A DNA stretch of 64,000 nt from contig CADBUX010000002.1 in NCBI GenBank assembly GCA_902797995.1, forward strand, positions 7,031 through 71,030. Direction: 5' to 3'. The stretch is from an uncultured Erysipelotrichaceae bacterium (lineage in GTDB: Bacteria > Bacillota_I > Bacilli_A > RF39 > UBA660). The position numbers and the translations under genes were made by a program. Numbering within the stretch: position 1 is the stretch's first letter; the number at the start of each line of letters is the position of its first letter. This document shows, piece by piece, positions 1-64,000 of the stretch. The notes under the pieces are model-generated. The model was not told where the DNA came from. It saw only the letters and a list, made by a program, of their open reading frames with translations, and made no database searches.

Positions 1-1
1 T

Positions 2-469
2 AGAGTAAATAGTAAAAATGAATTTAATGTTCCATTTGGAAAGAAATCTAAGGTAAATACCTACGAAGGGCAAAACCTAGGTATTATTTGTGGCTATCTT
101 AACTACAACAATATTAAGTTATTATCAACAGATTTTGAAGAAGCAGTAAAAGATGCTAAAAAAGGTGATTTTATATATTTTGATCCACCATATGATTCAG
201 ATACTTCTACATTTAATAGTTATACAGAGGATGGCTTTGGAAAAGAAGAACAAAAAAGGCTTTCTAGGGTATATAAGAAACTAGCTGACAAAGGATGTTA
301 TGTAATGCTTTCAAATCATAATACAAAGCTAGTTAACGAGTTATATAAAGAATTTAATATAAATGTTATTGAAGCTAAAAGAAATATAAATTCTAATGGC
401 GCAAAAAGAGGTAAAGTTGAGGAGGTAATTATAACAAATTACAAAAATAATAAGGTGTTTGATGAATAA
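2..469 (+). CDS. dpnM: Dam-family N6-adenine DNA methyltransferase (GATC), DpnM / M1.DpnII-like; 5' end outside window
   Basis: Frame 2 is open from the window edge to TAA 467-469. The translation (RVNSKNEFNVPFGK...GDFIYFDPPY...CYVMLSNHNT...EEVIITNY) matches the C-terminal half of S. pneumoniae DpnM as I recall it, including the DPPY motif. It is followed by dpnA and dpnB homologues in the canonical DpnII order. Confidence 0.85.
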   Translation, partial: RVNSKNEFNVPFGKKSKVNTYEGQNLGIICGYLNYNNIKLLSTDFEEAVKDAKKGDFIYFDPPYDSDTSTFNSYTEDGFGKEEQKRLSRVYKKLADKGCYVMLSNHNTKLVNELYKEFNINVIEAKRNINSNGAKRGKVEEVIITNYKNNKVFDE

Positions 470-500
470 GTAGTGTATAATATATATGGAGGTATACATC

Positions 501-1265
501 ATGAATGAATTAAAATACTATTACGATGAGAAAAACTTTAAACTGATCAAAGGAGATTGTCTAGAAATATTAAAAAATATAGAACCTAATAGTATTGATA
601 TGATATTCGCAGATCCTCCATATTTTTTATCTGGAGATGGTATAACTTGTAGTGCTGGTAAAATGGTTAGTGTAAAAAAAGGTAACTGGGATGAAAAAAT
701 AGAAATAAAAGAAAAACATGAATTTAATAAAAAATGGATCAACTTATGCAAAAACGTTTTAAAAGATAACGGAACAATTTGGATAAGTGGTACTATGCAT
801 AATATTTATTCAATTGGTATGGCACTTGAAGAAGAAGGCTTTAAAATAATAAACAACATAACATGGAAAAAATTAAATCCACCTCCAAATATAAGTTGTA
901 GAGCTTTTACACATTCTACTGAAACCATTCTTTGGGCAAAGAAAGATTTGAAAAGAGCTAAACATAAATTTAATTATGAAATAATGAAAGAGCTAAATGG
1001 GGGAAAACAAATGAAGGATGTATGGGAAACATCTCTAACTAAACCTAGTGAAAAGAAATGTGGAAAACATCCTACACAAAAACCCATAGAACTATTAGAA
1101 AAAATAGTTTTAGCATCAACTGATGAAAATGATTTAATACTTGATCCATTTAATGGAAGTGGAACAACAGGAATTGTAGCAAACAGATTAAACAGAAGAT
1201 ATATTGGAATTGAAAAAGAAAAAGAATACTTAGATTTAACTATAAAAAGAAAGGAAAGTGATTAA
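501..1265 (+). CDS. dpnA: Second DpnII-system DNA methyltransferase (DpnA / M2.DpnII-like, beta-class amino-methyltransferase)
   Basis: ATG 501 follows GGAGG (489-493); the track start at 486 lies inside that SD. IFADPPYF near the N-terminus and FNGSGTTG near the C-terminus give the beta-class motif order. The sequence is nearly colinear with my recollection of DpnA (HEFNKKW, WISG..HNIYS.GMALE.EGFKI.NNITW, KHPTQKP). Confidence 0.9.
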   Translation: MNELKYYYDEKNFKLIKGDCLEILKNIEPNSIDMIFADPPYFLSGDGITCSAGKMVSVKKGNWDEKIEIKEKHEFNKKWINLCKNVLKDNGTIWISGTMHNIYSIGMALEEEGFKIINNITWKKLNPPPNISCRAFTHSTETILWAKKDLKRAKHKFNYEIMKELNGGKQMKDVWETSLTKPSEKKCGKHPTQKPIELLEKIVLASTDENDLILDPFNGSGTTGIVANRLNRRYIGIEKEKEYLDLTIKRKESD

Positions 1266-2114
1266 ATGAAAAGAGATTTTGATAAGTGGTTAAGTAAGTT
1301 TAAAAAGAGTATATCTAATTATACATACTATGTTGATTTTGAAAAAATATATAAAAATGTAGATAAAGTAAAAGTTGAACTTAATATTTTAAACTCATTA
1401 ATAGGTAGCAAAAATATAGAAAAAGAATTTGAACAAATACTACTTAAATATCCTGAAACTTTAGAGTGTATTCCGTTGCTATTAGCAGTACGTTCTAGAG
1501 AAATATTTGTTAAGGATGAAATAAATGAATACTTATTTAAATTTGATAAAATGGTGTATTCAGTGAAAGATTATATTAGATTTATGAATGAAAGTGGACT
1601 TTTTGATTTATTACAAAATCATATTATAAATAACTTATATGATTATGTTTTAGGAATAGAAGTTGGACTAGATTCAAACGGCAGAAAAAATCGTGGCGGA
1701 CATTTGATGGAAGACTTAGTTGAAAGTTATATTAAAAAGGCAGGTATTAAAGAATACTATAAGGAAATGTATCTTAATGAAATTGAAGAAAAATGGAATT
1801 TAGACTTATCTGCAATGTCTGGTGATAATGTCTCTACAAAAAGATTTGATTTTGTAATAAAGACAGATAAGCAAGTATATGTTATAGAAACTAATTTTTA
1901 TTCAAGTGGAGGTTCTAAATTAAATGAAACTGCAAGAAGTTATAAAATGCTTGCAGAAGAATCACAAAAAGTAAAAGGTGTAACATTTATTTGGTTTACT
2001 GATGGTTTAGGTTGGATAGGAGCTAAAAAGAACTTAGAGGAAACATTTAATGTATTAGAAACTATTTATAATATAAATGATTTAGAAAATGGGATTCTCG
2101 AAACTTTGAAATAG
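1266..2114 (+). CDS. dpnB: Type II restriction endonuclease, DpnII/MboI family (GATC)
   Basis: ATG abuts the dpnA stop. The strings LNILNSLIGSKNIE, GLFDLLQNH, GRKNRGG, KRFDFVIK, NFYSSGGSKLNETARSYKM and YNINDLE match R.DpnII as I recall it. Confidence 0.9.
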   Translation: MKRDFDKWLSKFKKSISNYTYYVDFEKIYKNVDKVKVELNILNSLIGSKNIEKEFEQILLKYPETLECIPLLLAVRSREIFVKDEINEYLFKFDKMVYSVKDYIRFMNESGLFDLLQNHIINNLYDYVLGIEVGLDSNGRKNRGGHLMEDLVESYIKKAGIKEYYKEMYLNEIEEKWNLDLSAMSGDNVSTKRFDFVIKTDKQVYVIETNFYSSGGSKLNETARSYKMLAEESQKVKGVTFIWFTDGLGWIGAKKNLEETFNVLETIYNINDLENGILETLK

Positions 2115-2128
2115 AATAAGTAAAAAAA

Positions 2129-2178
2129 TAAAATATCCATGGAAATATATATATATGATAAACTATGGATATTTTTTT
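2129..2178 (+). terminator. Rho-independent terminator after dpnB
   Basis: AAATATCCAT (2131-2140) pairs with ATGGATATTT (2165-2174) and is followed by a T-run through 2178. Confidence 0.6.
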
Positions 2179-2216
2179 AATTGATTATATGTTGTTATAT
2201 AAGAGAGTTGAAGGTT

Positions 2217-2254
2217 ATATCCATAAAACAAACCATGTTTTATGGATATATTTT
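2217..2254 (+). terminator. Second strong hairpin (14-bp stem) with the same ATATCCAT/ATGGATAT core, followed by TATTTT
   Basis: ATATCCATAAAACA (2217-2230) pairs with TGTTTTATGGATAT (2236-2249), loop AACCA. Confidence 0.5.
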
Positions 2255-2399
2255 GTATGTACAAAATAAGAATTCTGGAATAGATAATCATTAGTCCATA
2301 AGCAATTGAACTATGTTAGTCCGGAATTGTCTTATCCTGCTTTAGTAAAAATGCAACAAAAATATTTAAATTTTATCCAAGTAGAAAGGAGTATGAAGT

Positions 2400-2583
2400 A
2401 TGAAAAGATTTAACTTTTATATGCCAGATGATTTATATCAAAGAATATCTATTATGGCAAAAAAATATAACTTGGCAGAACTAAAATGACGATTTATTAG
2501 AAATAGGTTATATTAAATTTTTAGATATTGGAAATAAAGTAAGTGAATTAGAGGGAAAATATAAGATAATCGACAACTCATAA
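2400..2583 (+). pseudogene. Frameshifted ribbon-helix-helix (CopG/Arc-like) small gene
   Basis: SD AAAGGAG then ATG 2400 gives MKRFNFYMPDDLYQRISIMAKKYNLAELK, stopping at TGA 2487-2489. Another frame continues as DLLEIGYIKFLDIGNKVSELEGKYKIIDNS up to TAA 2581-2583. The joined sequence looks like one RHH protein. Confidence 0.4.
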
Positions 2584-2586
2584 AAT

Positions 2587-2631
2587 AGTAATATTACGAT
2601 GTAATTAAATATCTATAACTTATGGTATAAT
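2587..2631 (+). promoter_or_regulatory. Promoter of the WYL operon with -35-overlapping operator-like motif AGTAATATTACGATGTAATTAAA
   Basis: Extended -10 TGGTATAAT at 2623-2631. The motif at 2587-2609 contains the inverted repeat ATTAC-N3-GTAAT. A near-identical 23-mer sits at the same distance from the -10 at 4264-4286. Confidence 0.55.
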
Positions 2632-2649
2632 GATTATAAGGTGATTGAA

Positions 2650-3123
2650 ATGTCTAAATTATCAAATACAATAATGTTACTTAGATTACTTCAAAATGGG
2701 AAAAAGTATAGTATTAAAGAACTAGCAAATGAACTTGAAGTATCACCAAGAATGATTAGAACATATAAAAATGAATTGGAGTGTGCAGGAATATATATTG
2801 AATCTATTAGAGGTCCTTATGGTGGCTATTATTTAAATCAAAATATCAAATTACCAGAGAATATTAATAAGTCAAAAATTATACCTGTAAATAAAGAATA
2901 TTATAATTCACTTAGTAAAGCTATTAATAATAGAAATAAATGTTATATTGAGTATTATTCTAAAGAACATGATAGTATAACTAAAAGAGTTATTAGACCA
3001 TATGAACTAATTGTCTTAGATAATGAATGGGGTGTTGCAGCTTTCTGCGAGAATAAACAAGAAATTAGACATTTTTATTTAAATAGAATTAGTAAACTTG
3101 AAATTTTGGATGGAATTTATTAA
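2650..3123 (+). CDS. Short HTH + WYL-domain transcriptional regulator (YafY/BrxR/CapW-like architecture)
   Basis: ATG 2650 follows AAGGTGA; the track start is GTG 2641. The N-terminal stretch LLRLLQNGKKYSIKELANELEVSPRMIRTYKNEL is HTH_11-like. The C-terminal stretch KRVIRPYELIVLDNEWGVAAFCENKQEIRHFYLNRI is WYL-like. Confidence 0.7.
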   Translation: MSKLSNTIMLLRLLQNGKKYSIKELANELEVSPRMIRTYKNELECAGIYIESIRGPYGGYYLNQNIKLPENINKSKIIPVNKEYYNSLSKAINNRNKCYIEYYSKEHDSITKRVIRPYELIVLDNEWGVAAFCENKQEIRHFYLNRISKLEILDGIY

Positions 3124-3177
3124 TGTGACATAAATACTTCCTCTTATAGTGTTAGACTTTCATTAGGAGGAGATAAT

Positions 3178-3696
3178 ATGTTATTTATAGATTTTGATGG
3201 GGTTATATTAGATACTGAACCATTACTATTTGAAGAATGGAGAAAAAACCCAAATAGGCATAGCCTTCCAGAAATAGAAAAGATAAGATATATTCAAAAT
3301 TCTAATTGGGAACACATTATAAATGATTCAGAGGTAATTAACGATTCTATATATTATTTAAAACACTTAGATTCATCTACTTCATTCATTTTAACAAAAA
3401 TACATTCATTAGAAAATGAAGCAAAAGAAAAAGTTAGATGGTTAAGAGAAAAAGGTGTTAAGCAAGATGTTATACTTGTACCATATTATTTTAAGAAAAG
3501 TGATATAGTAGATGCTAGAGGTAATATATTAGTCGATGATTGTCTTAAAAACTTGGATGAATGGAACAATTGTGATGGAAAATCTATATTCTTTGATATG
3601 GATAATGATAATATTGATAGCTGGCACCAACCGAATAAAAAAGGGTATCAAAGGGTATTATCGTTATCTACTTTTGTAAAAAAGGAAGGCAATTAG
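3178..3696 (+). CDS. HAD-superfamily hydrolase, possibly 5'(3')-deoxyribonucleotidase-like
   Basis: SD GGAGGAG lies upstream. It has HAD motif I (IDFDGVILDT) and a late acidic motif (ILVDDC). Its size and prophage-type context resemble NT5C/YorS-like nucleotidases. Substrate is not inferable. Confidence 0.55.
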   Translation: MLFIDFDGVILDTEPLLFEEWRKNPNRHSLPEIEKIRYIQNSNWEHIINDSEVINDSIYYLKHLDSSTSFILTKIHSLENEAKEKVRWLREKGVKQDVILVPYYFKKSDIVDARGNILVDDCLKNLDEWNNCDGKSIFFDMDNDNIDSWHQPNKKGYQRVLSLSTFVKKEGN

Positions 3697-3697
3697 T

Positions 3698-4186
3698 ATG
3701 ATAAAGCTAGGTCAATATAGAGATCCATGGTTATCTGAAAAATGTAATGATGTAATAGGATTTTATCCAAGAGAATTTTATCCACTTGATAATTTTTCGT
3801 CTTTCAAAGTAGAATGGAACGGATATTTATATTCAACACTTGAAGAAGCGTTTCAAAGCAGATTATTTTTACCAGATTATATTGGTATTGCAGAACAAAT
3901 TAAAAATAGTCATTCAGCTCATGAAGCACAGCAAATAATGTTTGAAAATATAAATAAAGTTAAATATTCTAATGAAGAACAAGTACTTATTATGGAAGAA
4001 TTACTAAGACTTAAAATAGAACAAAATCCATATGTAAAAAAGAAATTACTTCAAACTGGTGATTATTTGATAGTTGAAGATTCTCCGAAAGATTCATTTT
4101 GGGGATGGGGTCCTAATAGGAATGGCGAAAATCAATTAGGTAAATTATGGATGAAACTTCGAGATGAATTAAAAAATCAAAAATAG
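3698..4186 (+). CDS. NADAR (YbiA/DUF1768) domain protein
   Basis: LDNFSSF...W.G..Y.T.EEAFQ...F and DSFWGWG..R.GENQLGKLWMKLRDEL parallel E. coli YbiA motifs (FSNF, W.T.EHYFQ, D.YWG.G..G.G.N.LG..LM.LR). The start is 2 nt after the upstream stop, so the genes are probably co-translated. Confidence 0.75.
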   Translation: MIKLGQYRDPWLSEKCNDVIGFYPREFYPLDNFSSFKVEWNGYLYSTLEEAFQSRLFLPDYIGIAEQIKNSHSAHEAQQIMFENINKVKYSNEEQVLIMEELLRLKIEQNPYVKKKLLQTGDYLIVEDSPKDSFWGWGPNRNGENQLGKLWMKLRDELKNQK

Positions 4187-4263
4187 TAATATGCTCGAAA
4201 GATTAAGATATTTTTGAGTATTTAGGTGAGAGATAATCTCATCTTTTTCATTGTTCTATTTTT

Positions 4264-4309
4264 AGTAATATTGCAATGTAATTAAAGTGTTAAGAATTTG
4301 TGTTATAAT
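4264..4309 (+). promoter_or_regulatory. Promoter of the 4333 gene with second copy of the operator-like motif (AGTAATATTGCAATGTAATTAAA)
   Basis: The motif at 4264-4286 matches 21 of 23 positions of 2587-2609. Extended -10 TGTGTTATAAT at 4299-4309. Confidence 0.55.
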
Positions 4310-4332
4310 GAAAATATAAGGCTGTGATTTAG

Positions 4333-4635
4333 ATGAAGATAATAACAATTTGTGGAAGTTTAAAATTTCAAAAAGAAATGATGGAAATGGCACAAAAATT
4401 AGCATTTGAAGGTAATTGTGTTTTGACTCCCACTTATCCTGTACTAAAAGATATAACTATAACTGATAAACAAATAAAACATTTAAAAGATGAACATTTT
4501 AAAAGAATAGAGTTATCTAATGCAATATTTGTTATTGATAAAAATAGTTATATAGGCGATAGTACAAATTCAGAAATAGAATATGCAAAAAAGTTAGGGA
4601 AAGAAATATTATATTATTCTAATTTATTTAAATAA
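4333..4635 (+). CDS. Small nucleoside 2-deoxyribosyltransferase-like (NDT/Rcl-fold) protein
   Basis: N-terminal MKIITICGSLKF and C-terminal GDSTNSEIEYAKKLGK resemble the glycine-rich N-terminal loop and the G.S/T..E...A catalytic-Glu motif of the NDT/DNPH1-like family. This is motif recognition only. Confidence 0.45.
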   Translation: MKIITICGSLKFQKEMMEMAQKLAFEGNCVLTPTYPVLKDITITDKQIKHLKDEHFKRIELSNAIFVIDKNSYIGDSTNSEIEYAKKLGKEILYYSNLFK

Positions 4636-4710
4636 TCTTTACTTGGATGATTAAGATATTACGATGGTCACACAATTATTTAAATTAGGTGTTTTATGTA
4701 AAAAAGAAAA

Positions 4711-4950
4711 GATGACATCAACCGACACTTTTTTATGATAAAATGTTATTGTAGATATGTATATTATAAATAGTATCGTTTATAATCACTTTTTTGTGAT
4801 AAAATTGTATTGTAAGATAATCAAAATAAATAGTATACACAATGTCCGGAAAAAGTGTGGTAATATGGTATTGTAAAATAATTAGATGCATAGTATACGC
4901 CAGTTCCGGAAATTATATGGTAATATGGTATTGTAGAAAAAAATATAATT
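4711..4950. repeat. Four tandem ~60-bp direct repeats (iteron-like array) upstream of the replication-initiator gene
   Basis: Units start at about 4711, 4771, 4831 and 4891. TAGTAT recurs at 4771/4831/4891, and (G/T)TATTGTA recurs at 4746/4807/4868/4928. Each unit contains a TGnTAAnAT -10-like box. Units 3 and 4 also contain TCCGGAA. Confidence 0.8.
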
Positions 4951-5011
4951 ATAACAATTTGAAAGGGAGAGTTATCTTCCTTTTTTTGTTGCTTGAAAAG
5001 GAGGGCTATGA

Positions 5012-5398
5012 ATGAAAAGAGCAAAACCAGGATATTATGCAATAATACCTAGTGAGGTTAGATATGACAAAGATTTAACTGCAAATGAAAAACTGTTATA
5101 TGGAGAAATAAATGCTTTATCTAATCGGGATAACTATTACTGGGCAAGTAATAGTTATTTTTCATCTTTATATGATGTAGCACCAGAAAGTGTTAGTAGG
5201 TGGATAAGGCATTTAAAAGATAAAGGTTATATAAATGTAAATTATGACTCTTCTAAACGAACAATAAATATTAACAATAGTGTTAATGAATCCTTAACAA
5301 GAAAGTTAAAGACTCATAACAATAATGTTAAATATAATAATAAAAATAATAATATAAATGAAATATTTGAGGAGGTGAGGATAAAAAATGACTTTTGA
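5012..5398 (+). CDS. HTH (HTH_36-type) replication-initiator/replisome-organizer-like protein
   Basis: SD AAAGGAGGG. LTANEKLLYGEINALS...WASNSYFSSLYDVAPESVSRWIRHLKDKGYI is the pattern of phage/plasmid initiator N-terminal winged-helix domains. Confidence 0.6.
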   Translation: MKRAKPGYYAIIPSEVRYDKDLTANEKLLYGEINALSNRDNYYWASNSYFSSLYDVAPESVSRWIRHLKDKGYINVNYDSSKRTININNSVNESLTRKLKTHNNNVKYNNKNNNINEIFEEVRIKNDF

Positions 5399-5747
5399 AC
5401 AGCTTAAAGAAATACTTACTAATATAAAAGCACATTATCAGAATTTTGCTATTTATGATTATGTTGTAAAAGAGTGGTATAAAGTGTTAAAAGATTATGA
5501 GTTTGATGATGTGATGGAAAGCTTAGTAGATCATTTAACTAGTGATAATAGTAATGAATTACCCAAAGCATATCAATTAGTTAAATATCTAACACCAGAA
5601 GATTTAAAGAAGGAATGCGAAAGTAATAGATACATAGTATCCTGTAATTTATGTGATAGATGGATGAGTTTAGCTGAGTTTGATAAACATTATGATAAAT
5701 GTTTACATGAGTTTGGAAGAAAATTTAAAAATACAAAAAGTGTTTAA
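5388..5747 (+). CDS. G39P-like replicative-helicase loader/inhibitor domain protein
   Basis: HYQNF......V.EWYKVLKDYEFDDVMESLVDHL parallels the phage SPP1 G39P family signature (YPNF...W...L.DY.YE.V..AL..H). It overlaps the upstream gene by 11 nt. Confidence 0.55.
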   Translation: MTFEQLKEILTNIKAHYQNFAIYDYVVKEWYKVLKDYEFDDVMESLVDHLTSDNSNELPKAYQLVKYLTPEDLKKECESNRYIVSCNLCDRWMSLAEFDKHYDKCLHEFGRKFKNTKSV

Positions 5748-5793
5748 GTCATAAAATTAAGTGACTTATTTTTATTTGAAAGGAGAATAAACT

Positions 5794-5958
5794 ATGAATT
5801 ATGAAATTAATTACTTTTTTGGAGAAGAAGATATAAATGAAATATTAATTGAGGTTTTATTAGATAAAATAAGTGAAAATAGTTGTAATAATCATGAAAA
5901 TAATTTAATATCAAATTGTACTTATTTTTCTCTACAAGAAGGAGGATATAGTGTTTAA
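5794..5958 (+). CDS. Small hypothetical protein (54 aa) overlapping the recombinase start
   Basis: SD AAAGGAGAA then ATG 5794; MNYEINYFFGEEDINEILIEVLLDKISENS...; not in the ORF track because it is below the length cut-off. Coding status is uncertain. Confidence 0.3.
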   Translation: MNYEINYFFGEEDINEILIEVLLDKISENSCNNHENNLISNCTYFSLQEGGYSV

Positions 5959-7513
5959 TGTAGAGAATATAGTAAATCCAAGTGCTGCCCTTTATATTCG
6001 TTTATCTTCAGAAGATAAAGAAAAACAAAACGAAAGTGAAAGTGTAACTAATCAAAGAAGTATACTTTTAAGGTATGCAAAAACTAATAACATAAGAGTA
6101 TACGATATATATATTGATGATGGCTTTACTGGTACTAATTTTGATAGACCTTCTTTTAAAAGAATGATTGATGATATTGAATCCAAAAAAGTAAACATAG
6201 TTATAACTAAAGATATGTCTAGACTAGGCAGGGATTATATTGTAACTGGGGAATTAATGGAAAAATATTTTCCTTCAAAAGGTGTTAGATATATTGCAAT
6301 TAATGATGGAATTGATACATTTATAGATAATGGTATTAATGAAATCACTCCTTTCAAAGCAGTAATAAATGACTATTATGCAAGAGATATTTCAAAAAAA
6401 ATCAGATCAAGCCTTCAAGCAAAAATGAAAGATGGTAAGTTTGTTGGAGGAAGAACTCCATATGGTTATGATAAAGATTCAAAGAATAAAAATCATTTAG
6501 TGGTTAATAAAGAACAAGGGAAAGTGGTTAAAAGAATCTACAATTTAGCGCTTTCTGGTCTTACTGCATATAAAATTGCTAGTTTACTTACTAAAGAGAA
6601 AATAAAAACTCCTGCACAACATTATGATTTTGATTGGAGAGCAAACCATAACTATAAATATGGAATCTGGCATAGTTCTACTGTTAAAGATATACTTACC
6701 AATAGAATCTATACTGGAGATTTAATTCAAAATAAAAGAAGAAAAGTAAATTACAAAGTAAAAAAGATTGTATACAATAATCCTAATGAACACATCATTA
6801 TAGAAAATACACATGAAGCTATAATTGATAAAGAAACATTTAATAAAGTTCAAAAATTAATACCTAAGAATGTGGGTAGAAACGAAAAGAAAGAACATTT
6901 CTTACTTGAAGGACTTCTTTATTGTGGTGACTGTGGACATAGAATTTCTGTTATGCCAAGAAAGAAAAATAACAACCTATGTTATACTGATTGCAATTAT
7001 AATAGAACTTATAGAAAAGAAAAGTTATGCACACCGCATTGTAATAATTATGATAAATTAGAAGCTCAAATATTATCTTCTCTAAAAGAAATTTGTTTAA
7101 AGTATGTAGATAGAAATAAAATATTAAAAGAAGTAAATAATAAAAAGACAAAAAAGAAAGAGAAAACAAAAGATGAAGTACTAATTATTTCAAATAGAAT
7201 AGATAGTATTAATAATAATTTAGATGAAATATATATGGATAAGTTAAATAAAGTAATTGATGAGGATAGGTTTGTTAGAATAAAATCAAAATTAGAAAAA
7301 GAATTAAGTGTAGCACTAGAAGAACAAAAAAGATTACTTGATAATAATAAAAATAAAATAAGTGAGAAAACTGAAGAAGAAAAGATGAATAAATATATAA
7401 ATGAATTTTTAAAATTTGATAATATAGATAGAGATTTAATAGTTAATTTAATTGATAAAATAGAAATTTTTGAAGATAAAAAAATCAACATTAAATTAAC
7501 TTTCGGGAATTAA
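5951..7513 (+). CDS. Large serine recombinase (resolvase catalytic domain + recombinase domain + zinc ribbon + coiled coil)
   Basis: GTG 5951 follows GGAGG. AALYIRLSSEDK with catalytic Ser, then SVTNQR, DDGFTGTNFDRPSFKRM and TKDMSRLGRDY form the resolvase core. LLYCGDCGHR...C...C is the Zn ribbon, and the tail is K/E-rich coiled coil. Confidence 0.9.
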   Translation: MFNVENIVNPSAALYIRLSSEDKEKQNESESVTNQRSILLRYAKTNNIRVYDIYIDDGFTGTNFDRPSFKRMIDDIESKKVNIVITKDMSRLGRDYIVTGELMEKYFPSKGVRYIAINDGIDTFIDNGINEITPFKAVINDYYARDISKKIRSSLQAKMKDGKFVGGRTPYGYDKDSKNKNHLVVNKEQGKVVKRIYNLALSGLTAYKIASLLTKEKIKTPAQHYDFDWRANHNYKYGIWHSSTVKDILTNRIYTGDLIQNKRRKVNYKVKKIVYNNPNEHIIIENTHEAIIDKETFNKVQKLIPKNVGRNEKKEHFLLEGLLYCGDCGHRISVMPRKKNNNLCYTDCNYNRTYRKEKLCTPHCNNYDKLEAQILSSLKEICLKYVDRNKILKEVNNKKTKKKEKTKDEVLIISNRIDSINNNLDEIYMDKLNKVIDEDRFVRIKSKLEKELSVALEEQKRLLDNNKNKISEKTEEEKMNKYINEFLKFDNIDRDLIVNLIDKIEIFEDKKINIKLTFGN

Positions 7514-7674
7514 AATACTACATAATACGGCATAGCCATATTTGTCCAATAAGAACAAAAATAGTTAATCATCATATTTATAAACATACATATAGACCAG
7601 CATATTCTTGTTGTGAAGAAAATGTTTGTTCAGAAATTCAATGCGGTTCATGCTGCAATTTTAATTAATGGTTT

Positions 7675-7700
7675 AAAAACTGTCATACGACAGTTTTTTT
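7675..7700 (+). terminator. Rho-independent terminator
   Basis: AAAACTGTC-ATAC-GACAGTTTT followed by a T-run. Confidence 0.75.
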
Positions 7701-7723
7701 GTTATAATAAAATAGGTGATAAA

Positions 7724-8107
7724 ATGAAAGCATTAACAATTAAGGAGCCATGGGCTTCATTAATAGTCGAAGGATATAAAAAATATGAATTTAGAAGTTG
7801 GAAAACTAATTACAGAGGTAAAATATTAATTCATGCAGGGAAAAGTATCGAAAAAGATACATTAAAAAGATTTGAAAGTTATAGTTTAAACATATTACCA
7901 GGATACATAATCGGAGAGGCAGAGCTTACTGATTGCATATTAGTAGATAAACAGTTTAACGAACAACTAAGAAATATCGACTCTATAGTTTATGGAAAAA
8001 GTAATCACACAGAAACTTATGCCTGGAAACTGGAGAACATTATTAAATATGATAAGCCAATACCTGTAAAAGGAAAGTTAGGATTATGGAATTATAAAAA
8101 TAAGTAA
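7724..8107 (+). CDS. ASCH (PUA-like) domain protein
   Basis: ATG 7724 follows AGGTGA. MKALTIKEPWASLIVEGYKKYEFRSW...ILIHAGK is the canonical ASCH N-terminus. The track's upstream extension (7613) runs through a terminator, so I rejected it. Confidence 0.7.
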   Translation: MKALTIKEPWASLIVEGYKKYEFRSWKTNYRGKILIHAGKSIEKDTLKRFESYSLNILPGYIIGEAELTDCILVDKQFNEQLRNIDSIVYGKSNHTETYAWKLENIIKYDKPIPVKGKLGLWNYKNK

Positions 8108-8197
8108 AAAAAACATAAAAATGGTAATTTTTGGTAATTGCCATTTTTATATTGAAAAAAGTATCTAATATTATACAATGTACTAAGGAGGTAAAAA

Positions 8198-8434
8198 ATG
8201 GAAACAGAAAAGATTTTAGCAGAACTTGAATACAAGTTCATATGCGATTTTATAAGAATAAGAAAAGATAATAATTTAACTCAACAAGCATTGGCGGACC
8301 TTTCAGGAGTAGTAAGAGAAAAAATTACAAAAATAGAAAACGGATTAAACTCACCACAACTAAACTCCTTAATAAAAGTTTTAGAACCTATTGGTTACAC
8401 TATCAAAATAGTACCAATAACAAAAGAGGATTAA
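8198..8434 (+). CDS. XRE-family HTH transcriptional regulator
   Basis: SD AAGGAGG. IRIRKDNNLTQQALADLSGVVREKITKIENG is the Cro/C1-type HTH signature. Confidence 0.8.
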   Translation: METEKILAELEYKFICDFIRIRKDNNLTQQALADLSGVVREKITKIENGLNSPQLNSLIKVLEPIGYTIKIVPITKED

Positions 8435-8435
8435 T

Positions 8436-8948
8436 ATGGCATATATAAAATGTGGTGTTGTTACCAAAATAAATATTGAGAAAAACAAAAAGCAAGCAAT
8501 TGATTATTTAAATAAATCCTTTAACTTAGAATTATATAAAAAAAATAAAAATAGCTATTATTTAAATAGCGATATTTTATCATCAAATATTAAAGATTTT
8601 AGAAATGAGTTCCTAGAGTTTAGTAGTTTCTATGGTGATAGTCTAGATGATTGTGAAGCCTACTGTTTGGAAACTTCTATAGATAAATTAATTAAGAAAA
8701 AAATATACTTATGTAATGATAATGAAAAATACTATTTCTCTAATTATGAAAATCATAAGTTCGATACCGATGAAGTTATTGTCACAACTAGTAATTTTTC
8801 TATAAAAATATTTATGATTCCTATTTTTTGGGACATATATAGAGTAATAGTAGAAAACTTTGAAATGGTTAGCGAACTTATTAACAATTTGATACATAAA
8901 TGTATTAAGAATCCTTTAAAGGATGCAAGCTTTTTCACGGTTGTATAA
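8436..8948 (+). CDS. Hypothetical protein (170 aa), translationally coupled to the XRE gene
   Basis: ATG is 1 nt after the XRE stop. No motif recognised. Confidence 0.5.
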   Translation: MAYIKCGVVTKINIEKNKKQAIDYLNKSFNLELYKKNKNSYYLNSDILSSNIKDFRNEFLEFSSFYGDSLDDCEAYCLETSIDKLIKKKIYLCNDNEKYYFSNYENHKFDTDEVIVTTSNFSIKIFMIPIFWDIYRVIVENFEMVSELINNLIHKCIKNPLKDASFFTVV

Positions 8949-8991
8949 CATTTTATATAAAATAGTGATATAATGGTAAAGAGGTGTTGTT

Positions 8992-10275
8992 ATGAAAAGA
9001 GCATTAGTCTTATCTGGCGGAGGTGCTAAAGGATCGTATGAACTTGGAGTTTATAAAGCACTAAGACGCCTTAATATAAAGATTGATATTATTACTGGAA
9101 CTTCTATTGGAGCTTTAAATGGTGCCCTTTTGGTTACCGGAGACTATTTAAAAGCTAAAAAGTTTTGGCTAAAAATGTCCGCTAAAGATGTTTTTGATTA
9201 CGACTTTAAAAGTAAAAAAGAGTATCCAAAAGTTGCTAAAGATATTATAAAAAACAAAGGATTAAAATTTGATAAAGCAGAAGAATTTTTAACAGGTATT
9301 ATAAATGAAGAAAAAATAAGAAAATCAAAAATTGATTATGGTTTAGTAACAGTTAATCTAAAAAACAGGGTTCCTAAAACGTTATCAAAAAATCAAATTC
9401 CAAAAGGTAAACTTGCAGCTTATACAATTGCATCAGCAACCTGTTTTCCACTTGTTGAAGTAAAAGAAATAGATGGTGAATACTACGTTGATGGTGGCTA
9501 TTATGATAATTTGCCTATTAATTTAGCAATAGATATGGGAGCAGATGAAATTATAGCAGTTGACTTATCTGCCATTGGAATAAAACAAAAAGTAAAGGAT
9601 AATGAAGTAAAAATCGATTATATAAAACACAGTTCAAAAGATTTTATATTAGATTTTAATCCAGATACCGCAAGAAGAAATATCCGTTTAGGATACAACG
9701 ACACTATGAAACATTATGGTAAGTTAGACGGTGAAAATTATACATTTAAAAAAGGAAATTTAAAAAAGAATTATAACAACTTAAGCGATTATTACATACA
9801 ATTATTAAAGAAAGTATTAATCTCTGATGATAAAAAAGTAAAAATAACAGAAATTTTAAAAAATAAAAGATATCAAAACATATTTCTAAATATAAAACAA
9901 GGCAAAAGTCTTGAAAAAGAAGTTAATTCTTCGCTTGAATATTTAGGAAAACTATTTGATATACAAGATGATTATATATATAATATTGAAAGTTTTAATA
10001 GAAAATTAATAAAAGAAGCAAAAAGTTTGAATTATCTTACTATTGATAAAAACTTAAAGGGCAAAATGTTAATTGGATATATATATAATAAATTTATGAA
10101 TAGTGATAACAAAGAAGAAGTATATAAAAAACTATTTAATATAGCTTTAATATTTCAAAAAGATTTCTTAGCAGCTTTATATTTAATAGCAATTTCTAAA
10201 AGATATCCGATAACACTTAAAAGTGATAAATTCTTTGAAGAAATTTTAAATAGTTTAAAAAGCAGTGTCAAATAA
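8992..10275 (+). CDS. Patatin-like phospholipase
   Basis: It has its own -10 (TGATATAAT) and SD. The motifs are the glycine-rich oxyanion loop LSGGGAKGSYELGV, the nucleophile elbow GTSIGA and the catalytic Asp motif YVDGGYYDNLP. Confidence 0.85.
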   Translation: MKRALVLSGGGAKGSYELGVYKALRRLNIKIDIITGTSIGALNGALLVTGDYLKAKKFWLKMSAKDVFDYDFKSKKEYPKVAKDIIKNKGLKFDKAEEFLTGIINEEKIRKSKIDYGLVTVNLKNRVPKTLSKNQIPKGKLAAYTIASATCFPLVEVKEIDGEYYVDGGYYDNLPINLAIDMGADEIIAVDLSAIGIKQKVKDNEVKIDYIKHSSKDFILDFNPDTARRNIRLGYNDTMKHYGKLDGENYTFKKGNLKKNYNNLSDYYIQLLKKVLISDDKKVKITEILKNKRYQNIFLNIKQGKSLEKEVNSSLEYLGKLFDIQDDYIYNIESFNRKLIKEAKSLNYLTIDKNLKGKMLIGYIYNKFMNSDNKEEVYKKLFNIALIFQKDFLAALYLIAISKRYPITLKSDKFFEEILNSLKSSVK

Positions 10276-10347
10276 TGTCTAATTTTGCCGCTTTTCTTGT
10301 AAAGTTAATTGTTATGTTATATCCTTAATATAGGGAGTGTGATACAT

Positions 10348-10542
10348 ATGATATATCCATCAATAGATAAATTGCTTTTACATGTTGATTCTAAATACCG
10401 TTTAGTACATGTTGTAGCAGAAAGAAGCAATGAGATTCAGGAAAAAGAAAATTTGCAAATGCCAAAGAACGATTACGTATCAACAAAAAATATTGGCAGA
10501 GCATTGGAAGAAGTAGAAAAGGACCTAATTAAAATTAAATAG
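10348..10542 (+). CDS. rpoZ: DNA-directed RNA polymerase subunit omega
   Basis: ATG 10348 follows GGGAG. MIYPSIDKLL....SKYRLVHVVAERSNEI is the RpoZ N-terminal signature. Confidence 0.8.
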   Translation: MIYPSIDKLLLHVDSKYRLVHVVAERSNEIQEKENLQMPKNDYVSTKNIGRALEEVEKDLIKIK

Positions 10543-10570
10543 ATTAGTTCCTTTTATTTAAGGAGTTAAT

Positions 10571-11302
10571 ATGAAAATAGAAAAGTATAAGTATTTAGGC
10601 AATGGTAAATATAAAATTAGTATTGATAATAGTGAACATATTATTTATGAAGACATAATATTAAAGTATTCTATTTTAGGTAAAGAGTCTATAACTCAAA
10701 AAGAATTAGATACCTATATAAAAGATAATGAATTTTATGAAGCATACTATAAATCAGTCTCCTATATAAAAACGAGATTACGTTCAGAAAAAGAAATTAG
10801 AAAACATTTAAGCAAGGACTATTCAAATAAAACAATTGAAAGCGTTATAGAAAGACTTATCAAAGAAGGATATATAGATGAAAACATATATACTGATGCA
10901 TATATAACAGATCAAATTAATCTCAAAATAAACGGACCAATAAAAATAGAAAATGATCTTATCAAACTAGGAATTAGTAAAGATATAATTGAAAAACATT
11001 TAATAAATTTTACAAAAGATGAACAATATAAAAAAATAAAAAAAGTTATTGAAAAAGAAATAAAACTTAATAAAAATAAGTCAGAAGTTATGCTAAAAAA
11101 CAAAATTCTAAAAGCATTAATTGATAAAGGCTTTTATAAAGAAGATATTTTAAATTGTATCGAAGATTTTAGTTTTGATGATAGCAAAATATATGAAATA
11201 GAATATAGAAAAGCATATGATAAATTATCTAAAAAATACAGTGGAAAAGAATTAGAGTACAAAGTAAAAGAAAAAATGTATCAAAAAGGTTTTAAATCAT
11301 AA
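10571..11302 (+). CDS. recX: RecX-family regulatory protein
   Basis: Repeated three-helix modules (SEKEIRKHLSK......IESVIERLIKEGYIDENIYTDAYI) are typical of RecX. Confidence 0.65.
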   Translation: MKIEKYKYLGNGKYKISIDNSEHIIYEDIILKYSILGKESITQKELDTYIKDNEFYEAYYKSVSYIKTRLRSEKEIRKHLSKDYSNKTIESVIERLIKEGYIDENIYTDAYITDQINLKINGPIKIENDLIKLGISKDIIEKHLINFTKDEQYKKIKKVIEKEIKLNKNKSEVMLKNKILKALIDKGFYKEDILNCIEDFSFDDSKIYEIEYRKAYDKLSKKYSGKELEYKVKEKMYQKGFKS

Positions 11303-11325
11303 AAAAAGATCTTTAAGATCTTTTT

Positions 11326-12324
11326 TTAGTTTGAACTACTTTTTGAAGAAGCTTGATTTTTTTGTTTTTGTACATAGTCATAATATGCTTTCTTTAAATC
11401 ATCATCTTCAAATTTTAAACCAGCATCTTTTCTCATTTGTTCAAGTTTTTGATAGTATAAAGTTGCATCTTTATTAAGTTTTTCTTTTACAAGTTTTTCT
11501 ACTACAGTCTTCTTTACATCTTTTAATTTTGGTTTAGATTTTTCATCCAGTTTGTAAATAACATGATAACCATAAGTTGTTTTAACAGGACTTGTAGTAT
11601 ATTTACCTTTTTCTAGTTTGAATGCCGCAGCATCAAACTCTTCAACCATGTCACCAGTAGATACCCATCCTAAATCTCCACCTTTTTTGGCAGTTGCAGT
11701 ATCGTCAGAATACTTTTCAGCAAGTTTATCGAAATCTTCGCCATCCTTTAGCTTTTTAATAATATCTTCTGCCTCTTTTTTTGCATCATTTTCAGCTTTA
11801 GTTTTATCTTCACTAGTCATATCATTAGTGGTATCTGGAGAAATTAAAATATGTTTAACTTTGATATCACCATAAACTTCTTTATCATAATAATCATTGA
11901 TTTCTTTATCTTTTAAATCTTTCTCAACAAGTTCATTAACAACTTTTTCTCTTCTATGAGTTAGTCTTAGATAATCTTTAAGTTGAGCCTCATTTTCAAA
12001 ACCATAATATGATAACAAATCAGAATAAGAAGCATTATTTTCTTTAGCAGATTTTTTAATGTCTTCTACTTGAGATTTGACATATTCTTTTTCATCATCA
12101 GTTTCTTTATACTTGTTATTTAAAATTTCAGTATCAAGTAAATCTATAAATACTTGAGCACCATATTTGCCCTTTAAAGTATTATATAAACTATCTGCAG
12201 AAATTCCTCCTTTATCTAAAGATGCTACTTTTTGCTCGCCATTTTTTAAAGTAGGTACAGCGCCACATCCTACAACTATCATCATTAATAATGAAAGTAT
12301 AACTATTTTTTTTGCGTTTTTCAT
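11326..12324 (-). CDS. prsA: Foldase lipoprotein PrsA (parvulin-type peptidyl-prolyl isomerase)
   Basis: Lipobox LLMMIVVGCG; parvulin core VKHILI...GGDLGW...F..AAF.L..G....PVKT.YGYHVI. Confidence 0.85.
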   Translation of the reverse strand: MKNAKKIVILSLLMMIVVGCGAVPTLKNGEQKVASLDKGGISADSLYNTLKGKYGAQVFIDLLDTEILNNKYKETDDEKEYVKSQVEDIKKSAKENNASYSDLLSYYGFENEAQLKDYLRLTHRREKVVNELVEKDLKDKEINDYYDKEVYGDIKVKHILISPDTTNDMTSEDKTKAENDAKKEAEDIIKKLKDGEDFDKLAEKYSDDTATAKKGGDLGWVSTGDMVEEFDAAAFKLEKGKYTTSPVKTTYGYHVIYKLDEKSKPKLKDVKKTVVEKLVKEKLNKDATLYYQKLEQMRKDAGLKFEDDDLKKAYYDYVQKQKNQASSKSSSN

Positions 12325-12459
12325 ATTTTCCTCCTTAAAAGTTACACAATTATCATAACAAAATTATTAAAACTTGACAATAAAATAGGTTTAAATAATC
12401 ACAAAATTCATCATTATTCCATAAAATAATCTAGAACAAGAAAAAAAGGAGGAATAAAT

Positions 12460-12537
12460 ATGAATTATGTTTCATCATCTGCAATTGTTTTAGTTTTATT
12501 TATCTTACTAATAATTATACTTGGTGCTTGGTGCTAA
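12460..12537 (+). CDS. YjcZ-like tiny transmembrane (sporulation-type) peptide, 25 aa
   Basis: SD AAAGGAGGA then ATG; MNYVSSSAIVLVLFILLIIILGAWC resembles the FALIVVLFILLIIVG core of the YjcZ / tiny_TM_bacill family. Confidence 0.55.
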   Translation: MNYVSSSAIVLVLFILLIIILGAWC

Positions 12538-12554
12538 GGGAGGTGTAAAGATTT

Positions 12555-12692
12555 ATGAATAACAATAATAATTGCTCAGAAGGGCAAAGACCACAACATC
12601 ATTGCAACCAATCTTCTGGTTCTGGACTTTTAATGGGAATAGTAGTATACATACTATTAGTTATTATTTTAAGTTCATACAGAGGATTCTAA
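12555..12692 (+). CDS. Second tiny transmembrane peptide, 45 aa (paralogue-like)
   Basis: SD GGGAGGTG then ATG; a polar N/Q/H/C-rich head is followed by GLLMGIVVYILLVIILSSYRGF. A terminator hairpin lies at 12691-12725. Confidence 0.5.
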   Translation: MNNNNNCSEGQRPQHHCNQSSGSGLLMGIVVYILLVIILSSYRGF

Positions 12693-12772
12693 AAAAGAAA
12701 AAGGAAATCCTTTTTCTTTTTTGTCTTTTTTTTAAATATATGATAATATAAGTTGGTAAAAAGAGGTGTAAT

Positions 12773-13252
12773 ATGCAAACAAAAACAATTAAGGATGAAA
12801 TAGATTTTAACAATGTATACTTTGGATTTGAGATAGGGCAAAATTATGACTATAAAAATGGAGACTATTACACATTTGCAGACATAGTCATTCTAGAAAA
12901 AACAAGCTATACGAAAGAACAAGATAACGATATCACTAATATATATGTAGATCTTTTAACAAATAAATTATACTGTTTAAATAGTAAAAATAAAGTATTA
13001 AATAATTATAATTCTAATATTATTAATAATTACATTGAAGATATAATTAGTGTCACTGATTTGTTTGAGGAATACAAAAGCATTAACAACTCCACTTATA
13101 ATGACCTAATTAATAAATTCGAAGGAAACAGTATAATATCTAGAAAGTTATTTTTTGAAAACATAAACAAAATAATTGACATTAAAGATTATGTGGACAA
13201 ATATAAAGAAGAAAAAACAAGCAGTAAAGTAAAGGTAAAAACAATGAATTAA
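12773..13252 (+). CDS. Hypothetical protein (159 aa)
   Basis: It has an SD (AGAGGTG) and a downstream terminator hairpin. No motif recognised. Confidence 0.5.
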   Translation: MQTKTIKDEIDFNNVYFGFEIGQNYDYKNGDYYTFADIVILEKTSYTKEQDNDITNIYVDLLTNKLYCLNSKNKVLNNYNSNIINNYIEDIISVTDLFEEYKSINNSTYNDLINKFEGNSIISRKLFFENINKIIDIKDYVDKYKEEKTSSKVKVKTMN

Positions 13253-13362
13253 AAAGCTTAAGTTATACTTAGGCTTTTGTTATGCAAATATATATAAATT
13301 TGTTGACTATTTTTAGGACTATATCATATAATGTTAAAGACGTTATAAAAAATGGAGGTAGT

Positions 13363-15120
13363 ATGTTAAAATTAGTTAAAAAATTAACCAAGAAACAAAT
13401 AATATTAATTCTAATAAGTGTTATTTTTGTTACCTCTCAAGTTTGGCTTGATTTAAAAATACCAGATTATATGAATGAGATAACAAAATTAATTCCACAA
13501 AAAGGTACTACTATTAAAGATATACTAAAACCGGGAAGTACTATGGTTTTCTGTGCTTTTGGAAGCCTTTTATCATCAATAATCGTAGGATATTTTGCAG
13601 CCTACATCGCAGCATCTTTTGCGTATAATTTAAGAAAAGATGTTTTTAGAACAGTAGGGAAATTTGGGATGGAAGAAATTAAAAACTTTTCAACAAGTAG
13701 TTTAATTACTAGAACCACTAACGATATAACTCAAGTAGGAACATTAATTTCTATGGGACTTCAAGTTATAATAAAAGCCCCAATTATGGCGATCTGGGCA
13801 ATTACTAAGATTGCAGGTAAAAGTTATGAATGGAGTATAGCAACTACAGTAGCAATACTAGTTCTAATAATACTTATTCTAGTAATAGTACTAATTGCTT
13901 TACCTAAATTTAAAAAGATACAGTGGCTAACTGATAACTTAAATAGAATAACTCGTGAAAATTTAACGGGCATTCGTGTAGTACGTGCTTATAATGCCGA
14001 AAACTATCAGATGAAAAGATTTGAAGAAGCAAACGAAGAACTTACTAGTACACATCTATTTACCTCTAGAATTATGGCGATAATGAATCCAGTAATGACC
14101 ATAATTATGTCGGGATTATCACTATCCATATATTTTATTGGAGCTTATTTAATTAATGAAGCAAATATGATGGATAAAATAAATTTATTTAGTGACATGG
14201 TAGTGTTTTCAGCATATGCTATGCAAGTAGTAATGGCTTTCATGATGCTAAGTATGATTTTTATCATCTATCCACGTGCAAGTGTATCTGCTAAAAGAAT
14301 AAATGAGGTGTTAGAAACAGAAACATCTATTAAAGAGGGACCCAAAGAAAAGACAGAAGAAACTGGTACAATTGAATTTAAAAATGTATCATTCAAGTAT
14401 CCAGATGCTGAAAATTATGTTTTAAAGGATATAAGCTTCAAAGCAAAAAAAGGACAGACTATAGCCTTTATAGGAAGAACCGGAAGCGGAAAAAGTACTG
14501 TAATTAATCTAATACCCAGATTATATGATGCAACCGAAGGTGAAGTTTTAGTAGATAACTTAAATGTAAAAGAATATAAAGAACAAAGTCTTAATGATAA
14601 AATTGGATACATATCTCAAAAAGCAATCATGTTTAAAGGAACTATAAAAGAAAACGTTGCTTTTGGTAAGAAAAACAATAAAAAAGTATCAAAAGAAAAA
14701 GTAAAAAAAGCAATTGAAATAGCGCAAGGAAAAGACTTCGTAGAAAAACTACCAAATTCGTACAACTATTCTTTAGCAGAATCTGGCACTAATATAAGTG
14801 GGGGACAAAAACAAAGGCTATCTATAGCTAGAGCCATAGCAAGAGACCCTGAAATATATATATTTGATGATTCATTTAGTGCTCTTGACTATAAAACAGA
14901 TTTTATGCTAAGAAAAAACTTGAAAAAGTATACAAAGGATGCAACAGTAGTAATAGTAGCGCAGCGTATAGGCACAATTAAAGATGCAGATCAAATATTT
15001 GTAATCGAAGATGGAGAACTTGTAGGCTCTGGTACTCATAAAGAGTTAATAAAAAAATGTGATATATATAAAGAAATAGCCCTTTCACAATTAGGAAAGG
15101 AGGAAATAGAAAATGCATAA
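13363..15120 (+). CDS. ABC transporter permease/ATP-binding protein (type I exporter half-transporter)
   Basis: ATG 13363 follows GGAGG; the track's 13282 start spans the promoter. A six-TM region is followed by Walker A GRTGSGKST, signature ISGGQKQR and Walker B IYIFDD. Confidence 0.9.
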   Translation: MLKLVKKLTKKQIILILISVIFVTSQVWLDLKIPDYMNEITKLIPQKGTTIKDILKPGSTMVFCAFGSLLSSIIVGYFAAYIAASFAYNLRKDVFRTVGKFGMEEIKNFSTSSLITRTTNDITQVGTLISMGLQVIIKAPIMAIWAITKIAGKSYEWSIATTVAILVLIILILVIVLIALPKFKKIQWLTDNLNRITRENLTGIRVVRAYNAENYQMKRFEEANEELTSTHLFTSRIMAIMNPVMTIIMSGLSLSIYFIGAYLINEANMMDKINLFSDMVVFSAYAMQVVMAFMMLSMIFIIYPRASVSAKRINEVLETETSIKEGPKEKTEETGTIEFKNVSFKYPDAENYVLKDISFKAKKGQTIAFIGRTGSGKSTVINLIPRLYDATEGEVLVDNLNVKEYKEQSLNDKIGYISQKAIMFKGTIKENVAFGKKNNKKVSKEKVKKAIEIAQGKDFVEKLPNSYNYSLAESGTNISGGQKQRLSIARAIARDPEIYIFDDSFSALDYKTDFMLRKNLKKYTKDATVVIVAQRIGTIKDADQIFVIEDGELVGSGTHKELIKKCDIYKEIALSQLGKEEIENA

Positions 15121-24555: not shown

Positions 24556-25999
24556 ATATTTAGATTTAGGTATAAATGAGATTCATGATTTATTAGTTAA
24601 AAAAGAAATAACACCAGTAGATCTTGTTAATGAAGTTTTTGATAGAATTGATCTAGATAAACTAAATTGTTTTATAACAACAGATAAAGAAGGCGCGTTA
24701 AAGAGAGCAGAGTCTCTTGGCGAACCTGATGAAAACAATATTCTTTGGGGACTTCCTATAGCTTTAAAAGATAACATGGTAACTACTAATATGAGAACTA
24801 CCGCAGGCTCTAAAATGTTAGAGAACTTTGTTTCTGTTTATGATGCCCACATTGTTGATTTAATAAATGAAAATAAAATGATTATCATTGGAAAAACAAA
24901 TATGGATGAGTTTGCAATGGGTTCTTCTAACCAAACAAGTTATTTTGGCCCAGTTCGTAATCCGTGGAATAATTCTCTAGTTTCAGGAGGTTCATCTGGA
25001 GGATCAGCTTCTAGCGTTTCATCTAGAATTGTGCCATTTGCCCTTGGCTCTGATACCGGAGGTTCTATAAGGCAACCATCATCTTTCTGTGGTATTGTAG
25101 GACTAAAACCAACATATGGTAGAGTATCACGTTATGGACTTATTGCCTTTGCATCAAGCTTGGATCAAATTGGACCTATGACACGTAATGTTTTTGAAAA
25201 TGCTTCACTTTTAAATATTCTTTGTAAAAAAGATAAACGCGATTTAACTCATATAGGTAAAGAAGAAGACTTTACTCGTCTAATTGGAGAGCCAATCTCA
25301 GGTATGAAAATAGCCATTCCTGAATTTTATATAAGCGATGTTATTGATTCTCAAGTGCTTGATAAAATTAATGATATTAGAAAGCTTCTTGAAGATAATG
25401 GTGCAACTGTTGAAACAGTAAAAGTTCCATATATAGATTATGCAGTTCCTTTATATCAAATAATCGCCCTTGGAGAAGCAAGTTCTAACTTAGCAAGATT
25501 TGATGGTATTAAATATGGATATAGTGCTAAAAATGCAAAAAATATAGATGAATTTTATAAAAAAACTCGCAGTGAAGGCTTTGGCGACGAAGTAAAACGT
25601 CGTATTATGGTTGGATCATTTATGCTTTCTGGTAAGAACGTATCTGAATACTATAATAAAGCATTAAAAATAAGAAAAAGCATTTCTAATTCATTTGAAG
25701 AAATTTTTAAAGAATATGATTTAGTAATTGGACCAACTACAACTTGTCTTCCATATGAAATTGGAGAATTCTTACAAGATCCAAATAGATCATTTGTTGA
25801 TGATGTATTAACCATTCCTGTTAATATGGCAGGTCTTCCTGGAATGAGTGTTCCAATTGGTTTTTCTAAAGAGCATTTACCAATTGGCATGCAAATAATA
25901 GGTAATAAATGGGAAGAAGCTGTTATGTATAAGTTAGCAGCGTTTATTGAAAGCAAGCTTTCACTAGATTTAGTTCCTGGAGGTGATAATAATGAGTAA
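24548..25999 (+). CDS. gatA: Asp/Glu-tRNA amidotransferase subunit A
   Basis: Amidase signature GGSSGGSA...GSDTGGSIRQP. ATG 24548 overlaps the gatC stop. Confidence 0.95.
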   Translation: MSKYLDLGINEIHDLLVKKEITPVDLVNEVFDRIDLDKLNCFITTDKEGALKRAESLGEPDENNILWGLPIALKDNMVTTNMRTTAGSKMLENFVSVYDAHIVDLINENKMIIIGKTNMDEFAMGSSNQTSYFGPVRNPWNNSLVSGGSSGGSASSVSSRIVPFALGSDTGGSIRQPSSFCGIVGLKPTYGRVSRYGLIAFASSLDQIGPMTRNVFENASLLNILCKKDKRDLTHIGKEEDFTRLIGEPISGMKIAIPEFYISDVIDSQVLDKINDIRKLLEDNGATVETVKVPYIDYAVPLYQIIALGEASSNLARFDGIKYGYSAKNAKNIDEFYKKTRSEGFGDEVKRRIMVGSFMLSGKNVSEYYNKALKIRKSISNSFEEIFKEYDLVIGPTTTCLPYEIGEFLQDPNRSFVDDVLTIPVNMAGLPGMSVPIGFSKEHLPIGMQIIGNKWEEAVMYKLAAFIESKLSLDLVPGGDNNE

Positions 26000-27386
26000 T
26001 TATAAACCTACGATTGGTATTGAAGTGCACCTAGAATTAAATACAGATGCCAAAGTATTTTCACTTTCTAAAAATAATTATAGTGATGTTGCCAATACTA
26101 ACATAAATGAAATAGATTTAGCTTATCCTGGAGTGCTTCCAACATTTAATAAAGGTGTTCTTGATAAAGCGCTTCTTGCATGTCTTGGACTTAATATGAA
26201 CATATCTCGTAAAATGCATTTTGATAGAAAAAACTATTATTATCCAGATCTTCCAAAAGGATACCAAATAACTCAGTTTAATACTCCGATAGGACTAAAT
26301 GGTTATTTAACACTATCAACAGGTAAAAAAGTAGGAATATCAGATATCCATATTGAAGAAGATACTTGTAAAAGCCTTCATCATAATGGAAAAACCCTTC
26401 TTAACTACAATAGATGCGGAGTGCCTCTAATTGAAATAGTATCATGTGCTGATATGAATTCTAAAGAAGAAGCTATGGATTACGCAGAACGCTTACGTGA
26501 AACTTTACTTTATCTAGGAGTATCAGATTGTAAGATTGAAGAAGGATCTATGCGTTTTGATGTAAATATTTCAGTATCAAAAGATGATACCTTAGGAGTT
26601 CGTTCTGAAATTAAAAACATTGGTTCAATCTCTAATATTGGAGATGCTATCGATTACGAAGTAAAAAGAAAAATCGAAGCACTAGAAAATGGTGAAGAGT
26701 TATTATTTGAAACAAGAAGATTTGATTCAGATACTGGAAAAACAATTTTTATGAGAACAAAAGATACCAACAATGATTATCGTTATTTTCCAGAACCAGA
26801 TATTCCATATATCTATCTTGATGAAGATGATATTTTATCAGTAAAAGAAAAACTCGTTATGCTTCCAAAAGAAAGAAGAGAAGAGTACAAAAAAAGAAGC
26901 ATTTCAAATATAAACATAGAAAAATTAATTGCTAATAAAGAACTATCTGATTATTTAAACATATTCTTAGATGAAAACATAGACTTTAATATAGCAAGTA
27001 ATATTTTACTTGGAGACATATCTTCATATTTAAACAAAACAAGAAAGAGTATTTTTGATACTAAATTAGATAAAGAAAGATTTATTATTGTAGTAAATGC
27101 TTTGAAAGCCGAAGAAATATCTTCTAAAATATTTAAAGAAATACTTAATTCTATCATGGAAGATGATGCTTTAGATTTAGATTCACATAAACAAGTTAAT
27201 AGTGATGAAAAGATAATAGAAATAGTTACAAAAGTAATTAACGATTATCCAGATTCTGTTAAAGATTACAAAAATGGTAAAGATAATGCTATTAAATTCT
27301 TAATGGGAATGTGTATGAAAGAATCTGGTGGTAAATTAAATCCAAAAATGGTAATGGATATTTTACAGGACTTTTTAAATAAATAA
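25992..27386 (+). CDS. gatB: Asp/Glu-tRNA amidotransferase subunit B
   Basis: PTIGIEVHLEL, NRCGVPLIEIV and YFPEPD motifs. ATG 25992 follows GGAGGTG. Confidence 0.95.
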   Translation: MSNYKPTIGIEVHLELNTDAKVFSLSKNNYSDVANTNINEIDLAYPGVLPTFNKGVLDKALLACLGLNMNISRKMHFDRKNYYYPDLPKGYQITQFNTPIGLNGYLTLSTGKKVGISDIHIEEDTCKSLHHNGKTLLNYNRCGVPLIEIVSCADMNSKEEAMDYAERLRETLLYLGVSDCKIEEGSMRFDVNISVSKDDTLGVRSEIKNIGSISNIGDAIDYEVKRKIEALENGEELLFETRRFDSDTGKTIFMRTKDTNNDYRYFPEPDIPYIYLDEDDILSVKEKLVMLPKERREEYKKRSISNINIEKLIANKELSDYLNIFLDENIDFNIASNILLGDISSYLNKTRKSIFDTKLDKERFIIVVNALKAEEISSKIFKEILNSIMEDDALDLDSHKQVNSDEKIIEIVTKVINDYPDSVKDYKNGKDNAIKFLMGMCMKESGGKLNPKMVMDILQDFLNK

Positions 27387-27442
27387 TAATTGATTATTAC
27401 CTTAATATAATGTATAATTGACTAAGATAAGGAGTGATTTAA

Positions 27443-27928
27443 GTGTCTAATAAAATTCTAAAAGAACTTAAACAAAACAAATATACTGTTATTGTATTTT
27501 GTATATTTTTAGGACTATTTATCATAGGATGGTTAGTTTTTGGACTTGTTATGCCTAAAAATACTGATGAAAAATATGGAACTAGACTTGATCCAATAAA
27601 AGCAGAATATAATAACGATATGAAAAAAGCTAAACAAGATTCTGATAAGGCAGAAAACACAATAGTGGAATCTGTAAAAAAGAAAGATTACGTTACTTCT
27701 GCATCTGCAGAAACTAAAGGTAAAAAAATCGATATAGTTGTAGAAGTAAAGTCAAATACGAGTGCTAAGACTGCTAGAGAACTTGGTGATGTAGTACTAA
27801 AAAATACAGATGATAAGATAAAGAAATTATATGATATGCAACTATTTATAAAAAATGAAAAAGAAGATGCAAAAGAATTTCCTATGATAGGATATAAAAA
27901 TGCTAAGGATAAAAACTTTGCTTTTTAG
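27443..27928 (+). CDS. Hypothetical membrane-anchored protein
   Basis: GTG follows AAGGAG. There is one N-terminal TM segment and no recognised motif. Confidence 0.5.
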   Translation: MSNKILKELKQNKYTVIVFCIFLGLFIIGWLVFGLVMPKNTDEKYGTRLDPIKAEYNNDMKKAKQDSDKAENTIVESVKKKDYVTSASAETKGKKIDIVVEVKSNTSAKTARELGDVVLKNTDDKIKKLYDMQLFIKNEKEDAKEFPMIGYKNAKDKNFAF

Positions 27929-27938
27929 GAGTTAAATT

Positions 27939-30005
27939 ATGAAAAACAAAAAGAAAAAGAGTAGTAAAAAAAATATAAATAGGTTTAATTATCTTAAAAT
28001 ATGTATAATTACTGTACTTGTTATAGTAATTGGAGTAGGACTTTATTTTTTCTTAACCGCAGAAGATGATGAAACAAGTCTTACCATACTTGAAAAACAA
28101 TGGATAATGCGCAATAAAAAGACACTTGTTGATATAAACGTTCCTAATAATCTAAGTGTTCTATCAGACAATGGAAAAGGTGTAGTGTTTGACTATCTAT
28201 CAAAAGTTGAAAAAGATACTGGCTTAAAATTTAATAAAAAATCTTATAACTATAGAATAAACAGTGATGAATTAAAGGGACTTTCCATTGCAGTATTATC
28301 TAATGAAGATAGAATAAAAGATACAGATGTTTTATTAACAGAAGATAATTATGTATTAATTGGATTAAATGAAGGATATTTAAGTAATTTAAATGATTTA
28401 TATAATAGAAAAGTTGGTATTCTAAAAACAGATAAATCAATAGTTTCAAATTATGTCAATACAAATTATAATTATATAGAATATGATGATATAGAAAGCT
28501 TAATTTCAGCACTTAAAAGTAGTAAAGTAAACTATGCCATAGCCCCTAGATACTATGCACTTAATGAAGTAGTATCAAATAACGCTTATATAAAATATAG
28601 TTTCAATGATTTGTCAAATAAAATAGTTTTAAGAGTAGAAGATAACAATCGTTTATCAGATATTATGGTTAAATATCTAAACTCTTTTAAAACTAATAAT
28701 TATATGTCAAGATATGAAAAAGAGTTTATGAACTTTTATTTAAACAATACATCTGCAACAGAACTTGATACTAGCTCGCTATCTAGTAAAGTGTACACTT
28801 ACGGATATGTAAAAGATAGCACCTATAATATTTTAAATAATAAGAAATTATATGGATTTGCAGGAGAGTACATAAACTTACTTTCTGATATGGCAAATAT
28901 TGACTTAAACTATAATGATTATTCTTCAAAAGAAGAATTAGCAGCTGCTATCAAAAGCGGTAATGTTGATATAGCATTTATCGATTTCGATTATAAAAAT
29001 GAACAAGGAAAGTATACAGTAAGTAGTTTTAGTCCTCAAATGGTAGCTATTAGTAAGACTGATTACAGAATTTCTAATAAAGAAGGACTTGAAAATAGAA
29101 AACTATACACAACAGAAAATAGTTATCTAGAAAAGTATTTAAAGGATAATTATAATTCTGTAGTAAATACAATTAAAAATGTAGATAGTGCTATTCCTGA
29201 TGATGGAATACTAGTTTTAGATGAAATAGACTATCATTACTACTCAAAAAAGAATAAGCTTGATGATTACTATCTATTATTAAAAGATAATTATTCAGCA
29301 GATTATAAATTCTATATTAAAACAGATGAACAATCAATGTATAACTTTATTAATTTTATGCTTATGTATACAGATGGTAGCGATATAAAAGTTGAAGCCT
29401 TAAATAAACTTGTTTCATCTAGTGAAAGTAAAGGCGGATTTGTTAATATGTATTTAATGGTTGTACTAATTATAGTAATTCCAGTAATAGTCCTATTTGC
29501 TATCCTTGCACTTACTAGAACTCGTAAAAATATAAAGATTTTACGTAAAGAAGATATTTTAAAATATAACGATATGCTTACATCTTTAAAGAATAGAAAT
29601 TATCTTAATGCTCATATAGATGAATGGGATGAACAAAAGATAATTCCAAGAACAATAATTATTGCAGACCTTAATAATTTAAAATATATAAATGATAATT
29701 ATGGTGGGGATGAAGGAGATTTATTAATTAAAAAAGCTGCTGCTATACTTATCAATACACAACTTGAAAAAAGTGAAATAATTAGAACAGATGGTAATGA
29801 ATTTCTTATTTATTTAATAGGTTACAATAAAACACAAGTTAGTACTTATATAAATAAGCTTTCGCGTGAATTTGAAAAATTACCACATGGTTTTGGTGCT
29901 GCAATAGGATATAGTATGATTGAAGATGAAATAAAAACAATTGATGATGCTATTAATGAAGCAAGTATTGAAATGCGTGCTGATAAGGAGCAAAACTATA
30001 AATAA
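27939..30005 (+). CDS. Membrane receptor with extracytoplasmic solute-binding-like domains and a degenerate GGDEF domain
   Basis: An N-terminal TM is followed by ~450 aa of extracellular sequence, a second TM (LMVVLIIVIPVIVLFAILAL) and a GGDEF fold. In that fold the signature reads RTDGNEF instead of RxGGDEF, and GH..GD reads GGDEGD. Confidence 0.7.
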   Translation: MKNKKKKSSKKNINRFNYLKICIITVLVIVIGVGLYFFLTAEDDETSLTILEKQWIMRNKKTLVDINVPNNLSVLSDNGKGVVFDYLSKVEKDTGLKFNKKSYNYRINSDELKGLSIAVLSNEDRIKDTDVLLTEDNYVLIGLNEGYLSNLNDLYNRKVGILKTDKSIVSNYVNTNYNYIEYDDIESLISALKSSKVNYAIAPRYYALNEVVSNNAYIKYSFNDLSNKIVLRVEDNNRLSDIMVKYLNSFKTNNYMSRYEKEFMNFYLNNTSATELDTSSLSSKVYTYGYVKDSTYNILNNKKLYGFAGEYINLLSDMANIDLNYNDYSSKEELAAAIKSGNVDIAFIDFDYKNEQGKYTVSSFSPQMVAISKTDYRISNKEGLENRKLYTTENSYLEKYLKDNYNSVVNTIKNVDSAIPDDGILVLDEIDYHYYSKKNKLDDYYLLLKDNYSADYKFYIKTDEQSMYNFINFMLMYTDGSDIKVEALNKLVSSSESKGGFVNMYLMVVLIIVIPVIVLFAILALTRTRKNIKILRKEDILKYNDMLTSLKNRNYLNAHIDEWDEQKIIPRTIIIADLNNLKYINDNYGGDEGDLLIKKAAAILINTQLEKSEIIRTDGNEFLIYLIGYNKTQVSTYINKLSREFEKLPHGFGAAIGYSMIEDEIKTIDDAINEASIEMRADKEQNYK

Positions 30006-30907
30006 TGGTTCAAGATAAAGCTAAAAGAATAATAACTAATTTTACAGACATTTTAAAAAGCCCAGAGATGCAAATTCTTCCTGGGCAAATTGCCTTTTAT
30101 TTCGTAATGTCAATTATACCTATTGCAACAATCAGTGGGGTTGTGGCATCCTTAATAATTGAAAACTTTAATTTTGTTGATACCGTAAACTCGGTACTTC
30201 CAAAAGCACTTGCTACTATTTTCACATCACTTTCAACTGATTTACATATTCAGGGAATTGCATTTGTTCTTGTTTTATACTTACTCCTAGGATCAAATGC
30301 TCCTGGTTCTATTATCATTGCTTCAAACATTTTTTATGAAGTAGAGCAACCAAATTATATTAAGTTAAAGTTCAAATCTTTTGTTATGACAGTAATAATT
30401 GTAGTATTATTGTTATTTGTAGTTATTTTTCCACTTTTAGGAGATATAATAGTCAACTTTATAACTACTACATTTAATAGTAATTTTCTTGATAATTACA
30501 GGCTTTTGTATGTAACTATCAAGGGATTAGGATCTTTCATAGTAATGTTTTTTATAATTAAACTTTTATATACGTATGCACCAAGTAAAAGGATTGATAG
30601 AACAACCACTATAAAAGGATCATTATTTACTTCAGTAGGATGGATATTATCAACTTACATATTTGCGTTTTATATAACCAATATTGCTTCATATGATGTT
30701 GTTTATGGCAATTTTGCCAATATATTAATATTACTTTTATGGGTATATATTTTAGCTTACTTATTTGTAGTAGGCATGGCCTTAAATGTAGATGATTTTC
30801 ATAAACAAAGGAAGTGTTTAAATGAAAAAGATACAAAAAGAAAAGCAAAAAAAGAAGAAAGCACAAAAATTAAACAAGAAAGATCTAAACAAAAAAATAA
30901 AAAATAA
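30005..30907 (+). CDS. YihY/BrkB-family membrane protein
   Basis: It has the six-TM profile and the LPGQIAFYFVMSIIP / VYGNFANILILLLWVY motifs of the YihY family, plus a lysine-rich tail. Confidence 0.75.
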   Translation: MVQDKAKRIITNFTDILKSPEMQILPGQIAFYFVMSIIPIATISGVVASLIIENFNFVDTVNSVLPKALATIFTSLSTDLHIQGIAFVLVLYLLLGSNAPGSIIIASNIFYEVEQPNYIKLKFKSFVMTVIIVVLLLFVVIFPLLGDIIVNFITTTFNSNFLDNYRLLYVTIKGLGSFIVMFFIIKLLYTYAPSKRIDRTTTIKGSLFTSVGWILSTYIFAFYITNIASYDVVYGNFANILILLLWVYILAYLFVVGMALNVDDFHKQRKCLNEKDTKRKAKKEESTKIKQERSKQKNKK

Positions 30908-32906
30908 ATTTAGTTTAAAAACAATAAAACAATTCTTTATAGAAATAATTAGAGTTACTAAACTAATATTATCAGATAATAAATTAATTCTTCTCTATAT
31001 AATTGGAGCTACTATAAATGGAATGATACTTAGAGGTTTAACAATTGGTTATCCATTTAGATTTAGACCTATTTTAGCAGACTTAATTATATCTTTAATT
31101 TTTGCATCATTTTACTTTTTAATAAAGAAAAGATATCGCTTTATATATTTGATAGCAATATCAATTGTTAGTAGTATAGTCTGTATAGCTAACATAATAT
31201 ATTACTTTTATTACAGCTCATTTATATCAATTACATTTTTCTCATTTGCACTTACTAATCATGATACGGGAGGTTCTAATGTATTAGGATCAATGCTTAA
31301 TCCTAAATTTATCATATTCTTCTGGTTAACTATTGCTTTGTTCGTTTTAAGAAGCACTGAAAAGAAAAATAACAATCTAGATGATGCTTTTAAAAGAGTT
31401 AGAAAAAACACTGTATTTAAAACCATTTATACATGGGTAGGAATATTTTTTATAGTATTTTTAATTAGTTTAAAACCAGTTGATTTTAGCAGACTTTATA
31501 GTCAGTGGAATAGAGAATACTTAGTATCAAGATTTGGAGTTTATATGTATCAAATTAATGATATGGTAAAAAGTATTGAACCTAAAATGGCTACACTATT
31601 TGGTAAAGATAAAGCCTATAGAGAAATAAGTGAGTATTATGAAGAAAATAGTTTAAAGCCAAAGAAAAATGAATATACTAATTTATTTAAAGGCAAAAAT
31701 GTTATTGCAGTCCACGCAGAAAGTATGCAACGTGCTCTACTTAACCTAAAAATCAACGGTAAAGAAATAACCCCAAATTTAAATAGACTTGCATCATCTG
31801 GTATATATTTCGATAACTTTTATTCACAAGTTAGTTTTGGTACAAGTAGCGATACTGAATTTACTTTGGCAACCTCACTTCTTCCAGTATCAAGTGGTAC
31901 AGTATTCATTAACTACTCTGATAGAGATTATATGTCTTTCTATCAACAGTTACAAAAACATGGTTACTATACTTTTAGTATGCATGCCAATACTGGAGAT
32001 TTCTGGAATAGAAATATAATGCATAAAAGTTTAGGCTATGATAAATTTTATGATAAAGCAAGTTATAATATTGATGAAGAAATAGGATTTGGCTTAAGTG
32101 ATAAATCATTTATTACACAATCAGTAAATTATATAAAAGAAATTAATAAAGAACACAAAAAGTTTTATGGTACATTAATAACATTAAGTAATCATACACC
32201 ATTTGATTATAATGAACTATTCGGAGATTTTCCTGTTACAATGACTAAAGATGGAAAAACATATCCATATATGGATAAGACCAAACTTGGTAATTACTTT
32301 GTTTCTGCCCATTATGCAGACAAGCAGCTTGGACTTTTAGTAGACCTTTTAGAAAAAGAAGGAATCATGGATAATACTATAATTATGATTTATGGAGATC
32401 ACGATGCTAGAATTTCTACATCACAATGGAATAGATTTTATAATTATGATTATAAAACAGATGATATTCTTAAAGAAGATGATCCAAACTATCAAAAATT
32501 AGATTATTACTGGCAAGAAATAAACCGAAGAGTACCTGTAATAATATGGTCAAATAGCAAAGAAGTGCAAAACAAATATAGCAAAAAAATAGGTACTGCT
32601 ATGGGAATGTATGACCTTACTCCAACCCTTGGTAATATGCTTGGAATAAGAAATAAGTATGCACTTGGATCTGACATTATTAACAAGACAGATAATTTAG
32701 TACCTTTCCCAAATGGTAATTATGTTACTAACTATGTTTATTATAATGACAATAAAGAAGAGTACAAACTTCTTAAAGATATTCCGCTTTCAGAAGACTA
32801 CATAAAAGAGAACAAAAATAAGACTCAAAAATTAATAGATATATCAAACGATATAATAGTTTACAATTACTTTGGAAATAAATTTCCACTTGAGGAGGAA
32901 AAATGA
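30822..32906 (+). CDS. ltaS: LTA synthase family protein (LtaS-type phosphoglycerol transferase/sulfatase fold)
   Basis: Five N-terminal TM segments are followed by an extracellular sulfatase-like domain (VIAVHAES, SFGTSSDTEF, LSNHTPF, YGDHD). The start is uncertain: ATG 30822 overlaps yihY by 86 nt. Confidence 0.8.
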   Translation: MKKIQKEKQKKKKAQKLNKKDLNKKIKNKFSLKTIKQFFIEIIRVTKLILSDNKLILLYIIGATINGMILRGLTIGYPFRFRPILADLIISLIFASFYFLIKKRYRFIYLIAISIVSSIVCIANIIYYFYYSSFISITFFSFALTNHDTGGSNVLGSMLNPKFIIFFWLTIALFVLRSTEKKNNNLDDAFKRVRKNTVFKTIYTWVGIFFIVFLISLKPVDFSRLYSQWNREYLVSRFGVYMYQINDMVKSIEPKMATLFGKDKAYREISEYYEENSLKPKKNEYTNLFKGKNVIAVHAESMQRALLNLKINGKEITPNLNRLASSGIYFDNFYSQVSFGTSSDTEFTLATSLLPVSSGTVFINYSDRDYMSFYQQLQKHGYYTFSMHANTGDFWNRNIMHKSLGYDKFYDKASYNIDEEIGFGLSDKSFITQSVNYIKEINKEHKKFYGTLITLSNHTPFDYNELFGDFPVTMTKDGKTYPYMDKTKLGNYFVSAHYADKQLGLLVDLLEKEGIMDNTIIMIYGDHDARISTSQWNRFYNYDYKTDDILKEDDPNYQKLDYYWQEINRRVPVIIWSNSKEVQNKYSKKIGTAMGMYDLTPTLGNMLGIRNKYALGSDIINKTDNLVPFPNGNYVTNYVYYNDNKEEYKLLKDIPLSEDYIKENKNKTQKLIDISNDIIVYNYFGNKFPLEEEK

Positions 32907-33532
32907 AAAAGAAACGCAGATTAAAGAAAAAAGTAATAGTATTAATAGTATTAATAATAATCTTAATTCTTTTAATTACCGGAGGACTTATCTATAAAAA
33001 TTTATCTAAGGATAGCAATGGGAAGCCTACTAAAGTATTAGATGAAATACCAGAATATGGTTATGTTTTAAAAGATAGTGCTCCTAAGATATATAAAGAT
33101 TTATTTAAAAAGTTAATGGATGTTTTAAAAGAAGAAAATGTTGATTATGATGAGTATGCAAAACTAATATCACAAATGGCTGTTATTGATTTTTATAATT
33201 TAGATAATAAAACATCAAAAAATGATGTTGGAGGGGCACAGTTCATAAGAAGTGAAAATGTTGATAATTTCGTTTTGGAAGCCTCAGAAACAGTTTATAA
33301 ATATGTAGAACAAAATCTAGATGGCAAAAGAAAACAACAACTTCCAGTAGTTACTTCATCAGAAATAAAAGATTTAAAAAAAGAAAAGTATAAGTACAAA
33401 GATATTAAAGATGATGAAGCTTATAATGTAAAAGTAAGTATAGATTATAAAGAAGATTTAGGATATCCAAAAGAAGTAGAAGTAAAATTATTACATACAG
33501 ATAAAAAACTAGAAATATATTATATGAAGTAA
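32903..33532 (+). CDS. Hypothetical membrane-anchored protein
   Basis: It overlaps the ltaS stop by 4 nt. It has an N-terminal basic stretch plus one TM segment. Confidence 0.5.
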   Translation: MKKKRRLKKKVIVLIVLIIILILLITGGLIYKNLSKDSNGKPTKVLDEIPEYGYVLKDSAPKIYKDLFKKLMDVLKEENVDYDEYAKLISQMAVIDFYNLDNKTSKNDVGGAQFIRSENVDNFVLEASETVYKYVEQNLDGKRKQQLPVVTSSEIKDLKKEKYKYKDIKDDEAYNVKVSIDYKEDLGYPKEVEVKLLHTDKKLEIYYMK

Positions 33533-33649
33533 AAGGAATTATTGACATTCCTTTTTTTGTCAAATTTATTGGAATCATTGACAAACTTTTTGCATTTTTT
33601 GTTTATAAAAATATCATTTTGTGATAAAATCATTATAGTAGGTGGTTCT

Positions 33650-35368
33650 ATGGACATTAAAAAACTATATATAATAGGAATAGTTGTTGTTATATTAATT
33701 ATATGTGTTGTATGTTTTATCATCTTTAAACAAAAAAAATATAAAGGGCTTCGTGAAAAATTAGAAGAACTAGAGCGTCAACGTAATTTAATTGTAGCCA
33801 CTCCAGTTATGACTGAACTTGATAAGGTTAAAGTTATAATAAACAACTCAGAACTTGAAAAAAAATATGCTGATTGGCAAAAAAGATACGAGATTATCAA
33901 AAATGAAAGATATAGTGATATAACAGATAAACTTTTAGAAGTTGACAACTTAATTGAAGACAAAGAATATAGTGATGCAAAAGAAGCAATTGTAAATCTT
34001 GAAATGGAAATATATAAACTTCGCGTTAGTACTGATAATTTACTTGATGAAATACGTGAAGTTACCATGAGCGAAGAAAGAAATCGCACTATTGTTACTA
34101 AATTAAAATCAAGATTTAGAGAGCTTGAAAGAACATTAGATAATAATAGAGCAGCATATGGCGATGTTATTAATAATATAGAACTTCAATTTGAAAACAT
34201 AGAAAAGAAGTTTACAGATTTTGAAGAAGTTATGGAAAAAAATGAATATGAAGAAGTAGTCGGAGTTGTTAAAGTTCTTGATGAAATGATCGCGCATATG
34301 GGAGTAGTAATCGAAGAACTGCCTGATGTAATACTTCTTACAGATAAAATACTTCCAAACAGAATTAAAGAAGTTCGTGATACATATGAAAAACTAGCAG
34401 CTAAAGATTATCCGCTTGATCATATGAAAGTTCCATATAACCTTAATCAAATTGAAAATAAAGTCGGAGATATTAAAACCAGAATAAAAATACTTAATTT
34501 AGAAGACAGCATGTTTGAATTAAAGACATTTCTTGATTATTTAGATAATTTATTTACAGATTTCGAAATAGAAAAGAAAAGTAAAAAATTATTTGATGAA
34601 ACCGCTCGTAATTTTAAATCAAAATTACAAAAGGTTAATAGAATTGTTACAGATATATATAATCAATTAGATGACATAAAAAGTATGTATAATTTAGAAA
34701 GTGAAGATTTATCAGACTTAGAACAAATTAATAAAGAATTATATAAGGTAAATAATGATTTTAATGATATCATTAAAGAACTAAAAAACAAGACGTTTCC
34801 TTACTCAAAACTAAAAGATAAAATAATGTCACTATCAAGTAATTTCGGACAAATTGAAGATAATCTTAACTTATGCTTAAAATCTTTAGGCAGTATGCAC
34901 GATGATGAAATGAGAGCTCGTGAACAATTAGATGAGATAACAGAATTATTAAAGAAGTGTCGTGCTAAAATTAGGCATAATCCACTTCCTATAATATCTA
35001 ATAATTATTTTGTAGAGCTTTCTGAAGCAAATGATGCTATATATGAAATAGTAAAAGAACTTGAAAAAACTCCAATAACTATTAAAACATTAAATATAAG
35101 AGTTGATACTGCTCGTGATTTATCACTTAAATTATACAGTACAACTAATGAAATGATAAAAACTGCTAAACTTTCTGAAATGACTATTATGTATGGTAAT
35201 AGATATAAACCTATTGATAAAGATATAGAGCAAGGTTTAGATGTAGCAAGTCAGCTATTCTTTAAAGGTAATTATAAAAAATCTTTGGAAACCGCAATTG
35301 CAGCCATAAATATAATAGAACCTGATATTCATAAAAAAATGCTTCATTTATATAAAGAAGATAAATAG
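33650..35368 (+). CDS. ezrA: Septation ring formation regulator EzrA
   Basis: ATG 33650 follows GGTGG and a TGTGATAAAAT promoter. There is a single N-terminal TM and then ~540 aa of coiled-coil repeats, the EzrA architecture. The track's 33542 start lies upstream of the promoter. Confidence 0.8.
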   Translation: MDIKKLYIIGIVVVILIICVVCFIIFKQKKYKGLREKLEELERQRNLIVATPVMTELDKVKVIINNSELEKKYADWQKRYEIIKNERYSDITDKLLEVDNLIEDKEYSDAKEAIVNLEMEIYKLRVSTDNLLDEIREVTMSEERNRTIVTKLKSRFRELERTLDNNRAAYGDVINNIELQFENIEKKFTDFEEVMEKNEYEEVVGVVKVLDEMIAHMGVVIEELPDVILLTDKILPNRIKEVRDTYEKLAAKDYPLDHMKVPYNLNQIENKVGDIKTRIKILNLEDSMFELKTFLDYLDNLFTDFEIEKKSKKLFDETARNFKSKLQKVNRIVTDIYNQLDDIKSMYNLESEDLSDLEQINKELYKVNNDFNDIIKELKNKTFPYSKLKDKIMSLSSNFGQIEDNLNLCLKSLGSMHDDEMRAREQLDEITELLKKCRAKIRHNPLPIISNNYFVELSEANDAIYEIVKELEKTPITIKTLNIRVDTARDLSLKLYSTTNEMIKTAKLSEMTIMYGNRYKPIDKDIEQGLDVASQLFFKGNYKKSLETAIAAINIIEPDIHKKMLHLYKEDK

Positions 35369-35479
35369 GAAATCAAAAAGATTTCTTATTTTTTTAACAA
35401 AAAAACTAGGTGAAGCGCCTCCAAAAGACTAATTATATATAGATGTGTTTTCATAAAAAATAAAAAAAGAATTAATTAT

Positions 35480-35904
35480 ATTTGAAAATCAAGGTGTCAA
35501 ACTGGAAGTTAACATGCGAGATGAAACTGTGTGGCTTAATGCTAATCAAATGGGAAAACTATTTGATAGAGATTCTAAGAAAATTAGAAAAAACGGTTAA
35601 GCTTCTTGATATAACAAATCGTGCTTATGATAGGATTGATGGAAATGATGTATATCAATCAGTAGAAGAAAAAACCACTAACTTTTTATATTTTATAGTA
35701 AAGAACCATGTATTTATAGATGGCAATAAAAGAATTGGAGCTTGTTTGTTTATATTTTTTCTATCTTTTTATGATATTTTATATAAAGATAATAGTTCTA
35801 TAATAGGTAGTATGTTGCTCACAACACTTACACTTTTAAATGCACAATTAAATCCTAAAGAAAAAGATATTCTGATTAGCTTAACTATGAACTTTTTGAC
35901 GTAA
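35480..35904 (+). pseudogene. Degraded RhuM/Fic-DOC family gene
   Basis: Frame A (35480-35599) reads FENQGVKLEVNMRDETVWLNANQMGKLFDRDSKKIRKNG*, a RhuM N-terminal motif with no start codon. The track ORF frame carries the Fic core NHVFIDGNKRIGA. Frames are discontinuous and the middle of the protein is missing. Confidence 0.6.
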
Positions 35905-35977
35905 GACAAGTGGACACTTCAGTGTTTCTTTTTTTGATATGTTTTATATTTTGTGATAAAATGATAATGGAGGTAAT

Positions 35978-36874
35978 ATGGATAAATATATAGATATGTA
36001 TCTTGAATATCTTTTATATCAAAGAAATTATTCACAGTTAACTATTTCCGGATATAAAGAAGATTTGGTTTTTTACAAAGATTACGTAAATAGTCAAAAT
36101 AAATCCTTTTTAGAAATAGACTACGCTTTTATAAGAAAATTCTATAATTACATGGATTATTTAAAATATTCTAAAAACACTATTTCAAGGAAAATAAGTG
36201 CTATTCGTAGCTTCTACAAATATTTAGCAAGAAATGGATTTATTGGTTTTAATCCGTTTTCCCTTACTAACGGTCCTAAAAAAGATAAGTTGCTCCCAAA
36301 GTTTCTATATTATAACGAACTTGAAGAGCTGTTTAATGCCTGTGATTTAAATACATTTTTAGGAGTTCGAGATCGCCTCTTATTAGAAATGTTATATGCT
36401 ACCGGTATGAGAGTCGGGGAACTCGAAATGATAAAAATTAATGATATTAACTTTTATGATAATTCTATAAAGATACTTGGTAAAGGTAATAAAGAGCGCA
36501 TTGTTTATTTTGGAGAGTACGCTAGAGAAATACTTGATATGTATTTGAATAAACGTGATGATAAATGCGAGTATTTATTTATAAATAATAATAAAGAGAG
36601 ATTAACCGCCAGGGGAGTTAGATACATAATAAATAAAGTTGTAGAAAAAGCAAGTCTTAATACTAAGGTAAGTCCTCATATGCTAAGGCATTCATTTGCA
36701 ACCCATTTACTTAACGAAGGATGTGACCTTTTAAGCGTTCAAGAACTATTAGGACACGAGTCTCTTCGTGCAACTCAAGTTTATACCCATGTTACTAATG
36801 ATAGATTAAAGGATGTATATTTAAAATCACATCCTAGAAATAATACAAGGATAGGTGATAATAATGATATTTAA
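35978..36874 (+). CDS. XerC/XerD-family tyrosine recombinase
   Basis: SAM-like N-domain (YL.YL...RNYS..T...Y..DL) and catalytic residues in ...ATGMRVGEL..., HMLRHSFATHLL and LGHESLRATQVYTH. Confidence 0.9.
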   Translation: MDKYIDMYLEYLLYQRNYSQLTISGYKEDLVFYKDYVNSQNKSFLEIDYAFIRKFYNYMDYLKYSKNTISRKISAIRSFYKYLARNGFIGFNPFSLTNGPKKDKLLPKFLYYNELEELFNACDLNTFLGVRDRLLLEMLYATGMRVGELEMIKINDINFYDNSIKILGKGNKERIVYFGEYAREILDMYLNKRDDKCEYLFINNNKERLTARGVRYIINKVVEKASLNTKVSPHMLRHSFATHLLNEGCDLLSVQELLGHESLRATQVYTHVTNDRLKDVYLKSHPRNNTRIGDNNDI

Positions 36875-38309
36875 AAATGTAATAGAAAGATTAAAACAAT
36901 ATGATATACTTATTTCTTACGATGAGTGTGAACAAGAATTTAGTAATATTTCATATGATTCGAACGAAGTAACAGAAGATACTTTGTTCATCTGTAAAGG
37001 TGTTTCGTTTAAAAAAGATTACTTAGAAAGTGCAATTAGTAAAGGTGCAACATGTTATGTTAGTGAAAAAGATTATGAAGTTAGCATTCCAAAAATAATA
37101 GTAAATGACGAGAGAAAAGCTTTAGCAGTTATATCCGATCTTTTTTACCCAGATGATTTATATAAAATTGGTATAACAGGTACTAAAGGTAAAACTACTA
37201 CTAACTATTTTATTCATAACATATTAAAACATCATTTAGGATACACTCCAGGAATATTCGCAACTCACTATTTTTACAGTGGGCTTCATAGTGGGGAAAA
37301 CCATTTAACTACCCCAGAGAGTTTAGAACTTCATAAATATTTAAATGAAATGATGCAAAGTGGCATTAAATATATGTCCATGGAGGCATCAAGCCAAGCT
37401 TCAAAACATGATCGCATATTTGGTATGAATTTTAATATAGGATGCTTTTTAAATGTTAGTCCCGATCATATTTCACCACTCGAACATCCAGATTTTGAAG
37501 ACTATTTAAACTGTAAATTAGACTTTTTAAAAAAATGTGAAACAGTTATTATTTATAAACATACAGATTATTATGATAGAGTAATGGAAACTGTAAAAGA
37601 TAAAAAAATAATAACCTTTGGTATGAAAGACGCTGATTATATTATTAGTAATATTGCAAACGACAAAGGACTTTCATTTGATATAACACACGGGAATGAT
37701 ACTAAGAATTATAGAATAAGTATGGCAGGTAGATTTAATGTTATAAATGCAACATGTGCGGTAGTAGTAGCAGATCTTCTTGGAGTATCCTATGAAAACA
37801 TTTTAAAAGGGCTTTTAGAAACCTCTGTTTCTGGAAGAATGAATGTAATAAACTCTGGAATATGTCCAGTTATCATTGACTATGCTCATAATGAGCTAAG
37901 CGCTAAAGCACTATATGAATCATTAAAAGAAGATTATCCGGATAAGAAAATAAAAGTAGTATTTGGCTGTCCTGGAGATAAAGGCATCAATAGAAGACGC
38001 GATATGGGAACACTTGCAGGACAATATGCAGATTATGTATATCTAACTGCAGAAGATCCTGGACATAGTAAAGTTACTGATATTTGTAATGATATAATTA
38101 AATATATCAAAGAGTATCACAATAATTACGAAGTAATTGAAGATAGAAAAGAAGCTATTGCTAAAGCCATTCATGATGCCACAAAAGATGATGTAATTGC
38201 GCTTCTTGGTAAAGGTGATGAGAATTACCAAATGATAGATGGAAAATGGTTACCATATGAAACAGATATAGAGGTAGTAAAGGAAGAACTTAATAAAGTA
38301 AAAGAATAA
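36864..38309 (+). CDS. murE: UDP-N-acetylmuramoyl-L-alanyl-D-glutamate--(L-Lys or meso-DAP) ligase
   Basis: P-loop GITGTKGKTTT and the Mur ligase central and C-terminal domains (DYAHN). The third-position amino acid is not inferable. Confidence 0.85.
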   Translation: MIFKNVIERLKQYDILISYDECEQEFSNISYDSNEVTEDTLFICKGVSFKKDYLESAISKGATCYVSEKDYEVSIPKIIVNDERKALAVISDLFYPDDLYKIGITGTKGKTTTNYFIHNILKHHLGYTPGIFATHYFYSGLHSGENHLTTPESLELHKYLNEMMQSGIKYMSMEASSQASKHDRIFGMNFNIGCFLNVSPDHISPLEHPDFEDYLNCKLDFLKKCETVIIYKHTDYYDRVMETVKDKKIITFGMKDADYIISNIANDKGLSFDITHGNDTKNYRISMAGRFNVINATCAVVVADLLGVSYENILKGLLETSVSGRMNVINSGICPVIIDYAHNELSAKALYESLKEDYPDKKIKVVFGCPGDKGINRRRDMGTLAGQYADYVYLTAEDPGHSKVTDICNDIIKYIKEYHNNYEVIEDRKEAIAKAIHDATKDDVIALLGKGDENYQMIDGKWLPYETDIEVVKEELNKVKE

Positions 38310-38360
38310 GTTATCTTCTAAACAAAATAATTTATGATATAATTTAAGTAGGTGGAGTAT

Positions 38361-39089
38361 ATGGAAAAGACATATAAAAATACTAGTATTAATTATGTAT
38401 TCTATGATAATAAATCAAACATTAATTTAATATATTTACATGGATGGGGTCAAAACATAGAAATGATGATGCCAATAGCAAAACCATTTATAGATAAATA
38501 TAATGTTCTGATAATAGATTTACCAGGTTTTGGTTTATCAGATGAACCAAAAGAAGCTTGGACTTTATACGATTATGCTGATATGGTAAATTTCTTCGCA
38601 AAGGAATTTAAATTAGATAGTCCTATCCTTATAGGACATTCATTCGGAGGTAAAATTTCTATTTGCTATGCTTTAAAATATAAAACTAAAAAACTAGTCT
38701 TACTTGCAGCCCCTTATGATCGAAAAATAACCAAACCTACTTTAAAGATGAAAGTATTTAAGATTCTTAAAAAGACTCCTTTTGCAAGTCTTGCCAAAAA
38801 GCATATGGGAAGTCTTGATTATAGAAACGCTAGTGATATGATGAAAAAGGTTCTGGTTAAACACGTTAACACTGACTTAAAAGAAGAAGTAAAAAAAATT
38901 AAATGTCCCACCTTATTAATCTGGGGTACAAATGATGAAGCGGTTGATTATAATGATGCTTTAGTACTTGAAAAACTAATACCTGACTGTGGATTAGTTA
39001 CCTATGAAGGATGCTCACATTATGCATATTTAGAAAGACTTAATCAAACAGTTAATATACTTAAAAGTTTTATAGGAAGTGATAAATAA
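38361..39089 (+). CDS. Alpha/beta-fold hydrolase
   Basis: Oxyanion motif LHGWG, nucleophile elbow GHSFGG and a C-terminal H in CSHYAYLE. Confidence 0.75.
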   Translation: MEKTYKNTSINYVFYDNKSNINLIYLHGWGQNIEMMMPIAKPFIDKYNVLIIDLPGFGLSDEPKEAWTLYDYADMVNFFAKEFKLDSPILIGHSFGGKISICYALKYKTKKLVLLAAPYDRKITKPTLKMKVFKILKKTPFASLAKKHMGSLDYRNASDMMKKVLVKHVNTDLKEEVKKIKCPTLLIWGTNDEAVDYNDALVLEKLIPDCGLVTYEGCSHYAYLERLNQTVNILKSFIGSDK

Positions 39090-40681
39090 TGAAGATATAT
39101 TTTATACTATCAGTTTTAGTAGCATTGTATTATTTATATCTTAAAAACAAAAAAATTATGCATATGTTACAGCAAAACTATTACAATGATGATAACAGAT
39201 ATTTAAAATGGCTAGAGAATAATTTTAAAAAATCTTTTATTAATTTTGATATATTTTTCATAGTATTTGTTCTATTATTTTTTATAAATAATAACATACT
39301 ATCTATAATTTTATTTGTACTATTATATGTATTATCTTATATCACCTATAAAAACAAGATTAGAAATGAACAATCAAAAAAACCTTTAGTAGTCACTGCA
39401 AGAGTAAAAAGATTATATGTAACAGAATTAATATTATATTTAATAGTAATAATGCCTATGATAATAAATTTTAAAGAATCCCGTTTAAATATTTATTATC
39501 TTATAATAGGACTTATGATATTCGTGCAGTGGTATATTATAGTAATTGCTAACATTATAAATAAACCAGTGGAAAAATTAGTATTCAATCACTTCAAAAA
39601 ACTCGCTAAAAATAAACTAAAAGATATGAAGGATTTAAAGAAAGTAGCAATCACAGGAAGTTATGGCAAAACTAGTTCAAAAAATATATTAAATGATATA
39701 TTAAATGTAAAATATAATTCATATGCAACAGAAAAAAGTTTTAATACTATGAATGGGCTTATGATTTCAATAAATAATAAACTTGATAAATTTACAGATA
39801 TATTTATCTCAGAAATGGGAGCCTTCAAAAGAGGTGAAATAAAAGAACTTTGTGCCCTAATTAAGCCAGAGTATGGAGTTTTAACAATTATAGGAACTGC
39901 CCATTTAGAAAGTTTTGGATCAAGAGAAAATATTCAGAAAGCTAAGTTTGAACTTATTGATAGCCTGCCTAGCGATGGTATAGCAATTCTTAATATGGAT
40001 GATCCATATCAAACAAGTTACAATATTAAGAGTAATTGTAAAAAAGTATGGGTATCAATTAGCAATAAGAAAGCAGATGTTTATGCTGAAGAAATAAAAC
40101 TATCAAGTAAAGGAACAAGTTTTAAAGTTACTTTTAAAGATAATAAAGAAAGTTGCACTCTAGAAACTAAACTTCTTGGTAATGCTAACGTCTACAATAT
40201 ATTACAGGCTGTAGCACTTGCTTATAATTTAGGACTTACTTTGGATCAAATAAAAACAGGAGTAAAAAGAATAAGTCCAATTGAACATAGATTGGAGCTA
40301 AAAAAATATGGTGACATTAATATAATAGATGATGCCTATAACTCAAATCCAGTGGGAGCTAAAATGGCAGTAGATGTGCTTAGTATGATGGATGGCAAAA
40401 AAATTATTGTTACTCCAGGTATGGTAGAACTTGGAGAAAAACAACATGAATATAACATGGAATTTGGCCGTCAAATAGCGAAAGTCTGTGATGAAGTTAT
40501 ATTAATTGGAGAAGAACAAACAAAACCAATACTTGAAGGATTAAAAAAAGAAAAATATCCTGAAAAGAGTATTCATATTTTAAACGATGTAAAAGAAGCT
40601 TTTCCACTTATGAAAAAATTAAGTGAAAAAAATACATATGTGCTTTTAGAAAATGACTTACCAGACATATTTAATGAATAG
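39089..40681 (+). CDS. murF: MurF-like Mur ligase with N-terminal polytopic membrane domain
   Basis: About 170 aa of hydrophobic segments come first. These are followed by the P-loop ITGSYGKTSSK, EMGAFKRGEI, TAHLESFGS and the DDAYNSNP C-domain. The usual MurF N-terminal UDP-MurNAc-tripeptide-binding domain is absent. Confidence 0.7.
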   Translation: MKIYFILSVLVALYYLYLKNKKIMHMLQQNYYNDDNRYLKWLENNFKKSFINFDIFFIVFVLLFFINNNILSIILFVLLYVLSYITYKNKIRNEQSKKPLVVTARVKRLYVTELILYLIVIMPMIINFKESRLNIYYLIIGLMIFVQWYIIVIANIINKPVEKLVFNHFKKLAKNKLKDMKDLKKVAITGSYGKTSSKNILNDILNVKYNSYATEKSFNTMNGLMISINNKLDKFTDIFISEMGAFKRGEIKELCALIKPEYGVLTIIGTAHLESFGSRENIQKAKFELIDSLPSDGIAILNMDDPYQTSYNIKSNCKKVWVSISNKKADVYAEEIKLSSKGTSFKVTFKDNKESCTLETKLLGNANVYNILQAVALAYNLGLTLDQIKTGVKRISPIEHRLELKKYGDINIIDDAYNSNPVGAKMAVDVLSMMDGKKIIVTPGMVELGEKQHEYNMEFGRQIAKVCDEVILIGEEQTKPILEGLKKEKYPEKSIHILNDVKEAFPLMKKLSEKNTYVLLENDLPDIFNE

Positions 40682-40691
40682 GAGTGATAAT

Positions 40692-41885
40692 ATGAAAATT
40701 AAATTAGGAGTTATCTTTGGAGGAGAAACAGTAGAGCATGAAGTAAGTATTATTTCAGCGCTTCAAGCCTTGCAAAATTTAAATAAAGATAAATATGATA
40801 TTATACCTTTATATATATCGAAAAATAGAACTTGGTATACTGGAGATAAACTAACAAATATAGAAACATTTAAAAATTTTGAAAACAATGAAAAGTATGT
40901 AACACCAGTAACTTTATATAAAAAAGACAACAAATTCTATTTGCAAAATACTGCTGGTCTTATAAGAAAAGATATTACAGATATTGATATTGTTCTTCCC
41001 ATAGTTCATGGTAACAACGTTGAAGATGGTTCCTTAGCAGGCTATCTTGACACAATTGGAATTCCTTATGTCGGTCCACATGTTTTAGGAGCTGCTTTAG
41101 GACAAGACAAAGTAACTATGAAACAAGTAATGAAAACAGAAAATATTCCTGTTGTAGATTTTATTTGGTTCTTCGATAGTGAATATTTAGACAATAAGGA
41201 AAATATTTTAAAAGATATAAAAAAACTAGGTTATCCAGTAGTAGTAAAACCAGCAACATTAGGAAGTAGTGTAGGAATAACTTTTGTAAAAAGTGAAAAA
41301 GAAGTAGAAGAAGCAATTGAAGAAGCTATTTCTTACGATAACAAAATTGTAGTAGAAAAAGCTGTAGAAAACCTAGTAGAAGTAAATGTAAGTGTACTTG
41401 GTAACTATGAAAGTCAAAAAGTAAGTCCTTTAGAAGAAGTAATGGGTTTAGATGAAATATTAAGTTATTCTGATAAATACTTAGGAGGCTCCAAAACAAA
41501 AGGTTCTGGAAGTAAAGGAATGGCATCCACTAATAGAATAATACCTGCAAGAATTTCGGAAAAGTTAACCAAAGACATACAAAAAACATCAAAGAAAGTG
41601 TTTAAGCTATTAAACTTAAGTGGAGTATGTAGAATAGACTATTTAATAGATAAAAAAACAGAAAAATTCTATGTTAATGAGCCTAATACAATTCCAGGAA
41701 GTCTTTCATTCTATCTTTGGAAAGAAGCTGGTGTTGAGTATAAAGACTTACTTGATGAAATGATTAGCATTGCTATAAAAGAATATAAAAACAAATCAAA
41801 GAAAACAATGAGTTTTGAAAGCAATATTTTAGCAGGTTTTTCTGGTTCTAAAGGAACAAAAGGATTAAAAGGAACAAAAGATTAG
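40692..41885 (+). CDS. ddl: D-alanine--D-alanine ligase (long form)
   Basis: VIFGGETVEHEVSI, HGNNVEDGSLAGYL and the ATP-grasp motifs; NEPNTIPG at the C-terminus. ATG 40692 follows GGAGTGA. Confidence 0.9.
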   Translation: MKIKLGVIFGGETVEHEVSIISALQALQNLNKDKYDIIPLYISKNRTWYTGDKLTNIETFKNFENNEKYVTPVTLYKKDNKFYLQNTAGLIRKDITDIDIVLPIVHGNNVEDGSLAGYLDTIGIPYVGPHVLGAALGQDKVTMKQVMKTENIPVVDFIWFFDSEYLDNKENILKDIKKLGYPVVVKPATLGSSVGITFVKSEKEVEEAIEEAISYDNKIVVEKAVENLVEVNVSVLGNYESQKVSPLEEVMGLDEILSYSDKYLGGSKTKGSGSKGMASTNRIIPARISEKLTKDIQKTSKKVFKLLNLSGVCRIDYLIDKKTEKFYVNEPNTIPGSLSFYLWKEAGVEYKDLLDEMISIAIKEYKNKSKKTMSFESNILAGFSGSKGTKGLKGTKD

Positions 41886-41892
41886 AAAAGTC

Positions 41893-42237
41893 ATGCTTTT
41901 AAACAAATTAAGTTTAGAAGAGATACTTGAAAATAACCATGAAGAAGTTTTATACAACCTAGGATATGAAGCGCAAGATAACGATTTAAATGATATTTAT
42001 GACGAAGAAGTAATTAAAACTATTAGAAATGAAATAGCACAATTAAATGATAAAAAGCAAAAAATACTAAAACTATATTATGGAATTGAAAATGATGAAC
42101 ATACTTTAAATGAAGTAGGAGAAATGTTTGGTATTACTCATCAAGCAGTATCGTTTCATATGCAAAATGCATTTGAAAACTTAATTAAAAAGAATAAGGT
42201 AAAAGCTTTAAAAAATTATTTGTATAAAGAAATATAA
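41893..42237 (+). CDS. Small protein consisting essentially of a sigma-70 region-4-like HTH
   Basis: L.DKKQKILKLYYGIENDEHTLNEVGEMFGITHQAVSFHMQNAFENL is the region 4.2 pattern. No region 2 is present. Confidence 0.55.
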   Translation: MLLNKLSLEEILENNHEEVLYNLGYEAQDNDLNDIYDEEVIKTIRNEIAQLNDKKQKILKLYYGIENDEHTLNEVGEMFGITHQAVSFHMQNAFENLIKKNKVKALKNYLYKEI

Positions 42238-42317
42238 AATAAAAAGAGTGTAAACTTTTACATTCTTTTTTTTGTTTTTTCATATTTTCTGGTATAATAT
42301 TTATGGAGATGATAGTT

Positions 42318-44219
42318 ATGGCACTTAAATATGATGAAAGTAGTATTAAAATTTTAGAAGGCTTAGAAGCTGTTAGAAAACGTCCTGGTATGTATATAGG
42401 ATCAACAGACAAACGTGGTCTTCATCATTTAATATGGGAAATTGTAGATAATTCAATAGATGAAGTTATAAATGGTTTTGGAGATTATATAAATGTGACG
42501 CTTCATGAAGATGGATCTTGTTCTGTAGAAGATAAAGGTAGAGGGCTACCTGTAGGAATGCATGCAAGTGGCAAAAGTACACCAGAAGTTATTTTTACCG
42601 TACTTCATGCTGGTGGTAAATTTGAAACAAGCGGTTATAAAGTGTCAGGGGGCCTTCACGGAGTTGGTGCCTCAGTAGTAAATGCACTTTCTTCATGGCT
42701 TGAAGTAACTATTCGTCGTGATGGATATGAATATTATATAAGATTTGAAGATGGTGGCAAGGTGGCAGTGCCACTTAAAAAAGTAGGAACTACTAATAGA
42801 CATGGTACAACTGTTAGATTTATGCCTGACTATAGTATTTTCAAAGGGGCTAGTTTTTCATATACAACAGTTCGAGAAAGAATGCAAGAAAGTGCTTTTC
42901 TTATAAAAGGACTTACTGTAGAACTAGCGGATTTAGAAGATGGGAAACATGACAAATTCTATTATGATGATGGACTCTTATCATTCGTAGAAATGATTAA
43001 TGAAAACAAAAAACCGCTTCATAATGTATATAGTTTTTCAGGAAGTAAAAATAATATTGAAATGGATATAGCATTTCAATATACAGATTCATATAACGAA
43101 AGTATTATATCTTTTGTAAACAATGTAAAAACAGTAGATGGTGGAACACATGAAGTTGGATTTAAAACAGCACTTACAAAAATATTTAATGATTATGGAA
43201 AAGCAAATGGTTATTTTAAAGGTAAAGATAAAGGTTTTGATGGAAGCGATGTTAGGGAAGGACTAACAGCAGTTATATCTTTAAAAATACCTGAAGCCTT
43301 ACTTCAATTTGAAGGACAAACTAAATCAAAACTAGGTTCTCCTGCAGCCCGTACAGCAGTTGAAGCAGTTGTTACAGAAAAATTATTATTCTTTCTAGAA
43401 GAAAATAAAGCAATAGCAACTGAAATAGTAGAAAAATCTTTAAAAAGTAAACAAGCCCGTGAAGCCGCAAGAAAAGCACGTGAAGAAATAAGAAAGGGTA
43501 AAACAAAAGGAGCCAAAGAAAAACTTTTATCAGGAAAGCTTACTCCTGCTGGAGGAAAAGATAAAACAAAAAATGAACTTTTCTTAGTCGAAGGTGATTC
43601 AGCAGGAGGTTCAGCTAAACAAGGAAGAGATCGTAAGTTTCAGGCTATCCTTCCACTTCGTGGTAAAGTTTTAAATACTGAAAGAGCAAAAGCAGAAGAT
43701 ATATTTAAAAACGAAGAAATTAATACAATGATTCATACAATTGGAGCAGGATCAGGATCTGACTTTGACCCAGATGATATTCAGTATGACAAAGTTATTA
43801 TAATGACTGATGCTGATGATGATGGAGCTCATATTCAAGTTCTTTTGTTAACATTCTTCTATAGATTTATGAGACCTCTTATTGAATTAGGAAAATTATA
43901 TATAGCAATGCCACCTTTATATAAAATAACAACAGGAAAAGAAGTGACATATGCATATGACAATGATGAATTAAAAGAAAAAACTGAAGGAAAAAAATGT
44001 GAAATACAGCGTTATAAAGGTCTTGGTGAAATGAATTCTGACCAACTTTGGGAAACAACTATGAATCCACTTACAAGATCTATGATAAAAGTTAATATTG
44101 ATGATGCATCTTTAGCAGAAAAAAGAGTAAGTGTTTTAATGGGAGATAAAGTAGAGCCAAGAAAAGAATGGATAGAAGAAAATGTTGAGTTTTCTCTAGA
44201 AGATGACTATAAAATATAA
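42318..44219 (+). CDS. parE: Type IIA topoisomerase ATPase (B) subunit, ParE-like
   Basis: ILEGLEAVRKRPGMYIG, GGLHGVGASVVNALS and the EGDSAGG / PLRGK Toprim motifs. The C-terminus (EPRKEWIEENVEFSLEDD) resembles ParE (NVKFTLEE) rather than the GyrB ending VKNLDI. Confidence 0.85.
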   Translation: MALKYDESSIKILEGLEAVRKRPGMYIGSTDKRGLHHLIWEIVDNSIDEVINGFGDYINVTLHEDGSCSVEDKGRGLPVGMHASGKSTPEVIFTVLHAGGKFETSGYKVSGGLHGVGASVVNALSSWLEVTIRRDGYEYYIRFEDGGKVAVPLKKVGTTNRHGTTVRFMPDYSIFKGASFSYTTVRERMQESAFLIKGLTVELADLEDGKHDKFYYDDGLLSFVEMINENKKPLHNVYSFSGSKNNIEMDIAFQYTDSYNESIISFVNNVKTVDGGTHEVGFKTALTKIFNDYGKANGYFKGKDKGFDGSDVREGLTAVISLKIPEALLQFEGQTKSKLGSPAARTAVEAVVTEKLLFFLEENKAIATEIVEKSLKSKQAREAARKAREEIRKGKTKGAKEKLLSGKLTPAGGKDKTKNELFLVEGDSAGGSAKQGRDRKFQAILPLRGKVLNTERAKAEDIFKNEEINTMIHTIGAGSGSDFDPDDIQYDKVIIMTDADDDGAHIQVLLLTFFYRFMRPLIELGKLYIAMPPLYKITTGKEVTYAYDNDELKEKTEGKKCEIQRYKGLGEMNSDQLWETTMNPLTRSMIKVNIDDASLAEKRVSVLMGDKVEPRKEWIEENVEFSLEDDYKI

Positions 44220-44260
44220 TAAAAAAATAGCACTATTCATATAATTTACAGAGGTATATT

Positions 44261-45160
44261 ATGAATAATGCTATTTTATTTTTTTATAATATTAACGTTT
44301 CTAATGTAGAAAAAATAAATAAAAACTATTATTTTAACTATTTAAATAATAATTATGGTGTTTATTCTTATAATCGTGATGTTTTAGAGGCAAGAAGCAT
44401 ATATTCACTAAATCTTGAACTTCTTAACAAAGGATTAATAGGATATGAAATTATTTCCACAATCACTGGAGAAATACTGTTTATATATGAAGGTAACTAT
44501 TACATCATGATGAAATTTCCTGATATTCAAAATAGAATGATTAATTATCAGGATATATTAGATTTTAATTTTGAAATAGATAGTAACAAATATAAAAATT
44601 TAGATAAATCAAACTGGGGCTTTTCTTGGTCAAACAAAATAGATTTTATAGATTACCAATTTGGGCAAATGAAAAACAAGTTTCCCATTTTAGATAGTAC
44701 CATAGATTATTTTATAGGAGTATGGGAAAATGCTATTAGTTACTATAATGACAATGTAAAAGAACCAGAAAAAAAATACGTTTGTCATAAAAGAACGAGT
44801 GTTACTATGGATTTATTAGAATTTTTAAATCCCCTTAATTTTGTAATAGATTATAAAGAACGAGATATTGGAGAGTATTTAAAATCATATGTCACAACCA
44901 AAAACTTTTCCATTCACTCATTTGATAATATTTTTAAGTACTTATCAAGAAATAACATTATTCTTTTAATCAGTAGAATACTATTTCCATCATACTTTTT
45001 TGATTTATATGAAAAAATAATAGTAGATAAACTAAATGAAAAAGAAATACTAAAAGTAATAGACAAAAAAAGTAATATTATTCATTTATTAAAATATATT
45101 TTTGATAGGTATAGAGATCTTAATATACCATATATCGATTGGATAAAAAAAAGTGATTAG
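44261..45160 (+). CDS. Hypothetical protein, possibly CotS/YutH-like kinase-fold spore-coat family
   Basis: Resemblance is only weak overall (N-terminal YxFxxxxxxYxxY pattern, ~300 aa). Confidence 0.3.
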   Translation: MNNAILFFYNINVSNVEKINKNYYFNYLNNNYGVYSYNRDVLEARSIYSLNLELLNKGLIGYEIISTITGEILFIYEGNYYIMMKFPDIQNRMINYQDILDFNFEIDSNKYKNLDKSNWGFSWSNKIDFIDYQFGQMKNKFPILDSTIDYFIGVWENAISYYNDNVKEPEKKYVCHKRTSVTMDLLEFLNPLNFVIDYKERDIGEYLKSYVTTKNFSIHSFDNIFKYLSRNNIILLISRILFPSYFFDLYEKIIVDKLNEKEILKVIDKKSNIIHLLKYIFDRYRDLNIPYIDWIKKSD

Positions 45161-45163
45161 TTA

Positions 45164-45385
45164 TCAATTTACTAATCGTACACCTTTAATTTCAGGAACT
45201 TTTTCCATAATAGTTCTTTCAATACCTTCGGTTAAGGTAATGTCCCTTATAGCACATCCAGCACATGCACCCTGAAATGCCACATAAACAATGTTATCTT
45301 CTATTTTTACAAGTTCTATATTACCGCCATCATTCATTAAGAATGGTCTTAAATCATTAATTACTTCTTCAACTTTTTCTTTCAT
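45164..45385 (-). CDS. NifU-like (Nfu C-terminal domain) Fe-S cluster protein
   Basis: LRPFLMNDGGNIELV...GACAGCA is the Nfu CxxC motif. I prefer ATG 45385. Confidence 0.85.
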   Translation of the reverse strand: MKEKVEEVINDLRPFLMNDGGNIELVKIEDNIVYVAFQGACAGCAIRDITLTEGIERTIMEKVPEIKGVRLVN

Positions 45386-45491
45386 ATCAATCACCGAGAA
45401 TATTATATAATTATTTTATAGTTTTGTAAAGTAAACAAAAGTTTTGAAAATATTATATAAATAAGGTATAATAAAGATGGAAGTGATTCTT

Positions 45492-45854
45492 ATGTCAAAA
45501 TATAAAGTCGGTAGTATAGTATTTGGAACAGTAACTGGTATTGAAAAATATGGGGTTTTTGTAAATCTAGATGATTATTATACTGGACTTATTCATATCT
45601 CTGAAATATCACATGGTTTTGTTAGAGACATAAATAACTTTGTATCATTAGGGGATACAATAAGAGTAAAAGTAATAGATGTTGATGACGAATCATTTCA
45701 TGTTAAACTCAGTATTAAAGATATAGATTATAAAAGCCTAACTCCAAAAAGAATGGAAATCAAGGAAGTAGGTAGTGGATTTGAAATACTTCATAGGAAC
45801 TTACAAGGATGGATAGACAGTAAAATAGGGGAAATAAACGAGAAAAAAAGTTAA
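45492..45854 (+). CDS. S1 RNA-binding domain protein (YugI/GSP13-like)
   Basis: G.IV.G.VTGIEKYGVFV.LD....GLIHISEIS.GFV is an S1 fold. Confidence 0.8.
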   Translation: MSKYKVGSIVFGTVTGIEKYGVFVNLDDYYTGLIHISEISHGFVRDINNFVSLGDTIRVKVIDVDDESFHVKLSIKDIDYKSLTPKRMEIKEVGSGFEILHRNLQGWIDSKIGEINEKKS

Positions 45855-45871
45855 AAAATTGGTAAATTGTA

Positions 45872-45900
45872 TTGACAAAAGAATTAGAATATATTATATT
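45872..45900 (+). promoter_or_regulatory. Promoter of the tRNA operon (TTGACA-17-TATATT)
   Basis: TTGACA at 45872-45877 and TATATT at 45895-45900, about 25 nt upstream of the first tRNA. Confidence 0.6.
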
Positions 45901-45925
45901 TATAAACGTCAGCAGTTTATTAGAC

Positions 45926-46002
45926 GGGCGATTAGCTCAGTTGGTTAGAGCACTTGCCTTACAAGCAAGGGGTCGGGAGTTCGAGTCTCTCATCGCCCAC
46001 CA
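45926..46002 (+). tRNA. tRNA-Val (anticodon UAC)
   Basis: Cloverleaf folded by eye; anticodon loop CTTACAA; encoded CCA end. Confidence 0.9.
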
Positions 46003-46046
46003 TTTTTAATGCCGAAATGGCTCAATTGGTAGAGCAACTGACTTGT

Positions 46047-46675
46047 GGGATAGAGTAGTAATTACTTTTGAACTATCTTGCACCTTTATGAAGAAATTCA
46101 TAAAGTGGACGTCGCTAATTCGGGGAAACCTTCATAAGCAGAAGGTGGTGGTTGTTTGAATTGTTTATATTGTAACAAACCATTAAAAGATAATAACAAA
46201 TATTGCAATAATATTTGTCAAGCCAACTACAGATATAGGGATTATATTTCTAAATGGAAAAGTGGCAAAGTTAATGGTTTGAAAGGAAAGTATCAGATTT
46301 CCAATCATATTAGAAAATATTTAATGATTAAGTATAAACATAAATGTTCAAGATGTGGCTGGAGTAAAGTTAATCCTTACACAAAAGTAATTCCCTTAGA
46401 GATAGAACATCTTGATGGTAATTACTTAAATAACAATGAAGATAACCTAGCACTTTTGTGTCCTAACTGTCATTCACTTACACCCACATACAAGGGAGCA
46501 AATAAGGGAAACGGGAGAAAGGATAGGAAAAAATATAGCTTGTATGGCAATCCCGAGCTAGGTTAATACCGAGTGTAGAGACTTTATACGACGGGCCTAA
46601 GTCTTTAATGATATGGCTAAGAGAAAGTCCAGACTACAAACAACGATAGTTGGTAGTGAAAACTATAGTAGTATG
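46047..46675 (+). mobile_element. Group I intron (IC3-like core) with internal HNH endonuclease ORF
   Basis: P1 is 46044-46053 / 46073-46082, with exon U46046 opposite G46080. P2 hairpin 46084-46105 has a GAAA loop. AATTCGGGGAAACC (46117-46130) and GTGTAGAGACT (46573-46583) are core strings. P3 is 46110-14/46589-93, P7 is 46580-84/46625-29, and the P9 hairpin is 46633-46657. The terminal nucleotide is G46675. Confidence 0.8.
46156..46566 (+). CDS. HNH homing-endonuclease-like protein encoded within the intron
   Basis: TTG start follows GAAGGTGGTGG, and an in-frame TAA lies at 46135-46137 upstream. An N-terminal CxxC...CxxxC is followed by the HNH core LEIEHLDGNYLNN..DNLALLCPNCH. Confidence 0.8.
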   Translation: MNCLYCNKPLKDNNKYCNNICQANYRYRDYISKWKSGKVNGLKGKYQISNHIRKYLMIKYKHKCSRCGWSKVNPYTKVIPLEIEHLDGNYLNNNEDNLALLCPNCHSLTPTYKGANKGNGRKDRKKYSLYGNPELG

Positions 46676-46723
46676 AATCAGTAGGTTCCGGGTTCAAGTC
46701 CTGGTTTCGGCACCATTTTTTTT

Positions 46724-46807
46724 GGAGCGGTAGCGAAGTGGTCAAACGCGGCAGACTGTAAATCTGTTCCTTCGGGTTCGATGGTTCAAATCCACCCCGC
46801 TCCACCA
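46724..46807 (+). tRNA. tRNA-Tyr (anticodon GUA), long variable arm
   Basis: Anticodon loop CTGTAAA; CCA end. Confidence 0.9.
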
Positions 46808-46813
46808 GTTTAT

Positions 46814-46888
46814 TGCCTCGTAGCCAAGCGGTAAGGCATCAGACTTTGACTCTGACATGCGCTAGTTCGAATCTAGCCGAGGCAGCCA
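46814..46888 (+). tRNA. tRNA-Gln (anticodon UUG)
   Basis: Anticodon loop CTTTGAC; acceptor TGCCTCG/CGAGGCA; CCA end. Confidence 0.9.
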
Positions 46889-46901
46889 ATTTTTTATTTA
46901 T

Positions 46902-46977
46902 GTCCCGCTAGCTCAGTCGGTAGAGCACTTGACTTTTAATCAAGGGGTCTGGAGTTCGAATCTCCAGCGGGACACCA
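46902..46977 (+). tRNA. tRNA-Lys (anticodon UUU)
   Basis: Anticodon loop CTTTTAA; CCA end. Confidence 0.9.
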
Positions 46978-46986
46978 TTTATATAA

Positions 46987-47075
46987 GCCTGAGTGGCGGA
47001 ATAGGTAGACGCACAGGACTTAAAATCCTGCGAGGATCAAACCTCGTGCCGGTTCAAGTCCGGCCTTAGGCACCA
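46987..47075 (+). tRNA. tRNA-Leu (anticodon UAA), long variable arm, no intron
   Basis: Anticodon arm CAGGA-CTTAAAA-TCCTG; CCA end. Confidence 0.9.
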
Positions 47076-47093
47076 AGTTATATTTGTTAATAC

Positions 47094-47186
47094 GGAGGAA
47101 TACCCAAGTCTGGTTGAAGGGACCGGTCTTGAAAACCGGGAGGTCGTGTGAGCGGCGCAGGGGTTCGAATCCCTTTTCCTCCGCCA
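47094..47186 (+). tRNA. tRNA-Ser (anticodon UGA), long variable arm
   Basis: Anticodon arm CCGGT-CTTGAAA-ACCGG; CCA end. Confidence 0.9.
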
Positions 47187-47201
47187 TTTTAAAATCTTTA
47201 T

Positions 47202-47279
<78 letters not shown>

Positions 47280-47280
47280 T

Positions 47281-47356
47281 GGTTCCGTGGTGTAGTGGTT
47301 ATCACGTCTGCCTGTCACGCAGAAGATCGCGGGTTCAAGTCCCGTCGGAACCGCCA
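47281..47356 (+). tRNA. tRNA-Asp (anticodon GUC)
   Basis: Anticodon loop CTGTCAC; CCA end. Confidence 0.9.
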
Positions 47357-47360
47357 TTAT

Positions 47361-47436
47361 GGCTCTGTAGCTCAGTCGGTAGAGCACAGGACTGAAAATC
47401 CTGGTGTCGGCAGTTCGATTCTGCCCGGAGCCACCA
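47361..47436 (+). tRNA. tRNA-Phe (anticodon GAA)
   Basis: Anticodon loop CTGAAAA; CCA end. Confidence 0.9.
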
Positions 47437-47447
47437 GTTGAAACGTT

Positions 47448-47478
47448 AAAAAGCCTTAAGGGCTTTTATTTTTTTTAT
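47448..47478 (+). terminator. Terminator of the tRNA operon
   Basis: AAAAGCC-TTAAG-GGCTTTT followed by a long T-run. Confidence 0.8.
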
Positions 47479-47544
47479 CTTATAGAAAAAAATATTGCCA
47501 TTTTAAAAATAAATGCTATAATTAAAGCAGAAGGGAGAAGTATT

Positions 47545-48165
47545 ATGAGTTTTAAAGATTTAAAGACAAAAGCAAAAGAAAGTTTAAAAGGTCATTATGG
47601 AGAAGCCATAAAAATGATACTAGTTTATGGTCTAATAGCATTTGTTTGTGGTGGCGTAATTGGAGGAATCCTTGGCGCAGCAGGAGCAAAAGAAGATATT
47701 ATTACATTTGTATCTGAAATAGTAACTGTTATTTATACTTGCTTATTAGGATTTGGTTTAGAATCATTCTTCTTAAAACTATCTCGTAATGAAGAAGTTA
47801 CTTGGAAGGAATTATTCTCTAAAACAAATATGTTTGTATCATACTTAGTAATTTCTCTTTTAGTAGGTATTTTTGTAACACTATGGTCATTACTACTAAT
47901 AATTCCAGGTATAATCGCAGCACTAGGATACTCTCAAGTATACTTAGTAAAATTAGATAATCCTGAAATGGGAGATTTTGATGCCATTAAAAAGAGTAAA
48001 GAACTAATGAAAGGACACAAATGGGAATTCTTCTTACTTGGTCTAAGTTTCATTGGATGGATGATTCTTGGAATATTTACACTAGGAATTCTATACCTAT
48101 GGTTAATTCCATATATGTCCGTAACTATGTGTAACTTCTATAATGGACTAGTATCACAAAAATAG
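47545..48165 (+). CDS. DUF975-family integral membrane protein
   Basis: ATG 47545 follows AGGGAGAAG. MSFKDLKTKAKESLKGHYGEAI is the typical DUF975 N-terminus. The track's 47404 start runs through tRNA-Phe and its terminator. Confidence 0.7.
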   Translation: MSFKDLKTKAKESLKGHYGEAIKMILVYGLIAFVCGGVIGGILGAAGAKEDIITFVSEIVTVIYTCLLGFGLESFFLKLSRNEEVTWKELFSKTNMFVSYLVISLLVGIFVTLWSLLLIIPGIIAALGYSQVYLVKLDNPEMGDFDAIKKSKELMKGHKWEFFLLGLSFIGWMILGIFTLGILYLWLIPYMSVTMCNFYNGLVSQK

Positions 48166-48327
48166 AATTGTCTTTAAATGACTGCTTAAAGCAGTCATTT
48201 TTTCTTGTAAACGATATTAAAGCGCAAAAGCATTAAAATATAATTTTTTGCCATTTTTTGACAAATTTCACAAAAAAAGTATGGTATAGTCTTTATGCAG
48301 TTTAAGAATAAGGAAGGAGATTTAAAA

Positions 48328-48540
48328 ATGATTAAGAAGGTTAAGTGGTTTAACGATGCTAAAGGATATGGATTCTTAGATAATGGAGAAATGGAAGATA
48401 TATTTGTTCATTATTCTGCTATAAATAGTGAAGGTTATAAAACGCTTTCACAAGACCAGTTAGTAGAATTCGATCTTATCGAAACTAGTAAAGGCTATCA
48501 AGCTAAAAACGTAACCTTAAAAGAAAAGCAAACAGTGTAG
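48328..48540 (+). CDS. Cold-shock protein (CspA family)
   Basis: [13 protein letters not shown] (RNP1) and VHYSAI (RNP2). The promoter is TTGACA-18-TGGTATAGT. Confidence 0.9.
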
Positions 48541-48569
48541 TATATATTGAATACTTAAGTATTCTTTTT

Positions 48570-49859
48570 TTATACTAAAATTTTTTTAAGCTTTATATAT
48601 TGATATATAGTTATTATTAAGTATTGAATAAATGTTGCTATTAAAAGCGAATACATTTGTATATCAAAAAATAAAGTGAAAAATAAAACTATTGATTTTA
48701 CTATTACTCCAATTAAACTTGATTTCATAACAATATCAGCATTATTAACAGCCTGCAAAGTTGATAAAATAGGCCCTTGAATATAAGTTAACAAAAATAT
48801 GGGAGAAGCAAATAGTAAATAGTTAGAGCCATGTGTTTCATTAAACATAAGTTTTAAAGATTTATTTGGAAACATCATAAATATAATTGTAAAAAATATT
48901 CCTATTAAGAAAGACACAACTATAGCCTGTTTTAATTTTCTTTTTATTTGTCTATTATTGTTCTCTGCATGATATTTAGACACAGTAGGAAGAAGAGCAT
49001 TAGATATCGCGGCACTTAAAAACTGAGGCATCATAACCATAGGAAAAACATAACCAGTTATTATTCCGTATTCATTCGTGATTTCGCCGCTTGTATATCC
49101 GATTTTAAGTAAAACATAAGTAATTATAATTGGCTCTAAAAAAACACCAACTGATGATATCATCCTTCCCGCAGTAGTAGGCACTGATATTTTAAATATA
49201 TCCTTAATATTATCATAATCAGGCTCTATATCTTTTTTTGTAATAGTTACATTCTTAGGTATAAAGAAAAATAATATAAGTATTGATACAATTTCACTTA
49301 TTACATTATATAGAATAATACCTGTCACTGCACTAATAACTCCGTATTTTAATAAATATGGTGTTATTATTATAGTCATTAGAATTCTTATTATTTGCTC
49401 TATTATATTTGAAATAACATGTGGCACCATTTTTTCTTTTCCAAAAAAGTATCCTCTTATAATATTAGATAGCGTTATAAAAGGAAGAGTAATAGCCATA
49501 GCCAGAATCGGAGTATATAATTTTTCATTTTGCAAAAGAGTATTTGAAATAAAATGTGATGAAAATATAAGAATTAGTACTAAAAGAACATCAATAAACA
49601 TAGCAATAGGTATAATACCAAGTATTACATTTTTATTGTTTCTAGTATTTTCGGATACAAGTTTTGAAATAGCAATTGGAAGTGATAAAGTAGCTATTGT
49701 AATAAAAAGACCATAAGTAGGCATTATCATCATATATAGACCGATACCAGAAAGCCCAATTATTCTAGTAGTTACCATTCTAATAATCATACCTAATACT
49801 TTTGTAATAAAACCACCAATTACTAATATTATTGTTGACTTTATAAATCTTTCTTTCAT
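48570..49859 (-). CDS. MOP-superfamily flippase (MurJ/SpoVB/polysaccharide-biosynthesis-protein family), short form
   Basis: 12-plus TM segments and an N-terminal FIKSTIILVIGGFITKVLG pattern as in SpoVB/MurJ-type proteins. Confidence 0.65.
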   Translation of the reverse strand: MKERFIKSTIILVIGGFITKVLGMIIRMVTTRIIGLSGIGLYMMIMPTYGLFITIATLSLPIAISKLVSENTRNNKNVILGIIPIAMFIDVLLVLILIFSSHFISNTLLQNEKLYTPILAMAITLPFITLSNIIRGYFFGKEKMVPHVISNIIEQIIRILMTIIITPYLLKYGVISAVTGIILYNVISEIVSILILFFFIPKNVTITKKDIEPDYDNIKDIFKISVPTTAGRMISSVGVFLEPIIITYVLLKIGYTSGEITNEYGIITGYVFPMVMMPQFLSAAISNALLPTVSKYHAENNNRQIKRKLKQAIVVSFLIGIFFTIIFMMFPNKSLKLMFNETHGSNYLLFASPIFLLTYIQGPILSTLQAVNNADIVMKSSLIGVIVKSIVLFFTLFFDIQMYSLLIATFIQYLIITIYQYIKLKKILV

Positions 49860-49903
49860 ATTAAAAGATATGCATAAAAAAAGTAAATATATATTTGATA
49901 TAT

Positions 49904-51061
49904 CTACTTTTTATTTCTCGTTAATTTTTTAACAACCTCTTCACAGTTTGGCTTTAATGACATATTCTCTAGTTCTAATAGTTTGTTTTTAGCTTTTAAT
50001 TTGTTATTCTCATCTTCAACTTTTTCTAAAAGAGAACGCCTTTTTTCTAATTCTTGCTTTAAGTTTTCTAATTCAGTTATTATGTTTTTATATGAATATA
50101 AAGACTCATCATTATTTGAAACTAATGAATCATTATAAGAACTAATAATATCTAAGATTGCATCATCAATGTATTCATATCTGTCTTTCAAATCTAAAAA
50201 ATCTATCATTTTCCTCTTAGATATTAGATCTGCTATTTCTTCATACATACTAATGTTTATACGATTATCTATATTTATATTAATAACCTTATCTATATAA
50301 TATATACTGCTAATTATAGTGTTAGGTATACCACCATAAGTTTCAGCGTATTCTTTACAAGTATTTATTTTGTTTAATTTTTCTTTGTGATGATAATAAT
50401 AAGATTTTGAAATAGCATTACTGTTAGCACTAAAATCATCATTCATTATTTTTTTATACATTATTTCTATTGTTGTTACTATCTGATTTTCAAATAATCT
50501 TTTTAAAAAGTCTTCAGATTCTTTAGTATTTGCTTTCATGAGACGACTAGTGCTTGGATAATATGTATTATTGTCATCATCTCGTGTAAAACCAATTACA
50601 CTTAAACTATAACCATTAGTATATCCTATATAATAACCATCATAAAGTGGTTCTTTTTGCGTTTTATTTCTGCTTTTTCTATATTCTACTACGAATTCTA
50701 TATCAAAAAGATTTATACCACATATTCTCTTAAAGTTTTTAAGTTTTTCATAAATGTATTCTGAGAATACTTCTGAATCATCAATGTATCCTCTTTCTAT
50801 ATAATTCATAAATCTTTCAAAGTTTTGTACTATTTTATATAGAATTTTAAATGAAGAACCTTTATATAATCCAGTTGCTCTTAAATAACTAGTATTTATT
50901 CCAAGAAGATGTGCAATGTTTTTAGGCCTATATTTTATATTTATAGAGTCCCCGTTTGATAGTTTTACACTATATTTAGTATCACTTATTTTTCTCTCTT
51001 GATAAAATTCTAATGCATCAGCAATTTTTTCTTTTATTTTATAATAGTCTTCATTACTCAT
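49904..51061 (-). CDS. Hypothetical protein; N-terminal region faintly resembles PBECR (Barnase-EndoU-ColicinE5/D-RelE-like) nuclease domains, C-terminal coiled coil
   Basis: INIKYRPKNIAHLLGI ... TYYPSTSRLM is reminiscent of PBECR-type motifs. The last ~80 aa are heptad-like. This is a low-certainty assignment. Confidence 0.3.
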   Translation of the reverse strand: MSNEDYYKIKEKIADALEFYQERKISDTKYSVKLSNGDSINIKYRPKNIAHLLGINTSYLRATGLYKGSSFKILYKIVQNFERFMNYIERGYIDDSEVFSEYIYEKLKNFKRICGINLFDIEFVVEYRKSRNKTQKEPLYDGYYIGYTNGYSLSVIGFTRDDDNNTYYPSTSRLMKANTKESEDFLKRLFENQIVTTIEIMYKKIMNDDFSANSNAISKSYYYHHKEKLNKINTCKEYAETYGGIPNTIISSIYYIDKVININIDNRINISMYEEIADLISKRKMIDFLDLKDRYEYIDDAILDIISSYNDSLVSNNDESLYSYKNIITELENLKQELEKRRSLLEKVEDENNKLKAKNKLLELENMSLKPNCEEVVKKLTRNKK

Positions 51062-51176
51062 AGAATCACCAACTTCTTGACAACATATATTATATCATTA
51101 ATGTATAAAGAATAATAAATAAAATACCCAATTTTTGATATTCGTGTTATAATTAGTAGGAAATACAGGTGATATT

Positions 51177-53319
<2,143 letters not shown>

Positions 53320-53375
53320 AAGAATATAATATTTTTGTGATATAATTTATGTTATACGTGAAAGGAAAGATAAAT

Positions 53376-54812
53376 ATGAAAAACGAAGAATTTGTTAAAG
53401 AAATAACAAATATTGATGAAGATTTTGCACAGTGGTATACAGATATATGTATAAAAGCAGAACTTGCGGATTACACTGCTTCAAAAGGATTTGTTGCCAT
53501 TCGTCCATATGGATATGCAATATATGAAAATATTTCCAATTATGAAGATAAGGAATTTAAAAAACTAGGGGTTCAAAATGTAACAATGCCACTTTTAATT
53601 CCTGAAAGCTTGTTAAACAAAGAAAAAGATCACGTCGAAGGATTTGCTCCTGAAGTTGCATGGGTAACACAAGGAGGAGAAGAAGAATTAGAAGAAAGAC
53701 TTTGCGTAAGACCAACTTCAGAAGTAATTTTCTCTACAATGTATGCCAAATGGCTTAAGTCTTGGAGAGATTTACCATTTTTATATAATCAATGGGGAAG
53801 TGTTGTAAGATGGGAAAAAGAAACAAGACCATTCTTACGTACAAGAGAGTTTTTCTGGCATGAAGGACATACTATTCATGAAACTGCCGAAGAAGCAAAA
53901 GATTTTTGTATTAAAATATTAGATATTTATACGGATGTAATAGAAAACCTACTTGCAATTCCTGTTATTAGAGGAAAAAAAACTGATAGTGAAAAGTTCG
54001 CAGGTGCTGTTTCAACATTTACAGTTGAAACACTTATGAGAGATGGTAAAGCGCTTCAAGCTGGTACATCACATTATCTAGGAGATAACTTCTCTAAAGC
54101 ATTTAATATTACATTTCAAGATAGAGAAGGTAAACAAGCCTATCCACATTACACTACTTGGGCTACAACATCAAGATTAATCGGAGCAATTATAATGGCA
54201 CATGGTGATGATAGAGGACTAAAACTTCCTCCACGTATCGCGCCAATTCAGGTAGTTATAGTACCAATTTCTCAAGAAAAGGAAGAAGTACTTGAAAAAG
54301 CAAATGTAATTAAAGAAAGATTGTCTAGCAACTTCAAAGTTAAACTAGATGATAGAGATAATTATACTGCCGGATATAAGTTCAATTACTGGGAAATGAA
54401 AGGTGTTCCAGTAAGACTTGAAATTGGCCCAAAAGATATTGAAAAAGGTGAAGCCATCTTAGTTAGACGTGATACATTTGAAAAGAAAAGTGTAAAACTA
54501 GAAAACCTTGAAAAAGAACTTCAAGAACTTATGGATAAAATTCATCAAAATATGTTTGATACATGTTTAAAAAGACAAGAAGAAAAAACAACTGTTGTAC
54601 ATAACATGGATGAACTTGTTAAAACAATAGATGAAAACCAAGGATATTTAAAAGCTATGTGGTGTGGCAGTGCTGAATGTGAAGAAAAAATTAAAAATCT
54701 TACTGCAGTTAAATCTAGATGCATTCCATTTGAAGAAGAACACTTGGATGACAAATGTGTATGTTGTGGTGGCCCTGCTAAACACATGGTTGTATGGGGA
54801 AGACAATACTAA
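53376..54812 (+). CDS. proS: Prolyl-tRNA synthetase, archaeal/eukaryote-like type (no INS domain, C-terminal Zn-binding domain ending in Y)
   Basis: DFAQWYTDI, class II motifs (RPTSE, FLRTREF.WHEGHT), C.....CCGG and a terminal ...VWGRQY. Confidence 0.9.
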
Positions 54813-54908
54813 TAAGTTTATAAAAATATAACTATTTTTGATAGTTGTATTTTTTTTATTTGTTTTATGATATAATTAACAATATGTTGATGAAAGGAAT
54901 GAATTTTT

Positions 54909-56588
54909 ATGAAACTAAAGAATAGTTTTTTCTATACTTTAAGAGAAGATATAAAAGATGAAGAAAGTGTAAGTGGTAATCTTTTAACAAGAGCGGGATT
55001 TATTAAAAAAAGTTCAAGCGGAGTATATATGATTTTACCTCTTGGACTTAGAGTTTTAAGAAATATTGAACAAATTGTAAGAGAAGAAATGGATGCTACT
55101 GGAGCACAAGAACTTATGATGCCTTGTATGATTCCAGAAGATGTATTTATTAACTCTGGTAGACGTGCTAACTTTGGTGACGATATGATGTCATTTAAGG
55201 ACAGAATGGGACGTGACTATGTTCTTGGACCAACTCATGAAGAACTTTTCTTAGCGGCAGCTGCTATGAAAGTTAAATCATATAAAGACATGCCATTTAA
55301 TATGTATCAAATGTTTACTAAATTTAGAGATGAGCCAAGACCTAGATACGGGCTTTTAAGAGTAAGAGAATTTATTATGAAAGATGCATACAGTTTTGAT
55401 GCTACTATGGAATCTGCTAAAGAATCTTATAAAAAAATGTATGATGCTTATATAAAAATTTTTGATAGAATAGGACTTAACTATAGAATAGTTACTGCTG
55501 ATTCTGGTGTTATGGGAGGAAATCTATCTGAAGAATTCCAAGCCTTAGCAGACATTGGAGAAGATACGGTTGTTCTTTGCGATAATTGCGATTTTGCTAA
55601 GAATAAAGAAGTCTGTGAATCGATAAGTGGGAAAGAAGAAGAAAATGAAGAAATAAAAGAAAAAGAACTTCTTGAAACTCCAAATGTTGGTACTATTGAT
55701 GACTTAGTTAATATAGGATTTTCTGCTGATAAACTTACTAAAACATTAATATATAAAATAGATGAGAAGTTTTATGCATGTGTATTTCCTGCAGATAGAA
55801 ATGCTAATGAAATTAGTATTAGAAAAGCAGTTAATGGAACCTCAATTGAACTAGCTTCCGAAGAAGATGTAATTAGAATTACAAATGCCAAAGTAGGATT
55901 TGCAGGACCAATTAGTATTGGAATTCCAGTAATAGTAGATGAAGACGTGTTAAAAATGAAAAACTTCCTAGTTGGTGCTAACAAAAGTGACTATCACTAC
56001 ATAAACGTAAATGTATCTGATTTTGATAAATATACAGTTGCTAATATAAAAGAAGTAAAAGAAGGAGATATTTGTCCAAAATGCGGAGGACATCTTACAT
56101 TTAAAACAGCTATTGAAGTTGGTAATACATTTATGCTTGGAGAAAAATATGCTAAGGCAGTAGATTTTACTTTCCTTGATAAAAATAATGAAAGAAAGTA
56201 CCCAATAATGGGAAGTTATGGAATAGGTATTGAAAGAGTTATGGCTTCATTCGTAGAACAACATAACGATGAAAATGGTATGATTTGGCCACTTCATTTA
56301 GCTCCTTATAAAATAGCAATAGTTTTAATAAATAAAGATGGAGAAGAATACGCAAACAAAGTTTATGATGAACTTAATAATTTAGGTATAACTGTTATGT
56401 TAGATGATAGAGATGAAAGACCAGGAATTAAATTTAAAGATATGGACTTAATAGGTATACCTATTAGAGTAACTATTGGTAAAAGTTTTAACGATGGAAA
56501 AGCAGAAATTAAGCTTAGAAACGAAAAAGACTTTAAAGAAATAAATAAAGATGAACTTATCGAAGAACTTAAGAAACTTGTAAAATAA
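54909..56588 (+). CDS. proS: Prolyl-tRNA synthetase, bacterial type with INS editing-domain insertion
   Basis: GNLLTRAGFIKK, LGPTHEE, RPRYGLLRVREF.MKDAYSF, then a ~170-aa insertion, then GSYGIG..R. Confidence 0.9.
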   Translation: MKLKNSFFYTLREDIKDEESVSGNLLTRAGFIKKSSSGVYMILPLGLRVLRNIEQIVREEMDATGAQELMMPCMIPEDVFINSGRRANFGDDMMSFKDRMGRDYVLGPTHEELFLAAAAMKVKSYKDMPFNMYQMFTKFRDEPRPRYGLLRVREFIMKDAYSFDATMESAKESYKKMYDAYIKIFDRIGLNYRIVTADSGVMGGNLSEEFQALADIGEDTVVLCDNCDFAKNKEVCESISGKEEENEEIKEKELLETPNVGTIDDLVNIGFSADKLTKTLIYKIDEKFYACVFPADRNANEISIRKAVNGTSIELASEEDVIRITNAKVGFAGPISIGIPVIVDEDVLKMKNFLVGANKSDYHYINVNVSDFDKYTVANIKEVKEGDICPKCGGHLTFKTAIEVGNTFMLGEKYAKAVDFTFLDKNNERKYPIMGSYGIGIERVMASFVEQHNDENGMIWPLHLAPYKIAIVLINKDGEEYANKVYDELNNLGITVMLDDRDERPGIKFKDMDLIGIPIRVTIGKSFNDGKAEIKLRNEKDFKEINKDELIEELKKLVK

Positions 56589-56659
56589 GAGTGTATAAAA
56601 ATACACTCTTTTCTTTTTACTTTTAATAGTTTTTATTCTATAATAAAGATGGTGATTAT

Positions 56660-64000: not shown

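Follow-up and report, generated by a model that had tools for sequence, protein, structure and literature searches.

Two separately promoted accessory cassettes, encoding a short WYL regulator with predicted HAD and NADAR enzymes and an NDT-fold protein, on a serine-integrase island of gut Bacillota

Genes of the locus and the island that carries them

The locus consists of two neighbouring accessory cassettes, each with its own promoter, which travel as cargo on a serine-integrase island of 9.3 kb. In the window, which is the whole stretch of 64,000 nucleotides analysed here, the first cassette is a putative operon that encodes a transcription factor of the short HTH-WYL type (positions 2650 to 3123, 157 aa), a predicted HAD-superfamily phosphatase (3178 to 3696, 172 aa) and a predicted YbiA-type NADAR N-glycosidase or ADP-ribosylglycohydrolase (3698 to 4186, 162 aa), and the second encodes a minimal NDT/DNPH1-fold protein (4333 to 4635, 100 aa). 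These genes and all the features given below are on the plus strand, and both the coordinates and the fold and domain calls of a preliminary description of this DNA stand. That description had also placed the genes on a mobile recombinase island, and this agrees with our comparison, in which positions 1 to 7660 share 98.7% identity with loci L001 and L003 and the downstream flanks about 75%; the 9.3-kb island is about 99% identical across hosts whose flanks are just about 75% identical. The genes are likewise adjoined by the DpnII-type R-M genes that had been reported (486 to 2114), a N6_N4 methyltransferase (486 to 1265, Pfam N6_N4_Mtase 7e-64) and a DpnII endonuclease (1266 to 2114, Pfam DpnII 8e-111). 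On the other side lies the replication and integration backbone of the island (4726 to 7660), delimited by repeats, phrog matches (phrog_19658 5e-24, phrog_2289 5e-7 and phrog_95 8e-99) and block boundaries, with iteron-like repeats of about 60 nt found by repeat analysis (4726 to 4949), a replication-initiator-like protein (5012 to 5398), a helicase-loader-like protein (5388 to 5747), a 54-aa open reading frame and a large serine integrase/recombinase (5951 to 7513). The right end of the shared block falls at about 7660 by identity comparison. The island also has a variable AAA_15 slot.

The transcription factor matches HTH_11 at residues 10 to 60 (Pfam, 1.3e-9) and WYL at residues 84 to 152 (PF13280, 5.4e-15) and stops at residue 157, five residues past the WYL domain, so that the C-terminal WCX domain is absent. 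Regulators of the wHTH-WYL-WCX type are about 290 to 330 aa long and dimerise through that domain, and a WYL factor in control typically marks a response to damage or conflict. The nearest relatives of our protein are 150 to 210 aa long, with forms of 305 to 335 aa more distant, and its HTH is highly conserved among orthologues across species. Its best solved relatives are PafBC (8.7e-9) and BrxR (1e-4), and also CapW. It shares the combination of HTH and WYL sensor with the activators DriD and PafBC and the repressors CapW and BrxR, and a mobile or defence-type neighbourhood with the latter two, but at 157 aa it differs from all four in lacking the 3HB and WCX dimerisation domains.

The HAD protein stays under the Pfam cut-offs (HAD_2 9e-4) and is assigned from its motifs and fold: 20 homologues show no variation in motifs I to IV (D5/D7, T73, K107 and D120-D121), and its AF2 model (pLDDT 95) matches HAD-IA structures in Foldseek. 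The "nucleotidase-like look" ascribed to it earlier comes down to a single match to phrog_2643 ("5'-3' deoxyribonucleotidase", 1.6e-11) among otherwise generic HAD matches. Pfam gave no NT5C hit, and among solved structures Foldseek returned generic HAD-IA proteins and the PDB profile search generic HAD proteins, with no specific nucleotidase.

The ATG of the NADAR gene lies one base past the HAD stop codon. PF08719 covers residues 28 to 159 of the 162 (1.1e-21), without an N-terminal extension, and the protein aligns to residues 15 to 158 of E. coli YbiA, its closest solved relative (3e-13 with the single sequence, 1.5e-15 with a profile), whereas the DarG1-type structure 8bau matches at 0.035. 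In the last strand, the catalytic position that defines the family is Glu in the YbiA type, Asp in DarG1 and His in phage proteins (PMC11543638, PMC11125620). Here it is E127, which aligns with the Glu of the YbiA "VEH" and is shared by each of the 75 orthologues in the alignment, with a gap in the one other row; judged from these alignments, the protein is YbiA-type and not DarG1-type. Column statistics give E49, E127, D132 and W135 as conserved, with E49 invariant. In PnNADAR, E43 is paired with K50. This Lys touches the pyrophosphate of ADP-ribose, and the NADARs characterised so far cannot do without it. The corresponding position is Leu56 in our protein and is occupied by Ser in 26, Leu in 17 and Lys in 17 of the 76 aligned sequences, window included, and the replacement of this Lys argues against a canonical ADP-ribose substrate.

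The 100-aa protein of the second cassette is recognised by its predicted structure (AF2 model pLDDT 90), which superposes on both nucleoside 2-deoxyribosyltransferases and DNPH1 (Rcl) in Foldseek (TMq 0.66 to 0.75); the top 27 hits, each with probability 1.00 and TMq between 0.63 and 0.75, are NDT or DNPH1 entries or 7m5h, a conserved E. faecalis protein with no assigned function. It differs from these enzymes in length (100 versus 135 to 165 aa) and in that the sequence models stay below cut-off (DUF4406 7.7e-3, Nuc_deoxyrib_tr PF05014 0.064). A profile search gave no NDT hit, and the hhalign comparison with an approximate DNPH1 sequence was not significant. Within its own family E81 is invariant in GDSTnxEIEYA, a resemblance at the level of the motif only.

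Promoters and the junction between the cassettes

A 23-nt motif common to both promoters had been described, and we confirm it: AGTAATATTRCRATGTAATTAAA occurs exactly twice in the 64 kb (at 2587 and 4264; none expected from shuffles), each time 40 to 41 nt upstream of an extended -10 of the form TGnTATAAT. The first copy of the box (2586 to 2609) is made up of the near-palindrome TAGTAATATTACGA, in which GTAATATTAC is a perfect 10-bp palindrome, plus TGTAATTAAA, and sits where the promoter of the WYL operon would have its -35. The extended -10 that follows, TGGTATAAT (2623 to 2631), was read from the sequence and has no -35 hexamer; the TGnTATAAT layout is the same in orthologous WYL operons. 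The second copy, TAGTAATATTGCAATGTAATTAAA (4263 to 4286), and the extended -10 TGTTATAAT (4301 to 4309), again read from the sequence, stand upstream of the NDT-fold gene.

Between the two cassettes these elements form part of a larger arrangement. About 10 nt past the NADAR stop is a 3' box, CGAAAGATTAAGATATT (4196 to 4212), defined by a pattern count and a junction alignment (window, L185, L028 and L107), which makes up the left part of the junction. At its centre, a terminator scan found an intrinsic-terminator-like hairpin with a T-run (4224 to 4244) that ends the WYL-HAD-NADAR transcript, separates the two transcription units and is the sole consensus structure in the alignment. The order of 3' box, terminator, palindromic box and extended -10 without a -35 is conserved, and the 23-nt motif is the promoter-side box of this inter-cassette junction. 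A second 3' box, ATGATTAAGATATT (4647 to 4660), lies 12 nt past the NDT-fold stop. The same 3' box is found behind the NDT-fold homologues in L182, L185 and L187, where the upstream box is also kept despite unrelated flanks.

The WYL protein most likely binds the palindromic box, which takes the place of a -35, and such binding would activate both promoters or lift their repression. This reading is built on promoter architecture and on co-occurrence. Five gene families with no relation to one another have the core box 38 to 41 nt ahead of TGnTATAAT, with the spacer kept in length and varying in sequence, and intergenic boxes are present in 5 of 24 WYL-containing loci versus 0 of 136 WYL-lacking ones (Fisher p = 5e-5, phylogeny ignored). 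By analogy, the layout resembles WYL activation of the DriD type: the target of DriD is a pseudo-palindrome that lies where the promoter would otherwise have its -35 and keeps a constant distance to the -10 (PMC13004042), and our palindromic sites share all of these properties. A difference from DriD, PafBC, CapW and BrxR is that the short WYL gene usually has no upstream box of its own. About 25 orthologous WYL operons (68 to 87% identity) lack it, which would confine autoregulation through the box to this island and means that another factor could bind. The box is a tractable candidate operator for a minimal, WCX-less WYL regulator.

A less likely alternative is that the motif is not a WYL operator at all but either the site of some other regulator or the end of a mobile or recombinogenic junction between swappable cassettes, so that the four genes would be tied together by cassette history alone. 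The whole junction of about 110 to 125 nt is indeed kept between unrelated genes and species (window 4188 to 4328, three times in L185, twice in L028, and in L107), and the two boxes in the window, identical over 24 nt, are more alike than the conservation of the box in other loci would lead one to expect, suggesting that one was copied recently. The WYL operons without a box fit this view as well, as do L182, L185 and L187, which have boxes and no WYL gene within the 3 to 11 kb examined in each. However, a spacer of constant length and varying sequence implies a transcriptional role, and in the comparison of 24 and 136 loci the boxes were restricted to those containing WYL. When the junction was tested for integron features, only the terminator hairpin folded, with no attC-like outer stem, and neither an IntI-type gene nor any other dedicated recombinase recurred beside the cassette arrays.

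The cassettes seen so far carry the NDT-fold protein, ASCH, GNAT, CPBP, MazE/AbrB, MerR and WYL-HAD-NADAR. We give little credence to the broader idea that the junction marks an undescribed system of swappable single-gene cassettes with their own promoters in gut Bacillota, in which the short WYL factor coordinates a damage or conflict regulon. If true, such a system would amount to an integron-like accessory-gene array with a dedicated regulator. The junction may reveal shuffling of small accessory genes in little-studied gut lineages.

The unit that recurs in other genomes

The preliminary description had proposed a four-gene module. Its co-occurrence was checked, as set out beforehand, in 160 related loci, made up of 80 NADAR-orthologue loci (species-level, 58 to 83% identity) and 80 HAD-homologue loci, and the outcome went against the claim, as the four genes do not co-occur elsewhere. 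Among the NADAR-orthologue loci the HAD gene was adjacent in L012 only and the NDT-fold gene in none, and among the HAD-homologue loci NADAR was adjacent in 4 and the NDT-fold gene came within 6 kb once. Homologues of the NDT-fold protein with 70 to 85% identity adjoin unrelated genes instead (acetyltransferase/SpoVA, GATase/HD, Fic, APH, BLIP). The NDT-fold gene, found elsewhere among unrelated genes and without the other three, is an independent cassette, a probably co-regulated add-on and not a core part.

What does recur is WYL followed by NADAR, HAD or both. In 16 of 75 ORF maps of orthologous loci the gene just upstream of NADAR is WYL, WYL-HAD pairs are found in L030, L091, L103, L107, L114, L128 and L147, and the WYL-HAD-NADAR trio in L012, L105 and L116. 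Other phosphohydrolases can take the place of HAD, as CYTH does in L025, where it separates WYL from NADAR, and His_Phos_1 in L017 and L018, where it directly follows NADAR. The conserved functional unit is WYL then NADAR, with an optional phosphohydrolase. In L012, L115 and L116, HAD and NADAR are a single open reading frame of 338 to 340 aa, and these fusions indicate that the two enzymes work on one substrate.

Possible functions of the regulon

We find that this is not a new four-gene defence system and not a self-contained anti-phage system. A defence or counter-defence role, as proposed earlier, has no direct support: the NADAR orthologues lie mostly amid housekeeping genes, with flanks including SecA, RF2 and PPDK, and neither the NADAR nor the HAD subfamily has relatives in 2.9 million viral contigs. 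The PADLOC check returned just weak generic hits. The accompanying statement that no named system fits was correct, in that no known defence model is matched.

The explanation that we favour, with a probability of about one in two, is a damage- or stress-inducible regulon of phosphatase and N-glycosidase for the de-ribosylation clean-up of nucleic acids or nucleotides. WYL regulators are sensors of ssDNA (PMC11804915, PMC11662680), and going by its family, the WYL domain here most likely senses ssDNA or a related damage signal, like PafBC, DriD and CapW. The HAD and NADAR proteins would then most likely remove a phosphate and cut an N-ribosyl bond, on a putative phosphoribosyl- or ADP-ribosyl-type adduct or a damaged nucleotide, and the regulon could shield the host or the island from ADP-ribosylating toxins or metabolite damage. 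Counted against the clean-up reading are the lack of the 3HB and WCX parts that DriD uses, the Leu at a position where only 17 of 76 sequences have Lys, a HAD protein for which neither Pfam nor the solved structures give a nucleotidase-specific match, and the roughly 25 WYL operons without a box of their own.

Such a clean-up regulon would parallel two arrangements in the literature. In E. coli, ybiA belongs to an operon that LexA controls and damage induces, and NADARs of its type strip ADP-ribose from G and C in vitro (PMC11125620, PMC12945103). Our NADAR shares with YbiA the bare fold and the Glu at the family-defining position, and with the dinG-ybiB-ybiA region the placing of a NADAR under a damage-type regulator. 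It differs in that the regulator is WYL and not LexA, in its HAD partner or fusion, in the replaced phosphate-binding Lys and in scoring under the TIGR02464 cut-off. The second parallel is with predicted host countermeasures to ADP-ribosylation, in which a WYL- or Nudix-regulated ADP-ribosylglycohydrolase (ARG) is combined with a phosphatase (PMC9503650, section 3.8). These systems, themselves only predicted, in some cases have a HAD 5'-nucleotidase and occasionally a NADAR (PMC9503650, Iyer, Burroughs, Anantharaman & Aravind 2022). A WYL regulator, a tightly coupled or fused phosphatase, variable embellishments and no linked ADP-ribosyltransferase are common to both. In contrast to them, the core enzyme here is NADAR, with no ARG domain in the four proteins or their neighbours, the HTH-WYL is short and lacks WCX, chaperone and REase modules are absent, and the hosts are gut Bacillota and not Actinobacteria or Proteobacteria. 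The theme of WYL, deconjugating enzyme and phosphatase, predicted for ARG, would take in NADAR enzymes and gut Firmicutes as well. Research on ADP-ribosylation has yet to settle the physiological role of bacterial NADARs that stand alone, and a YbiA-type NADAR that is repeatedly found under a WYL sensor-regulator, coupled and at times fused to a phosphatase, leads to testable hypotheses on the inducing signal and on the phosphoribosyl or ADP-ribosyl adduct removed.

A rather unlikely alternative is that the island carries a counter-defence or orphan antitoxin, in which NADAR, aided by HAD, reverses DNA or RNA ADP-ribosylation by DarT1-, YarT- or pierisin-like toxins of the recipient host or a competitor, so that the island or its host survives. 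The location on a mobile island beside R-M and the variable AAA_15 slot fits this, YbiA-type NADARs remove G- and C-ADPr and can be antitoxins (PMC11125620, PMC12945103), and an orphan immunity role has been suggested for NADARs that stand alone (PMC11825919). With DarTG1 (DarT1 toxin, DarG1 NADAR antitoxin) and the phage AdfN NADARs our protein shares the fold and possibly the reversal of base ADP-ribosylation. It differs from them in its catalytic Glu, in having no N-terminal DNA-binding extension, in the 0.035 match to 8bau and in a subfamily absent from phage and viral contigs. The YbiA-type assignment, the unconserved phosphate-binding Lys and the housekeeping contexts in most species also speak against counter-defence. 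No ART gene was near in any locus, and the neighbouring genes called in the window and in L001 to L010 included none with a DarT1/ART domain.

Ordinary metabolite-damage control is, in our view, decidedly unlikely. NADAR would here act on 5-phosphoribosylamino-pyrimidines of riboflavin or nucleotide metabolism like E. coli YbiA, HAD would resemble ARPP-type phosphatases, and the island location would be incidental. YbiA as best solved relative and a score of 67.4 bits, just short of the 73.7 cut-off, with the riboflavin intermediates N-glycosidase model TIGR02464 point this way. HAD-NADAR fusions would suit a phosphoribosyl substrate, the missing pyrophosphate-binding Lys a non-ADP substrate, and the chromosomal housekeeping contexts agree. 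However, there are no rib genes or FMN riboswitch nearby (Rfam finds nothing in 2000 to 5200), the partner phosphohydrolases vary (CYTH, His_Phos_1), the genes ride on a mobile island, and WYL control is typical of other responses, those to damage or conflict.

The defence option of the preliminary description, an anti-phage system in its own right in which a nucleotidase and an N-glycosidase deplete or sanitise (modified) deoxynucleotides, is highly improbable: the genes lie beside R-M on the island, WYL regulators head BREX and CBASS, and the PADLOC candidate PDC-M42C (3.4e-7) and the NADAR model of DS-32 (NF053876, 52.8 bits, below the cut-off of 240) are hit weakly, but other loci do not have the four genes together, none of the curated defence models is satisfied, the contexts are housekeeping, no effector has an obvious toxic or abortive activity, and the PRTase that accompanies NADAR in the anti-phage system DS-32 was not found in the neighbourhood in the window or L001 to L010. 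The gene order of the R-M genes was also examined in L001 to L010, and the Dam-type methylase of the island R-M lies mostly upstream of the window start.

The recurrent unit and its proteins

The preliminary description treated four adjacent genes as one module, and its coordinates for the four open reading frames were exact; none of the four proteins has a source annotation. The first frame (2650-3123) encodes an HTH-WYL regulator of 157 aa (Pfam WYL, 5.4e-15; HTH_11, 1.3e-9), for which PafBC, BrxR and CapW are the best solved relatives and whose HTH is highly conserved across species. The second (3178-3696) encodes a HAD phosphatase with Pfam scores under the cut-offs and with all four catalytic motifs invariant among 20 homologues. 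Its predicted structure (pLDDT 95) matched generic HAD-IA enzymes only, and searches of solved structures gave no specific nucleotidase identity. The nucleotidase-like look ascribed to it earlier comes from a single PHROG label (1.6e-11). The third frame (3698-4186) is a NADAR protein (Pfam, 1.1e-21) with E. coli YbiA as its closest solved relative (3e-13; 1.5e-15 with a profile), and the match to the DarG1-type structure 8bau reached only 0.035. The fourth (4333-4635) encodes a 100-aa protein that no sequence family matched significantly, but whose predicted structure (pLDDT 90) superposes on nucleoside 2-deoxyribosyltransferases (NDTs) and DNPH1 in Foldseek (TMq 0.66-0.75), so the earlier guess of an NDT fold holds. 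Neither a profile search of the PDB nor an hhalign comparison to a DNPH1 sequence linked the protein to NDT/DNPH1 at the sequence level or established equivalent catalytic residues, and the fold is therefore assigned from Foldseek.

Co-occurrence across genomes shows that these genes are not a four-gene system, contrary to what had been suggested. We fetched 80 species-level loci with NADAR orthologues (58-83% identity), in 75 of which a stand-alone NADAR frame was mapped; the fused gene of locus L012 lies outside those 75. NADAR was immediately preceded by a WYL gene in 16 of the 75, a HAD gene was adjacent in L012 only among the 80, as a fusion, and an NDT-fold gene was adjacent to the NADAR orthologue in none. 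Among 80 metagenome loci fetched for HAD homologues, WYL was upstream in about 8, NADAR was adjacent in 4, and an NDT-fold gene was found within 6 kb once. NDT-fold homologues with 70-85% identity have unrelated neighbours, and the NADAR orthologues mostly sit amid housekeeping genes (e.g. SecA, RF2 and pyruvate phosphate dikinase). What does recur is a WYL regulator gene with NADAR, HAD or both behind it.

HAD and NADAR form one uninterrupted frame of 338-340 aa in three metagenome loci, after a WYL gene in L012 (5111-6109) and L116 (5983-6999), and starting 122 nt from the contig end in L115 (123-1121). Such fusions argue strongly for a substrate shared by both enzymes. WYL-NADAR operons also take other phosphohydrolases in the same place, with a CYTH-domain protein between WYL and NADAR in L025 (642-1232) and a His_Phos_1 protein directly after NADAR in L017 (8507-9088) and also in L018.

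Proposed function and known systems

The NADAR residues E49, E127, D132 and W135 are kept, E127 being the YbiA-type signature Glu, and the catalytic Glu and Asp positions do not vary. A Lys that contacts the pyrophosphate (phosphate) of ADP-ribose is essential in the NADARs studied (PMC11543638). Since this position is Leu in the window (residue 56, 3863-3865) and varies among Ser (26), Leu (17) and Lys (17) in 76 aligned family sequences including that of the window, the substrate may not be a canonical ADP-ribose conjugate.

We propose that the locus is a stress-inducible clean-up regulon. The minimal WYL sensor would probably respond to ssDNA, as PafBC, DriD and CapW do (PMC11804915, PMC11662680), and would control a phosphatase and N-glycosidase pair that would strip ribosyl- or ADP-ribosyl-type adducts or degrade damaged nucleotides, with the NDT-fold protein as a co-regulated add-on. 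A close parallel is the E. coli ybiA operon, which is LexA controlled and damage induced (PMC11125620). Another is a set of host systems, themselves predictions, in which a WYL or Nudix regulator comes with an ADP-ribosylglycohydrolase (ARG) and a phosphatase; a HAD 5'-nucleotidase is sometimes present, and NADAR occasionally (PMC9503650, section 3.8). The ARG domain is absent here, and the locus is therefore not a member of that ARG-centred set; it is also neither DarTG1 nor DS-32.

Two other functional readings are live. One is counter-defence; in 2.9 million viral contigs, the NADAR and HAD subfamilies had no relatives and the NDT-fold protein had four distant ones only. The other is riboflavin damage control. 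A stand-alone anti-phage system, the defence option of the preliminary description, is unlikely, as PADLOC returned only weak generic matches, the DS-32 NADAR model scored 52.8 against a cut-off of 240, none of the curated defence models was matched, and the genomic contexts are mostly housekeeping.

The promoter box and the inter-cassette junction

The 23-nt motif noted earlier in both promoters does occur in exactly two copies in the 64 kb (2587 and 4264), where chance predicts none. A terminator-like hairpin (4224-4244) divides the two transcription units. The 5' half of the motif is the near-palindrome TAGTAATATTACGA, and the palindrome within the box is GTAATATTAC. The core box stands 38-41 nt upstream of a TGnTATAAT extended -10, and a -35 hexamer is absent. 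This layout resembles that of the WYL activator DriD, which binds a pseudo-palindrome placed at the -35 position and at constant distance to the -10 in promoters that have no -35 (PMC13004042). The core box at fixed spacing also precedes NDT-fold homologues in unrelated contexts (loci L182, L185 and L187) as well as CPBP protease, MazE/AbrB-like and ASCH genes, and looser copies are found upstream of GNAT and MerR genes without fixed spacing to a -10. At the fixed spacing, the spacers are constant in length and vary in sequence, a pattern of conservation that indicates a function of the box in transcription. Locus L150 carries a tandem pair of the box variant TTAGTAATATTACAT (1485 and 1527), which precede a distant HAD homologue (40% identity) by 68 and 110 nt.

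The 160 loci had been selected by NADAR or HAD, and hence independently of the motif; intergenic boxes were present in 5 of the 24 that have WYL and in 0 of the 136 that lack it (p = 5e-5, ignoring phylogeny). In phylogenetic footprinting, the 23-mer was absent from the regions preceding some 25 orthologous WYL genes (best, 6-11 mismatches); these promoters have a terminator hairpin and then TGnTATAAT. This led us to drop the idea that the motif is an autoregulatory operator common to all such WYL genes, and the simple WYL-operator reading is weakened by the same boxless operons. This island is the one case in which the regulator stands behind the box. A possible Zur/Fur box (half-site TCGTAAT) was set aside, as the spacing is 7-0-7 rather than 7-1-7 and the downstream genes are no metal regulon.

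The box makes up the right-hand side of a longer conserved element, a junction of about 110-125 nt that runs from the stop codon through a 3' box (ATCGTAAGATTAAGATATT), a terminator hairpin (GGTGAGA...TCTCATC), a T-run and a 5' box (TAGTAATATTACGAT) to a promoter with an extended -10, and both boxes approximate the palindrome ATCGTAATATTACGAT. In the window, it lies between NADAR and the NDT-fold gene (4188-4328), and the 3' box is repeated 12 nt past the NDT-fold stop. Such junctions part unrelated small genes in tandem arrays of different species, with three or four in L185 (6303-6419, 7416-7518 and 8191-8278) and at least two in L028 (13038-13162 and 13496-13573); a further one is found in L107 (34-115). 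A reading of the box as part of a cassette junction is a live rival of the clean-up regulon, and the junction may be a regulator-site pair, a site of recombination or a mobile module of promoter and terminator. An attC-like site or a structured RNA was rejected because the terminator hairpin alone is predicted and conserved, the outer boxes not being predicted to pair. Rfam gave no match on 2000-5200, and the junction pattern was absent from viral contigs.

The mobile island

An identical NADAR protein is encoded on more than 20 metagenome contigs, all of which share a block with the order variable gene, Dam, N6_N4 MTase, DpnII, WYL, HAD, NADAR, 100-aa gene, rep-like gene, two small genes and large serine recombinase. 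Window 1-7660 is 98.7% identical to the near-identical contigs L001 and L003, whereas the chromosomal genes downstream reach only about 75%; the shared block is 9.26 kb long (L001 4699-13963), its right end falling about 147 nt past the recombinase gene. Four iteron-like direct repeats with a spacing of about 60 nt (4726-4949) closely precede a replication-initiator-like gene (5012-5398), which is followed by a helicase-loader-like gene (5388-5747), and this makes the serine-integrase island look replicative. Given the near-identical block, the diverged flanks and the replication-type genes, the four genes are, as first described, true cargo of a mobile element adjoining a DpnII R-M system, and the island has spread by horizontal transfer. 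Window 1-8200 had no megablast match in phage or plasmid collections.

The island and its surroundings are polymorphic. L001 and L003 lack the ASCH and HTH_3 genes (window 7661-8415), and a variable position upstream of the Dam methylase encodes either a 272-aa protein or a 580-aa AAA_15 ATPase in L001-L004. A ribbon-helix-helix-like gene (2400-2583) is apparently frameshifted; its 29-aa frame (MKRFNFYMPDDLYQRISIMAKKYNLAELK, then a stop), called in every near-identical contig, continues in another frame as LEIGYIKFLDIGNKVSELEGKYKIIDNS, again with a stop, 3 nt short of the promoter box. In one species (L058, 8001-8865), an ASCH gene that is 68% identical to the ASCH gene of the window (7721-8107) directly follows the NADAR orthologue, with a patatin gene nearby, an arrangement that echoes the genes flanking the island in the window.

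Follow-up and report, generated by a model that had tools for sequence, protein, structure and literature searches.

An IC3-type group I intron with an HNH endonuclease reading frame in the anticodon loop of a tRNA-Thr(UGU) gene

What is the 629-nt sequence that interrupts the anticodon loop of a tRNA-Thr gene in an uncultured Erysipelotrichaceae bacterium, and how could a gene split in this way still supply a tRNA? The gene lies in a 64,000-nt stretch of genomic DNA that was analyzed as a whole (hereafter the window), on its plus strand like all of the features described below. It is a member of an operon with the gene order Val-Thr-Tyr-Gln-Lys-Leu-Ser-Met-Asp-Phe. A promoter-like TTGACA-17-TATATT sequence (45872-45900), identified by its match to the consensus only, is located 26 nt upstream of tRNA-Val (45926), and a terminator-like hairpin (47449-47467) closes the ten-gene array. 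ARAGORN run without introns did not call the tRNA-Thr gene. With introns allowed, it reported a tRNA-Thr(tgt) that spans 46011-46715 and is interrupted by 629 nt of intron following tRNA position 36. The 5' exon (46011-46046, nt 1-36) ends in the anticodon U34 G35 U36, and the 3' exon (46676-46715, nt 37-76) encodes the CCA end. When joined, the two segments form a canonical 76-nt tRNA-Thr fold, just as the initial annotation of this DNA had proposed. No decay is visible in either exon, and the splice boundaries (exon 1 ...CTTGT / intron GGGATAG...AGTATG / exon 2 AATCAG...) are unambiguous. We consider it very probable that the insertion (46047-46675) is a mobile group I intron of the IC3 type that encodes an HNH endonuclease and splits tRNA-Thr(UGU) between nt 36 and 37. 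This reading is supported by covariation, by the identity of the IC3 core, by matches to HNH families, and by the existence of intron-plus and intron-minus alleles.

The predicted P1-P9 fold was evaluated on an alignment of 51 homologous introns, in which its 66 base pairs correspond to 3,293 cells. A total of 98.3% of these cells are paired, versus 35-39% when the pairing partners are slid along the alignment. Changes on both sides of a pair that preserve pairing were found at 31 of the 66 pairs, and none of 500 shuffles reached any of the observed measures. Covariation was detected in P1, P2, P3, P5, P6, P8, P9, P9a, and P9b. Because P4 and P7 are invariant, covariation is uninformative about these two helices in either direction. 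Helix P1 (46044-46053/46073-46082) is a 10-bp pairing with the internal guide ...CUAUCUUGCA, and its loop carries a small hairpin (46055-57/46063-65). It is paired in 98% of cells and shows compensatory G-C to A-U changes at three pairs. The U46046-G46080 wobble within P1 marks the 5' splice site and is U-G in all 46 sequences with letters at that column, while the terminal guanosine at the 3' splice site (omega-G, 46675) is a G in all 51 aligned introns; both assignments had been made in the initial annotation. The P2 hairpin (46083-46107) has a GAAA tetraloop (46093-46096) and both-side changes in eight of ten pairs. P3 joins CGUCG at 46110-46114 to CGACG at 46589-46593, with all cells paired and compensatory changes at three of its five pairs. 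A sixth P3 pair (A46109-46594) was considered and dropped because 46594 covaries with 46618 within P8.

In the central part of the core, the 5' strand of P4 (UUCGGGG, 46119-46125) is preceded by a CUAA J3/4 segment and followed by an AAA J4/5 segment. It is invariant, 99.7% paired, and was matched in the core comparison to the UUCGGCG of the Azoarcus intron. Both the alignment and the core comparison place its 3' strand (UCCCGAG) at 46551-46557. P5 is a long-range, covarying pairing of CC 46129-30 with GG 46546-47. Its 5' strand (46129-46134) also contributes A46134, its 3' strand is UAUGG at 46543-46547, and its basal pair occurs among homologs as G-C, A-U, C-G, G-U, or U-A, with 27 cells doubly changed. 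P6 (CUAGGU...ACCGAG, 46558-46573) is paired in 99.6% of cells, with compensatory changes at three of five pairs. The 5' strand of P7 (46578-46583) consists of G46578, a bulged A46579, and GACU at 46580-83. It is invariant, paired in every cell with AGUCC at 46626-46630, and includes the G46580-C46629 pair that, by analogy, would bind the guanosine cofactor. The P7 pattern GUAGAGACU...AGUCC is likewise invariant among homologs and identical to that of classical IC3 introns, the string GUAGAGACU being common to all of the classical IC3 tRNA introns compared. P8 (46594-46618) carries a CCUAAG...UAUGG motif resembling the 11-nt receptor, with compensatory changes at five of seven pairs. The 3' part of the intron forms a three-way junction (46633-46672) composed of P9 (46633-37/46668-72), P9a (46641-44/46649-52), and P9b (46653-57/46662-66, GAAA loop 46658-61), and eight compensatory pairs are distributed across these three helices. 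The helix coordinates originally given for P1, P2, P3, and P7 were thus within 1-2 nt of the covariation-supported fold. The single P9 hairpin drawn there (46633-37 with 46653-57) fared less well: only 77.9% of its cells are paired, and one of its pairs is broken in 31 of the 51 introns.

The window intron has the features of the group I/IC3 class, namely the P1 U-G pair, the omega-G, a P3-P8 core with the P3/P7 pseudoknot, and the P7 G-C pattern. Its periphery is also of the IC3 kind, with GAAA loops on L2 and L9b, the receptor motif in P8, and no P5abc. In homologs lacking an ORF, and in some that bear one, the P5 receptor has its canonical form; the window intron has a variant 5' half (CC-UUCAU.../...UAUGG). 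For a direct comparison, the cores of the Azoarcus Ile intron and of Arg, Thr, and Asp tRNA introns were taken from a published seed alignment. The strings AATTCGGGGAAACC (46117-46130) and GTGTAGAGACT (46573-46583), which the initial annotation had likened to those of known IC3 introns, each occur once in the window and align with these published cores. A close likeness is to the intron of Azoarcus sp. BH72 pre-tRNA-Ile(CAU) ("Ile2.5Ug"), which is also inserted at nt 36/37 and also has U-1 and an omega-G. The two have in common AAUUCGGxGAAACC, UAUGGCAAxxCCGAGC, GUGUAGAGACU, CCUAAG...UAUGG, and AGUCCAG, and in both introns P2 and P9 are capped by GAAA loops. However, the Azoarcus intron is proteobacterial, ORF-less, about 205 nt long, and GC-rich, with a short P1, a simple P9, and AAA at J3/4, where the window intron has CUAA. 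The window intron differs further in its 10-bp P1 with an inserted hairpin, its three-way P9, and a 411-nt HNH ORF in L5.

The Rfam group I model, RF00028, does not report this intron. No match was obtained for the whole window at the gathering threshold, for 45950-46780 or the 3' half of the intron alone at E <= 10, or for 16 related loci at the gathering threshold. In a permissive scan, the ORF-less homolog L036 matched the full model with 34.9 bits (E = 1.8e-7), below the gathering score of 50. According to the preprint of K. P. Williams, the RF00028 seed contains no bacterial sequences, and cut-offs of 18-20 bits were used there (bioRxiv 2020, doi 10.1101/2020.01.27.920355). A match to RF00028 is a detection criterion rather than a defining property of group I introns. 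The initial annotation had proposed this search as a check on its reading. Since the model misses the window intron and stays below threshold on its homolog, the lack of a covariance-model hit would lead to a false rejection.

The ORF (46156-46566) encodes a protein of 136 aa and occupies 411 nt, from a TTG start to a TAA stop. Its assignment to the HNH endonucleases in the initial annotation agrees with matches to PHROG HNH families (E = 5e-18) and with a match to Pfam HNH PF01844 that, at 21.3 bits, lies just under the cut-off of 21.4. Residues C64, C67, H85, N97, C102, C105, and H106, corresponding to the CxxC pairs and the His/Asn/His set, are invariant in the family. An AF2 model of the protein has a pLDDT of 82.9, and its top Foldseek matches in the PDB are HNH nucleases with weak E-values (~2e-3). 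The best PDB matches by sequence or fold were McrA, Cap5, and the HNH domain of Cas9, all of them weak, and no solved homing-HNH structure was among them. The frame is under purifying selection (pN/pS 0.34).

Rather than filling a P5/P6 periphery, as first described, the ORF occupies L5, continues across the 3' strands of P5 and P4, and ends within P6. Its last codons therefore double as ribozyme strands: codons Y-G lie in P5, codons N-P-E lie in P4, and the stop codon sits in the P6 loop. Synonymous change is depressed where the frame overlaps the core (pS 0.27 vs 0.63). The overlap of codons and ribozyme helix is clean, with the Y-G, Y-A, and Y-D codon variants of homologs following the covariation of P5 and tracking the CC, GC, and UC forms of its 5' strand. 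A Shine-Dalgarno-like AGAAGGUGGUG (46139-46149) can be read upstream of the TTG start; the corresponding position in homologs is GGAGG or GGGGG, followed by ATG. This site had been placed in a "P5 hairpin" (46129-46145). That hairpin, considered as a stem that would sequester the Shine-Dalgarno sequence, is unsupported as a conserved element. In the window, its predicted stability does not exceed that of shuffled sequence (z = -0.26). A similar local stem is predicted in about half of ten homologs, and none of these outperforms its shuffled controls either (z between -0.7 and +1.3).

Relatives of the HNH protein are numerous, with more than 530 sites in reference Bacillota genomes and more than 540 on viral contigs. 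Among 160 related loci sampled, about 75 have a split tRNA-Thr(UGU), and the proportion is 67 of 80 among the best reference-genome loci. In the approximately 75 cases, the HNH gene either lies inside a tRNA-Thr(UGU) that is split at this position or is at most about 100 nt away from it, and three different arrangements and two gene orders are represented. In Clostridia MAGs, for example, the intron is ORF-less and the same HNH family is free-standing beside the gene. This arrangement, which is like that of collaborative homing, is seen at the related loci L026-L082. Most viral homologs are free-standing, without an intron core nearby. The survey of related tRNA-Thr genes suggested in the initial annotation yielded both intron-plus and intron-minus alleles, including syntenic empty sites. 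At least 98 metagenome contigs carry exactly this 76-nt tRNA without an interruption, and in many of them synteny with the window extends across the junction. The site of the HNH-encoding intron thus also occurs unoccupied. A search of viral contigs for the exact spliced tRNA-Thr found none. One locus, L055, is a precise empty site that is 92-97% identical to the intron-bearing L066 and has a free-standing HNH gene beside an intron-less tRNA-Thr of identical sequence. This implies that the HNH protein is non-lethal at that site, only nicks, or targets something else. At two further loci (L021 and L022), an ORF-less copy of the intron resides in the adjacent tRNA-Tyr. It is 96-100% identical to the neighboring Thr intron, and the two have a UGU 5' of the splice site in common. 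Taken as a whole, this intron family is large and mostly uncharacterized, and it is found in gut Firmicutes and some phages.

How the element would operate can be proposed from the fold, the reading frame, and the known behavior of group I introns. The tRNA-Thr would be transcribed as part of the ten-tRNA operon. Pairing of the intron guide with the anticodon UGU forms P1, with the U-G wobble at the splice site, and the P3-P9 core folds. We infer that exogenous GTP would then attack after U46046, and that docking of omega-G46675 would allow exon ligation to yield a normal tRNA-Thr(UGU). The HNH protein would nick or cut tRNA-Thr(UGU) genes that lack the intron, close to where it inserts. Repair that uses the occupied allele as template would then spread the element by homing.

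Other explanations account for part of these data. The most drastic is that the tRNA halves are a dead remnant broken by an unrelated insertion, as the initial annotation itself had raised. It could appeal to the fact that standard tRNA and Rfam scans report neither the gene nor a group I intron. However, the exons have canonical features and match uninterrupted tRNAs from elsewhere exactly, and dozens of species keep the split gene, with the ribozyme fold preserved through compensatory changes. The covariation and the identical uninterrupted tRNAs effectively refute this idea, which we regard as extremely improbable. A milder alternative is that the intron splices while this particular copy is immobile and vertically inherited, its HNH ORF being weakly expressed or a decaying passenger. 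The window ORF starts with TTG where all homologs inspected start with ATG, and truncated proteins of 80 aa fall within the same 90%-identity cluster, so the window copy could be poorly expressed. The Pfam score 0.1 bit under the cut-off points the same way. Against this, TTG is a legitimate start in Bacillota, the ORF is full length with every family-invariant residue kept, its pN and pS against relatives are 0.20 and 0.71, and the exact 136-aa sequence was found on four independent contigs. Immobility of this copy thus appears unlikely.

A different objection concerns the target of the nuclease. The HNH protein might be a selfish nuclease of the free-standing type that acts at some other place within the tRNA array or next to it, in the manner of T4 seg and mob. 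Its arrival in L5 would then be accidental, and the intron would spread by hitch-hiking or reverse splicing. The HNH gene next to the identical intron-less tRNA-Thr at L055 and the predominance of free-standing viral homologs fit such a view, and the ORF-less tRNA-Tyr copy with its UGU fits RNA-guided reverse splicing. On the other hand, the repeated association of the HNH gene with the identically split tRNA-Thr(UGU), in about 75 of 160 loci and in three arrangements, makes a target in that gene the simplest assumption. Known intron-encoded HNH enzymes, I-HmuI among them, nick DNA and are compatible with their own alleles, which also counts against a target elsewhere. We judge an off-site target to be quite improbable, and return to the reading of a mobile intron whose endonuclease would act on tRNA-Thr(UGU).

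The insertion position itself is not new. The 21 tRNA settings listed in the Williams preprint include Thr.5Ug, Thr.3Ug, and Thr.2Ug (doi 10.1101/2020.01.27.920355), and the window intron is a Thr.5Ug in that nomenclature (loop CUUGU|AA). The Thr.5Ug seed described there (Rba53) nevertheless differs from the window in its GGU anticodon, its GC-richness, and its lack of an ORF, and the UGU seed (Mti5, Thr.3Ug) is split at 34/35 rather than 36/37. In the same preprint, introns longer than ~400 bp are said to be ones that "may contain" genes, and no analysis of endonucleases is given (doi 10.1101/2020.01.27.920355). With these Thr introns already described and so many HNH sites and split genes among Bacillota, the novelty of a tRNA-Thr(UGU) intron in this phylum was overstated in the initial annotation. 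We found no published description of the HNH-bearing form of the tRNA-Thr intron or of the related arrangements of HNH gene and intron.

The endonuclease I-Ssp6803I belongs to the PD-(D/E)xK family. It is encoded by the tRNA-fMet intron of Synechocystis PCC 6803 (Bonocora & Shub 2001, as summarized in PMC3984707), and thus differs from the window case in host tRNA, in its cyanobacterial setting, and in nuclease family. In contrast to the window HNH, it is not known to have free-standing relatives. HNH enzymes encoded in a group I intron loop, as in the window, include I-HmuI, I-TwoI, and I-PfoP3I (PMC3428280), but their hosts are protein-coding genes. Collaborative, or trans, homing has been described for T4 mobE with the nrdB/I-TevIII intron (PMC2790892) and for S-PM2 F-CphI with the psbA intron (PMC6083498), and this arrangement was proposed as a forerunner of endonuclease-bearing introns (PMC2790892, PMC6083498). 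The Clostridia loci (L033-L082) resemble this collaborative state, whereas the window, with its ORF inside the intron, resembles the end state. The T4 and S-PM2 pairs involve phage protein-coding genes and represent one state each. In cellular genomes, by contrast, the present HNH family and intron are combined at a single tRNA site in four or more states. Unlike the collaborative pairs, L055 is at odds with a simple protective role for the intron.

Tentatively, and with considerable doubt on our part, the intron and its HNH family may be viewed as a natural series of the birth and spread of a mobile group I intron at one tRNA site. Such a series could begin with a free-standing HNH gene beside an empty tRNA-Thr(UGU) site, as at L055, and pass through a free-standing HNH gene in tandem or convergent orientation beside an ORF-less intron, as in the Clostridia MAGs. 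Capture of the HNH gene by L5, its C-terminus merging with strands of the ribozyme core, would give the form seen in Bacilli MAGs and in the window. An ectopic copy could then arise in the neighboring tRNA-Tyr, where the UGU 5' of the splice site is also present, and phage tRNA arrays may serve as carriers and possible vectors between gut Bacillota. A 2014 review noted that group I introns had not been seen in phage tRNA genes (PMC3984707); our data suggest that such genes can carry them.

Several consequences follow for these bacteria. Because neither the gene nor the intron is picked up by standard tRNA and Rfam scans, many gut Bacillota MAGs will seem to lack tRNA-Thr(UGU). If the split gene exists in one copy, the usual situation in small Bacilli genomes, the reading of ACA and ACG codons by tRNA-Thr(UGU) would rely on ribozyme splicing. 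The family also adds to the endonuclease-bearing tRNA introns, for which the 2014 review cited a single case, the cyanobacterial fMet intron, and its free-standing, intron-encoded, empty-site, tRNA-Tyr, and phage-contig states provide a comparative system for the joining of endonucleases and introns. If the direction of the series and the target specificity were confirmed, the series would stand as the most complete natural setting in which to test the endonuclease-invasion/collaborative-homing model, and as the first one in a cellular tRNA gene.

Default ARAGORN reported nine tRNAs in the window (45926-47436), tRNA-Thr not among them. When introns were allowed, the program reported a tRNA-Thr(tgt) spanning 46011-46715 and interrupted after tRNA position 36 by an intron of 629 nt, and the joined exons of 36 and 40 nt gave a canonical 76-nt tRNA-Thr(UGU) fold with an encoded CCA, in agreement with the initial annotation, which had joined 46011-46046 to 46676-46715. 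The splice boundaries read from the sequence are unambiguous (...CTTGT/GGGATAG...AGTATG/AATCAG). The split gene belongs to an operon of ten tRNA genes (in order Val, Thr, Tyr, Gln, Lys, Leu, Ser, Met, Asp, Phe) with a promoter-like TTGACA-17-TATATT (45872-45900) at its upstream end and a terminator-like hairpin (47449-47467) at its downstream end.

To evaluate the ribozyme, a P1-P9 model was drawn on the window sequence and scored on an alignment of 51 non-redundant introns, 18 of them ORF-bearing (window included, ORF interiors excised) and 33 ORF-less. Standard pairs filled 98.3% of 3,293 cells, and 35-39% when the 3' partners were slid by 1-3 columns. Both sides had changed at 31 of 66 pairs (366 cells), and the covariation score was 0.336 versus 0.151 in shuffles, with 0 of 500 shuffles reaching any of the measures. 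Compensatory changes were found in P1, P2, P3, P5, P6, P8, P9, P9a and P9b, and the catalytic core, P4 and P7, was invariant across the 51 introns. In this fold, P1 (46044-46053/46073-46082) contains the wobble U46046-G46080 and P2 (46083-46107) has GAAA as L2. These are followed by P3 (46110-46114/46589-46593), P4 (46119-46125/46551-46557), P5 (46129-46130/46546-46547), P6 (46558-46573) and P7 (46578, 46580-46583/46626-46630, with A46579 bulged). P8 (46594-46618) carries the receptor motif CCUAAG...UAUGG, P9 (46633-46637/46668-46672) forms a three-way junction with P9a (46641-46652) and P9b (46653-46666, loop GAAA), and omega-G is 46675. The P1, P2, P3 and P7 proposed earlier are consistent with this fold. 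The earlier P9 (46633-46637 with 46653-46657) does not hold, being paired in 77.9% of cells with one pair broken in 31 of 51 sequences, and the 'P5 hairpin' at 46129-46145 is unsupported, folding no better than shuffled sequence.

When aligned with bacterial tRNA introns taken from a published seed alignment, the window intron proved to have the strings AAUUCGGxGAA, CAAxxCCGAGC, GUGUAGAGAC, CCUAA...UAUGG and AGUCC in common with the Azoarcus Ile, Arg, Thr and Asp introns. The core strings that the initial annotation likened to those of IC3 tRNA introns align with these. Its P9 three-way junction closely resembles those of the Arg.5Ug and Thr.3Ug introns, and P5abc is absent. These sequence features place the intron among the IC3 tRNA introns, where Williams' scheme would name it 'Thr.5Ug'. 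The Rfam search proposed in the initial annotation failed: RF00028 matched neither the window at the gathering threshold, nor 45950-46780 at E <= 10, nor the 3' core half of the intron alone, nor sixteen related loci at the gathering threshold. A permissive scan matched the full model to an ORF-less homolog, L036:1140-1343 (34.9 bits, E = 1.8e-7; gathering score 50). According to K. P. Williams (bioRxiv 2020), the RF00028 seed contains zero bacterial sequences, and cut-offs of 18-20 bits were applied to tRNA introns. Given the non-bacterial seed, the low cut-offs used and the permissive L036 match, the miss is best read as a problem of sensitivity, aggravated by the 411-nt insertion, rather than an argument against a group I intron.

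The ORF at 46156-46566 (136 aa) matches PHROG HNH families (E = 5e-18) and has the CxxC pairs and H85/N97/H106 that are invariant in homologs, as expected of the HNH ORF first proposed; Pfam HNH gave 21.3 bits (cut-off 21.4). Its TTG start aligns with the ATG of the homologs inspected. The AlphaFold model (pLDDT 82.9) had HNH nucleases (McrA, Cap5, Cas9-HNH) as its top PDB fold matches, all weak (E ~2e-3 or worse), and a PDB sequence search gave no close solved relative. The ORF is inserted in L5, and its end, ...Y-G-N-P-E-L-G-stop, is also the P5 3' strand (UAUGG), J5/4, the P4 3' strand (UCCCGAG) and the P6 5' strand, with the stop codon inside L6. Among homologs, Y-G, Y-A and Y-D occur in step with CC, GC and UC in the P5 5' strand, so the amino acid at this point is dictated by RNA pairing. 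Where the stop codon is absent, as in some homologs, translation runs on through GUAGAGACU to give '...VETL...', and free-standing homologs end in ...KKYSK, the ribozyme-overlapping tail missing. pN/pS was 0.34 for intron-encoded and 0.32 for free-standing copies, synonymous sites being close to saturated; pS falls from 0.63 to 0.27 in the 12 codons that overlap the core. The P5 5' strand (CCUUC) could also form a local stem (46128-46146) with GAAGG of the Shine-Dalgarno region. Comparable stems were predicted in roughly half of 10 homologs, none beating shuffled sequence, so a switch between translation and splicing through this stem is possible but unsupported.

At least 1,912 relatives of the ORF were found at E <= 1e-3; the best 120 of these are all >= 61% identical, 115-191 aa long (most ~130-150) and mostly metagenomic. 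Back-searches confirmed > 530 sites among the species-representative genomes of GTDB (Bacilli, 'Mollicutes', Erysipelotrichaceae and Clostridia MAGs) and > 540 on IMG/VR contigs, and the best 80 of each were retrieved. ARAGORN with introns allowed found tRNA-Thr(UGU) interrupted at the position seen in the window in 71/162 loci, to which L085 and L020 can be added. It mislabeled two viral loci, L083 and L084, as split tRNA-Tyr; both are really the same split tRNA-Thr. Four arrangements were seen. In the first, HNH lies within a 578-659-nt intron as in the window, in Bacilli-type MAGs with the same Val-Thr-Tyr-Gln... array and at four viral loci. In the second, from Clostridia MAGs with a Lys-Glu-Thr array, the intron is ORF-less (217-243 nt) and a free-standing HNH lies ~65-100 nt downstream. 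The third combines an ORF-less intron of 205-209 nt, its P1 short, with a free-standing HNH in convergent orientation, and in the fourth (L055; L035/L087) a free-standing HNH adjoins an intron-less tRNA-Thr. Clostridia MAG loci with an ORF-less intron (205-243 nt) and adjoining HNH (L033-L082, e.g. L036:1086-1890; L026, L027, L032, L040, L051) resemble the precursor state of 'collaborative homing'.

Intron-minus alleles of the same tRNA exist. At least 98 metagenome contigs carry the exact spliced 76-nt tRNA without interruption, and on many of them synteny with the window extends from the S1-domain gene upstream to the end of the array; one of these, L202, is 77.7% identical to the window over 1,562 nt spanning the junction. 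At L055:1265-1890 the site is precisely empty: the tRNA-Thr there matches the spliced exons of L066 and L036 exactly, and the L055 flanks are 92-97% identical to those of L066, the alignment breaking exactly at position 36/37. L055 nevertheless keeps a free-standing HNH downstream, which argues against a simple homing-immunity model in which the intron is needed for site protection. At two loci, L021:2070-2379 and L022:2066-2386, an ORF-less intron copy interrupts tRNA-Tyr(GUA) at CUGU/AAA, just downstream of the split tRNA-Thr, and is 96-100% (L021) or 93-94% (L022) identical to the adjacent Thr intron core. UGU lies 5' of the splice site in both tRNAs, and these sequences suggest recent ectopic spread between sites with this common UGU. 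The window tRNA-Tyr (46724-46807) is intron-less. Within L028:1380-2620, the Thr-type and the Tyr-type intron copies each contain tandem duplications of intron segments such as GGAAACATTAAAGGTGGACATCGCTAATTCGGGGAA, either as an assembly artefact or as a real local duplication.

The 2014 review that set out the collaborative-homing model (PMC3984707) described bacterial tRNA introns and placed all phage introns then known in protein-coding genes; it cites one endonuclease-bearing bacterial tRNA intron, in tRNA-fMet (Bonocora & Shub 2001). In contrast, HNH-bearing introns in tRNA-Thr(UGU) were found here on viral contigs L083 (within a tRNA array), L084, L085 and L115 (IMG/VR), with phage-family proteins (ssDNA-binding protein, phrog_420, phrog_850) flanking L115 and L085. 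In L261 (Kolpuevirus OQ198718.1, 74982-78037), a stretch matching the 3' core of the window intron (46619-46673) at 87.5% has a 'GIY endonuclease' CDS on one side and, on the other, the second of two 'replicative DNA helicase' CDSs; it probably marks an unannotated group I intron splitting DnaB in a crAss-like phage. An unannotated stretch of Enterococcus phage iF6 (H1, MT909815.1:41122-41311) has 71% DNA identity to the HNH ORF, and in Pelagibacter phage HTVC120P (H3, 19755-19808) a segment inside an annotated capsid gene matches the 3' core of the intron at 86%; these may be additional unannotated HNH genes or introns.

Williams (2020) widened tRNA intron settings from 4 to 21, including Thr.5Ug, Thr.3Ug, Thr.2Ug and Tyr.4Ug, and left endonucleases out of the analysis; the seed Thr.5Ug there has anticodon GGU, whereas the window intron is in tRNA-Thr(UGU). 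The HNH-bearing intron and its free-standing relatives were undescribed in the literature searched on tRNA-Thr group I introns, HNH, Clostridia and Firmicutes, including a 2025 intron/HEG database paper. The main reading, a tRNA-Thr(UGU) split by an HNH-bearing group I intron, is borne out by ARAGORN, covariation and HNH family matches. Self-splicing, the site that the endonuclease targets and the evolutionary direction are inferred. What is new within IC3 tRNA introns is the HNH gene overlapping the ribozyme core. Since default ARAGORN and Rfam are blind to this tRNA-Thr(UGU), it is probably under-reported in annotations of the MAGs that carry it. With its many related sites and identically split loci, the element is widespread in gut Bacillota and no unique oddity.
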